The notes under the pieces are model-generated. The model made no database searches and was not told where the DNA came from. It was given only the letters and a program-made list of their open reading frames with translations. A stretch of 63,633 nt of DNA, counting the filler, from Intoshia linei (Eukaryota; Animalia; Orthonectida): assembly GCA_001642005.1 (NCBI GenBank). It is 5 parts of 5 records of this genome, joined end to end, with 100 filler letters (N's around TTAATTAATTAA, not from the genome) between each part and the next. Parts side by side here need not be neighbours in the genome. Positions count along the whole stretch, not along the records: positions 49,409 to 58,239 come from LWCA01001415.1; 4 more parts are not named here. The stretch is one strand, 5' to 3'. Below are positions 1 through 63,633 of the stretch, piece after piece; the first letter of the stretch is position 1, and each line of letters starts with the position of its first letter. The position numbers and the translations under genes are program-made.

Positions 1-99
1 TGGAATATCGTTATTTTTGAAAAAATTGACAATTATCAAGGAATCTTCAATTAATATACTATATAATTTTGACCAGTTCTTTATTAATAGATCAAAACA

Positions 100-821
100 A
101 TGAGATGCACATCTTGTATGATATATATGATGGTAATCATTATTATCAATCATTGGTTATCAATACATTAGCTGCTGCACTGTCAGTTATTATTTGGACG
201 ACCTTTTCAGACCCTAATTTGTTTATTACAGTCATTATGTTATTTTTTATAAAATGAGCATGTTTTCGTTCTTCAGCAACATCCATTATACTGTCAAATA
301 TAGAGCCATCTGCTGTGAGAATGATAAAATTTAGAATTGAATTCCCAGAAACATCTTTCCATCCAACAAGTGCTTACTTGGTGGTTTAAATGAAGGTCCT
401 GCTTTATATACGGCCTTACACATAGTAGAAAAATGTTTGTTTTGAACAGAGTAAAATGAAATACCAGAACTATAAAAAAATTTAGCAATTTCTTTTTCAG
501 CATTTGCCTGCAAGTCATTCACAGTAAATATCTCATTAATTTTGACATCATTTGGGTCGTTTCAGTGATTGATTTTTTAACTAATAAAATATTTTTTCCA
601 CATGTGCTGGCATTTGTAACTTGTGTACCCTCTAAAAAATGTAAACGTATTTTTGTGGATGAAGACACGTTGAATTTAAAATTACAATAATTGAAAGATA
701 CTTCTTTAATACTTCCTAAAATATCATGTAATGGTTGCGACAAGTTTACAAATTTGTATTTATTACCTCTAGAAGCCAAAACTTGGACGTGTAACCACTC
801 AGTTCCATGTGTACGAGACAT
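100..821 (-). mobile_element. Degenerate hAT-family transposase (BED-finger-like N-terminus plus DUF659-like region)
   Basis: Frameshifted pieces: MSRTHGTEWLHV..YCNFKF..KIRLHF..C; AEKEIAKFFYSSGISFYSVQNKHF..YKAGPSFKPPS; VINKLGSEKVVQIITDSAAANV. Multiple stops. Confidence 0.8.
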
Positions 822-971
822 TTTTAAATATAAATAAATTAAAGTTATTTTTATCTTATTTGAACGTTTTTTTCCACTATGGTTAAAACTACCATCCAAA
901 ACTTGTCTGTGATTGATGGCTTATAGATACTTGTTTATTAATATATAAAAGTTGCAATTCAATGCTCTGGA

Positions 972-1740
972 TTATGTCAGGAAGTTGATCAGGCAACATA
1001 CAAAAAAGTAAATTTTAATTATTTCCGTCAGGTAATTATTTATTGTATTTATTTTCGTGGATTGCATGTTGCTTGTCATCAGGTTCTTTAACGTGGCAAT
1101 GAGGTTTATAATTTGATGGTTTGCAAGTTTGGATCCAGTCAATTCGTATGATAATTTCGTTAATGGCCTTGCCTTTTTGTTACTAATCTTCTGGAAATTT
1201 CTTATTGTTGATAAGACATTGGAAAAGTGCATGTTCTGTTTATCAGGATTATTAATAGTGATCTTATGAACGTTGTAATTTTCTATATTGATCAGAATCA
1301 GCATTTCTGACGAGATCTAAGTGAGTATAAATTATCTTGTTACCGAATCCAGGTGCCATTCGGTCAGTTGAAGTGATATGATGATTATGTAATTGAAAAA
1401 TTGTCGTGAATAATGTAGGACTATTCAGGTTGCTGTATTTAAGATCATAAATGCCATTTAAATGAATGAACTGATGATTGAAATCATCTTTTTTAACTTT
1501 GATGACTTCTGTTTTGTAAGTAAGGTATTCATTCTCTAGTTTGTTGTTGAACCATGTATCCATCTCAAACCAATATCACTTATAATTTAGGTCCTATAAT
1601 AAATTGATATTTTTAACATTTAGCTAATTGAGTTCAATGCGTTAATTTTGTTAAATAAGATGTTATCACTTTGTATGACTCCAGAGTTCATTATTTGGAA
1701 GATCATATATAAAAGATAATTGTGATGTCAAACGCGTGTT
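972..1740 (-). pseudogene. Frameshifted ORF of unknown function (ORFs 1264..1563 and 972..1304, degenerate upstream part)
   Basis: Two overlapping same-strand ORFs with coding-like composition. No introns and no recognisable motif. Confidence 0.4.
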
Positions 1741-1774
1741 TTTGATTTTAGTAGTGATAAAGTACTTTCAATCA

Positions 1775-1892
1775 ACAGCGTACGCGTTATTACGATTATT
1801 ATTGCGATTATTATTATTATGATTATTATTATTATTGATTATATTGCGTTATTATTACGCGTTATACGCGAGGGTTATTTGTTGGCAACACT
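1775..1892 (-). repeat. (ATT)n microsatellite with ACGCGTTA repeats next to a hAT-like terminus (GAGTGTTGCCAAC on -)
   Basis: ttattacgattattattgcgattattattatt...acgcgttatacgcg...ttgttggcaacactc. Confidence 0.5.
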
Positions 1893-1959
1893 CCTTTAAA
1901 AATTTCCAATTGAGTTGACATAGAAAGGTTAATTCAATAAAAAGATACAATTATAAAGT

Positions 1960-2400
1960 AGCAATTTATTTTTACAGACGGCAGAATTACATTTTTCTGT
2001 TGACCGATACTGTACGTTTCTTGGGTAATTTTAAATGGATAAAAATAATATACTTAAAGGCGCGAAAATTAAATGATTACAAAATGATTGTAAAAAGTTC
2101 ATTAAAATTATCCTGGAAAATTTACATTATTATAGAGCTATCAGCGGGGTGTAGACGTGTAAAAACACAGCCTAGTGTACATGAGATATATGATGAATCA
2201 TAGTTTTCATGTGTGCAACAAAGCCTTTAATTTTTTCTGTCATAGAAGCAGCGCCATCAGTGTTGATTTGAATAAATTATTAAATTTTAATTAAAGTAAG
2301 TGGAATATCTATTTTTAGTTTTATTTATTATATTAGTATAGTATTTTTTAAATCTGAAAAAATATCTTCACCATCCTTTCCAATGTTTTCTTTAAAAATC
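1960..2400 (-). mobile_element. hAT (Buster/ZBED5-like) transposase remnant
   Basis: GKDGEDIFSDLKN...FIQINTDGAASMTEKIKGFVAHMK on minus strand, with stops. Confidence 0.75.
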
Positions 2401-2818
2401 CATGATTATATCCTTGAAACTTGCCTCACTTTCATTTTTTCTGGAAGAGGTCTTGCTTTTGTAGTGATTTGGTAAAATTAGCAAAAAATTACTATATTAA
2501 TGTAAGTTAAAATTGAATTATATTCTGCAAAATACATTTTGATATACAAATTTGAATTGTAAAATACAAAATAATATACTATACACATTGGTGTGTCCAC
2601 TTTTGATTTTTTTTATTAGAAACCCGATTTTGCATGTGTACGTTAAGCATTTATCACCCAAAAAAATGAAATCGTTTAATATTTACCCCTCTCAATGGTA
2701 ATTATTGTAATTCATACAATAATATTAGGATAAATTTAAAATATAACTTTATTTTATGTATAATGTATATAATGCCTTCTAATAATTTGTATTCAATTTA
2801 AATTATATTTTATCTTAG

Positions 2819-5800
2819 AAGAAAAATCCGATAGAAAAATAGAAAAAAATAAAAAAACGAAATCATTAACTCCGACTATAAAGGAGAAAACTATAGTGGA
2901 AATTGATACGGATGTTGATTTAAGTAGAGGTATGACATCAGTATATTATTTTGATTAAATTTTCATCCACTGTTGTAAGAAAATTTACGTAAATAAATGA
3001 CAAGAATTTTGAAAATTTAAAATGTGATGCGTCTTTTACGCATTATGCAGTTTTGCTAAAAATTTATAATTTTAAAACTCTACATCTCTCTCAGACTCTT
3101 AAGATAAATTAGAATAAACAGATAGAAAAGTGTTAGCTAAAAAACTTTATATAAGGATTAGGGTCACCAGAATTGACAATATTACGGCACATTCTTGGGC
3201 AAATTTGAACTTTACTATGGCACATTTTTGGGCAATTTTTTCATACATTAATAAACATATCTGTAGCAACAACATTTAAAAAATTAACCGAATTTTACCT
3301 TAAAATTTAATTGTTTTTAAAAAGTTTTGACATTGACGCATCTAATTATTAACAATTAATAAATCTGTAAATTGGTCTCTTTCGAAACAATATTCTAAAG
3401 TTAATTAATTTTATTCTGATTATTAATAACAATATTCATCCTGACGATTTAAAATGCTCCAGAGAAAATTTGAACCAATTAAGAAACCAGAATAACAATA
3501 ACTAAAAGATTTTGTTATATAATCCATAATGCACAGTTAAATTTTAATTTTAACTTATTGTGGTAGATTGGCAAGTCAATAAATTACAATATGCAGAGGT
3601 GATATTTTAAGTCTAGATAAATTTTCGATAATTTTGATATTGCTTGGTAATAAACGTTTATCTAGGTATAATTTGATTCGAACCTGGTTACATTTAAAAT
3701 TAATTGTATTCAAATCAGCCAAAGCGGTAGAGATGCTATAATTCACCGAGCATGACTTATTTATTAAATCATAGATAAATCGTAATTATGTATTACTTTA
3801 ACCAATTGGCGGCAAAGCTGAATGTTTTTTAATGCTGCTTTCATCTTTGAAACCAGTATTCCATCTTATTTAAAAGTTTGAATAATACAACTTACTTCAA
3901 TAAAATACTGTGAAAAATATTTCACTGATTTCAATTATCCACCAAATCCAATTTTAGAGAATACTGGTGGTACAGCAATATACGAAAATTTTCTTTTTCT
4001 AGATTCATTTTTGGCAAGTTCAGCATTACCTCGTTAACAGTTTCATAAAAGCTGCTAATTTAGCAACCTCATTGTGATACAAATGAACGACACATGTAAC
4101 ATGAAAAATGTTTTTAAATTGAATAATATTACCGTTTTTATGTTAAATTGTATCATTTTTTAATCTTGTACCTGCTTGAACCATATATGCTGCAGCATCT
4201 GACAGCAATAATATACTAATTATATAATTGTGGGGTTCGAGATGAAATTAATGAATAATTTCAACAATTTTATTTTTTATGTATTCGTTATCCGGTGATT
4301 TTGTCAGTTTCTTACAACAAGCCAAATAAAAGATGGACGGTTTGCTAACCAGACCAAATTAAAATATAAATTTTAATAAAATAAATATTGAAATTAAATA
4401 CCTATTAAAACATTTGTAAACTTTTGACCTTTATTACATGTTTCACCAATTATAATGAAATACTTCACACCTTTCGAAATCAGTTTTATTAAATCCGACA
4501 TGTTAGTCTCGTAGATTTTACTTGTAAATCTCGCATACTTGTTTCGGAAGAAAGTGGGTATTTTGTAGTTTGAAAAATGCAAAATACTTTTATTTGTTTA
4601 TAACTGCACAGCTCATTATATGAGAAATGATCTACTTTCTATTAAATTGGCTTATCTTCCTAAAAATACTACATCAGTGTTACAACCTATGGACATGGGA
4701 ATTAGAAATTGCATTACTAATTACATATAGTTGACACGTTTTCATTTTTATAAAGGTTTGAAGTACAGAGAGGGTCGTGGAGAGGGTTATATGTCCCGTG
4801 TCTACAATCATGAGGGCCTACTTTTTAATTTATTAATAGGTATTGATGAAAAAGTATATAATAATTTCAATAATCAATGATTTTCAATGATTATTTTTAA
4901 TTTTTAGACAATGAACGTTCGATTAATTAATGTATAGAGGTCCATTTTTAAAAAATTTTTATAGAGGCCTATACTTTCCATCGAGCCCGGGCCTACTGCT
5001 GGTTCTCCACGACCATTATTATGACTAAATCAGCTTTAATTCTTAAATTTCATTTGTTTAATCTAAGTAACTAGTCAACACTTTATTTTTAATTAATATT
5101 GTATTTATTGATTTTTAATCAGGGGTGCACAGTCATTAAGATCAATATTTAGGGGTGAATAGGTCAAAAAAGGTTAAGAACTACTGCCTTAGAGATTGAG
5201 TAGAATTAGATGCATTTCTTATTATCGATAGTTCAAGGGTAGGTGTTATTTTAGTTGGCCTACCTCTTTTGTCCGGCTTATTTTTTTTTTCAAGATTCTA
5301 TGAATGGTCGATTTATCATTAACATTAAAGGTTGACGCTATTTCAGACAATGTTTTATTGTTTAATCGCATCATAAATACCCTTTGAATGTCCCCTTTAG
5401 ATAAATGAGGTTTTCTATCTGTCATAAAGCTAAAAATTAAATATTGTATAATTGTTATGTACAAAAATATCATGTGATCATTAAATAAAAAAAATAATTA
5501 CAATTAATATCAAATAAAGCGTAACAGTGGATGATAATTGAAAAGTTGCGTTATTTTTGAAACAACATTGATTATTTAAAATTAGTTTTTTCGCTATAAC
5601 ATTTTTTATTTAAAATATTTTGTGATTATTTAAATTAAATATAATGTAATATCATTTGTACTAATGTCAAATTTAATCTGTGAGCACAAAAATAATTGTA
5701 AAAATTATTACAGAGCTTCTAATAATGTTGCGTTATTTTTGAAACGGAGTGTACATTAATGAGTCAAATTGGTTAATTTTGTACGTCTTTCAAATTTGTA

Positions 5801-6084
5801 CAGATTTTATTAAATGAAATGGTTGTTTGTTTTAAATTCTTGTTACACTAATTTGAAATTTTAATTTAGTTTCAAAGACTAGAACCATATTACCAAAAAT
5901 AATTGATTCTTTTAAGGATGTGTATCATTCTTCTCACTACTACAATACAAACCAAAATCACATTCAGAATCCTAATACCAATTTTACTTCAAATAAAGCA
6001 TCTTTTTCTCGTATCGAAAAAATGAATTTTAATGACTATTTGTTATTTAGCAATTTGCATAGAAAACGACGTGGAAGAATATAA
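2819..6084 (+). CDS. Last two exons of an unknown gene (2819-2929 and 5870-6084); 5' part not identified
   Basis: AG|aagaaaaa...agag|GT joins in phase 1 to AG|tttcaaag, giving EKSDRKIEKNKKTKSLTPTIKEKTIVEIDTDVDLSR-VSKTRTILPKIIDSF...LHRKRRGRI*. Confidence 0.55.
3159..4582 (-). mobile_element. Decayed hAT transposon inside an intron
   Basis: TAGGGTCACCAG terminus; IIIGETCNKGQKFTNVLIG, LLSDAAAYMVQAG and FHVTCVVHLYHN motifs with many stops. Confidence 0.75.
4581..4716 (+). mobile_element. pogo/Tigger DDE transposase fragment
   Basis: KILLFVYNCTAHY...IKLAYLPKNTTSVLQPMDMGIRN. Confidence 0.85.
4770..5015. mobile_element. MITE with GC-rich inverted termini
   Basis: GGTCGTGGAGA...TCTCCACGACC inverted pair with internal gggcc/ggcct motifs. 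Confidence 0.6.
5200..5751 (-). mobile_element. Tc1-like element, left end with IR/DR structure and paired-like HTH N-terminus
   Basis: TA|CACTCCGTTTCAAAAATAACGCAAC terminus; 19-bp GTTGCGTTATTTTTGAAAC repeated at 5545 and 5727; MTDRKPHLSKGDIQRVF..LSEIASTFNVNDKSTIHRILKK. Confidence 0.8.
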
Positions 6085-6784
6085 TGAAAATTTACCAACC
6101 CCTTTAAAGTTTCGAAAATATCAATAAATTTTTAACCTAATGGCTTTCTATATTATCTTAAATTATAGTTTTTTTTAATATTAATTTTATTTTTATTGTA
6201 TTACATCTGTTGAGTTAGTTAATTTAAATTAACTGGTGTGATATTTTAGAGTTAACCCAGCACGCAATGAGTACTTTTCACATTTTGATATAAGAATTTA
6301 AATCTAAATTTTTTTTTACAAAAATCTTATATGTATGATTTGATACATGCCTTTTATGTTGTTAATATTGAATAAAATTGTCATTTCATTACATTGTATA
6401 AAGATTATCTTACTTAATTCAAGCTATACAGGATATTCATATGATGTACATAATTTATGCATAATACATTATATTAAATATCGTTAATAATTGTGGTTTG
6501 ATTAAATCTGCAATATTACTTATGCAGAATACATTATAAAATATTCATAATTGCTAATCTGTATATGAAAGGATTATAATTTTATATATATAATAGATGA
6601 GCTGTAATATTTAAACAAACACATTGGCGTCAAATTCCATCATTTAAAGTCTTAGTTATAGATTAAATTATTTCGGTATATTAATAATGTTAATTTGGAG
6701 GGAACGTTCTTAATCTTAATATTATAATCACTGTAATGTATATATATTATTATTTAATTCATATTTTGTAAACATTTGAATTGA

Positions 6785-7299
6785 ATGGACAATAAAAGAC
6801 TATTCGTAAATGATTTAAATGAAGATAGTATGAATGATCATTTAAATTTACAAAGAAATATTATGTTACAGGCAGCTTCGTTAGGTTTAATTGACTCATC
6901 ACCTAAAAAATTGCATTTTAATGTAATGAATTTTAAAAATAGTGATTGTCAACAACCGGAAGAATCTTTATTTGGTAAATTTATTACTACAAGTTAAAAT
7001 ATTTAATTTCAATTGTATTGTTAATTTAAGATATTAACCTTGCGAACGGAAAAAATAGACAACCTGTACACAAATACATTTCACAATATGCTCATTTTCA
7101 GTCATATGTTCAAAGAAGATATAAAAATAACATTGCTGCCAAAAAATCTAGAGACGCTCGTAAAAACAGAGAAGAAGAGGCCATTAAAATATCGGAAAAA
7201 CTTCAAAAAGAGAACGAGATTCTAAAGGCTCAATTAAATTCATTAAAATTTGAATTTGAAAAACTATGTCAAACTATTACAAAAAATCTTAAGGATTAA
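6785..7299 (+). CDS. PAR/giant/CES-2-type bZIP transcription factor (exons 6785-6974, 7031-7299)
   Basis: 56-nt GT-AG intron; basic region YVQRRYKNNIAAKKSRDARKNREEE followed by zipper L-QKENEI-L-KAQLNS-L. Confidence 0.9.
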
Positions 7300-7869
7300 C
7301 TAATATGTCAATATATAATAAATTTATTTTACTAATACACTTCAATTTTTACAACTAATTTGATTATTTTTAGGAAGAACTTGAACTTTAAAGTGAGTCG
7401 AAATTTAATTTTTGACTCGTGTCGCTATTATAATTTCTTAAATTATTAGGAATTGGTTTGATTGATGCTTGCATAGAGCTACTGTATTCATTGTATCTTT
7501 CTTGAGAAATTGATGGGTTGCCTTCATAAATGTATTTTCCATTTTCATCTAACAATAAACGTTTAGTGATAAATAATATAGAGTTTTGTAAATTAGGACG
7601 TGTCAGATTAAGGAAAAACTTATTCAAAATATTATATTGTAACAATTTAATTTAATGATCAAATTTAAACATGTTGCTAATTAAGCACAAGTTTACTCCA
7701 GTTAATTAATTGTCAAATTAATAAAAATGTCATTTTGAAAAAAGTGGTTCATTTTACAACTTGGTTTTTAATATACAGTACAGTGACTGTATACTGATTG
7801 TGTCGAAGTGTTTAATTTGTCCCAAAACCAAAATTTTTTATTTTTACACAAACTAGTAGATTTTTAACT

Positions 7870-10800
7870 AATAAAAAAAACGACTTGACATCATTAGGAC
7901 CTTATATATACATTTAGTGAAATTGGATTCATGCGTTGCACTATCTTCTTTATATCTATCAATTAAATCTGAATTTTTTGATTTTTCCGACTCTATTGAA
8001 TCCAGGCTCACTAAAAATTAAATTTAATTACAAAATTTATAGAAATGTGAACCATGTAATTAACGCTCCATATGGATTTCTTTATAACTCAATTATTTCA
8101 AATAATTTCCATTTTATTTTCCACTAGTGAATGATGAACTAGTGATCATGAAAAAAAAAACAAATTTGAAAATTTATACCAAAATTTACAGAAAAATTTA
8201 AACGAGTCTTCCAAACATGGGTATTCAGCTCCAGGGAGACATTACAAAATAATTTTCTAATATTACAAATAATCGCGTTACTAAGGTATTTCTAAATTTT
8301 ATCATGACTTAAACATTGGTTCCTAACTTTAATCAATATAGACATTGTACGTTTTGAATTTAAAAACAAACCTTGATACCTTTGTAGACTCATTTTTTTA
8401 ATGCTAAATTTCGACAACCTGCGTAAACTTTCTCTGATCGTCTTCATGTGTGGTAATTTTGAAAATCTTTTCTTCTTATTAATTTCAACTATGTAATAAA
8501 TGTATGGTTTAAATAAAAAATGTGTTATGATTACTATATTAGTTTAAGATATAAAGATTTACCGTCATCATTTTGAAAAATGAAATATATGTGATGAATG
8601 CAAAATAACATTAATATCTGCTGTGCCATAGTTTTGTTATCGATGGATTTTAAAATTTTCAAATTTCCATTGGTTAAATTTGCTTCAATAGATTTATATT
8701 TTAAATGCCGGTTTTTTAGATTTAACTCTTCAACTTGTAATATTTCATCAGAATTGTTAGAGAAGTAATTTATAATGAATTTTATACCATTATTAGCATT
8801 CAATTTAATACACTCTCCTGTTAAAATACACCATCTACCTTGGATACCATTTATTAAAAAATGATTTTTTTTTGAGTCTTTCTCTTCGTAAATTGGGCAT
8901 TTGTCATTTTTTGATATCTAGTTGGGGTTTTAATGTAGATTATAAACTTTAAACTTTAACTATCATAATTATAATCATTATATAATAAGTATTATAGAAT
9001 ACTGTTCAATAAATTGCAATAAAATATAAATATTTTGTTCAGATACTTAAATAATTATGAGGGCGTATTATTTCACTTTCAATGTGATAATAATTTTTTA
9101 TAGGTTGATAACTGTTACGAATATTATCACTTTGGATTTAGCTATTATCACATCGTTTGTAATTATCGTGAAATAGTATAGAATCTATAGTATAGATCAG
9201 AGGTGTCAGACTCAATTTGCTTGGCGGACCAAATTTGAACAAAAATTATTACGCGGGCCGCACAAAAAAAATATTTACTCAAAAAATTATGTTAAAACTA
9301 ACAGATTTAAGTAATTAATAATACTTTTAATTCACAAAATGAAATATAACACAATAAAAATGGACGAAGTGTACCAATAATGTTAAAATTGTAATAATGA
9401 ATAAATAAATCATGAAAAATATATGAAAAAACTGTAAAATAAGAATTATTTGTAAAAAATTATTATAAAAAATAAAAATTTATATAATAACGCGGGCCGC
9501 ACATTCCATAATTTGGGGCCGCAAATGGCCCGAGGTCCGCATAATTGAAACCCCATAGATCGAGATCTCACTACAACAAAAATGATCTAAATAATTAATA
9601 AATTAGCCACCAGTACTCAGTGACTAGTAAAAATTTTTTTTAATTCACTCCATAATATGGTATGGCTTCAGGTGTATATGAAGTTCCATATAGAGTACAT
9701 TGTACATGAAAAATTACTAAAAATTAAATTTAATTACATGTGAATATCCTCAAATTTATCGATACTACACAGATTTTATGAGCTACAATTGTTGTATACA
9801 ACAGATAATTAAAAACTCAATACGTATAATTTATTTTAAGTAACATTTAATTGTACGCAAGGATATCATACGTTAAAAAATTAAAAAAAAAATAATATTT
9901 GTGACCAATTATAGTATATTAATTTGTGTAATTATTAAGTGACAAAATTGAGCCTACTAATTACATATGTCCTTTTTTTGATTGAACTCAGTAATATTAC
10001 TATGTCTAAATCATAATATGATATGCTGTACCCATTTGGGGTAATGTTACCCATAGGGACCCGATAAACTATTTTGGGTCTAGTTCGACTGATCCTATGA
10101 CTCAAACTTTATGAGTCATAAATTAAAAGTATTTTTCAATTTAAAATTTCATAAAATAATCCTTTAATTATATAAAAAATAGTTCAATACTTTTATGTAC
10201 TGTTAACCGTACAAACAGTAGCTAGCTCTGCAGAGAGTCGACTTTTAGATGTATTAAACAATGAGTAAATATGTATATAATCTTAAAACCATAAAAAATT
10301 AAAAATAAGACCATGAAGGTGTGCGTTTCTAAGTTTATATTCTTAGATTTACGAAAATGTTAATGATTTTATAACACGTCCAAGAATTTTATGTTTTTTT
10401 AAATTTTTGGATTGTATTATTTTTTAAAAAAAAGGGCAAATTCAATTTTTGACTTGAAGGACTCAATTTCGAAAAATGAAACTTATAGATATAAACATGA
10501 CTTGCGAAAGACAATATTAAAAGTATGGTTTTTTTAAATTCTAAGAGTGTTAATTTTTTAAATAAACGGAACACACTGACACACACAGAAATTCAATTTT
10601 ATATAAGTATAAGATAGTTAAATTTATTTTTGATGTACATAAAATTGTGTCACTATAAATAATCTTCACTGTACATATCTATTCTGTCAGTTTAATATTT
10701 CTCCATTTTTCAGACTAAATTTTTGGGCTCGTATTGCATTATCTATTTATTTGAATTCTTATTATGCCAAAATTACACTAAATAGAAATTATTATAGCGG

Positions 10801-13800
10801 TACGATTTTTTTTGGACTGTAGGGATACCAACTGTGAAGTATGTTGAAACGGCTGGTCTAATATTAATTTTAGTTTATACTGTTATCACAATATGATGAT
10901 GTTACATTTTAGGAAAATTAAGCTACAAAAAATGGTTTTTAACTTCTTTTAAAAATTAGCATTTTCGATTAATATTTGAAAAATGGTGTTGATTGAAAAT
11001 AAATTAATAATTACATATATGGTTACATTATTATTTTAAATTGCATTTACTTGATTTTTCATTGGTAAATATTTTTCATTTAAAGCAATAGCTGTAGCCA
11101 CAATTTCATTTTCATGGGTTAATTTCATTATGGTAAATTTCGACGGAGAATATATTATTTTACAAGTAAATACAATGCTGTTTTTTCGTTCGGTAGAGTT
11201 TATTAATCTAATAAAATTTATTAATAGTATTAAATAAATATTGCATAGAAAATATATATAATTATTTTATTATTATTACTTGATTAAATACCTATTTTCA
11301 ACTTCTAAAACATTTTCAGTAAGGTAATCAGTATACATTTTTATCCATTCCGTATCTTGACATTTCTGAATGTTGAAATTTTTAAATTTGTTAAACTGTA
11401 TTTGAAAATCCGTATCTTCAAGTGTAATCAACATTGGTTTATATTTAAAGGACAGTTCAATTTTGCCATTTGACATTACACTAATAAATTCATTGTTCCA
11501 CTGTTTATATATGACATTAATTATTTTTTGTATAGTATATTTGTATAGAAAAAATATTAAGTATGATTTAAACACATTAAAATAATACACTGAGTTGATA
11601 GGTGTACTCAATATACTTCGATATACTCGATATCCAATAAACCCATATTACAAAAATTCATTTTATAAAGGTTAAAATATGCCGAATACTATAGTACCCA
11701 AAAAAATCTGTAAAAAAATTAGAAATGTTTATTTCGTTATATACACTCATTCTCTATAATAAATAATAAAAAAAATGAATCACATTGTTTTTATAAATGG
11801 TTTGCAGAAATGGAACAAAATAAAATTAAACGTGAATAATTCACTTTTAATTTAATTTTAATTTAATGTGAAATGACAGGTCAATAATGAAACAAGTTTA
11901 GAAACTTTATCCTTTCAACGATTGGTAATAGATTAAATTCTCGAACTCGTTTGATTTTCAAAAAAAATAACAATTGGGCTTTTTATCCACATGATGTGAG
12001 TTTTATAGGTTAAAATTTATTTTGCTAACACCCCTGGAAAAAACTGTAATTGAAATGTGAACTTTATAAAATTCTAAGAATGGTTGTTATTGAAATAAAC
12101 GGTAACACACACATACAATTAAATATTGCATAGCATATTATATAATGTAAGTAAAAAGATGAAAATATAATTATTTATCAAGATAGACACTAAACTAAAT
12201 AATAGTTAACTACTTTTGCGAGTTAAGATTTTCCATTCTTTACTTTACGCAAGACGAGTTAATTAATTTACACGAGTTTTTAAGTAAAATAAAGTAAAGT
12301 CAATGAAAAAATTCTTGACAAATATAGTAAATCTATTTATATTTAGCAAATATGCATTTTAAAAAAATTCATTTATATTTGAAATAAACTAATTTTTCAA
12401 AATAAGCATAATCAGCGATAATATATTCAATTCTGTTATTTAACTAGTTAAATAATAAAATATTATTTTACGCTAAATCATATACATCTCTTCAGTGATT
12501 CAAAAATTTATGCATTTATTATTGAAATAAATAATTGTCATCATTTTAAATATTTTATGCTGTAAAAATAAACTGCTTTACAGTAAAGATAATATTTGAG
12601 TAAAGTTACTCTTTAGTGTACGCTAACATATAAAATAATTTAGTTAATTACTTAAAAATATTAAAGTTAATTGAAAATATTGGAAATAAATTAAAATCAA
12701 GTAATTTAAATTAATAGAATTAGAAAAATTTGACATAGTTAAAATTTAATTTTGACTATAGCATTTGTTTTTCGCAAAATCGATTGTTTTCACTCTTAGT
12801 TGATTAGTTTCCAAGCCAGGTTTGATGGATTTATGATTAAATAAATGAAACATAAGTAATGTTTATAAATTGTTTTAATCAAGTATATCAAAGGATACTC
12901 TAGTGTCGTGAGAAATTCGATGCTATTAAGAAATATAACATTTTCAAATATTTTAAAATTATTTTGTGGTCTTTCATCCTTTCATTTATTGATTTAAGTA
13001 GACGCCATTACAATGTATTCAATTTTTATGTGGCACGGTAGAAATTATATAAGTATTCAAAACTAAGTCTGCAAGAAACAAAATGACATATTATATATGG
13101 GATGTCACTCGGGTTCAAGAATCTAGTGTATTTTCGAATAAAATAGGATAATCTAGAATTGGGTGCTCCAAATATGTCGATTCGAGTCGGGTTAATCATT
13201 TTAAATCTCAAGTACAAAAATTACACTGAACTGTATTTGAGTAAAAACTACACATAACGACATATACATGGTTATTTAGGATATTTTGACTATTTTGACT
13301 ATTTTGATACTCCATATTATATTATATATTGTAATTTTTTAAATATAAGCATACATCATTTATTTGTGGTTTAATCAAGTATTGACTATAAATAAAATAT
13401 ACATTTAAGCGATTTTTAAAGGATTTTAACCATTTCTAAGACTATAAATAAATGATTCATTGTTAGATTTAAAAAATTATAATATATAATATAATAAATA
13501 AAGTAAATGTTTCGTAACTGTGGATATGTCATTATATCTTGTTTTGAGTCAAATAAAGTTCAGTTTGTTATAATTTTTTCTATAAAATATTTAAGATATT
13601 TAAAATGATTAAGCCAATATCAATATCTATTTTTAAATATTTTTACTTGGAATTATTCTTAATATAACAAAAATTAACAGATTGTGAAACAACCGTCCTT
13701 AAAATTTTCAAATATTAAAAAAAATGTGACACTAATGGGCTGCAAACAGTTCACCAAGATATTAAAATTTTGTCTGTCAAACTTTAAATCGTGTTTACAA

Positions 13801-16800
13801 AGTGTTCATATTCAACATCATATCAATCATATAAATATAGTGTTATATAAATTTTTTATTTATCGAATCGTATTTAGGACAAAAATTTTTCTTTTCATTT
13901 GTACATTTCACCTCAACACAATCCGATGCAGAACTCTACTATGTACTTTAGACTATTATAATAATAGTACTATAGTAGTATCTATGAAGTATGTACTATG
14001 TATTATAAAATTATCATTTTGTAAATAATATTTTTGTATCGGTCAAAATTCTGTGGATTGGGCGTGTTGCAGCGTTCAATCACAAGCAGACACAGTATAG
14101 TAAACACTCAAAAAGTGACCACTTTTTTGGGCAAGTAGTCACTTTTTCCACTAAAGTTAAAATTATCTCATTACTATAGTTACATATTATTTAACATACA
14201 GTATTCATTTTACATACCATACATTTATCATTTTAACAATAACTGAAACAGAAGCTGATTGATTAATCGACTAAAATTATTAATTACGTTGATTATCACT
14301 TTGAAAATATATTAAAAATAAGACGAGAAATTTCTAAGCTAATCATATATTATTTGTCGATTATACAAAAATATTTCAGAGTGGTTTCATTTGAAACACC
14401 TGTTTTGCATAATTTCTAGGATTATTAAATATTGCATAGATTCCATCCTTTCTGAATTCTTCAAAATCTTCCAATTCTTTATTTTCTGCTATATTGATAT
14501 TTTCAATAACGTCATTAATTTAATCTTCAATAAAATTGACATGTTTTAATTTATATTTTTGGTCACTTTTGGGAGGTGGTCACCTATACGAAATGGTCAC
14601 TTTTCGAGTGTCTACTGTATATACATATTTATCAAAAATATTTAATATTCAGTATAATAATAGTCCCAGTATTTAAAAAAATTATTCGGATACTGTTTAT
14701 TCCATTTAATCTCGAGAAAAAATTTGAACCTGACGTTCTACGTTTTTCTCAGAATCATGAATTGAAATATAACTTTGTTAAAATCATTTTGAAATTTATT
14801 TTAATGGTTGGTTATTTACTTCACCGATAAATGTTTTTAAATGGGCTAATTCCATCATTATTGATACAGAATATTTTATACTTATAAAATCTTATACTCT
14901 ATATATTTTTTCATTGTTGTTATGGGAAACCTAGTAGTATGTACTTAATATATTTATAATTTTATTTTTTCTGTTACTTTATCTATACAGGTATTTATGT
15001 GTATTTATTTAGGTCGATACTTAGGGTTATGATTAACCGTAGTATTACTTTATTGTTTGCTAGTCTGTTACAATATCAAAAATTCTGCCATCGACAGAAC
15101 TAGCTATTGTTGGTACGAATTAATCATACTTGTCGGTTGGTCAAGCTAGTCATAAATAAAACAATATAAGATTACCACAATTTCGTTGATTGCAGTATTG
15201 ATATTTGTATCATCATTGCATTGATGAAAATGTTGGATTTTTTGATAAATAATTTTCATAAAATTTTTGATATTTTCTTGAGTGAATAAAATTTGTTCTG
15301 AAAAACAAACCTTGTTGCGTAAAAAGCAATATTTATTTGAAATTTCGATAATATTGACAAAAATGGAGGTGGGTGTTTTATTTGAAGCAATAAAATGTGT
15401 AATACCTTTAAAATTTTGCCATTTATCCAATGAAGAACCAAAAAATTCCTTAACATTAGAACAATAAGTACTTGAAAGCCAATCTGTACAATCCAAAATA
15501 ACTTTAATATTGTTTCGAACTTTAGAATCTGAAATAATTTGAAAATCTGTTATCAAAAATTTAATTTTCTGATCAAAATGGATAAAATAATTTGGAATAC
15601 ACCTCTTATTGTCCCAACCAAGTAAATTCATAAAGGAATAATCATTTTTCCCATTACATGTATTCATATCTATACTCGCATTGTACGTATTGTTTAATTG
15701 CAAATGGCTATTTTTTATTGATCGATTATCATGCAAATTCATAGCAGATATTGATGTCGTTTTATTAGAGAAAGTGTCTAATGCAAGAATATGTAATACA
15801 AAGTTGTTATCAGTGTGATTAAAACTAGCCATCTTGTTTTCTGTTGAATGTTGTGATTTTGAGACAATTTTAGTGCTCTTGTACCTTACATGTGAGTTAA
15901 TTAGTCCTGTTTCATTATTGATTTGATTTATTCGAGATTTTTTTAATTTTCCAGATTTATTATTGCTACATTGAAACACATCAAAATTGGTCAAATTAGA
16001 TTTAATCAATAAATTTAAAAGTACATTTTCATGAATTTCTACAAAACTGTTTTGTAATTTTCCAATTAAATTTTTACAACAAGAAATAAATTCAATAAAA
16101 CACTTTGAAAATTTTTTATATGTTTTAGTTTCCCGTTTTTTCAATTTATAACATTTTTTGCTATTTGATTTGTATATATTTTCAGTAGAATAAAATTGGC
16201 GTGAATAGTTATTATTATTCAATAGGGATATAATTGAATCGTATGGGATATACGATAAATCGGAAATGCTGCAAACGTTGCATAGATCGTGCAAAATTTT
16301 TTTATTGTCATTATTTAATTTCTGGTTTCGTAAAAATTTCATAATGTTTTCTATAATAGACCATTGATTATAGTTTAAATCAATTTTGGTATTTTTAAAA
16401 TTATAATAATGATTTTGGTAGGATTTTTCATTTTCTAGATAATTTGAATAAATGGAACGTATTTTTGCCATATCAGTATAATATGAACATTTTTCGAGAA
16501 ATTTTAAATTTACATTGGTTAATCTTGTGTGAGGAAATGTACCTGGTTGTAGTAAAACTTTATTTTCATTGTGATACGAGTATTCGCTCATATATCTTTT
16601 TATATAATTTATATCTTGAGAATTTAAAAATATTTCGTAATTATGATCAGGAATCGTCGTTTCGTTATCTTCGTATATTGTTGAATAGAATGAAACTGAA
16701 TGACATGGTTTGGTATTGTAAAAAAAATTTTTATTGGCATAGACATGTTCAAATACGTTGGGAAAGTTTACTTCCATGTTTAAGTTAGTAATGTTACTTG

Positions 16801-17330
16801 TATTATCATCAAATATATCTTTAGCTACAAAATAATTTGATTTCCAGTAATCCCTTGGACTCATCATGTGAGATATCCACACAAAATATATGTCTACTGG
16901 TAGAGCACATTTTTCTTTTGAAAAATACTTGTAAAGTCCACGGAAATTTTTATATTTATCTATCGAACGTTTTAAAAAATACTCTGATTCATAATGTTTA
17001 AATTTGATTGATTCTATGAATACGCTCAATTCGCAAAGTGGTACATACCAATTATATGTTATTTCAGATATTATTGATGTATACAATATATTTTTTATTT
17101 CCTTTTTTTCTATACTGTAGTTTGGAATTTCACTATTACGATCAAAATTTTTTACCATTTGTTCGGGGATATGATCTGGTATTTTTACAAGTTTGTAATA
17201 TAATAAATAAAATTCCATTGCTTTGTAGCTATATGGTTGTAACATGTGAAGTATCCATACTGTATACAAATTTGAATCTATTTTATCAAGTGGGTAATTA
17301 TCTTTTCCGCACAAGAAGTGGTATACATAC
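7870..17330 (-). CDS. DUF1399 / glycine-rich-domain-containing protein (GRDP)-like gene, multi-exon; outer boundaries approximate
   Basis: An exon of about 2.15 kb carries both GRDP repeats (LYTVWILHMLQPYSY; FLKRSIDKYKNF...LPVDIYFVWISHMMSPRDYW). Phase-compatible downstream exons at about 11500-11291, 11207-11051 (..ATAIALNEKYLPMKNQ) and 8917-8562 (..HFLINGIQGRWCILTG..). A possible 5' exon lies near 17870-17990. Confidence 0.7.
9198..9554. mobile_element. hAT/Charlie-type MITE
   Basis: CAGAGGTGTC...GAAACCCC termini with repeated GCGGGCCGCA subterminal motifs. Confidence 0.7.
10180..10612 (-). mobile_element. Non-autonomous Helitron-like element (internally deleted copy)
   Basis: Both family ends present on minus: TC..TTATATAA..GTGTGTGT 5' end and degenerate GTACA/CTAG hairpin 3' end. 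Confidence 0.6.
14098..14617. mobile_element. pogo/Tigger-like MITE
   Basis: TA|TAGTAAACACTCAAAAAGTGACCA ... TGGTCACTTTTCGAGTGTCTACTG|TA inverted termini. Confidence 0.75.
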
Positions 17331-18075
17331 CTAAATTTATTAATTTTAATTATATTTGTTATTTTGAAACTATAAACATATTACCAACAATATTATATAG
17401 GTGTTATATACATATATATACATTAGGGCCAGCCATGTCTGACTAAAATACGTGGCGGACCGCATCATAAAAATTTTTCTAGCATCAATTTTTCAACCTA
17501 ACCTAATATCAATCGAAATCATTGTTTAATACACAATGAGTATTTGAAAGTGACGTCAATCCAGTTAATGAATGGACTTTATAAATTCAATGTACAATCA
17601 ACATACATAATTTTTTAAATAAGCGTATTCTTCTGGGGATATCAAAACATTTTTAAAAATCATACTATATTTTGTTAATAATTAATTCATACATATAAAA
17701 ACCACTATTTTTTCAATGTTAGTTTACTAACGTGTTATGCACCACCGCCTATGATGCTATCGCACATTCTTTATTATGCATGTGGTCCACAGTCAAAAAA
17801 TTTTGACAACTACTGGTTTAAACAATGAACTGGATAATAGTTTGTTAATGTTAAAAAGAAATGTTTTACTTATACTCAATTTTACAGTAGATGAGAGAAT
17901 TTCGTCAGTTAATGGATTTCTGTATATTTTTTTCGTTAATTTCATAGATGAAAATAACTGCTCGCATACCATGTAGAGCCAAATACAGCTACTATTTTAA
18001 TTTCTAATTATCAGCTGATTGAATGCTAATTGATTGATTGATTCAATGATTGGAAGCTTGGAATACACTTTAGAT

Positions 18076-18610
18076 CAGTGTTTCCCAACCTTTTAAGTGT
18101 CATGCCCCACTTTTATCTTTACGAAATTTCTAGGCCCCACCATAATTTATAACAAATAATTACATGTTGTGACCTAACAGATTTTTTTTTTTATATATTA
18201 CTGCGCAAAAAACTAGAGTAAAATTACAATTAAATATACATAAATAGAACATACAATAAACCCAATTAATTTATGATTTTTGAGTTTGGTGTAAACATTT
18301 TTAGTCTATCAAAAATATGTGAATTTACCAAAGTTTAGTTTATCTTGTTCAAAAATTATCATTGCTGTAACTTTACCTGGTAAAGATTACCCTGTATTTC
18401 AATAGTAGTTATAACTTATAAGTTATCAGAATATATAACATTATATATATCAGAATGAATAAATTATTATGATTAATCAGGGTTGCCGACTGCGTTATTA
18501 ACTAATAAATGATAACTAATCAATTATTTTGTTTTCTAAAATTTTTAAAGCCTAATTTAATTTTCACAAGCCCCACTGGTGGGGCGTGCGCCCTACGTTT
18601 GAAATCACTG
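18076..18610. mobile_element. hAT/Charlie-type MITE
   Basis: CAGTGTTTCCCAAC...GTTTGAAATCACTG termini with GCCCCAC subterminal repeats. Confidence 0.75.
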
Positions 18611-20047
18611 GTTTAGTACTTCGTATAAACAGAACCTATCTCTATAGAGAGCTGAATTTTTTATTTCTATCAAAAAAATACAATTTTGCATCAATACATA
18701 AAAGCAAAAAACATAAAAAGGCTTCAATTTACTATTACGAATCCTTTAAAGAAGTGATTTTTAACCGTGTGACCACATTATTTGAATTTTTATTTTTAAA
18801 TTATAATTATAGCACATTTAATTATAACAAATGTTTTGTTGATAAAATAAGATGCCAAAAAAAATTTAAATAGTAAATTTCATTATTGATCATGATTCAT
18901 GAAAACCTAATTTTGTGAAATTAGCATGTATAATATACAATTTAAATAATATAAATAGCCAGAATTCGAGAAATTAAATCGTTAATAAAATCCAAAAAAA
19001 TTGACCTTAAAACAAATTTAAAAAAATAAACTGTATAACTAAACATGGAGAACAATATTATAAAGTCGGTACCACGTTTATAAGCTTAAACGCCAATTTT
19101 CGTTAAAATAAAGTTCAGTTTTAATTACTCCATAATATTTTTAAAGTAATATTTACAATGGCAAACGCAACTTGAATAGATAGCGTCAAATGTTTTTGAT
19201 TGCGAATTAGTCTTTCTATTTTAAAAATACACACTTTCAGTGCTAATTGTCCATTGAATTCTAAAATTTTCGAAAAAACGTGACACCTTAACATATATGT
19301 ATGTATAACATACATAATTGTATGTCATTTTTTAACCATAAATCATATTTATTGAGGTTTACTACAAGGGTTCATTATGACGTAAAATATACATTTATTA
19401 GAATTTTAACGGGTTTTATTTATCTCTAAAAGTTGTAGATAACCCAATGTTTTAGTAAAACCCAAAATAATTATAATTCGATTAAAATGCAATTTTAATT
19501 GAAACCCCATTTTGTTGATACATATAGTTTTATTTACAATTAATCAATACTTTTACGTATATATTATATCTTAAGAGCTAGCTGCTGTTTGTACCAAGTA
19601 GATAACAGTCAAGCTAGTTTTTAATAAAATTCAATCAAATTTAATAAAATTAATTGGTTCAGTATATTTATAATGAAATCAATATTTAATTAAATTAGAC
19701 ATCCGGGATATAGTTGAATCTGTTTAGTCTGTTTTTATTTACTTTATATTGGCTTGGTCTACCATATTTCTATCGACTTCAAACTGTCGATAATAAAGAT
19801 TCATTTAAAAGTTTTCATTTACTGGGATTCTTGACTTAATAGTATACAAGTTATTTCCATTGAGAATATGGATACCTTAGTGTGTCTGATGATGTGTTTT
19901 GAAGTTAAAACTTTTTATAAAATGAACAATATTGATTGTGTTGAAAAAATATAACCAGTCTACAGGTTTATTGTACTACAGTAGTTCCCCGCTATAAGTT
20001 ACATTGTGAGATTGAATATTTACCTCACATAATTTATTAGTCATAAT

Positions 20048-21830
20048 CAGGGTGGTACCAGCAATGCTGTATTTTTCTATCCGTACAATAAGTGCTGTAC
20101 ATTTTTACAGCAAAGCATTGCTGTATTTTCAGCAAAAATTACAGCAATATTTTACAATCAAAATCATGTAATTATCATCTCACTTCCTTAAAAAAAAATC
20201 TTAGGATTCATAAAATGTTATCAAGCAATTGATAAACTAATATGACTAATCATTGTTTCTAGAAAAACCCGCTGACTCCATTTTCTCTATATACCAACCG
20301 ATCAAAAAAATTTTTTCTCCAATATTCCAACAATTGATAAACAAGTTATAGCCGCTGTGGCTTCCAGTCATATACTTTCATTTTCCATATTTGAGATCCC
20401 ATATGGCAGTGGGCATATCCAATAACATGCAAATTGAGGTTCAATATAGCCTCAAGAGTTAAAACGATGGTTAAGAAATTAAGAGAGTCAGTTGAGGAAC
20501 GATTAAATCAAAATTTGTAAACATTATGATGGATGGATGGAAAAATAATGTTACCAAATTATACCATCTCTGTTATATTGTTTATTCCGATTGCTTATAC
20601 CAGGGGTTCCCAAAGTAAGTGATATCGCTTCCAGGGGGGGGGCGATTAATTCAGTATAGGGGGTGGCGATTATAAAAACACTGTATACCAAAAAACTATT
20701 TTTAATGAATAGAGTGGAGCGTTGATGAATTTTTTGGTTGTCAGGAATATTTTTATAGCAAGTTTGGGATCCACTGATATAAAAAGTGACAGTAATAAAT
20801 ATATTATTTTTTTAATTAACATAATTTTTTAATTATTAAATATTGAATAATGAGTAAATTTTTAAATATATATACGAAGTAGTCGAAAAATTTTTTAGGG
20901 GGCGTTGAGAAAATATATTGTTAAAAAGGGGGCGGTAGGCAAAATAAATTTGGGAACCTCTGGCCTATACTATATCAAAAGTCGTGATAAATAAGCAGAA
21001 TTCAGAAAACATTTTTATTTTATTAGATTTTCTTTTAAAACAATTGAAAGATATGAATTGCAAGATAATTGGTTGTGTATCTGACAATGCTCCAAATATG
21101 ATAGAATGTATGAAACTAATGTCGACTAAATATCCGGATATAATACCGATACGATGTGAGGCACATATGTTGAATCTATTGGTAGGCGTTATATTGAAAA
21201 AGATTGATAACGTAAATATTACTTTTCAAAAATTTGAAAGTTACATTGAGAGTGGAATTTTGCCACGGTATGTCATAATTAGATGGAATTCAAGATATGA
21301 TATAATAAAGAAAACAATACAAATGAAAATAGGTTCAGAATCACTTATGTTAAATTTACAAAAAATTAATATAATTTTAAAAAACATATTAATAAATATT
21401 AATATAATTCAAAAAGATGACTACAAATATAATTTATTTGATTAATGCATATAAAACTAATAGAGACTTTTGATTAAAAAATTAACCTAAAGTGGTAGAT
21501 ACTGATACAATTGATAAACTAAAAGAAATTTGGAATTACAGATGGAATATAATAACTACAAGTAGTTTAGGAAAAATGTAATCTCATTTATCATTTTTTT
21601 TCCTAATTTATCAGGATATGCTCACATCCAATAAAAGTACTGAATATTTTTTCAAGGGTTGGGCCCATAAAATATTACCTGAAAGTAAAATTACAATGTT
21701 CGACGAAGAGTTTAATGAAATTTTCAATTTAAATATATTTGAAATGGAAATTGATATTGATTGTTTTCCAATTCATACTATACTAAAAAATTGCTGCACC
21801 GGTACAGCAGCCGCTGTTGCTGTTACCAAC
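20048..21830 (+). mobile_element. Degenerate hAT transposon with transposase pseudogene, interrupted by a MITE
   Basis: CAGGGTGGTACCAGCAA left end; MDGWKN, IIGCVSDNAPNM, RCEAHMLNLLV and RWNSRYD motifs; TTGCTGTTACCAAC right end. Confidence 0.85.
20601..20962. mobile_element. hAT MITE nested in the transposase, 8-bp TSD
   Basis: CAGGGGTTCCCAAA...TTTGGGAACCTCTG; flanks GCTTATAC and GCCTATAC. Confidence 0.9.
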
Positions 21831-22095
21831 AATTCCACACAGTCTTGGTTATAATTAATATACATCAAGTTATAAGCACATTACACTATAATTTATACTA
21901 TTTACTATATACTCTCTATAGAAAACAAATTAGTACAATATCAAAATTAGTAAACCTTCTTAAGAATGTATAAAAGCTTGTTATAACCATTTTGGTAAAA
22001 TTCGAAAAGACTTTAATATAAGATTTAACTTTTTCACTGTCTGTGTATTCTATACTATATACAGCAATTTCACTTCACACGTCTGTTTATTTTAT

Positions 22096-22624
22096 ATATA
22101 TGCCGTATAGAATGTGTACAACTGTGAAATGTACCCATTCCACGGGCAAGTCGTAGAATGTACACATCTTATGGATAAGTCGTACTGTATACAGTACAGA
22201 TTAACGTAACAAGGCAGGATATATTATTAAGATAAAAAATAATTAATCCAATTTATGAAATATAAAATTTATAACTGGAAACACGATATTTGACACAAAA
22301 ATCATTGATAATTTAATCAATTATTTTGTTTTGTAAAAATCTTAAAAACCCTTCTTGAAAGTTTGGTTCAAAAAAAATCGTAATTAAATAGTTTGATATT
22401 AATTAAATAAAAGTTTTACAAATTTTAACCAAATGCCAATTAATTTTAAAATAAACATGAGCTATTTAATTTAACTGAATTGGTAAATTCGTTGTTAGCA
22501 AAGCATCAATTATGTATCTAACTCTGAATTGGCGTCTAAGACACATTCTTAGTCAAATACATTCTACGACTTGCCCGTGGAATAAGTAAATTTCACAGTT
22601 TTACACATTCTATGCAACATATAC
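22096..22624. mobile_element. MITE with terminal inverted repeats of about 65 bp
   Basis: ATAGAATGTGTACAACTGTGAAATGTACCCATTCCACGGGCAAGTCGTAGAATGTA is mirrored at 22558-22615. Confidence 0.85.
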
Positions 22625-24923
22625 ACAGCATAATTTTGAAAAACATTATTCTCTTATTTTCATACATTGTCACATAAATAATTTAAAAATAATACAAGTT
22701 TAAATTAAAACATAAATTCCAGGCGTGTGGTGATGCATCATAAAATAGTATTAGACAGTGAAAGGGTTAAAGATATCATAGAAAAAATGTTTCCGATGTG
22801 GTTTTTTGATATATCTAATTTTGAACCAAACAATGATATGGATGTCATAATTGTTAGATTTAAAAGAAAATATAGAAAAAAAAGTAATACTGGGAATAAA
22901 TCAAGCATTTCTTCCTGATATTAGAAGACATTTTCCAGTTCATTGATTAAATCTGTGGTTTTGAAACGTTTTTGACAGTGAACCACTTGTAAAATAAAAA
23001 ATTACGGTAATGTCGTAGGCTATTACGCATATCATTAGTAGGTTAACATTGACAAAACAGATGGTTTTTGTATCAATTAATTATTAACAAATCAAATTAT
23101 AAGTAAACTGATATTTGAATTTACTACATTGGAAGCCCCCCGAAATAAAATAAAAATAATCCTGTATGAAAATAAACAATCCAATTTATAATATATAACA
23201 TAAAGCATTTTCAAACTATCCAAATTGGACAGAGAATGATGTGTTATACTGAGTACATAATATTAAACATAACATATTATACAATAACTCATTAATTTTA
23301 TCCACAATTTTTCGTCAAAGTTAATTAAACCCACTTTTTAATATAATTACCACCCCGTTGTACCATATGAATTGTTTATTATGTATTTATTAATTTACTT
23401 TATATATTATATGGCATTATTCACTTGAAAAGTATACATATACACTTACAGATGCAAAAATTAGCATATTTATAGATTTAATGGAAAATAATTAAATTTT
23501 TTATGTGTATATTTTACTCTTAGTAAAACTACCCAATTCTACAGACTAATTTTAACCTGATTACAATTGACGTAAATTGTGTGTAATTGAATATGATAAA
23601 AATACTAATTTTTAGTATACAGATATACAGTGTATAGATTCTATAAAAATTAAACATATTCTACTATTTCTATATGCTCAATATCACATGAAATTATAAT
23701 TATGGTTTTTATATTGATAATTACATGTATTTTCACTAATATTTGACAGGACTAATCAACAAGATATAAAATTTTTAATAAATATTGTTATAAATTAAAT
23801 TATGTAATTTTAGAATACAATGAATAATAGCATATTTTGAACACCTTAGAAAATTATATAAATACCCATAATGTTACTACAAATTGTTCAATTTCGTATT
23901 TTTGCAAATGTACATTTTACCTATACGTATATGTATGCTTATGGTATTATACTGTATATGTAACATATTATAATGCAAACATTTTTATAAAAACCGTTTT
24001 ATCGTAGATTTGAATATATTTGGATCATTGAGTATTCTTCGAATATTTATTTTGATTAAAATTTGACGAGCAGCGCTTAAACAAGATATCAATTTTTTAT
24101 AATCAAAATACATTTACCATATATTTAAAATGACATCATTTCGAAATTTCAAATTATTGATTAGATAAAGTTGATGATTATTATTTAATGATTTTTAATA
24201 AAACTACATTTTTAAGTAAAACTACAATTTGTTACAAGTATGATGTAAAATGATGATTAATATCGACTAATTCAAAATAATCAGATTTATAATGATATTT
24301 TAACTATTTATACCAATTGAAAATTACATAATGCAACAAAATACTGAATCAATATCAAACCCAGTACATCATTGTAGTGTTTCAATACATTGACATTTTT
24401 AATTATATACCTTGAGTTTAATTAGGAACTGAATATATGAATGTTATGTACTGTGTACATTATATATTTACCCATTATAATTATCCAGTTAATTCCCAAC
24501 ATGTATGTTTAATAGGGTGTCCACTTTTTAAACTTTCCGTTGAATTAACAAAAGTATATTTTACTGAGCGTTCGAAATGTAATTTATAACACAGTTACCG
24601 ATTAAATTGTATCTAGTTTTGTAATTTCCTTCGCCTATTTTTTTTAAACCTTTTTTATAAACATAACAGAAGAATTTTATTATTGTTCATGTTTTTATAC
24701 CTATATACATTTAAATAATATTTAAATAAGGTAAAATAACTATTAAATACGTATTTTTGACATGAAAATGGTATCAATGTTAATGTGAAAAAAATAGTAA
24801 ATATTTTAAGATATATAAAATAAATTTATGTATTTAAATGTACAATTTGCTACTACAATTTGTATTTAAATAGTATAAATAATGACCTCTAAAGAGAAAA
24901 GAGATATAATACTTTTTTACCCT

Positions 24924-25023
24924 NNNNNNNNNNNNNNNNNNNNNNNNNNNNNNNNNNNNNNNNNNNNTTAATTAATTAANNNNNNNNNNNNNNNNNNNNN
25001 NNNNNNNNNNNNNNNNNNNNNNN
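24924..25023. other. Assembly gap with TTAATTAATTAA linker (also 36924-37023, 49309-49408, 58240-58339)
   Basis: Four identical 100-nt blocks of N44-TTAATTAATTAA-N44. Confidence 0.98.
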
Positions 25024-26492
25024 AACAAAAAATAACTAAATTTAAGTTTATTTTCATGTTTTTCTTAATTTTTTTTTTACAAAAAGTAAAATTCCTACTT
25101 TGTTTGTGGAGAAAAATTAAAAATGTTTGTATATTTTAATAAAACGCGTTCAGCTGCATCATTTGCAATTTATTTTNAAAACGCGTTCAGCTGCATCATT
25201 TGCAATTTATTTTATTTTATAATAACGAAAATATTTTTTTTATAATTATAATTATTATGATCATTTTGTTTTGGGGTTTAAACAATGTTTGTGAGATAAA
25301 TAAATGTAGATACTTTTTCTAACTTTTTTAAAATGTTAATTTAATTTTAGAAGGCACCTTAAGATAGTCATAATACAACCAAAATTTTAGGTATCTTAAA
25401 TACACCAATAAAATAAATGATTTTATAAATTTTAATCTAAAATATATTATTCTAAATTTATTATTTATGCTAAAAAAACCGAACAAATTTAATTCTCGTT
25501 GATATTTTTAAGTAAAATTATGTGTAACTTCGTGCAAAACGTTAATACGTATTAACATTATTTATTAATCCGCATAAATATATTATACAAGATAAATTAT
25601 AAATTTTTATGTAAGTTTAGTTTTGACAATATACCATTTTCGATTTTATTTACCGTTGCACCATTATGTGGTATTATCATTATGGATTTGTACAATTTAT
25701 TAAACGTCATTTTGATCAAGAAATAATAGAATATTATGAAAATTATCATAGGAAATGTTTTCAAAAATACATTTGGTACTTCTGATAAACCAAATATTAT
25801 GAGAATAGATTTTATCACGATATTACAAAAATAAAGAATTAACCAATAAAGTATAAAATTGTAACCGATTAAACCGAAAGAGCCTTACAAAAATATTAAC
25901 GATCATTAAATTTGTACAAAAAAGAAGAAACTCAAAATACAGTGATGATTTTTAATATTTTCATATAAATGCTTGGATTAGTTACATTCCCGTTTATAAT
26001 ATATTTTGGGTTAAAATTTATAAAATCTTTTATTTTGTTGGTATATTGCATTAAAGATATATAACATTTTGGTTGGATTATGACAATCTTAAGTCTCTTA
26101 TAAAAGTAGACTAAAATTTTTGAAATGATAGACAAATTTCTACATTTAACTAACCACAAACACCACAACAAAATGATAAATATAGCTATAATTTGAAATT
26201 TTTTTTCATATTATAGAATAACGTCAATGGTGCATGACGCAGCTTAACATTATTAAATTTTCAACACAAAAGAAGCATGAATTTAAGTTTTTGTAAAAAA
26301 AAATTAAGAAAAACATAAAAATAAACTTAAATTTAGCTATTTTTTGTTAATTATTTAATTGATCAACGCTGAGTCATTAATAAGTATTTTTCAGAATTAG
26401 TCATCAAATTGTCATTTTTTTCAAATTACATCTAATCTACTTGGTAGGTTTTTGAATTTCTTAAAAAAAATATTTGATGTGACACCCTAATG
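25024..26492. mobile_element. Long-TIR element ending GACACCCTAATG; left end lost in the gap
   Basis: 25024-25095 is an inverted copy of about 26278-26348. The CAYTAGGGTGTC-like terminus recurs at about 24512, 36808, 49830, 51020, 53570 and 63033. Confidence 0.6.
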
Positions 26493-27159
26493 TATTCAAT
26501 AACAGTCACTTTAAATAAAAAATTGTATGGAGATAATTGTTTCTTTTTAACAGTCTTTACAAAAATATTCTACCAAAAATGAAAACATGACTTTACTATT
26601 TTGATGAAATTTTACCAAGTCATGTGGTAGATATGGTTTAAGTGGTCTTTTTTTGATCAATATGTATGCTTAATAAGCATTGCTTTATTTACTTAGTAAT
26701 TTTAAATTAAATCCTAGCCAGTTTACTTTTTATTGTTTTGTTATATTTTTGTACGGAATTTAACAAATGCCAAACGTCGACGTAAAAAATTTTTCCAAAA
26801 ATATTTCTACACTGTAACTATAAAATTGTAATATGTGACCTTATCTGTTCTTGGACGAAAAAACATAAAAAAAGTACTAAAATTCACACTTCTCATATAC
26901 ATATCTATAGTTAAAATAATATACCATTCCCAAATCGTATGATCTAAAAGAAATAATATTTCCACGTAGAATATATTTATATTTAATTCGGTAGTCTCTC
27001 TTTTTTTAATTAATTTTTTTATCAATCTTGGATTTCTTTTTGGGACATTGAAAGATTGATATCTAGCTAAAATAATATTTATATCAATTAGCATCAAAAA
27101 TTTGAAATTATAAACAGTATGGGTATTAACTTTTTTTTAAATCAAAAATACAAATAAAA

Positions 27160-27696
27160 AGTGATAATTGATCACATTGAAAATGACAAAATAGGTTTTT
27201 ACAATTTTATTTTTTCTGGAATTTATGCTATTTATGACAATTTTTAGGATGAGTGTTTTTACTTTATTGTTAAGATTATACAACTCATTCTGTCTAATAA
27301 ATTATTTCTTTAATTTTATTTTTTCTGGAATTTATGCTATTTATGACAATTTTTAGGATTGGACGTTTTTCTTTATTTTTAATATTATACACACATTCTG
27401 TCTAATAAATTAAAAACTGGGATAACAATTTTTGTTAAAATTCTTTACACAAATGTTAACAAAAAAAATTAAGATCTAATAATTCACTTTAAAGTAAAAA
27501 TTAAAAGTAAAGTAATGTGATATAATGGTTCTACCTGAAAAAAGTTTGGGAACCAATTCTTTAAATGATTGATAATAGTGAATAGTAGGATTTTTAAGTT
27601 AGATTTTCAATGTGAATTTATGTTGTTGGTAGAATAAAAATGTTTCCTCGACAGAGCTAGGTGCTGTTTGTACGCAGTACATAACAGTCAACCTAG
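27160..27696 (+). mobile_element. Helitron-like family, 3' half, with an internal tandem duplication of about 110 bp
   Basis: Ends CCTCGACAGAGCTAGGTGCTGTTTGTACGCAGTACATAACAGTCAACCTAG|T; about 27205-27303 is repeated at about 27314-27412. Confidence 0.75.
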
Positions 27697-27949
27697 TTAT
27701 ATATAACAAAATAAATCTGTAAGAAGATGTCCCTGTAAGAAAGTGTCCTGTACTCTAATATTATCATGTGCTATTATGCACAAATTGCCTCTACAATTTC
27801 AAATGCAAATTTATTATACGAATTGATTAACTTTGACTTAAAGGGGCTTCACTGTAATAATAAAATGTCTTGGAATTTTGCAAAAAGTGGCAATTCAACA
27901 GCTAAACATTTCGAATACAGAAATTGATTAATTAATAAATATACAATGT

Positions 27950-30900
27950 ACAATACATGATATTTAATAATACTATTCAGAATTTCTTTATCAATTTCTT
28001 GGATTATATGATTTTTATTATCATCATTGTGCTTGTCACTTGAATCTATTGGTCTAATCTCATAGGTTTTACCATAATTATCAAAAGATCCCATCTAAAA
28101 TAATAATATATCTTTGATAGTCTCAAAATCATATATCAACAATTCCTCGATGTCGGTGTAATCAAAGAAGCGATGGAATTAATGTCGTTTTTATCAAAGT
28201 AATGAATTAATTTTCAGAATATATCAGAGTAATTTTATGAATTATAGTCTATTTTTTATAACTTTAATTCGTAAATATGATACCATTCATTACTATCATG
28301 GGATTAGGTATAATAATTTATGTAAGCATAGTTATAACGGGTATGATAGTTTCATACTTACATTCATCCATGCTTAGATATTAAATAAAACATTACATTT
28401 TTAACATATTTTTGTAAATTAATTAAAAAGTTGTAATAACACATTTTATATTTAATGATATTGACAAAAATGAACCTAATCTGGAAAACAAACCTCATCA
28501 AATAAAACAAAATAATGGGTATCTCATTAGTGTCCAACCCTTTTTATAATGGACATAATCGGATGATTTTTAAAATTTGTGACATAAATGCCAATACAGG
28601 TATTCCTCGTTTAACGCCATTTATAAATCCAGAATTTCAACCCCGTCAATCAAATTCGCGTTAATCACGGTAAGTTTGCTTTTTTAAGTTTATTTTATAT
28701 TTTTGAAAAATAGCTATGGATATTTCTTTGTTTCTTATTGTTCTTATCTACCTCTTATAATATCTGTATATCTTCAGATATATTTCTATAGTATATCATT
28801 TCTTTCTCCAAACGGTTACCTACAATTGTGCTACTTGATATATTCGGATCCATTTTGACAATTGTTCACTTTAATAGCTCAAATTGTAAAAATAATGAAT
28901 GCTAATCTTTATTTTTGAATTAATTTTGTGCTTCCTAGTCCAATTGATAAAGCTCGTTTTGTTCTGATTATTCGATAAGATCATCATAATTAAATGAATT
29001 ATGTATAATTATAATTATACACGTTCGAATATGAATTGATTGATTTCTCAAAATTATGTGAACATTAATGTCATTCAAGCCCACACGTTCTCCAATTTTA
29101 ACAATTTCCTTAAATGCGTCTGACACTAGGGTGAATTAAGCAAAATTATTAGCAAATGAAGGAAATAGTTTTTTATAATTGAAAATTACAAATTAAAAAA
29201 TTAATATAATGAAATTTTTATAAATGTATAGAAAAACGTACAATTAATTTGTATTTTAAAAATATATTGAACAGACTTCGGAAATAATTAATCAACAAAA
29301 ATACATTGACTATCATTATTTATATTTAAAATTAATTAAAAACACTAAAAGTTTTTTGTAAAAGCATTTTTTTTATAAATATTTTAAAATTCTCGTTAAA
29401 TTCATTTTTCACCGTGTTAATTGAGGAAGTGACACCAAAAAACACACCTTGTTAATCGAAAGATATCTGTATAGGCTGGTATACTAAATTTTAGATGTTT
29501 AAAAAATTTGAAGTGAATAAAAGAAGCATAACTACATATGTATTCTTTGGCATTGAGCAGCAAGCTACTCTAGTTATAAAAGAAAATTATGTATATCTGG
29601 AAAATATATAATGTAAGTAATGGAATAGATTGATTTTAAAATTTAAAATTAAAATGATTAGACTAATTACGAATTTTAATCTGAAAAAATTGTTGGAAGT
29701 TTTAACTAAATTGTTCATTGGTTATTATTTGAACACTATTATCAGAATGCTTTTAAATAAATCTATTTATTTTTGATAAAAATATTTGATTAAACGGACA
29801 TCATTCAGTTGAAATGAATATAAGAAATATTTGATATAATCATTTCTCAGTGACATCATATTTAAGAACCGTTCACACCGTAATGTATAATTACAATTTC
29901 TTTATTGTCCTTCAAATTTCGAATAGAAACTACAGCATTATATGTATTTCCAATGTAATGTTCCACATCCTGAAATATAAATATATTAATTTATGTAAGT
30001 AATGTCCACTAGGGGTATGCTTTATAGTATATTTTTTTGAAATGTATTAATCCAAGAATAGTTAAAACGGGTATGATTGTGAAAAATCGAAAAAAAATAC
30101 TTTTTTTGATAAATTAGAGTGGTTACGATTTATATTACAACTATCCTTTACATGTAAAATTTCTAACAATGTATTTAATCCTATCTTATATAATATGATA
30201 CGTAGAGCCGTTTTAAGGCATGGACAATATGGGCTGTAGCTCAGGAACCCCTCTTTTTGAAAATTAAACGTGTTAAGAGTTTAAAAAAATATATACTCTG
30301 ATGCGGATTTTAAAATCATAAACATTATCATAAATTTAAATTTAAAGCTGATGCGGATTTTAAAATCATAAACATTATCATAAATTTAAATTTAAAAAAA
30401 TACACTGATGCGGATTTTAAAATCATAAACATTATCATAAATTTAAATTTAAAAAAATTATATTTTCAAAGCCAAAACCAAAAATTAAACTTCTTTTTTT
30501 AATAAAAACACCCCTAGAATTTCAAAAAATTTACAGGTAGTACAGTTGTATCCTGTTAACACACATAAAAAATTTCAATCCGAATAAGTGACGACTTCAC
30601 GGTCAAAAAAACATTTTAGTATTCATATATTTTTTTTTCGAAATATTTTTTTAAAACAAAAATAGGCCACCATTTAAAAAAAATTTTGTTGTGATCCCTC
30701 CAAAGAGGGATTTCAGATACGGTTCGGAACTGGTAGTTCCCCATAAGTATATTTAAAATGAATAATTTTTTTAATTACGCCATTGAAGCTACCGCTTCAG
30801 AACTACAGTAAAATTTTCGATTTAACATAAATATATAATAAAAACATAGAAGTGTTACTTTAGTGATATTATCATAAATTCGAGCGATTTTTAAAATTAG

Positions 30901-31466
30901 TCTACATAAATTTTTTTTTGTGACGAGTGGATAAAGTTTGGGAACCACTGATCAAGTCAATAAACGTATCGAAAATTCACATAATAATATCTATCCATGA
31001 GATAGTTAAATTTAAACCGGGTTATAGTCATTTTGTCCATTTTTATCTATTCCGTCGATTTTGACAGGTATTTTATCACTAAGGTCTTCATTTTTCCATA
31101 AATTAATTCGGAACACCTTTTGTTCATTACTTAAAACTAGTTCAATAAATTTGGGAAATGGTGTTTTATTTCGGTTTGTTATTTTTACATCCACAAATTC
31201 ACCTTTTGATTCTACAAAATTATACAAATTAACTATTTTATGTATATAAAAATATTGACATAATTTATAATGTACAATTATTAATTATATATGTATTGTA
31301 TTATATGTATGTATATGTGTATTCATTATATGATACATTGTGAATATAAATAAATAAAGCGCAAAAACTATTATGCTCAAAAATTAATATAAAAATACTG
31401 TATGAACTCACCAATATGATAAAAAAGTATACTAGTGCGCGTATCTTTAATTAGTTTTATTAGCAT
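27950..31466 (-). CDS. Protein resembling an M12B (ADAM/ADAMTS) metalloprotease prodomain; possibly a pseudogene
   Basis: Phase-consistent exons: ..KFIELVLSNEQKVFRINLWKNEDLSDKIPV..YNP | DVEHYIGNTYNAVVSIRNLKDNKEI (29895-29969) | MGSFDNYGKTYEIRPI..NHIIQE. No HExxH catalytic exon found. Confidence 0.5.
28597..29469. mobile_element. Tigger-like non-autonomous element
   Basis: TA|CAGGTATTCCTCGTTTAAC ... GTTAATCGAAAGATATCTG|TA; degenerate Tigger C-terminal-like peptide (MDPNISSS) on minus. Confidence 0.7.
30298..30455 (+). repeat. Three near-identical tandem copies of a unit of about 50 bp inside a Helitron-like fragment
   Basis: CTGATGCGGATTTTAAAATCATAAACATTATCATAAATTTAAATTTAAA x3. Confidence 0.9.
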
Positions 31467-31935
31467 TAAACAATTTAAAAAATTAATGCTCAAATATCTG
31501 CAAATTTTAACCCTCTCTTCATATGAGGGTTATTTTTTTTAAAACTAAATTGAATTTAAAATTATAGTTTCCCCATTATATAAATAATTTATAAAGAATA
31601 AAGATAGTATAAATGTTCAGTCAAAATATATAATTAAATTTAAATAAATGAAGTGTATACCGAAATAATGCAAAACCGCAAATAAAAATATTAGATTTTG
31701 ATACATTATAGAAATATTTGTTGTGAATACATAAATAATATTCAAAAATGTAAAATAATTATGAAATACTAACATTAATTGTAAGTAATGTCTATGTTCT
31801 AATTAACAGTATTAAACAATATGGTTTGAAATTACTTACAGTTTCAGAAAAGATAATAAATAAAACTATGTGGCATATAAAAATGAAAATAATGTCATTT
31901 GTGTTAGCATATCATTGTTTCAAAGTGAAAACCAA

Positions 31936-32828
31936 TCATAACTTATATAATATGCTACGCGATTTTTGTTTGTGTGTGTATGTGTGTGTGTTCCACTTTA
32001 TTGAAATAACCACCAGTCTAAAACTTTATAAATTCCACATTTTGATTACAGTTTTTTCCGGGACGTATAATAAGATAAATTTCAACCTCCCAAACTCACA
32101 TCTTACTGGTCAAAAATCCCAATTGTCTCTCTTTTTGAAAATCAAACGAGTTGGAGAATTTAAAAAAATATATACGCTGATACTGATTTTAAAATCATAA
32201 ACATTATAATATATTTAAATTTAAAAAAATTATATCTTCAGGGCCAAACCCTTTATTACCCTTCTTTTTTTATTATGAAAACAGCTTTAGAATTTAAATA
32301 TATTTACAGGTAGTACAGTTGTATCCTGTTAACACACATAAAAAATTTCAATCCGAATAAGTGACGACCTGCACGGTCAAAAAAGCAGTTTAGTATTGCA
32401 TATATTTTTTTTCCAAAATATTTTATTAAAACAAAAAATGTGAAATAATTAACGGTCCGAAAATTAAAAAAAAAAGATTATTCTGATAAAGCTTATTCCA
32501 GTTGATATAAATACAAAACTTCAACCCCAGAAATCTACGCATTCCCGATGAAAAATAATTTTTAATATATTATCAACCAATATTTTTCAAATATTTCGAT
32601 TTAACTAAAAATTGAAAATGTAAATATTGATCGTACAAATTAAAAAACAATGTATTGAACGTCTATACATTTCCAATAAAGAAATATGAGTGAAAATCTG
32701 TATAATTCATTCCTTCGGGATTTTTTCATTGCTACGCAATTTTCAACGTAAATTTATTTTTTTAATATAATAAAAATGTGGCCTCGGCAGAACTAGGTCC
32801 TGTTTGTAGTGCCCAACAATCAACCTAG
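31936..32828 (+). mobile_element. Non-autonomous Helitron-like element with both ends
   Basis: A|TCATAACTTATATAATATGCTACGCG..(TG)n ... CTCGGCAGAACTAGG..CAACCTAG|T. Inserted in an A|T dinucleotide, no TSD. Confidence 0.8.
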
Positions 32829-33123
32829 TAAATCATAGTAATTCTAGTATTCAAGTATAATTCTAGTAATTTCATGCTGATTTATATATCAAAAATTAAC
32901 TTTAATAAGTTTTGCCGCTCTAGTCATATACATGTGTTCAAGCCAACTATAAATCTAACGCATTAAGAAAAAAATCAAGTCGTAGTCTCCCTTACAAATA
33001 GATACATATTCCTTTCTTAATACTTGTGATACTCAAATTGTAATTTTATATACATGTAAATACTGTTATTGTATACATGTTGTGTATATCTAGATAAATT
33101 AGTAACGAAGTTACAACAAATAA

Positions 33124-36100
33124 ATGGAACTAAACATTGAATCAAAAAGCAGTGAATCAAATGTTTCATATGCATCAAAAAGCGCTCTGTCTTTTCTCAA
33201 TGACATCAGTTAGTTTAACTAATATTAAATTACAACATAATGATTTAACATTTTAAAAAAAATAATTTTTTTATAGCACCCATTGATATAAAAAATGTAT
33301 TATTCAATGAAAACCTTGAAACCATAAACGATGACGATGTAGATACAAAAATTGGCGATTATTCTGTAGATATGGAAAGTATAATATACCGTGGAATGGA
33401 AGCGATAAATATACATGCCATAATATCGGGTACATTTGATAACGTTGAAGTAGTCATAGATGTAAAGGCAATCGTTTCTCCCAAAAGTTTAGTAACAATT
33501 GAACAAGTGGTTAGAGAATATACAATGGTAACAAATTTTTAGTTGCATCATTATCATGTACCAATTTTAGACCGATAAAACACCACTTGAACGGTACACT
33601 TACGTTGAAAAATGTGATGCAGGTTACAATTTATCTAAAACAATTAATGTAATTCTAATACACATAAATGGATAATTTCAAATCTACAAACAATAACCAT
33701 AATAAATATTATATTCATACATTCTTATAGGATGAGGATGCTACAACATCAACGATAGAATTATCCAAATCGGTTGGACTCATATTTGAAGGAAGTAATT
33801 TGATATTGCAAAGACTGCTTATCAAAAAGGGTGTTCCAAAAAACTTTAGCTTACCGACAATTACTAATAATCTCAATATAATCAATTCTCATTATGTAAA
33901 TAGCATAAAAAGTATAAATCATAAATATTAGTTACATTACCAATATTTAATTATTAACATTTCAATACAAATATAATTTAGAAGCAAATTGATACCAGAA
34001 CAATACATTTTGAGGATAAACCTTACAGCGTTTTCGGTATTCAAAGATACCTAAAGAATGGAAATGATTTACCGCACATTTGGAATATTTATGGATTGAG
34101 GAATGGGTAAATATTATTTTTAAATCAAAATATCAAAATGAGTGTATCTTAAAAATAAAGTAAAAACAATTATAGTTATAATTTACAACTTTTAACCTTA
34201 AACAATCATCATCTCTAACAGAATATCAGAAAAAATAAAATTATACTGTAGCATATAATAGGGGTTACCACAATTTTTTCACGGATGAACAGTAATAAAT
34301 TATAAAATCTTTCGGGGACCAAAGCAAAAATACTAAACAACATCAACAAATTTTTTAAAAAAAATAATTGAGTTCCAATAAGTAAAAATTTTTTACGGAC
34401 AGGTATTTGGGAAACACTGGCATATACGGTGGAATCCGCTTATAAAAGAGTCATCGGGACCAAGCAATTTGTCCCTTATAACCGGATTCCACTGTATATG
34501 CTATATCAATTTTTAGTGTAACTATTCTATATTACTATAACAATTCTTCATAGAAACGCACAATTATAAAAATACTTATTTGGCTGTAAAATTTTAACGC
34601 ACTTTTGTATACTGTTCACTATAAGCGAATTTTTGTCCCTTATATCCGGACGTCTCTTATAAGCGGATTCCACTGTACTGTTTTTTTAATAATCAGTTCA
34701 TTATAGACTTTTTATAACTAAGAAATGGTTTGTATCAATAATAATTAATGGATTCAGCCATTTAAAACATATTTCGTATTAAAAAAATTCATTTATTGGA
34801 AATTTGTAGACGTTCACTGCACATTTTTTTTGAAATTGTAGAATCAATATTTACATTTTCAATGTTTATTTTAATCGAAATATTTGAAAAATATTATTTG
34901 ATAAATTTATTAAAAATTATTTTTCATCAGGAATGCGTAGATTTCTCGGGTTGAACTTTTGTATTTATATCAACTGGAATAAGCTCTATTAGAATAATTT
35001 TTTTTTTTTAATTTCGGACCGTTGATTATTTCACATTTTTTGTTTTAATAAAATATTTTGGAAAAAAAATATATGAATACTAAAACTCTTTTTTGACCGT
35101 GAAGTCGTCACTGATTCGGATTGAAATTTTTTATGTGTGTTAATAGAATATAACTGTACCACCTGTAATTTTTTTAAATTCTAGGGCTGTTTTCATTAAA
35201 AAAAGAAAAATAATTTGTGGTTTTGGCAATTAAGATATAATTTTTTTAAATTTAAATTTATGGTAATGTTTATGATTTTAAAATTCGTATTAGCGTATAT
35301 ATTTTTTTAAATTCTCTAGCTCGTTTGATTTTCAAAAATAAGGACAATTGGGGTTTGACCGGTAAGATGTGAGTTTGGGAGGTTGAAATTTATCTTATTA
35401 TACGTCCCGGAAAAAACTGTAATTGAAATGTAACTTTATAAAATTTTAAGACAAGAAGTTATTTAAATAAAACATAACACACACACACAAACAAAAATCG
35501 CGTAGCATATTATATAAGTTAGGATGCTACGCGATTTTTGTTTGTGTGTGTGTACTACTTTATTGAAATAACTATCAGTCTTAGAATTTTTTAACGACCA
35601 CATTTCAATTACAGTTTTTCCGGGTATACATGTATATAAGGATGTGTATTACGCGTGGGAATTCGTTGCGGATAAAAATTGGAAATGCGCCGCATATTTG
35701 ACATCTATGATTTTGACTGGACGGTTTGGGTGGTATAGTCAAATGTATTTAGCCAAAATTGTACAAATTGGTGGTTATAATTTAATTAAATTTAGTGGAT
35801 TGAAGCATTAAAATCAATAATTATAATTTTAGAATGATTGTGGATAGAATTCAAGTTGGACAATCAGCTAGAATGAGACTAATAAAAATACCAGACTGTG
35901 TTGAAGATTGTAATACATATTCTATAAGGTAAAATTATAATTATTCTTTTCAGTGGAAGAATATGTTGTGCCAACATTTGAGAAAAAAGTATTAAATTGG
36001 AATAATGATATTGAACTCAAAAGTATGATGATAGATAAACAAGTAAGTTGCTACTGAAGTTATTCCATTTTGAATTTTTTTAATTCAAAATCTTAGGATC

Positions 36101-36657
36101 TCGGGCCTGATCCGGTCTGCAGTTTTTTTTACATTTTTCCATATTCATAGATTTTATCTTTTTAATACAATGTGATTTTACTAAATACTAACTATTGTAG
36201 TAAATTTTTAATGTGCGGCCGGCCAAATTGTTAGAATCTATCTAACCCGTAATCATCATGAGGTTAGCCACCCCTTCAATATACAATGGGCGCTGTTGCG
36301 GAATGTGATGAATATTTCATTTTGATACTAAAAAAATATATAAATGGAATATCTCTACTGGTATAATATGTAATTAAAAATCACATGCAGGTATTGCTAA
36401 CTTCCGAATATTCAACTTATATACGTGATAATCCAGAAATACAACAAATGCTATCATTATTTCTGGAACAGTTATTAATTAACAAACCCGACGACGTATT
36501 TGAAGCTGCAGCACAATTCTTTTCATCTTTTAAAAGATCTAATCCAGATCAAAGTTGCTTTAAGAAATTTTTGGAAAAGAAAACATATTCCGAAAACATA
36601 AAAAATACAGATCAAATCAAATATATAGCAAAATATATGAATAAAAATTATTTTTAA
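33124..36657 (+). CDS. CATIP: Ciliogenesis-associated TTC17-interacting protein
   Basis: Spliced: MELNIESK..ASKSALSFLNDI|..VLFNENLETI..; GLIFEGSNLILQRLL; LRNG|MIVDRIQVGQS; PTFEKKVLNWNNDIELKS..|YSTYIRDNPEIQQMLSLFLEQLLINKPDDVFEAAAQFFSSF (RIIa-like docking domain). Confidence 0.9.
34427..34675. mobile_element. Tigger-like MITE in a CATIP intron, with an extra internal right TIR
   Basis: TA|CGGTGGAATCCGCTTATAA ... TTATAAGCGGATTCCACTG|TA; second right end at about 34478-34497. Confidence 0.8.
34800..35625. mobile_element. Two Helitron-like copies abutting head-to-head
   Basis: Minus copy has its 5' TC at about 35523; plus copy starts ATGCTACGCGATTTTTGTTTGTGTG at about 35524. Confidence 0.8.
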
Positions 36658-37329
36658 ATTTTATTTTTTGTACGGCAATGATATAATATTTGTATTAATC
36701 GTCACCATATTTTCCAATAGACAACATAAATAATTAATCATCAACATGTCCTAAATATGTGATTAAAACACAACATATTATCATACATATATACGTTAAG
36801 ATGTCCACTAGGGTGTCATACACATCTGGATTTTAATTGCGCGTAGTTAAAATTCGTTGCTCTAAAGCTATATATTCACTATGTCGTTTTTAAAATTAAC
36901 TAAAATGACCTGCTTGATCCGCANNNNNNNNNNNNNNNNNNNNNNNNNNNNNNNNNNNNNNNNNNNNTTAATTAATTAANNNNNNNNNNNNNNNNNNNNN
37001 NNNNNNNNNNNNNNNNNNNNNNNTAAAATTTTCATACTTCGCCTGACCAAATTAAGATTAAATTATAAATTAAAAGCAACATCTTACATTGTAAACAAAA
37101 TGGGACATACAGTCAAAAATACTTTTTGAATTTCAAACAAAAAATGTTAAATTGAGATACTCTATTATACAGTTAATATTTATTCACATTTTAAATTTAA
37201 ACATTTCATATTTTTCCTAAAAAAAATTCATGTTTCAAAAATTTAATTTCAGTAACTGAAATTGACTATGTTAAATTTTAATATCTTTTATATAACTTAA
37301 AAAAAAAGTTTCGTAATATTTTCACATTG

Positions 37330-38260
37330 TATACCGTCAATTGATAATTTTGAGCATCTTATTATTCCACAATATTTAGATATTTGTTAGATGGAGAAAT
37401 AAAAGAGACATTCATAGGTTTGCTAAGAAATAAAAGACCGAACAGCCTCTGGTGTAGCAAAGTATATATTTCATAACCTCGAAAAATATAATTGCAAAGA
37501 TAAACTAGTTGCTCAAACGTATGATAGATCAAGTGTAATGTCTTCTAGTTTAACCCTAATACTCCCAGTGTGACCATATGGTCACACAACATTATAATTA
37601 TAAAAACACATATCAAATTGAAACAAAGTCAATAAAATATGAAAAATTAAATTAATTAGTATATTATATAACATTCGAGTATATTAGTTATGAGTTTTCA
37701 CCGATTAGCCTCCTGTGTCACTGACAGTGGGCCAAAATGATTTTTCAAACAAAAAAAAAATTCACTGAAAAATTTTTTTATATTTTATGGTTAAAGTTGT
37801 GACAACTGAATTTAATGAATACCATATGATGAATTCATGTATTGGCTACAATTTAATGAAATAATTAGGTATATTGACGATGCGGTTTTATATATACACG
37901 CTTTTATTTGCCTTATTCTCCCAATGTGAACATATGGAATGTGAAATAACTCCATAACTACAATTGGTAATTACCTAAAATTATATATGGTGAGAAATAG
38001 GCAAGTATGTATTAACTTCCCAAATTTTTGGAAAAATCGAAGCCAAAAAATTAGAAAAATTTGTCTGGGAGTATTAGTTAAATGTGTGTCAAGCTAAAGT
38101 AAAGAAAATTGCCCCATCAGCACTGTGTACACATTGCTACGCTCATAAATTAAATTTAGTTTTGTCTCAATCAACCAAAAATATACCAGAATGTAAATCA
38201 TTTTTTATGACATGCGATGGTTTTTCTGCATTTTTTAGTCATTCTACAAAAAGAAGTTAA
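37330..38260 (+). mobile_element. hAT (ZMYM1-like) transposase remnant split by a piggyBac-type MITE
   Basis: KDRTASGVAKYIF..KLVAQTYDRSSVMSSSL / NVCQAKVKENC..HCYAHKLNLVLSQS..FSAFFSHSTKRS. Confidence 0.85.
37554..38077. mobile_element. piggyBac-type MITE with TTAA TSD
   Basis: TTAA|CCCTAATACTCCCAG...CTGGGAGTATTAG|TTAA; removing it restores the hAT reading frame. Confidence 0.85.
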
Positions 38261-38638
38261 ATATAAAAGTAGACTTAACTTAGCAAATTATTAACAAATA
38301 ATGAAATTAACGTATGCAATACTTGTAATATAATAAAATTATGAAATCAGTGTTGATTGAAAGTATAAAAATTTATGAATGAAACTAGGAAACAAAATCG
38401 TAATTCATATTTAGCTGCAAATTTAATTCATTACTCAAGTAACAAATGAACCAAAAACACTGGTAATACACAGCTAAATGTTGTATCGATACATAACTAT
38501 ATTAATTTGTATCTAACCATTGAATCCTTTTAAGTTACTCTCCAAGATAATTAATCAATTTTATCCATATGAAGAATAACTTGATCTAATACTTTTAATG
38601 TGGGTGAATGTAAACAAAATCAATTGTTAAAATTTGAT

Positions 38639-39881
38639 ATGAATTTTTTAAAGAGAACATTTAGTTCACGACGAAGTAAACGGTCACACAATTATTCAAA
38701 TATATGGGACAGCGACGCCAAAAAGGTACACGCTGGTTCGTGTAGTTTTCAAGTAAAGGTAGTCTATTTAATTTACAGATAAATTAAAATTTTAATTTAG
38801 TATCTCGGAGCCATGGAAGTTTCATTATCAAGAGGAATGGGAGTCTGTGAAGCTGTAATAAAGAAACTACACGAAAAATCAAAAATGGTAAACAAGAAAT
38901 ACAATACCACATAGTATATACAATTTTTATTTATTTAGAAGAAAAAACGATCAATTAGAGCAATTTTTTACATATCTGGCGTGTCTCTAAGAATAGTAGA
39001 TGAAATTTATTCTGTAACTATTTATATTGAATTAAATTAATAGTTTCGGTTAGAGTCTTTTAATTGACCAAGTTATTGACAAAGTCTCTTTCTGCACTCC
39101 TGACCGATACCATCGTAGAGGTTTTGCTTATATTTGTCGAGAAGGGTATACGCGACGTTGGATGTGTCATGCTTTTATGACAATTAAAGAACCTGTAAGT
39201 TTTGACCTTGGCCTTTAAATGTTTATTTAACGATAAATTATAGGGAGAAAGAATTAGTCGATGTGTGGGTGTAGCATTTTCCATTTGTTTAGGTTTATTT
39301 ATTTGTATTTTCTATAATTATGTTTTAGAATCGAAACAACGACGTTTAGAATTAAACCATGAAAAAAACTTTAAAGAATTGAAAAATCAAGAAAGTAACA
39401 CATCAAATTTTTCACGAAAATCATCGTACCGCAGAACTGCCATAATCGATTTAAAAAGAGACCCTCAATTGGCTATTATTCCAGGTTTCTATTTTTTATT
39501 AATTTTATTATTATTTTAGCCAAAAACAATTATCTATACAAATCTGCAAAAAGTATAAAAGTGAGTCCTATGACAACGTTAGAAAATACCAACATACCTC
39601 TACTAAACGGCTCAAAGTCGACATTTCCACCTTTTAAAAACAATGTTCCAAATTCACATTATGAGAATATAAACCAATCTAAAAGTATTATTCTTAAAGA
39701 AAAATTAACAGATGAAGAAGAGATATTTCAAAAAATTGACGAAATTGTCATACATCAAAAACAATTAAAACTTAATGACATACCTGCAGATCATAAAAAA
39801 CCATCTCAAAATACTGATGGGAAAAATGCTTCAAATGGTTCCATTCTTAACAATGCAGACATTATAGAAATTTCTCTCTAG
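38639..39881 (+). CDS. numb: Numb (PTB-domain adaptor), short multi-exon form
   Basis: [30 protein letters not shown]|[17 protein letters not shown]..|[40 protein letters not shown]..|[16 protein letters not shown]; C-terminus IIEISL resembles Numb FEIEL. Confidence 0.93.
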
Positions 39882-40599
39882 ATTTCTCAGTGTACATAGA
39901 AAAACAATCTGTTTATATTAAATGTTTCATTTTTTTGGTAATAATAATTTAATAATTATTATCCTGATTATAATCAGGACATTCAGAATATATGACTAAT
40001 TTTTCCTACATGAGTGTTTAAAATGTTTTGGTTGATAAATTGGGTTTTTGATAGTAAAGATTCATGTGGTTGAATTAAAAAAATGAATACTAAAATGCTT
40101 TTTTTTACAGTGAAGGCGTCACTTTGTCAGATCGTAATTTTTTTTGTCTGTTAATTAGATATAGCTGTATCGAATGTAATTTTTTCTAAAATTCTAACAC
40201 TATTTTCATTTTTTAAATAAAGGTAATTTAAGGTTTTGATAGTGACAATGCCTTTTTTGAGGTTGCAATTTATGGTAATGCTTATGATTTAAAACGCGTC
40301 CCAGAATGTATGTTTTATTAAATTTTTAGGCTGATGTTATATATAAATTAAATTATATTTTATATGTACATTAAAATTAATTAATGTATATGTTAATAAA
40401 AAGGCAAATTATGTTTTTGACCCTGAAGAACTCGAATTCGGAAACTGAAAAATAGATATAGACCCCTTCGAAAAAAGGTAATAGAAATATGGAATTTTGA
40501 TTAGTTTATATACAATACATCGTATTGTGGGTCTCAATGTGAGTGGTAGCGCCCCAGGGTTGTTTTCAAAATATAGGCCGCTGCAACAAATATTAAAAA

Positions 40600-40990
40600 T
40601 GTCAAATTTTATTTTTGATATTATGATGATAAAAGACGTATTCGATTTTTATCATATGTAAGGAATATTTGCCAAAACATTTTAACTAGAATTAATAGAA
40701 CTACAAAATTATGAAGAAGCCCAGTACCGTTTTGACAAAGGTGGAAATTTTGTATTATGGCAATGTGAGCCTTCAAAATGTATTTATCCACTGATGCATT
40801 CTGATATGTCAAAAATATTATGTTTTCCAACATTGAAAGTGAATTCAGTTCTGTAAACAAAATATTGTGTAAAGATAGAAACAAAAGTAATATATGTCAA
40901 AGAGATATTGTTATCAAATTATCAAGTATAAAACTAAGAATTAAGGAATTGCAACTGAATCACCAGCCGCAAGGATCATATGGAAATAAA
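40600..40990 (+). mobile_element. Buster/ZBED5-type hAT transposase, C-terminal fragment
   Basis: SNIESEFSSVNKILCKDRNKSNIC..IKLSSIKLRIKELQLNHQPQGSY resembles the FS..L.K.RN.L...HQ..PSH tail. Confidence 0.7.
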
Positions 40991-41037
40991 TAAACATTAT
41001 TTACCTTTTTTCATTATTAGATTTTATAAAAATTAAT

Positions 41038-41450
41038 GGGTTGACTGTTATGTACTACGTACAAACATCACCTAGTTCTGCCGAGAGAACATTTTTATTT
41101 TACCATAAAAAATAAATTCATGATGAAAATCAAATTTAAAAATCTTACTATTCACTATTATCAATCGTTTAAAGGAGTAGTTCCCAAACTTGTTTCAGGT
41201 GGAACCATCATATCACATTACTTTTTATTTTAAAGTGAATTATACCATCTTAATTTTGTTTTGTTAACATTTGCGTAAAGAATTTTAAAAACAATTATAT
41301 CCCCATTTTTTTAATTTATTAGACACAATGTTTGTATAATATTAAAAATAAAGTAAAAACAGTCCATTCCTAAAAATTGTCATAAATAGCATAAATTCTA
41401 GAAAAAATAAAATTATAAAAATTATTTTGTCATTTTCAATGTGATGATAT
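41038..41450 (-). mobile_element. Helitron-like family, 3' half
   Basis: GGTTGACTGTTATGTACTACGTACAAACATCACCTAG.. is the reverse complement of the family 3' hairpin. Confidence 0.75.
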
Positions 41451-42160
41451 ATTATTATTATATTGAATATTATTTAGTACCAATTTAATAAATACCAATT
41501 ATGTATCAATAATTAACCGAATCTTCACTTTATAAACATATTTTAAACGAATTTATGTTGTGTTTTGTTAAAATGTATCTTATTATCACCCGGAAAAAAC
41601 TGTAATTGAAATGTGGACTTTATAAAATTCTAAGACTTAGCATATTATAAAATAAGGATACTTCATTTTATCATAGGGGGCAATATATACGGCCTAAATA
41701 GGGTTTATTTAGAAATTTATGAATTATGGTGTAATGGGGTGGCGTTGGTTTAGAAAGGTTGAGAACCCCGCAATACAATATATGTAAGTAAGCATTAACA
41801 CGGTTAAATTTAAAAAAACCCAATTTCAAATACAGTTTTTCAAGACTAATGCAGCATCGCAAATTTCATTTTCCGAAATTGAGTCCTTCAGGATCAAAAA
41901 TCCAATCTCTTCTTTTTTTTTTAAAAATAAAATCACCCTAAAATATTAAAAAACACATTCTGAAACGCGTTTTAAAATTAAGGTTAATCACAGCCTCTGA
42001 AACTTACATTTTCATGATAAAAACCCAAAATTTCCCATTTTTTAAAAACGAAAAAATCAATAATCATCATATTTTAATCATAAACTAAAAAGTGTATTTT
42101 CACAATCAAAACCTAGTTTACCCTTATGATAATACTTAAAAGTGATATAAAAATTTGTAT

Positions 42161-43168
42161 TTACACATTGATAAAGAGTTTAAAAATTAAAGCAGAATCT
42201 AAATCAAGATTAATTTCATTAATTTTCCGTAGTATAGCATCAGGCTTATAACTGCATCCATTAAAAAAAGGGAAACTATCACAAAAAACTTTCCCATCTT
42301 TAATTTTAACAATTGGTTCTTTAACATTAACTCGGGTCTTTAAAAATTCCAAAAACTGAGGATTAACATTGTCAAAATTTGATCTTTTAAAAGTCAACGT
42401 GGAAGATTTTGCAAATACATGATTCCAACTCGCAAATTCATCATAATGAATTTTCCAAATATTGGGAAAATACTCTTCAATTGAACAATACTCAACATTA
42501 TCCACTCGAAAAGTTTTTGCAATATTTTGAATAACATTATAAAAAAGCACTTCAGTTTGACGGCGATTTAAATTTGTTGAAAAATTTGCAATTTTTGAAA
42601 TAATACTGGGACTAGCATTAGTGTTTGCATAAAAATTTGGATTCTTGAGGTCAGACTTGAGACACTGAGATATCTCATTTAAATTTGAGTTTAACAGTAA
42701 AGTGAAATGATGGTAAGCTTTATTGAAAGCAATTCGTGCAGCACTACCAGATATTTTTGCACCATCAGTTTTCAAAACAATTGTATCTCTAGGTCCAATA
42801 ACAACTTGGTTGACTTGAGGAAATTTTAATTTCAACAAATTTAAAGAATCACAGGTTAAATTGAGGTTAATTTTTCTATCATAGTCATCCTTAGCTGTAA
42901 TGAATGATACATTTAAATTACCTATATCATGATAAACTGTGCCTCCACCGCTTTCTCGTCTAGCAATTTTGACTTGACTTTCTCGACATTTTTTCATATT
43001 GACCTCTAACCAAGTGTTTTGATATCTTCCAATAACAACGGATGGCGTATTTCGATAAAAAAACAAAATGTTGCATTTATCTGGTAAATTTAAAAACAAA
43101 AGCTTTTCAAAAACGAGATTTTTGTAGATACAATTGCTAGTCGATACAATAACCTTTCTCAATTTCAT
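42161..43168 (-). CDS. LIPT1: Lipoyltransferase 1 (LplA family), intronless, 335 aa
   Basis: FYRNTPSVVIGRYQNTWLE, ARRESGGGTVYHDIGNLNVSF, KISGSAARI..AYHHFTLL. Confidence 0.95.
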   Translation of the reverse strand: MKLRKVIVSTSNCIYKNLVFEKLLFLNLPDKCNILFFYRNTPSVVIGRYQNTWLEVNMKKCRESQVKIARRESGGGTVYHDIGNLNVSFITAKDDYDRKINLNLTCDSLNLLKLKFPQVNQVVIGPRDTIVLKTDGAKISGSAARIAFNKAYHHFTLLLNSNLNEISQCLKSDLKNPNFYANTNASPSIISKIANFSTNLNRRQTEVLFYNVIQNIAKTFRVDNVEYCSIEEYFPNIWKIHYDEFASWNHVFAKSSTLTFKRSNFDNVNPQFLEFLKTRVNVKEPIVKIKDGKVFCDSFPFFNGCSYKPDAILRKINEINLDLDSALIFKLFINV

Positions 43169-43182
43169 TTAAAATAAAGTTG

Positions 43183-43484
43183 ATGAGTGCAAAACACGCA
43201 AAATTTATCGCACGTACAGTTTTAGTTCAGAACAAGAATGTTGATCAGGCTTATATACAACTGGATCAGTTTTGATAAAATTTTGAAATATTTATTCATT
43301 AATTAGAATCATGAAGAATGAAAGAGTTTTCGATCGAGCCAGAGAATTAATTTATTTTGAAAAACCCACATTACGAAAAAGACGGTGGCATTATGAACGA
43401 TGTCATCGAATATATGACCAAGAAATGAAAAAAAGAATTAAATTTCTCATGAATGTTAATCGATCTGATCCTTATCCTTGGTAA
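43183..43484 (+). CDS. MRPS21: Mitochondrial ribosomal protein S21 (exons 43183-43268, 43307-43484); absent from the ORF track
   Basis: MSAKHAKFIARTVLVQNKNVDQAYIQLDQ|IMKNERVFDRARELIYFEKPTLRKRRWHYERCHRIYDQEMKKRIKFLMNVNRSDPYPW*; 38-nt intron. Confidence 0.95.
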
Positions 43485-43528
43485 ATGTATCAATAAACTA
43501 TTTTATTTTTAAATTTTTTTCTATAACG

Positions 43529-46500
43529 ATGAGTAACGTCAGCAAGATTTCATGTAATGTTTGGTAAATTTTTTTTCAAATTTTTAGGTATTTTTGTCTT
43601 AATTTTCATTGTGTCCATTCAATGTGCCCATATTCACAACTCTATAACGGAACAGGATTCAAATAATTTGATTTCATTATCTTTGGATGCTTTATCAAGA
43701 AAATTTGATAAATTTTGGGTTGATGATGTATATCATGCTTTACAAATTTTGAAATTTTTAAAGCATGATACTGGAAATGTGAAATTAAATGTAATTTCAC
43801 TTTGTTCATTTTTTAATAAAATAATCTATATTAATATTATAATTATAAAGATATGTGAAAATCTCAAAAATAGTTTACCGTTTATGGAAAATGATTTGTT
43901 TTATGCTACAAGTCTTGATTCGCACTTTAAATGCCAGGTAATTTTTTTCATTTTCAATCTTTTCTCTAATTGCTTAAATGTAAATTTAGTTGAAAGATAA
44001 ACTCTTGGCATTGGTTGAAAAAATGGATTACACTACTAATGAAAAATTGTATTATTACATCGAATCTTTAAAAATTTTGAATTCCATAAAAGGTAATCAG
44101 TTTACTAAAATTACCAGTTGTAATTATTTATTTTTTTTCTAGCTGATAAAAGCTCACTTTTAATTCTCAATGCTCAATATTTACTAAATTCTAAAGATAC
44201 ATTTGGATTAAAGTAATTTTTTATATTTAATTTTAAATTTCAATTTATTTTTAGTTTCGCGTTTGCTAGTTTGATTGAATCTGGGTTCCAAAGTAAAGGG
44301 AATTATATTACAGAGAAAATACCTCATATTATTTCACTTTTTAAAAATTCTGGGAAATTTAAAAGAAGTGTAAGTTGAATAGATTTCTGTTATATTTTAT
44401 TTTTTTATTTAGATTAACAAAAATATTCTTTTGACGAGTACAGTATTCAATTCCCTTGTGCAATATTCAAAAAATGAACCCTCTATTTTAAGTGAAATCA
44501 AAGGAGTATGAAATTTTTTTCATAGTATAGTTATATTTAGTTGGTTGAATCGACTTGCAATTATGTTATGACCAGAAAATCAATACATCATGTGAAGACA
44601 GGGTGGTATACTTTGTTATTTGTCAAGGCGATTATGGATGCTAAAGTAATGAATTTATTGGTAAATTTTTTATTTCATTTTTAGTTCAAGCATATTCGTG
44701 TTTTCAGAATTTTGTCTGATAGTAATGAATTTGATATTGATATTGAACGAATTGATGTATATTTTTTATTATTACAGCGTAATTTCTAGTTAACCAAATA
44801 ATTGGTCCTGAAAAAAATTTCATTCCATTAACGAGGAATTTTTTATAAATAATGTAGATGTTACCGTCCGTTTGGAGTTACAGTCATGAAGAATTTTCTT
44901 TAATTTTAAATTTTTTCAATATCCATCATTCAAAAATCCACTTTTACCAACCCTTAAGGAAAAAATTCAATTTTAACAACCCTTAAGGAAAATATCCCAT
45001 TTTACCAAACCTTAAGAAAAAATCCTATTATACCAAATTTTACGGAAAATCCAATTTAACCAACCCTTAAGGAAAAAATCCCCTTTTACCAAACCTTAAG
45101 GAAAAATTCAATTTTACTAACCCTTATGGGAAAAAATAATTTCTGAAATACATTCATAATTATGGGTAATTACGTTTATTAAAATGAAATATAATGTCCA
45201 ATATTAACGTTTCCACTTCTCTAGATATCTGGAGATTATAGATACATAATGTTTATTCATGGTTTTTTGTTAAAAATTTTTTTAAAAATATCAATTTTAT
45301 CCCACTATTAGCTTGACATTTATGTACTTTGTACAAACAGTATCCTAGCTCTGCTGAGGGCCGACATTTTTATTATACTTATTATTATTTATTTTATCAA
45401 TGTTTTATATTTCATGTTTCCCTTGGGCTCCAAAAAATAAATATTTTCAAATATGGGTCCGTAGTACAGATTCCGTATACTATATGAATCCGGAACCACT
45501 GAATTAAAAAAATGGAAATATTTTGATTTTGATCCCACTAACCTATATTTGCAGGTCATTTTACGTAGACATAAAATATTTTACGTATCTAAAGCTTTTA
45601 ATTTGAATTAAAAAAGCTTTAGTGTAATTATGATGCTAGTCATTTTAATTTAAAATTTAACGGAATTTTTGTATCTTAAAAATATTCACAGTCCATTAAT
45701 CAGTAATTAATGTAATAATTTTTCCGCTAACGAGGAACTCCGTTAAATACGAATTAGCCCAGCCATTCCAAACGTGGGGCCTTACTGATTTCAGGGTGCC
45801 TGAGACAAATTTGAATAAATAATTATACTGATACATTTTTGTTGTATGAATTTTGAAATTTTAAGTAAAATGATATATTGCATTATGATAATATGAATTC
45901 CCACGGCTACAGGTTGTGCACCCCTGGTCTAAGGCTTAGATTGCTGTCCAAATAAAACAATTTAATTATTTTTTTGATTTGGTCGAATATTTAATTATTT
46001 TAACGAAAGGCACCAATTATACAAACATTTTGCCACACTCTCTTCCGCAAAGAGGCTCGGTACGTGTTATTCGCCAATGTTCAAAGTGTTTGGTAAAATT
46101 AGATTTTTCTAAAAAATATAGATAGAAGTGAATAGCTCACTTAGGGTTTGGTAAAATCGGGTTTTTCAAAAAATGTTGGAAAAGGAGGAGTTCCCTCAAG
46201 TGTTGGTAAAATGGGATTATAATCGCATGATTAATAATTTGACGGTAGCATTAATAATATTTAATAAAAAATACTATTTCAAACTTTGAATTTCAAAGTC
46301 TTATCGAAAAATCTACTTTTTTATCCGATTTTACCAAACCTAATGAGAAAAATGATGTTAATACAACCACAAAATAAAAAATCAAATTTATCAACCTTTA
46401 AGTGAAAAATTTCCTTTTTTCAACATTTTTTGAATAACCTCACTTAAGGGAAAACTCCGCTTTTTCCAATATTTTTAGAAAAACCCAATTTTACCAACCC

Positions 46501-48524
46501 TTAAGGAAAAATTCCCTTTGTTCAATATGTTTTTGAAAACGTTATATGCAAGTAGAAATTTTATCAGATTTGAATCTATTAATACTGTGACTAATATAAC
46601 TTTGTAGCATTTTTCAGAGGGCGCGAGGTCAATAAGGTTGGGAATGTCTGAATTTAGTATGTGATTGGGTTTAAATCAGGAATTCTTCAACTTTTTTGAA
46701 CCATTGCCACAAGATAGAAAAAACTTAATTTTTGCAAGATTATCACCCCTAAAAAAATTTATTACTGAATCTTTAATAATTATAATAATAATTTATCTTT
46801 AATAATAATATGAACATTTTTAATCTTATTTTCGGCATTACATTAGTTTATGATATAATAACGGTCTAATTTAAAATAATTTTTGAAAATTAGCCAATTT
46901 TTTGCTTGTTAAGGTTGACTTTTACTTTTTCTAATAATAACATTTTTTATTTGACTTTGCAGAAGTAACTTTGCGCACCGATCTCTTTTCATAAAAAAAT
47001 AATATTTGTTTCCTTATTTCTAAAATAGGCATTTAGTCGTTTCGTCTTGATAATTATAATTTAATACAAATTGATGGTTTATTTCATGAATGTAGTACGT
47101 ATTTAATATATAAGGAAATTATAAAATGAGTTTATTCTGAAAATAAATCGCTCGGGTTGAGAAGCCCTGGTCTAAATAGTACATTTTTTTTGCTTTGCTT
47201 ATATGTGAGTTATATTATTTTAGTTTAAAATTACTGATTTATTGAACAATGTTAATGATTTAATCAATGTTAAGGATATTAAATTCAATATGCATTATGA
47301 TAACGAGAACGTTGGAAGCGGAATTTTAGACTACGATAGTTTACTGTAATTTTGAATGAATATGTTTGCAATTTTTTTATTTTAGGAAACAGTATTTTGT
47401 AAAGCCTAAATTTGAAAAAAATGGCACTTATAAATTATCTATTGTGAATTTTGCAGATCAAAATCATTTTAAAGGAATTTGTGATGTTTCGGTTTCATTT
47501 TTTCATGAAATCAATTATTTTAGTTTAGTTTGATATCTTTGTAAGACAAAGTATTATATTAAAGGATGGTAGTGTGAGATTTTTGAAATCTGGTAATGAA
47601 ATAGATACTCCCATTAATTTTAAGTAAGATTTTTACTAAAATGCTGTTTTTTATAAATTTTTCTAGGCACACCACAAATACACCAATTTTGAGCTATGAA
47701 TACGTTAGAGGAAAGTATTCTGTTGAAATTTCCTTTACATTGGAGCAATCAGTGGAACAAGTATTTTTGAGGTTGTTTCATAAGAAATCAGACCAACAAT
47801 TATATTTCATTCTTGAAAAATCCAATAAAAAGCCAAATTATTATTCGTTCAATATTGTAATTTCACATTTAATTTATTTTTAATATGATTACATAGACTC
47901 CAAGTAAATTTTCACAAATGAGTAAGAAATACAATGGGGTTTATTCTGTCGAATTGATTATTGGAGATAGATTCATTTCTAATCCAATAAATTATAATTT
48001 GGGTTTTATCAAAACTTCTCTCATTAATGGACACACTAAAGTAGTGAATTCTGAAAGTTTACCAATTATTAAGGTTTATTTTTTATGTTTTATTGTCAAT
48101 TATAAACGTCTAGCATCAATTTAAAGAGAAACCAGAACACCCTCACAATATTATACCGTTTTTTTTTACTGGTCTTATATTATTATGCTTACTTGCGATG
48201 TTATCGATGGTATATTTATAATTTAAGAATAATTTTTTATTTTTATAATTGAATAGTTTTCAAAGCACATTAAAATTGCTTCAATTTGTTCGACTTTGTC
48301 GTTTAATTCCATAATATTTTACATGCTTTATGGAGGTAAAATTTTTTATGTCTTAATTGGTTATGTGTTTATTTTTAGCAATATTTTTGTTGTATTTTCT
48401 ATATTGGACCACCTTCAATATGATTGAAACTTTACAAATACTTATGGTTCTTGCTTTACCAACTGTTTATTTCGGATTCAAAGTTTTATCTAAGGATTAT
48501 AAGGACAGTGTTATGAATAAATAA
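43529..48524 (+). CDS. RPN2: Ribophorin II (oligosaccharyltransferase subunit), many short exons
   Basis: Signal peptide MSNVSKISC-IFVLIFIVSIQCA across a 34-nt intron (alternative start at 43557); VEQVFLRLFHKKSDQQ; NGVYSVELIIGDRFISNP; LPIIK|HQFKEKPEHPHNII..; YWTTFNMIETLQIL and three C-terminal TM segments. Confidence 0.9.
44864..46520. repeat. Minisatellite arrays (unit about 30 bp) in direct and inverted orientation, partly bounded by TACCGTC/GACGGTA termini (foldback-like element)
   Basis: TTTTACCAACCCTTAAGGAAAAA units at 44940-45135 (+), about 46060-46215 (-) and about 46325-46520 (+). Confidence 0.7.
46677..47169. mobile_element. hAT MITE with 8-bp TSD in an RPN2 intron
   Basis: CAGGAATTCTTCAAC...GTTGAGAAGCCCTG; flanks GTTTAAAT and GTCTAAAT. 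Confidence 0.75.
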
Positions 48525-51054
48525 TTTTTTTATTTTAACTCTTGGTATATATTGTTATTTTGTATTGCTTGGTTTATAATTCGTGGGAATCTTTCAGTTG
48601 ATTTAGTGTTGTTTCATCAATATTTCTAATTTAGTTTTTATTCAGTAGAAATTGCTATAAAAAATGGTCACTTTAAAAAAATTCAGAAATACCGTTGTGT
48701 TAAAAAAAGTGAATATTTGAAATAACGTATAAGGAATCTTTTAATTGATATAATAAAAAAAATTCATGAAACTTGTCAGAATTTTAAGTATATTCCATAA
48801 TAATTTTTAACATATAGTCAATACTATTCTATGTAATTGGACAAAACCATATGACCCTAGCAAAAAAAGTTAACGTACCTTTATCGGCCATAAAATTTGA
48901 AAATACTCTAAAATAAACCTGGAAAGAGTCTTTGGAATGGAAAATTTTGGAAATATCTAAATTATTCTCTTGGAAATGTGATTAAAGTAGTACAAAAATG
49001 TGAGAAATTCCGTAAGCTGACGCATAAATATGATTCCAGTAGACCTTCACAATTGTTTTCCAAAATACGTAATACATAAATTGGTAATAATGTAACTAAT
49101 GAGAAATGAAAAAATCTATTTTAGATCAATTTGCCGTGAATCAAATTTTAGGCCCCAATTAAGTATTTAATATTTTTGTTTCTTATCTATTGTTTAATCA
49201 AGTATTTACCAAACTTTTTTTCGCCCACTGCTATAAAAAATGTTGCCCACGATATGAAAATTAATTCCAATATTACCCATTAGTTTAAAATAATAGGTCC
49301 CGTTATGANNNNNNNNNNNNNNNNNNNNNNNNNNNNNNNNNNNNNNNNNNNNTTAATTAATTAANNNNNNNNNNNNNNNNNNNNNNNNNNNNNNNNNNNN
49401 NNNNNNNNTGAACAATGCCTTGATCTTTGGGTCAATCGTTTGTATCTTTATTATATTCAGACTAGTCTTTTTGTTAATTTTGAATACTTCTATTAAAGTT
49501 GTTCGAAATGGGAAATAGATTTTTCGTCTTTCAATGAAAGTACCCTTTTAATAATTTGACGATTTGTAGGTAGCTTATTAGGTTAAGGGTTAAACCGTAA
49601 AAATGACCGACGATATTATTTCCGTTTTTATTTGACATGATTTTAACAAAAAGAGGACTAAAACCATGTAAAATAGTTTGAACTGATGTTTATTTGTTCC
49701 AAATTTTGTTCATAATTTTGTAAAACTTTGATTAAAGCCTGCGGATCAAGCAGGTCATTTTAGTTAATTTTAAAAACGACATAAAGAATATATTGTTCGG
49801 AATGAATTCGGATGTGTGTGGCACCCTAATGAACACGTTTAAATCTCTGTCGAATATATGCATGATTAACGATTAGTGGATGGTCCAGATATATATCCAA
49901 TCCCCATTTTATGAATTTCTAAGAAATTTAAATTTTAGATTTAATTTGATTTGATTTTGTACAGTCATATATTTGGTAGTTTTTTTTACAAAATTGGTAC
50001 GTTTATTCGATTCTCTTCTGGCAGCAATTCTATAATCATTGAAAAAAAAATTTAATTTATGTTTAATTCTCATTTTTCCAATAATATCAAGTTCATGTGA
50101 AAAAATGTGCATTTTTTTCTGTTTCAAACATAATATTTGTTGTTAGACATATTTTCTTGATGGAATTTTATTTTTATTAAAAATATATTCAAAGTAATAA
50201 CCTTCAGATAAATCGATTCGACATAAAGGCATAATTTTATTTTTAATTCCATGTGTTTTAATTTAACTCACAACCCAAATATAAATTATTATCTGAAATT
50301 CAGATAATTCCGATTCTGATTAGATTCTTAGTAAGAATTTCTTACAGTCGCTAATATTTTGTTGGTATTTTAGATAAGTAATTAACTGATTATTTTTGTT
50401 GATTATAATCAACAACCATAAAGATCTACTAACTGTTAGTAAAATTTAAATTTAATAAAATTTAATTTAATGAATTAATTTAATTTATGTGGAATTTAAT
50501 CCATAAGCTTAATATCATGATATTACCAAGATTATCATTTAGAAGGATAACTAGCAGCGAAAAATACAAAATTAATATTATTATTATTTAAGACTTAAAT
50601 TTAATTTAATTTAAACTTTAAATGAAAAAATATATATAAATTATAAAAAAATAAACTATAACATACGTGTTCAAATTAATACTAGGTTAAAAACTTTAAA
50701 CGTCGTGCGCAACTCCACCCAAAAATTTCAATGCGGACATGATGTTTTTAATTATACTAGACACATTTTTACTAAGGCTAAGAGAGATTCTGTTATATGT
50801 ATGTTATACATCTTATGTTATATGTATTTGTCTGACCACTTGAAACTAATCGAAATCCCGCGATTCCAGGGTGCGTGCAAACAAATAGTGATGGTAACTT
50901 ATTAATATTATCTGAAATTAAAAAAATTTTCTACTATTTTGTTCAACATAGCAAAAAATTCAGATACTAAAATATACTTTTTTTAAATTGAGAAAACTTG
51001 TAAAAGTTAACACCCTAATGTACATTACATCGTTACATTTGTATAGCATACACT

Positions 51055-54000
51055 ATGTTTAAAGTCTGTTACGTACCATTTATATTCGAAAAACTAATAT
51101 TAAATATAGAAACAGTCGAAGAAGTATTGGATTCGCAAATATATATAGGTATTTATCTAATATCTATATATCTATCAATCGGTATAAGTTTTATGTGAGT
51201 AATAAGAATTTTTTTAAATTTATGATTACATTTGATGAACTTTTTATTTAGATTGCTATGACGACCCTGGTATTATCTGTGACGCAAGATTATGTAATGT
51301 TAAAGAAAGATACACAGAAATGATAATGAAATGTGCCAATACGTGTGGTCATTGCAGTATGATCTTTAATTATTTCTACTTTGATAAAGTGAATTAATAG
51401 TTTGTTTTAAAACTATAGTAAAAATAATATTTCACTAAAATAAAAATATGTTATTATATTATTATATGTATCCATAATATATAAATAATAGTATTAAAAT
51501 ATCTTTACTTATATAATATGCTTTTTTTGTCGGTGTGTGTTATCGTTTATTTCAATAACTACCAGTCTTAAACTTATATAAAATTCACATTTCTATTACA
51601 TTGTTTTCCAGAGTATTAGTAAGATAAATTTCAATCTACCAAACTCACATCTTACGGGTCAAAAAACCCAATTGTTTTTTTTTTGGAATATATATTATCA
51701 CATTTAAAATGACAAAATAGGTTGTTATAATTTTTTTTTTTGAATTTATGGTATTTATGACAATTTTTAAAATTGGGCTGTAAAAAGTTACACTTTAAAG
51801 TAAAAAATTAATGTGATATGACGGTTACACCTGAAAAAAGTTTGGAACCACTCCTTAAAATGATTGATAACAGTAAATAATATTATTTTTAAATTAGATT
51901 TTCAACGTGAATTTATTATTCAAGTATAATAAAAATGTGTTCTCGGCAGAGCTACGTCCTGTTTAAACGATTTAAACGAATTCAAACATCTATTCGTGTA
52001 TATAACGTTTTTGAACTGCAAACCTTAGGGTTCTAGCCTTGAAGATATATTTTTTATAATTTAAATCTATGATGTTTATGATAATAAAATCCGTATCAGA
52101 GTATAACTATTTTTAAATTCTCGAACTTGTCTAATTTTCAAAAAAATAAACAATTGGGCTATTTGATAAGTAAGATGTGAGTTCGTGAGATTGAAATTTA
52201 TTTTGCTAACACCGGGGACAAATTATAATAGACATGTGGACTTTATAAAATTTTAAGATTCGTAGTGATTGAAACAAACGATAACAAAAACATACAGACA
52301 AACAGAGCGTATTATATAAGTTTAAGATTTTAGTTTAGTATAAGATTTGAAGTTGTTAAATTTTAAGAATTGTAAATTTGAATGTATTCATGCAAATAAC
52401 GCAAAAGGGTTAAATTAATAAATGCTTTAATTAATAGTAAATTAATAAATTAAAATATTTTATGATAACTGTCAATTGTAGAATGTCAAGATGAAGTTCT
52501 AAATTGTAATGTTAAGGATTGTTCAAACCCTAAAACTAAGACTCTTAGCTATACTAATTGTCGAAAAACGTGCGGTTTTTGCGGTAATATATTATTTTTT
52601 TTGTGTGCAGAATCTGCATTGCAGATCTTTTTTACTTTAATCTGGATTTTTTTTTAGAAAAATTTTAGCACATTAGTGTATACATTGAAATGAATAAACC
52701 TGTATATACCATAAATGTAAAAAATTAAATCGTTGATAAATTTTAACTGATTTATTAAAAAAAATTAAATTTTTTTTGATACGTTTTTCAATATTTATTT
52801 TAAATGATAAACGATAATCGGAGAAACATCGGTACTTGATTTGAATGGTCTTATAGTATTGTTTTTAAAAATAAACACGTTAGTACTAATCGTTTATCAA
52901 ATTTTAAAATTTTACAAAAAATATTTGTTTTTGTTCTTTGATTCTTTGTTTAATTATAGTAATAATTAAGATTAATAATTAATAATAATTATTATTAATT
53001 AATAATTTAGGCTGCTTTGATCTCAAAAAATGTAACGTTACAAATTGTTTTGAACCAAATTCAATAGAGGAAATGAAACTGACATGCAAAAGAACTTGCG
53101 GCTACTGTAATTTGAAATTAAATTAAAATAGGCTGTCCATGAAAAACAGACAAAAAATTCTATATGTCAAAACTATTTTTAGTGTATATTTTTTATTACA
53201 ATAAATGAATTATGTTAATTTATAAAAAATAATTTATAATTATATTTATTAGGCTTAAATACTTTATTAAGATTAATTAATTAATTTTTTAAGTATTATT
53301 TATATAAATTTAATTTTATAATAATAATTAACACCTACAATTTACGTGTGACTGGAAGTGAATTTTTGCAATATGCCAGGTAATTTGTACTTTCTTACTT
53401 TACATTAGACGCAAAATAGTTATAGTTGTCAGTCTGTATATTTAGTCTGTGTATTTTGGAAATATTTAGTCAAAAGTAAATTTAAATGTTGATCATTCAT
53501 AGTTTCATTCTTTTTCAGTCAAAATGTCGACAATCTGGACAGTCTAGTATTAATATTTATCAATAGTAACATTAGGGCGTTTCACCAAAATTAAATTTTA
53601 GACCAGTAATATACCTTTTTTATTCTAGCTTACAACAAATTATTGCAGGCTCGATGAAATTTCTAATGTCTCACTAGTGATCCTAACTCCGGAGTTGGGA
53701 AACACTGCTTTAGACCCAATTATTATTTTTTATGATTCATAATAATATAATTCTAGGTTGACTGTTATGTAGGACGTACAAACAGAACCTAGCTCTACCG
53801 AGGGCAGATTTTTATTCTATAAAAAAAATAAAGTAACGTTGAAAATCTAACTTAAAAATCCTACTATTCACTATTATCAATCTTTGAAAGGAGTCGTTCC
53901 CAAACTTGTTTTAAGTAAAACCGTCATATCAAATTACTTTAAATTTTAAAGTGAATTATTTCATCTTAATTTTGTTTGGTAAATAATATTGTTAACAAAA

Positions 54001-57000
54001 TAAATTTAACGTGAACTAATTCATTTAATTTAAAAAGTTAAGGTGATATGACGAATCCACGTGTAACAACTTTTAAACCATTCCTTTAAATGATTTATAA
54101 TAGTCAATAATAGCATTTTTAGGTTAAATTTTCTTATTAAATTTAGTTTTCTGGTAGAATAAAAATGTCTACCCTCGGCAGAGTAGGATTCTGTTTGATA
54201 CGAAGTACATAACAGTCAAGCTAGTATATAATAATACAAAAGTATTTTTACTATTTTTTTACTATAACTAAGTAATTTCGATTATTTTCTACCAGCTAGT
54301 TATACTGATTTCATTCTATAAATTTTTTTATATTAGAAGCTACAATGTAATGATATAAAATCAGAAGGAATTAATTTATGAGACTGAAAACCATATTTTT
54401 TATTTAATTTTAGGTTGCCATGACATTGTAAAAGATTGTAAAATAGAGGATTGTTATAATGAAAGCAAGAAAGTAGATATGATGAAAAATTGTCCATTTA
54501 CATGCGGTTTATGTGGTATAATTTACACAAAATTTAAAAATTATAAAAAATATTATTGAATCAAAGTTGTTCATAATATTAGTGATTTTCTTTGAATTAT
54601 TAATTATCTCATTAATTAATAACTAATTTTGTTTATTTTTTTTCGGTGATATGGAGATATAACCTTAAATATTACTACAATATGGTATATAGACAAATGT
54701 TCATCGATTGTTGTGCCATGGAATATATCTATAACATTAACGATGATAAAAAACACAATTCAACAAAAACTAACTTTAGGCGCCTAGAAAAATTTTTCAA
54801 TTTAATTGTACAAATTAAAATATTTAGGGCACACTAGTCAGACCATAGGTTGCGGTGTGCTATTGTAATCAGGATAATGTTAATTTTTCCTGATATGACC
54901 AAATGAGATATATTTAAAGTAAATCAGAAAACATTTTTAAATCAATCTTAATGATATCAAAAATTTAGGATGCTTTGATTGTCATATCTGCAATCCAAAA
55001 AATTGTGAAATTGCAACCTGGGAAAATTACAATAAACGATATTGTCGAAAAACCTGTGAATATTGTAATTATTTATTAGGTCATATTATGGTAATAAAAT
55101 GATATTGATTGATAATCTCCTATAAATTGAAAACTAATATATCAATATATCTGTATATAATATTATATTTATATTACTATATTTCAAATTTTATTGAACT
55201 TAAGACCCAATTTAAGACCTTCAACAATTATGATGGATTTTGAATTGACCTCTCGTAATGCCGCTAAAAGGTTATTTCCATAAATAGAAGTGTATGGGTG
55301 TTTATTTCACCCGTAACAATCAATATTCCGAAAAGTCTGCTCACTTGGTCAAAGAAACGAATACTTTAAAAACACTATGTTTAAAGAATTTGTTAAATTT
55401 ATTGGCGCTTTAGCGTATTACAACTTTAAAGAGTTTCCGAAGGTTTTTAAGCTCTAAGATTTTACCCAAATTACGTATATAGCAACATGGATGCCATATT
55501 TAACTATTGTTAAGATACATATTGGGTCTATTAAATACGAACGAACAAAACGAAAACCTATATTTGATATAAATTTATGGAATTAATGGTTCAGGTTAAC
55601 TAATTCTCTTTCTCGAACCAACAATAATGTTGACGCTTGGCAGAATACGTATAGTTCATCAATATCATCTTCACACCCAAACTTATGGGTTTTTATTTAC
55701 GCTCTTAAAAATGAGGAAGTTATACAGGATAGTAGATATGCCTTGTAAATCGGAGGATGACCACCGAGAAGAAAGAGGAAATGTATTCAATTAGAAAACA
55801 ATCTAGCCTGGATCATAACTTCTTTCAATACTCGAACAATGTACGAATGTTTATGTAAAATATCTTATCATCTTAGTTAGCGGTAAAAATTTGTATTTTT
55901 AATTTAGTTTTGATTTAGATGGCCGTTCTGTTTACGTTTTAGTATATTTGTTATAAATAAATTTTAACTTAAACTTTATTACACAATTTTTATTCCTGTC
56001 TATGATAAATTATAATGTAATTATGATTTACAATACTTAATAATTACATTAACTATAACAATTCATTTAATACACATTTAAAAATAAATAAAATAAAAGC
56101 TAGTTAGGTAAGCATGTATAATATACATTGTATATTGATACATAACTAGAACATAAATGTTATGTATCAAAATAGTCTACCTGGCGCTTCATTAAAATTC
56201 CAATTTTTTTAATAAACGCGATGAAGTAATTTAAGTTTGTACATTGCTTGATAATTTTCAGTTGAGATTCTTTGAATGTGGCTTTTATGTTTTTAAACCT
56301 GGAGATTTTTGGGGAATCTATTTATGATTAGACTGGTTAGGTTGCATTCTATTATCAATAAAAAAATTTTTTGCTCTACGTTTAATGCGATTTACTATAA
56401 AAAATAATTTTAATTACGTTATCATACTATTCTTCTCTATATTTGTAATATTAATCATACTGATACCAAATTGTATCTTCTCTAATACATTTTATACAGA
56501 TAAAGTTTGATAATAAAGTTTTTTAGGTTGCGAAGACTGTAAAGATGACTGTGACCGAAATGATTGTACAAATCACGAAAAAGAAAATGAAATAATTACA
56601 TTATGTTCAAAAACATGTGGATATTGCCGTATAATTTTTTTAACACAACTTACCATTTCACACTTGACACCATTAATAATAACATAAATAGCTATATGCA
56701 GAGGCGAAACATAAATTAATATATTTGATTCAATATATTTAAAATAATCCAAATAAATTAAGAAGTTATATTTTCTCACTTTATAAGAAAAAATAATCAT
56801 TGAATTTACCGTAAACTTTATTAACACTACTGTTCACTCTACTCCTAACGAAAACTGACCTGAGTCAAAAATAGTAGATAATAATGTAATTATTGATTAT
56901 TTAAATCAAATAAAAATTTTCCATACACTAAAAAGAAAACAACTTTCTATTAAAGAAGATTTAAGGATATATGAATTAACAAACGAAGAGGTTTTGTTGA

Positions 57001-57388
57001 ATTAACAAATTAACATTTTATAAATAAACAGTGTTTAACGCATTGTTATTTATATTATCATATATAAAACATGACAATATCTAATAATCTAATTATGCAG
57101 CGGCATTCATTTTCTATATATATCATTTTTATATTAGAAAAATAAAATAGCCCTAATTCACATTAAATATTTTTATTTGTCGGTCCGGTTTTGCAGTTTT
57201 TGGTTTTTTGGAAACACTAATATTTGTATCTTATTTATTTTATCTATAATCTTTAATATAATTAAATCTATAATATAGATTGCTATGATCATATTGATGA
57301 CTGTGATTATGAAGATTGTTTCATGCCACAATTATTTTATAAAATGAAGAAATACTGCCGGAGAACGTGTGGCTATTGTAAATTTTAA
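51055..57388 (+). CDS. Poly-ShKT (ShK toxin-like) protein: leader exon plus seven single-domain exons; start uncertain; absent from the ORF track
   Basis: Exons 51252-51356, 52482-52583, 53011-53106, 54414-54515, 54969-55064, 56527-56628 and 57279-57388. Each encodes CxD..C-x4-C-x12-C-x3-C-x2-C, e.g. CQDEVLNCNVKDCSNPKTKTLSYTNCRKTCGFC. All junctions are phase 1. Confidence 0.9.
51503..52330. mobile_element. Inverted pair of Helitron-like copies (5' ends outward) in a ShKT intron
   Basis: TCTTTACTTATATAATATGC at the left end; ATTATATAAGTTTAAGA (reverse-complement 5' end) at the right end. Confidence 0.75.
53753..54224. mobile_element. Inverted pair of Helitron-like 3' ends forming an imperfect palindrome of about 470 bp
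   Basis: CTAGGTTGACTGTTATGTA... and ...TACATAACAGTCAAGCTAG; centre near 53985. Confidence 0.8.
55180..55880 (+). mobile_element. MULE/Mutator transposase pseudogene in a ShKT intron
   Basis: LRPSTIMMDFELTSRNAAKRLFP*IEVYGCLFHP*QSIFRKV; RTNNNVDAWQN; HPNLWVFIYALKNEE. Confidence 0.88.
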
Positions 57389-57420
57389 TGTATATATAAC
57401 TAGTTGACTGTTATGTACTA

Positions 57421-57785
57421 CAGTGAAATCTCAGTTATTCGCCTGATATTTCAAATATTCAAATTTCACAGCTACTGTCTTTTCTCTATTATAAGCAGAC
57501 CCCTGAAATACAAATTTTCAGTGAAATTTTTAACTAAATAAAATTTGAATATAAGCAGTTTCTGCTTGTATTCGAAAGAAAGAACTTTAAACAAAAAATC
57601 AATTTATTTCTAAAAAATAACTTCCTTCATACAATATAATGTCTAATCTATAAGTTTATACTAATTATAAAAAAACTTTTAGTGTATTTTTTATATTTTT
57701 CAAGGTCTGCTTGTTTTTGATTATAAGCATTTTTCCTTCTACTCACGAATATAAAAAGAAATCTTATAATCGAGAAAAGACAGTA
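57421..57785. mobile_element. pogo/Tigger-like MITE inserted at TA within a Helitron-like 3' hairpin
   Basis: CTAGTTGACTGTTATGTACTA|CAGTGAAATCTCAGTTATTCG...; GTACAAAC resumes near 57803. Confidence 0.5.
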
Positions 57786-58339
57786 GGTACTGTTTGTAGC
57801 TAGTACAAACCAGTTAGCTTAATATTTTGTATATTGTTTATAATTAACAATATAAAAATTTTTATTCTAAACTACTTTATTTACTCAAGATATTTATTAT
57901 ACATATTTATTTATAAAGTATTTATTTACTTGAAAATAAAATAATGCTACTGACTGTAATTTTCCCATAATTACACGATGCGCATTTTGAAAAACACCTA
58001 ACATTGGTATATCACATCAAATAAAACTCACTTTCACGATTAAAAAGAGCCATATATATATATTCTTCGGTTCTGGTCGCTAAGATATTAAAAACGATTA
58101 TTTATTTGTGATTTATGGCGTTAACGTTTACATGATTTATATATTTTAATATTATATTACATTAACTTGTGTATTTATCAATATTGAATTAAAGCGAAAA
58201 AATATTTTTTTAATATATACATTTTTTTTCCGTCTATGGNNNNNNNNNNNNNNNNNNNNNNNNNNNNNNNNNNNNNNNNNNNNTTAATTAATTAANNNNN
58301 NNNNNNNNNNNNNNNNNNNNNNNNNNNNNNNNNNNNNNN

Positions 58340-58981
58340 CACTATTTGGATTACTTGACTCATAACATATCTTAAATCTTCTGGAATTGATTTTGATATC
58401 AGATTTTCTCTATGAATCATACAATGACTGATTATATTGGGATTTTTCTGATGCACAAATGTTACAAATCCTTTCTTTTTTCTTTGCATTGATGGACATC
58501 CATCAGCGCAAACACTCACACAGTTTTTCCACTCAAAGTTGAATAGCGATACGTTCTCATTTACTATCTCAAAAATATCTTGTCCTGTTGAAGTATTCTT
58601 CAGATCTTTGCAAAAGAAGAATTCGTTCACAAAACTTTCATCCTTGATGAATCGAATAAATGCCAGAATCTGAGCTTTTCCACTTATATCAACGGATTCA
58701 TATATTTGAAATGCCCAAAGCTTATCCTCAGCTGTCTCAAAATGTTCGCGAACTTGATCTTGCAAATCGGATGATAATTCTTCAAATCTTCTTGAAATTG
58801 TACTATTTGACAGTGGTACTATTCTTATTTTTTCGGCTGCTTCAGATCCTAGCATCGTTTCAACAATAATAACAAGTGCTGACGCGATGAATACTTCAGC
58901 TTCTGTGTGTGCTCTCTTGCGTTTCGCAATCAACTGAACAACCTTGTAATTTGCAATTACAGCTTTCTCAGGTACCTTCAA
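58340..58981 (-). mobile_element. Buster/ZBED5-type hAT transposase, uninterrupted ORF truncated by the gap
   Basis: LIAKRKRAHTEAE..VPLSNSTISRR..FQIYESVDISGKAQILAFIRF..CADGCPSM..HCMIHRENL. Confidence 0.92.
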
Positions 58982-59299
58982 AAACGTTATTTAAAACGTG
59001 CACGAGAATTCAATATTAATTATTTATATACAATTTAAACGGCATTCTTTAAATGAAATAATTTTAATTGACATTTTTGCTACACGTTTCAATTTAAAAA
59101 AAAGTTGACACCCTACTATATACAGTAATTTACATAATAAAGCTAAATTAGACCCAAGAATATCAAATTATTGAGAAAATACTATAAAAAATGTTTTCCA
59201 ATGAATAGTTTTAATATTGTAATACACTTATCCAAGTGGAAAATATCCAATTATATATGTAATTAATTAAATAACATTTACGTTAAAAATAAAGTAGAA

Positions 59300-60920
59300 A
59301 ATAAAAATTACCTCAAGGTAGTTCCAGAAATGTTGTAATCCAAATGATTAATTTCCACAGGTTTAGAACTTTGACAGCAAACACAATTATTCTAAAATTG
59401 GTTACAATCCATAATGTAGATAAAATTACCTTTACAAGTAATTCCATGTAATTAAATTTAAATTAATAAATTAGTGATTTTGTAATTTAAACTTGATGAG
59501 AAAATTCAATTTTAAACAATGCAATGAATAAATTGAGCATAATCTCTAGCATTTTCAATTAGATTAAATTCAATCACAGAATCCAGTTAACTGTATAGCA
59601 AGAATAAACAAAATTACCGTAAATTAACAAAGGTTGTCGAGGAATTTAAAATTGTTTATACATTGTAATACCGTATAATGAATTACAATAATACTGCACC
59701 GTAGAGAATACTAGACGTATAAATATTAATCCAGACGGACAAGATTTTCATTTGAAAAAATTGACAATATCTGATTAACTCACCTTGGGACATTGTAATG
59801 AATAGAAATTACACCTTTAATCATTTCATTGTACATGTGTATAGCTTAATTAATACTTTAAGACAATATAACATTAAATATTTAAATTTCACGTCAACAG
59901 ATAATACAGAATGTAGTTAAATTTGTATACTTTAGCATTAGATTGAATTAAAGTTTCCAATACTTGACAGTATTAATGAAATTTCATTATATGGTATTAA
60001 AGCACTAATTACATGATTTGTATAATTAAATCTTTCAATATTAAAAAATTAAATGTAAATAATCTACATGAATAGATTATGGATCCAGCAAATTAAAAAA
60101 ATAACTCGTACGCAGCTCAAAAGCTTTGAAAAAAGTTAAATGCTGATAGTTTATAAGTATTAGTTAAATAAAATTTAAATACCTGAAAAAGAAATTACCA
60201 TTTCATATTTAGTTGTAAAATATTAATTTATCAATTTGTAGTATAAAATTTTCAGACATGGAAATATATAGAGTTAAATTCCTGTGAAAAATATGAATCA
60301 ATAATATGCTCCATAATCGGTCATGAAATGCAAACTCCTTATACAGTATTAAATAATCATCTACAAATGTGCATCCAAGCATTTATTAGACAATGTATGC
60401 ACTTGTAGTAGCAAATATTAATATCGAATATTTTAATATAAAAATAATATATACCGTAAAAAGATACAGATTACGTAATAGGGGAAAAGAAATTGTTCTT
60501 TTTACAATTTTCTAGATTGCTGATGTGAATATTTAAAATTTTGAAGTTAAAACTTAAATGTTTTCTGGAATTGAATTATTAATATCGGAAAATGTTTGCG
60601 AATGATATTTTTCGACATGGTATTTAAAATTACTCTGAATCATTGTCATGATATAATGCAAATTACCGTAAAACAAAATTTATAGTACAGTGTATTGAGC
60701 ATTAATAAAATTTATAGTTATATTTATATTTGTCAAATCACTTTTATCTCTACGTGATATAGAAAACAATTTACATTATCATGAATATCGAGTATTGTAT
60801 ACTTGTCAAATTGCTGATATTGACACTATAAATTATTTTATCAACAAACACCGATGCAATAAAACAATCTAGACACCGTGAGGTAAACGGTTTGAATTTT
60901 TTAACCTCAATGACATACTA
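59300..60920 (-). pseudogene. Probable decayed multi-exon gene of unknown family
   Basis: Regular alternation of coding-like blocks with GT..AG gaps of about 40 nt (e.g. NNCVCCQSSKPVEINHLDYNISGTTL; YVIEVKKFKPFTSRCLDCFIASVF), but several blocks contain stops. Confidence 0.35.
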
Positions 60921-60995
60921 AATATAGATGCAAATATTTTTATTATTGTCTATTCTTATATAAATTCATCAATTAAAGTGTTTTTTAATAGCTAG

Positions 60996-62288
60996 TTCTA
61001 ACTTATATAATATGCTACGCTATATTTGTTTGTGTGTATGTGTTTAACTTTATTTAAATAACTACCCGTCTTAGAATTATATAAAGTCCACATTTCAATT
61101 ACAGTTTTTTCCGGGACGTATAATAAGATAAATTTCAATGTCCCAAACTCACATCTTACGGGTAAATTACCCCAATTGTCTCTCTCTTTGAAAATTGAAA
61201 TTAAAAAAATTTCAATTCGAATAAGTGAAGACTTCACAATCAAAAAAGCATTTTAGTATTCATGTATTTTTTTTCCGAAATATTTTATTAAAACAAAAAA
61301 TGTAAAATAATTAACGGTCCAAAAATTAAAAAAAAAAATTATTCTGGTAGAGCTTATTTCAGTTGATATAAATACACAATTTCAACCTCAGAAATCTACG
61401 CATTCCCGATTAAAAATAATTTTTAATATATTATCAACCAATATTTTTTAAATATTTCGATTAAAATAAAAATTAAAAATGTAAATATTGATCCTACAAT
61501 TTTAAAAATAAAGTGCAATTTGTATTTCTACACATTTCGAATACAGAAATATGGATGAAAATCTATATAATTAATTCCTTCGAAATTTTTTTTATTGCTA
61601 CGGAATTTTTAAATTTCAAATTCTCATTTTCAAATCATTTTGAATAAAATTTAAATAGAAACTACAACAACGAAACTAAAATTATAACATACAACTTTGT
61701 TAATATTATTTTTGTATTTATTACAATCCTTTATAATAATGGTAAAATTCGACTGAAATTTTTATAAAGTTAATTTCAGTTATTATCAACATTCAGTTAA
61801 TTATTGATACACAATTGGTATTTTTAAGTATTTATTAAATTGGTACTGAATAATATTCAGTGAATATATCATCACATTGAAAATGATAAAATAGGTTTTT
61901 ATAATTTTATTTTGCTGGAATTAATGCTATTTATGACAATTTTTAGGATTGGACTGTTTATACTTTATTTTTAATATTATACACACATTTTGTCTAATAA
62001 ATTAAAAAATAGGATAACAATTGTTTTTAAAATTCTTTACGCAAATATTAACAAACAAAAAATTAATATGGAATAATTCACTTTAAAGTAAAAAGTAATG
62101 TAATATGATGGTTCCACCTGAAACAAATTTGGGAATCACTCTTTTAAAAAATTGATAATAATAAATAGTAGGATTTTTAAGTTAAATTTTCAATATGAAT
62201 TAATAAATAAATTTTATTATTTTTTTATAAAAATGGCCCTCGACAGAGCTAGGTGCTATTTGTACGTAGTACATAACAGTCAACCTAG
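60996..62288 (+). mobile_element. Longest (about 1.3 kb) copy of the non-autonomous Helitron-like family
   Basis: TCTAACTTATATAATATGCTACG..(TG)n ... CCCTCGACAGAGCTAGGTGCTATTTGTACGTAGTACATAACAGTCAACCTAG|T. Confidence 0.85.
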
Positions 62289-62350
62289 TAATATAAATAA
62301 AATACGTAATAAAAATGTATAAAACAATTTATTATAAAACATCATTATAT

Positions 62351-62922
62351 CTATGTAATGATAATTGGTAATTCCACAATACATTGTGCCAATTTTGGAA
62401 TTATGGATTTTGCTTTAACCTACATTAATTGATAAATTCAATGTTTAAAAAAAATGTAAATTAATTGTGACAATTGGATGTAAAAATGAAAATAATTACT
62501 TTTAATATATCTTGTGATTTTATATCATCAATTACATTGGGTAAAGTAGGTAAACAAACATTTGGAATAGTGACAAAAAATTTTCCTTCTTTCCTAAAAT
62601 TCGCATCAATTTTACAAACTAAATAAATTATGAAACAATAAATCACAATAAAATTAAAACCATGTTCTTGCAACAATATATATTTTGATTCTTCATAATA
62701 ATCTTGCTTTACAGATTTTGCATAAAATCTCAATACTCTTTTTATTATAAAATACAAATTGTATTCTCTTGAACTGTTGTTGTATAATGCAAAATATACG
62801 GGAATTGATTTGCCTAACCGAAAATCTGATTTGGATATATCGATTAATAGTGTTATTGGCCCAAATGCACATGCACTACACCCCGGTTTTAAAGTTTTTG
62901 ATGCTTGTTTCACGAAACTACT
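62351..62922 (-). CDS. Alpha-arrestin (ARRDC-like) C-terminal domain exons
   Basis: SKTLKPGCSACAFGPITLLIDISKSDFRLGKSIPVYFALYNNSSRE..; VTIPNVCLPTL; final exon VKAKS..VELPIIIT*. Confidence 0.8.
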
Positions 62923-63633
62923 CTAAATTGAAATATTAAAATATAATTTATATTAGTTATTTTCGACCTTTTCATCTCATGGAACGCCTATGCGAACCAT
63001 AACCATAGTCATAATAGTCTAATCTCACTGTACACTAGGATGTTTCAAAAAGTAGAAATTTTGCGAGTTTCTTGTTGAGGTAGGAAAAACTAAGCTAGTA
63101 TTTATATTTAAACTACTATATGAGTTCAATTTTCACACAAAAATTTCTGGTTGAGTTGCGCAAAGAAAAAAAAATTTTTAATAAAAAAATATTGAAAATT
63201 ACTTTATGAACAAATATGATTGGTTAATTTATCATATTTTCGTAAAATTTATATTAAAAAATTGTAGATTACTAAATAAAAATAACAATTTTTAAAAATT
63301 CAAAAGAAAGGGGTTTGCATATTTTTTTGTATTCAGACATTTTCGAAATTTTTAATTATATAATAAGTTTAATTTTTGAATGGCATCCATGATAATTCTT
63401 TCCTCAAATTCATCAAATTTTTTGACCTTTCTTTGAGAATATCTAGTCTTGATAATATTCTCTCGGAAATTTCATTTGTTAGTCGAACATTTAGTTTTGG
63501 TTTAGAACCATATTTATGTTTATTTAAGAATCCAATGCATTTTGAATTTCCATGAAGCGAAGTCACTAATTTTTCGTATCATTTTGATTGGGAATTTATA
63601 GATACGCTATGTTTCCATGCTTCAAACCATGAA

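What the first reader, a model, noticed from the sequence alone, without database searches (positions are those of the whole stretch)
53011..57388. Dual-use Cys codon / splice donor could switch between 3-, 5- and 7-domain ShKT products
Seen: exons 3, 5 and 7 end TAY-T|GTAA, so the sixth Cys codon (TGT) overlaps the GT donor, whereas exons 1, 2, 4 and 6 carry the full Cys plus one base. Exons 4 and 6 both begin with GT, so splicing rebuilds TGT (Y-C-C-x-D, no linker). Without splicing the Cys is also kept and a stop follows quickly: CNLKLN*, CNYLLGHIMVIK*, CKF*. AATAAA occurs near 53200 and 55093. Skipping exon 4 would create T+GA, a stop. Inference: intronic termination could yield intact proteins of differing valency, and exon pairs 3-4 and 5-6 are obligate.
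Basis: partly seen in the sequence, partly recalled or inferred. Interest (0 to 1): 0.75.

Follow-up and report, generated by a model that had tools for sequence, protein, structure and literature searches.

The report
Tandem ShK-domain genes in orthonectid parasite
Seven ShK-type cysteine-rich exons lie in a row in a tiny parasitic worm; they most likely form two or three short neighbouring units that each end at their own stop codon, while the proposed splice switch between 3-, 5- and 7-domain proteins stays possible but untested.

Summary
The sequence facts hold: seven ShKT exons; exons 3, 5 and 7 end TAY-T|GTAA; exons 4 and 6 start GT; the tails are as stated. A named public model identifies Intoshia linei. 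Pairs 3-4 and 5-6 are not obligate: exons 2 and 4 end in G, so 2→4 and 4→6 join in frame as Gly. Read-through keeps all six Cys in every exon, and AATAAA is background (3.2/kb). Exons 3, 5 and 7 belong to one homologous class whose members also end the arrays here and in a paralog's model. So they are most likely last exons of tandem units (1-2-3, 4-5, 6-7). Against this, donor-like TGTAA is kept in 3 of 3 (baseline 5/37 per Cys), and the paralog's model has two Cys-Cys joins, so splicing out of the Cys codon keeps about one chance in three. No RNA run was listed, so no junction was tested. The eighth-exon question is open: the 58240 gap appears to be a contig spacer.

The parts
51055..51181 (+). 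Candidate leader exon for exon 1 (ATG, 42 codons ending in a moderately hydrophobic stretch, phase-1 donor G|GTATAA, 70-nt intron); weaker than the exon 6 leader
   Evidence: the public model P0001 starts at the same ATG but uses an earlier donor
51252..51356 (+). ShKT exon 1, ordinary phase-1 donor after Cys6
51478..52331 (.). Dispersed repeat with inverted ends (MITE-like, label inferred) in the gap between exons 1 and 2
52482..52583 (+). ShKT exon 2, ends in G; joins in frame as Gly to exons 3, 4, 5 or 6
53011..53126 (+). ShKT exon 3 with read-through tail to stop; possible donor inside Cys6 codon at 53106|53107
53740..54240 (.). Dispersed palindromic repeat (MITE-like, label inferred) just upstream of the leader-like stretch before exon 4
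54272..54316 (+). Hydrophobic stretch resembling the core of the exon 6 leader; in-frame stop just ahead of it, no ATG and no in-phase donor: possible decayed leader or chance
   Evidence: (rank 96 of 127,136); DNA similarity not significant
54414..54515 (+). ShKT exon 4, starts GT, ends in G
54969..55102 (+). ShKT exon 5 (seven Cys) with read-through tail to stop; possible donor inside Cys6 codon at 55064|55065
55230..55880 (+). Decayed coding remnant with stops, resembling a Mutator-type transposase (resemblance recalled; one 48-aa piece gave no Pfam hit); the public model takes a spurious exon from it (55279-55374)
56385..56472 (+). Candidate leader exon for exon 6: ATG, basic start, 16-residue hydrophobic core, Pro, phase-1 donor T|GTATCT, 54-nt intron
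56527..56628 (+). ShKT exon 6 (seven Cys), starts GT
57279..57388 (+). ShKT exon 7 with two-residue tail to stop; T|GTAAAT inside Cys6 codon; no downstream ShKT exon in the remaining 851 nt of the contig

Best explanation
The seven ShKT exons most likely form two or three tandem short units, with exons 3, 5 and 7 predicted to be last exons read through to their own stops rather than working splice donors. Shown: one ShKT domain per exon, phase-1 boundaries, intact Cys6 plus stop in exons 3/5/7, in-frame Gly joins 2→4 and 4→6, and an ATG-led hydrophobic exon 54 nt before exon 6. Inferred: leader-6-7 is its own transcript giving a secreted or N-anchored two-domain protein; leader-1-2-3 gives a three-domain protein; exons 4-5 are reached by skipping exon 3 (1-2-4-5, a skipped terminal exon) or belong to a unit whose own leader has decayed. 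The T|GTAA would be one inherited state of a last-exon class, and the GT starts would be the tail of an ordinary Gly/Ser/Cys codon split by a phase-1 intron. A role of the products at the host interface is a guess from the family.
For: Leader before exon 6: rank 1 of 314 ATG/phase-1-donor candidates on both strands, above the signal peptide of the neighbouring ribophorin II-like gene. Only 1 of 1051 acceptor-like sites reaches that hydrophobicity with an in-frame ATG (the set includes exon 6's own site). T at codon position 2 in 15 of 16 codons. Its 54-nt intron fits the species median of 57 bp (PMC6543705, passage). A weaker candidate precedes exon 1 (7 of 1051 reach that level). Gly joins exist without any split Cys. 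Exon 4's closest paralog domain p3 (score 47; support 89/84) follows a Gly linker and p6 a Ser. Split-Cys exons cluster as one class (45 of 3003 groupings; cross-paralog 58 of 1225; 2 tree changes vs 4.8 shuffled). The class includes exon 7, with no partner downstream, and paralog domain p7, whose model join loses Cys6; exon 3's best match is p7 (score 42). Tails of 3/5/7 (5, 11, 2 codons) are all shorter than those of 1/2/4/6 (1 in 35, post hoc), and the gaps after 3 and 5 are the two longest.
Against: Donor-like TGTAA(T/A)T is kept in 3 of 3 although flanking DNA is unalignable and the baseline is 5 of 37 per Cys; about 0.3% if independent. GTAATT scores like donors inferred in the neighbouring gene and lies in the top 8% of 5812 GT sites (a 9-site matrix). 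The paralog's model has two Cys-Cys joins, one collinear with 5→6, and the public model of this locus uses 3→4. No convincing leader for exon 4. The exon 6 leader's donor is weak (top 33% of GT sites) and would add an extra Cys. Exon 3, which should need no leader, also has a 49-codon open, fairly hydrophobic frame upstream, so such features can arise by chance. No tree branch is starred, and p7's class label is my inference from protein alone.
Confidence: 0.45

Rival explanations
1. Composite last exons: exons 3 and 5 both end transcripts and act as donors, splicing out of the Cys6 codon into a GT-starting exon so that neighbouring units fuse into longer arrays. With internal leaders this would give 2 to 7 domains. 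The reader's strict version (one promoter, only 3/5/7, obligate pairs) is a small part of this, about 0.08.
For: Donor-like sequence kept in 3 of 3 over just the length of a donor signal. Both following exons start GT. Two Cys-Cys joins in the paralog's model. This hybrid needs neither the leader nor the donors to be coincidences.
Against: The class shares ancestry, so 3 of 3 is not three independent events. GT starts are explained by Gly/Ser joins. Exon 7 and paralog p7 carry the same end with no visible partner. The public models look ab initio: this one takes an exon from a transposase-like remnant and omits exon 7. A split Cys is not needed for intact read-through products.
Confidence: 0.33
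2. One constitutively spliced gene of seven or more domains. The split Cys codons are ordinary phase-1 junctions that lost the Gly linker codon, and intron read-through is never used.
For: Linkers toggle between Gly and none at collinear positions of the two models. P0003's model carries at least seven such domains in a row. The extra Cys in exon 5 and in exon 6 could pair. Multi-ShK precursors spread over several exons are known (PMC11122761, passages).
Against: Leaves the top-ranked leader before exon 6 as a coincidence. Exon 7 and p7 have the same end without a partner. Short tails and long gaps follow exactly these exons.
Confidence: 0.12
3. The hydrophobic frame before exon 6 is a membrane-anchor last exon entered from exon 5's split donor at an AG|GT TGC site near 56342, giving a secreted versus anchored switch as in IgM (analogy recalled).
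For: The frame is open for 60 codons and holds an in-phase AG|GT upstream of the ATG.
Against: Basic residues lie before, not after, the hydrophobic core, which fits an N-terminal signal or anchor (positive-inside rule, established knowledge). The acceptor context is G-rich. Noticed post hoc.
Confidence: 0.05

Closest known systems
ShKT domain family (Pfam PF01549); solved relatives Acan1/AcK1 (6dri, 2md0), the Brugia ShK-like peptide (2mcr), Nak1 (7l2g), aurelin (2lg4), MMP23 ShK domain (2k72)
   Same: Six-Cys pattern in all seven exons; PF01549 is the best hit for 7 of 7 and passes the cut-off for 3 of 7. The exon 2 model matches only these folds.
   Different: Domains are packed with one or zero linker residues; exons 5 and 6 carry a seventh Cys; no protease or CAP domain seen; channel activity untested.
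Intoshia linei A3Q56_02430 (OAF69824.1, P0003)
   Same: Same domain type, 43-44% identity, Gly/Ser/Asp or zero linkers in a three-domain rhythm.
   Different: Only its predicted protein was seen, not its DNA; the model continues into other ShKT domains and a Sel1 repeat and may fuse several genes.
Skipped and composite terminal exons made by intronic polyadenylation (PMC10227441, passages)
   Same: Both classes are established.
   Different: Here the donor would lie inside a structurally needed Cys codon and change the number of repeats; neither is shown on RNA.
Multi-ShKT precursors: NnK-1 of Nemopilema (PMC11122761) and multiShKL of Cumia (PMC6409789); passages seen
   Same: Several ShKT domains per gene; domain and gene duplication; NnK-1 has five domains and six exons.
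   Different: NnK-1 peptides are flanked by basic cleavage sites and Cumia domains have linkers; no isoform switching appears in the passages seen.

Membership tests
ShKT domain (PF01549) | Six conserved Cys with C-x-D start and C-x-x-T-C-x-x-C end | tested here: met
   Invariant columns in all seven exons
ShKT domain (PF01549) | Profile match above Pfam cut-off | tested here: met
   3 of 7 exons pass 20.9 bits alone (2, 4, 7); the other four have PF01549 as best hit below cut-off; P0001 40.3 bits
ShKT domain (PF01549) | Two-helix ShK fold | tested here: met
   Exon 2 model pLDDT 87.9 with two helices; 6 of 48,161 chains reach Z>=2, all ShK-type; best Z 4.7, rmsd 1.2 over 33 residues. Foldseek gave none at E<=0.001. 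Only exon 2 was folded alone.
ShKT domain (PF01549) | Disulfide pairing C1-C6, C2-C4, C3-C5 (recalled) | not testable with these tools
   The folding tool does not report bonds
ShK-type potassium-channel blockers | Lys-aromatic dyad 5-6 residues before Cys4 (position recalled) and channel block | tested here: inconclusive
   A Lys-Tyr pair occurs only in exon 7, directly before Cys4; activity cannot be tested here
Secreted multi-ShKT proteins | N-terminal signal peptide | tested here: inconclusive
   Strong candidate before exon 6, weaker before exon 1, none intact before exon 4; no signal-peptide predictor or RNA available; the public model has none
Composite terminal exon (intronic polyadenylation) | Same exon both spliced onward and extended to an intronic poly(A) site | not testable with these tools
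   No RNA run was listed; sequence permits both; AATAAA is at background density
Skipped terminal exon | Upstream donor joins in frame past the terminal exon | tested here: met
   2→4 and 4→6 are in-frame Gly joins; met for reading frame only, use not shown

The most novel reading that the evidence does not exclude
A cluster of short ShKT units with their own leaders, in which the last Cys codon of each unit doubles as a splice donor kept by selection, so that units can be expressed singly or fused Cys-to-Cys into 2- to 7-domain arrays; the same design recurs at a second Intoshia locus.
Probability: 0.25. Interest if true: 0.65.

Novelty: new member of a known kind. Interest (0 to 1): 0.36.

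Why it matters
At minimum it corrects a public gene model and shows a lineage-specific ShKT expansion in an orthonectid; a search for 'orthonectid' with 'ShK' found 0 papers in the held library. If the split-codon donors are used, it would be a compact way to vary the valency of a disulfide-rich repeat protein, and a case of neighbouring units staying splice-compatible through a structural Cys codon. A few junction reads would decide it.

Tried and rejected
RNA: no RNA holder was listed for 50900-57700, so no reads were laid; this blank is no evidence either way. No whole genome is held, so the paralog's DNA and genome-wide splice statistics were out of reach. Protein searches: A1 'longer' found only P0001 among 217 candidates; A1 'near' found none; A3 'shorter' found none among 92; the 50% library gave 5 hits. 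Folding P0001 alone, to look at the zero-linker join, failed (pLDDT 33). Homology between the DNA flanking the exons: none significant in 21 upstream and 21 downstream pairs (best z 2.1). The idea that every exon has a hidden small exon upstream: all 7 have a GTA 44-71 nt before the acceptor against 39% of background sites, but for exons 4 and 5 the in-phase frame closes after 3 and 0 codons, so I did not adopt it. AATAAA and short read-through as evidence were rejected. Eighth exon: none in the window on either strand. Earlier scan notes: nothing. Papers: listings only; none of the listed titles or abstract starts describes this locus. The species' genome paper and later parasite-stage RNA work (recalled) were not listed, and no supplements were read; they could hold expression data.

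Full report
Setting. The window appears to be a chain of AT-rich contigs joined by 100-nt spacers. The stretch 49409-58239 is 8831 bp, the contig length given for the one protein hit, and 37024-49308 is 12285 bp, the length given for the neighbouring gene's contig. So the '58240 gap' is most likely a contig end, and what follows need not be adjacent. The hit, 100% identical to the first query sequence, is named A3Q56_07131 of the orthonectid Intoshia linei.

Observation. All stated sequence facts are correct. All seven exons have PF01549 as best hit, 3 of 7 above the cut-off. A model of exon 2 (pLDDT 87.9) matches only ShK-type structures (6 of 48,161 chains at Z>=2); Foldseek gave three ShK-type rows, none significant. 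A profile search of PDB sequences gave Acan1, AcK1, AsK132958 and MMP23. No eighth exon exists in the window.

What does not carry weight. AATAAA occurs 3.2 times per kb and follows the read-through stops of exons 1, 2 and 6 as closely as that of exon 3; the copy at 55093 precedes the exon 5 stop. Read-through keeps all six Cys in all seven exons, with stops after 13, 24, 5, 14, 11, 19 and 2 codons, against a random median of 7. So a split codon is not needed for intact short products.

The pairs are not obligate. The junction table shows that exons 2 and 4 end in G and exons 3 to 6 start with G, so 2→3, 2→4, 2→5, 2→6, 4→5 and 4→6 are all Gly joins. Exons 3 and 5 can be skipped, giving 3, 4 or 5 domains without any split donor. 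In the paralog model P0003, the domain closest to exon 4 follows a Gly and its duplicate a Ser. Exon 4's GT start therefore has an ordinary explanation.

A leader inside the array. An ATG at 56385 opens 29 codons with a basic start, a 16-residue hydrophobic core and a Pro, ending at a phase-1 donor 54 nt before exon 6. It ranks 1 of 314 such candidates on both strands, above the signal peptide of the neighbouring ribophorin II-like gene. Only 1 of 1051 acceptor-like sites reaches this level with an in-frame ATG. The median intron of the species is 57 bp (PMC6543705, passage). Caveats: the donor GTATCT is only in the top third of GT sites, the join adds a Cys, and the test was designed after I saw the feature. 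A weaker candidate precedes exon 1 (51055-51181; 7 of 1051 sites reach that level). Before exon 4 there is a similar hydrophobic stretch (rank 96 of 127,136) with a stop ahead of it, no ATG and no in-phase donor, next to a repeat insertion; DNA similarity to the exon 6 leader is not significant. Exon 3 also has a long open hydrophobic frame upstream without ATG, a reminder that weaker cases can be chance.

The split-Cys exons are one class. With Cys6 left out, exons 3, 5, 7 and paralog domains p1, p4, p7 group together (45 of 3003 groupings; cross-paralog 58 of 1225; 2 changes on the tree versus 4.8 shuffled, 8 of 500; no starred branch; exon 2 falls among them). I assigned p1 and p4 by their zero linkers and p7 by its missing Cys6, from protein only. 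The class includes the last domain here and the last such domain in the paralog, where the model's join destroys Cys6. That is what last exons would look like when a predictor splices out of them. The public model of this locus looks ab initio: it takes an exon from a transposase-like remnant, reads through after exon 6 and omits exon 7. Its use of 3→4 is therefore weak evidence.

TGT-AA occurs at 5 of 37 other Cys codons in these exons and 2 of 28 elsewhere, yet at 3 of 3 here, while the DNA beyond is unalignable. GTAATT equals donors inferred in the neighbouring gene; those introns come from my own chaining script, 5 of its 6 donors were used, and they are unverified. The paralog's model has two Cys-Cys joins, one collinear with 5→6. 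Pure last exons have no reason to keep a donor. A hybrid, with internal leaders plus splicing out of the Cys codon, needs no coincidence but has a lower prior. My weights are judgement: tandem units with unused donors 0.45, donors used alongside termination 0.33 (strict 3/5/7 version about 0.08), one constitutive gene 0.12, anchor exon 0.05.

Known and new. ShKT arrays made by domain and gene duplication are known (PMC6409789, PMC11122761; passages), and skipped and composite terminal exons are defined classes (PMC10227441, passages). PMC7854359 passages added nothing. A search for 'orthonectid' with 'ShK' found 0 papers, and the ShKT-splicing search listed 14 of 15 papers, none on this mechanism by title or abstract start; subscription papers are not covered. 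The locus is a new member of a known kind. The Cys-codon switch would be a new variant if RNA confirmed it.

Noticed in passing
window 54971-55066 and 56529-56627: Exons 5 and 6 each carry a seventh Cys at position 4 (C-x-D-C); the leader-to-exon 6 join would add one more Cys.
   Followed up: partly
window 56328-56510: The frame holding the exon 6 leader is open for 60 codons and contains an in-phase AG|GT TGC upstream of the ATG, like the starts of exons 4 and 6.
   Followed up: partly
exon starts 51254-57281: The first Cys codon is TGC in 6 of 7 exons although TGT dominates elsewhere; constraint near the acceptor or unsaturated silent sites.
   Followed up: no
40-90 nt upstream of all seven acceptors: All 7 exons have a GTA 44-71 nt before the acceptor (background 39%); exons 1, 3 and 6 have in-phase open frames of 45-54 codons there (background 4.7% for 40 or more).
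   Followed up: partly
P0003 (OAF69824.1): The model begins mid-domain with 12 residues 83% identical to exon 4, and ends in unrelated sequence with a Sel1 repeat; probably several genes fused.
   Followed up: partly
window 42161-43168 (-) and 43557-47900 (+): An intronless 335-aa ORF (lipoate ligase-like by recalled motif, not scanned) lies head to head with a many-intron ribophorin II-like gene on the neighbouring contig.
   Followed up: no
window 51478-52331, 53740-54240 and many copies elsewhere: A family of inverted-repeat elements is dispersed through the window.
   Followed up: no
window 58340-58990 (-): A 216-codon frame after the spacer resembles a hAT-type transposase by recall; no Pfam hit at E 0.1.
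   Followed up: partly
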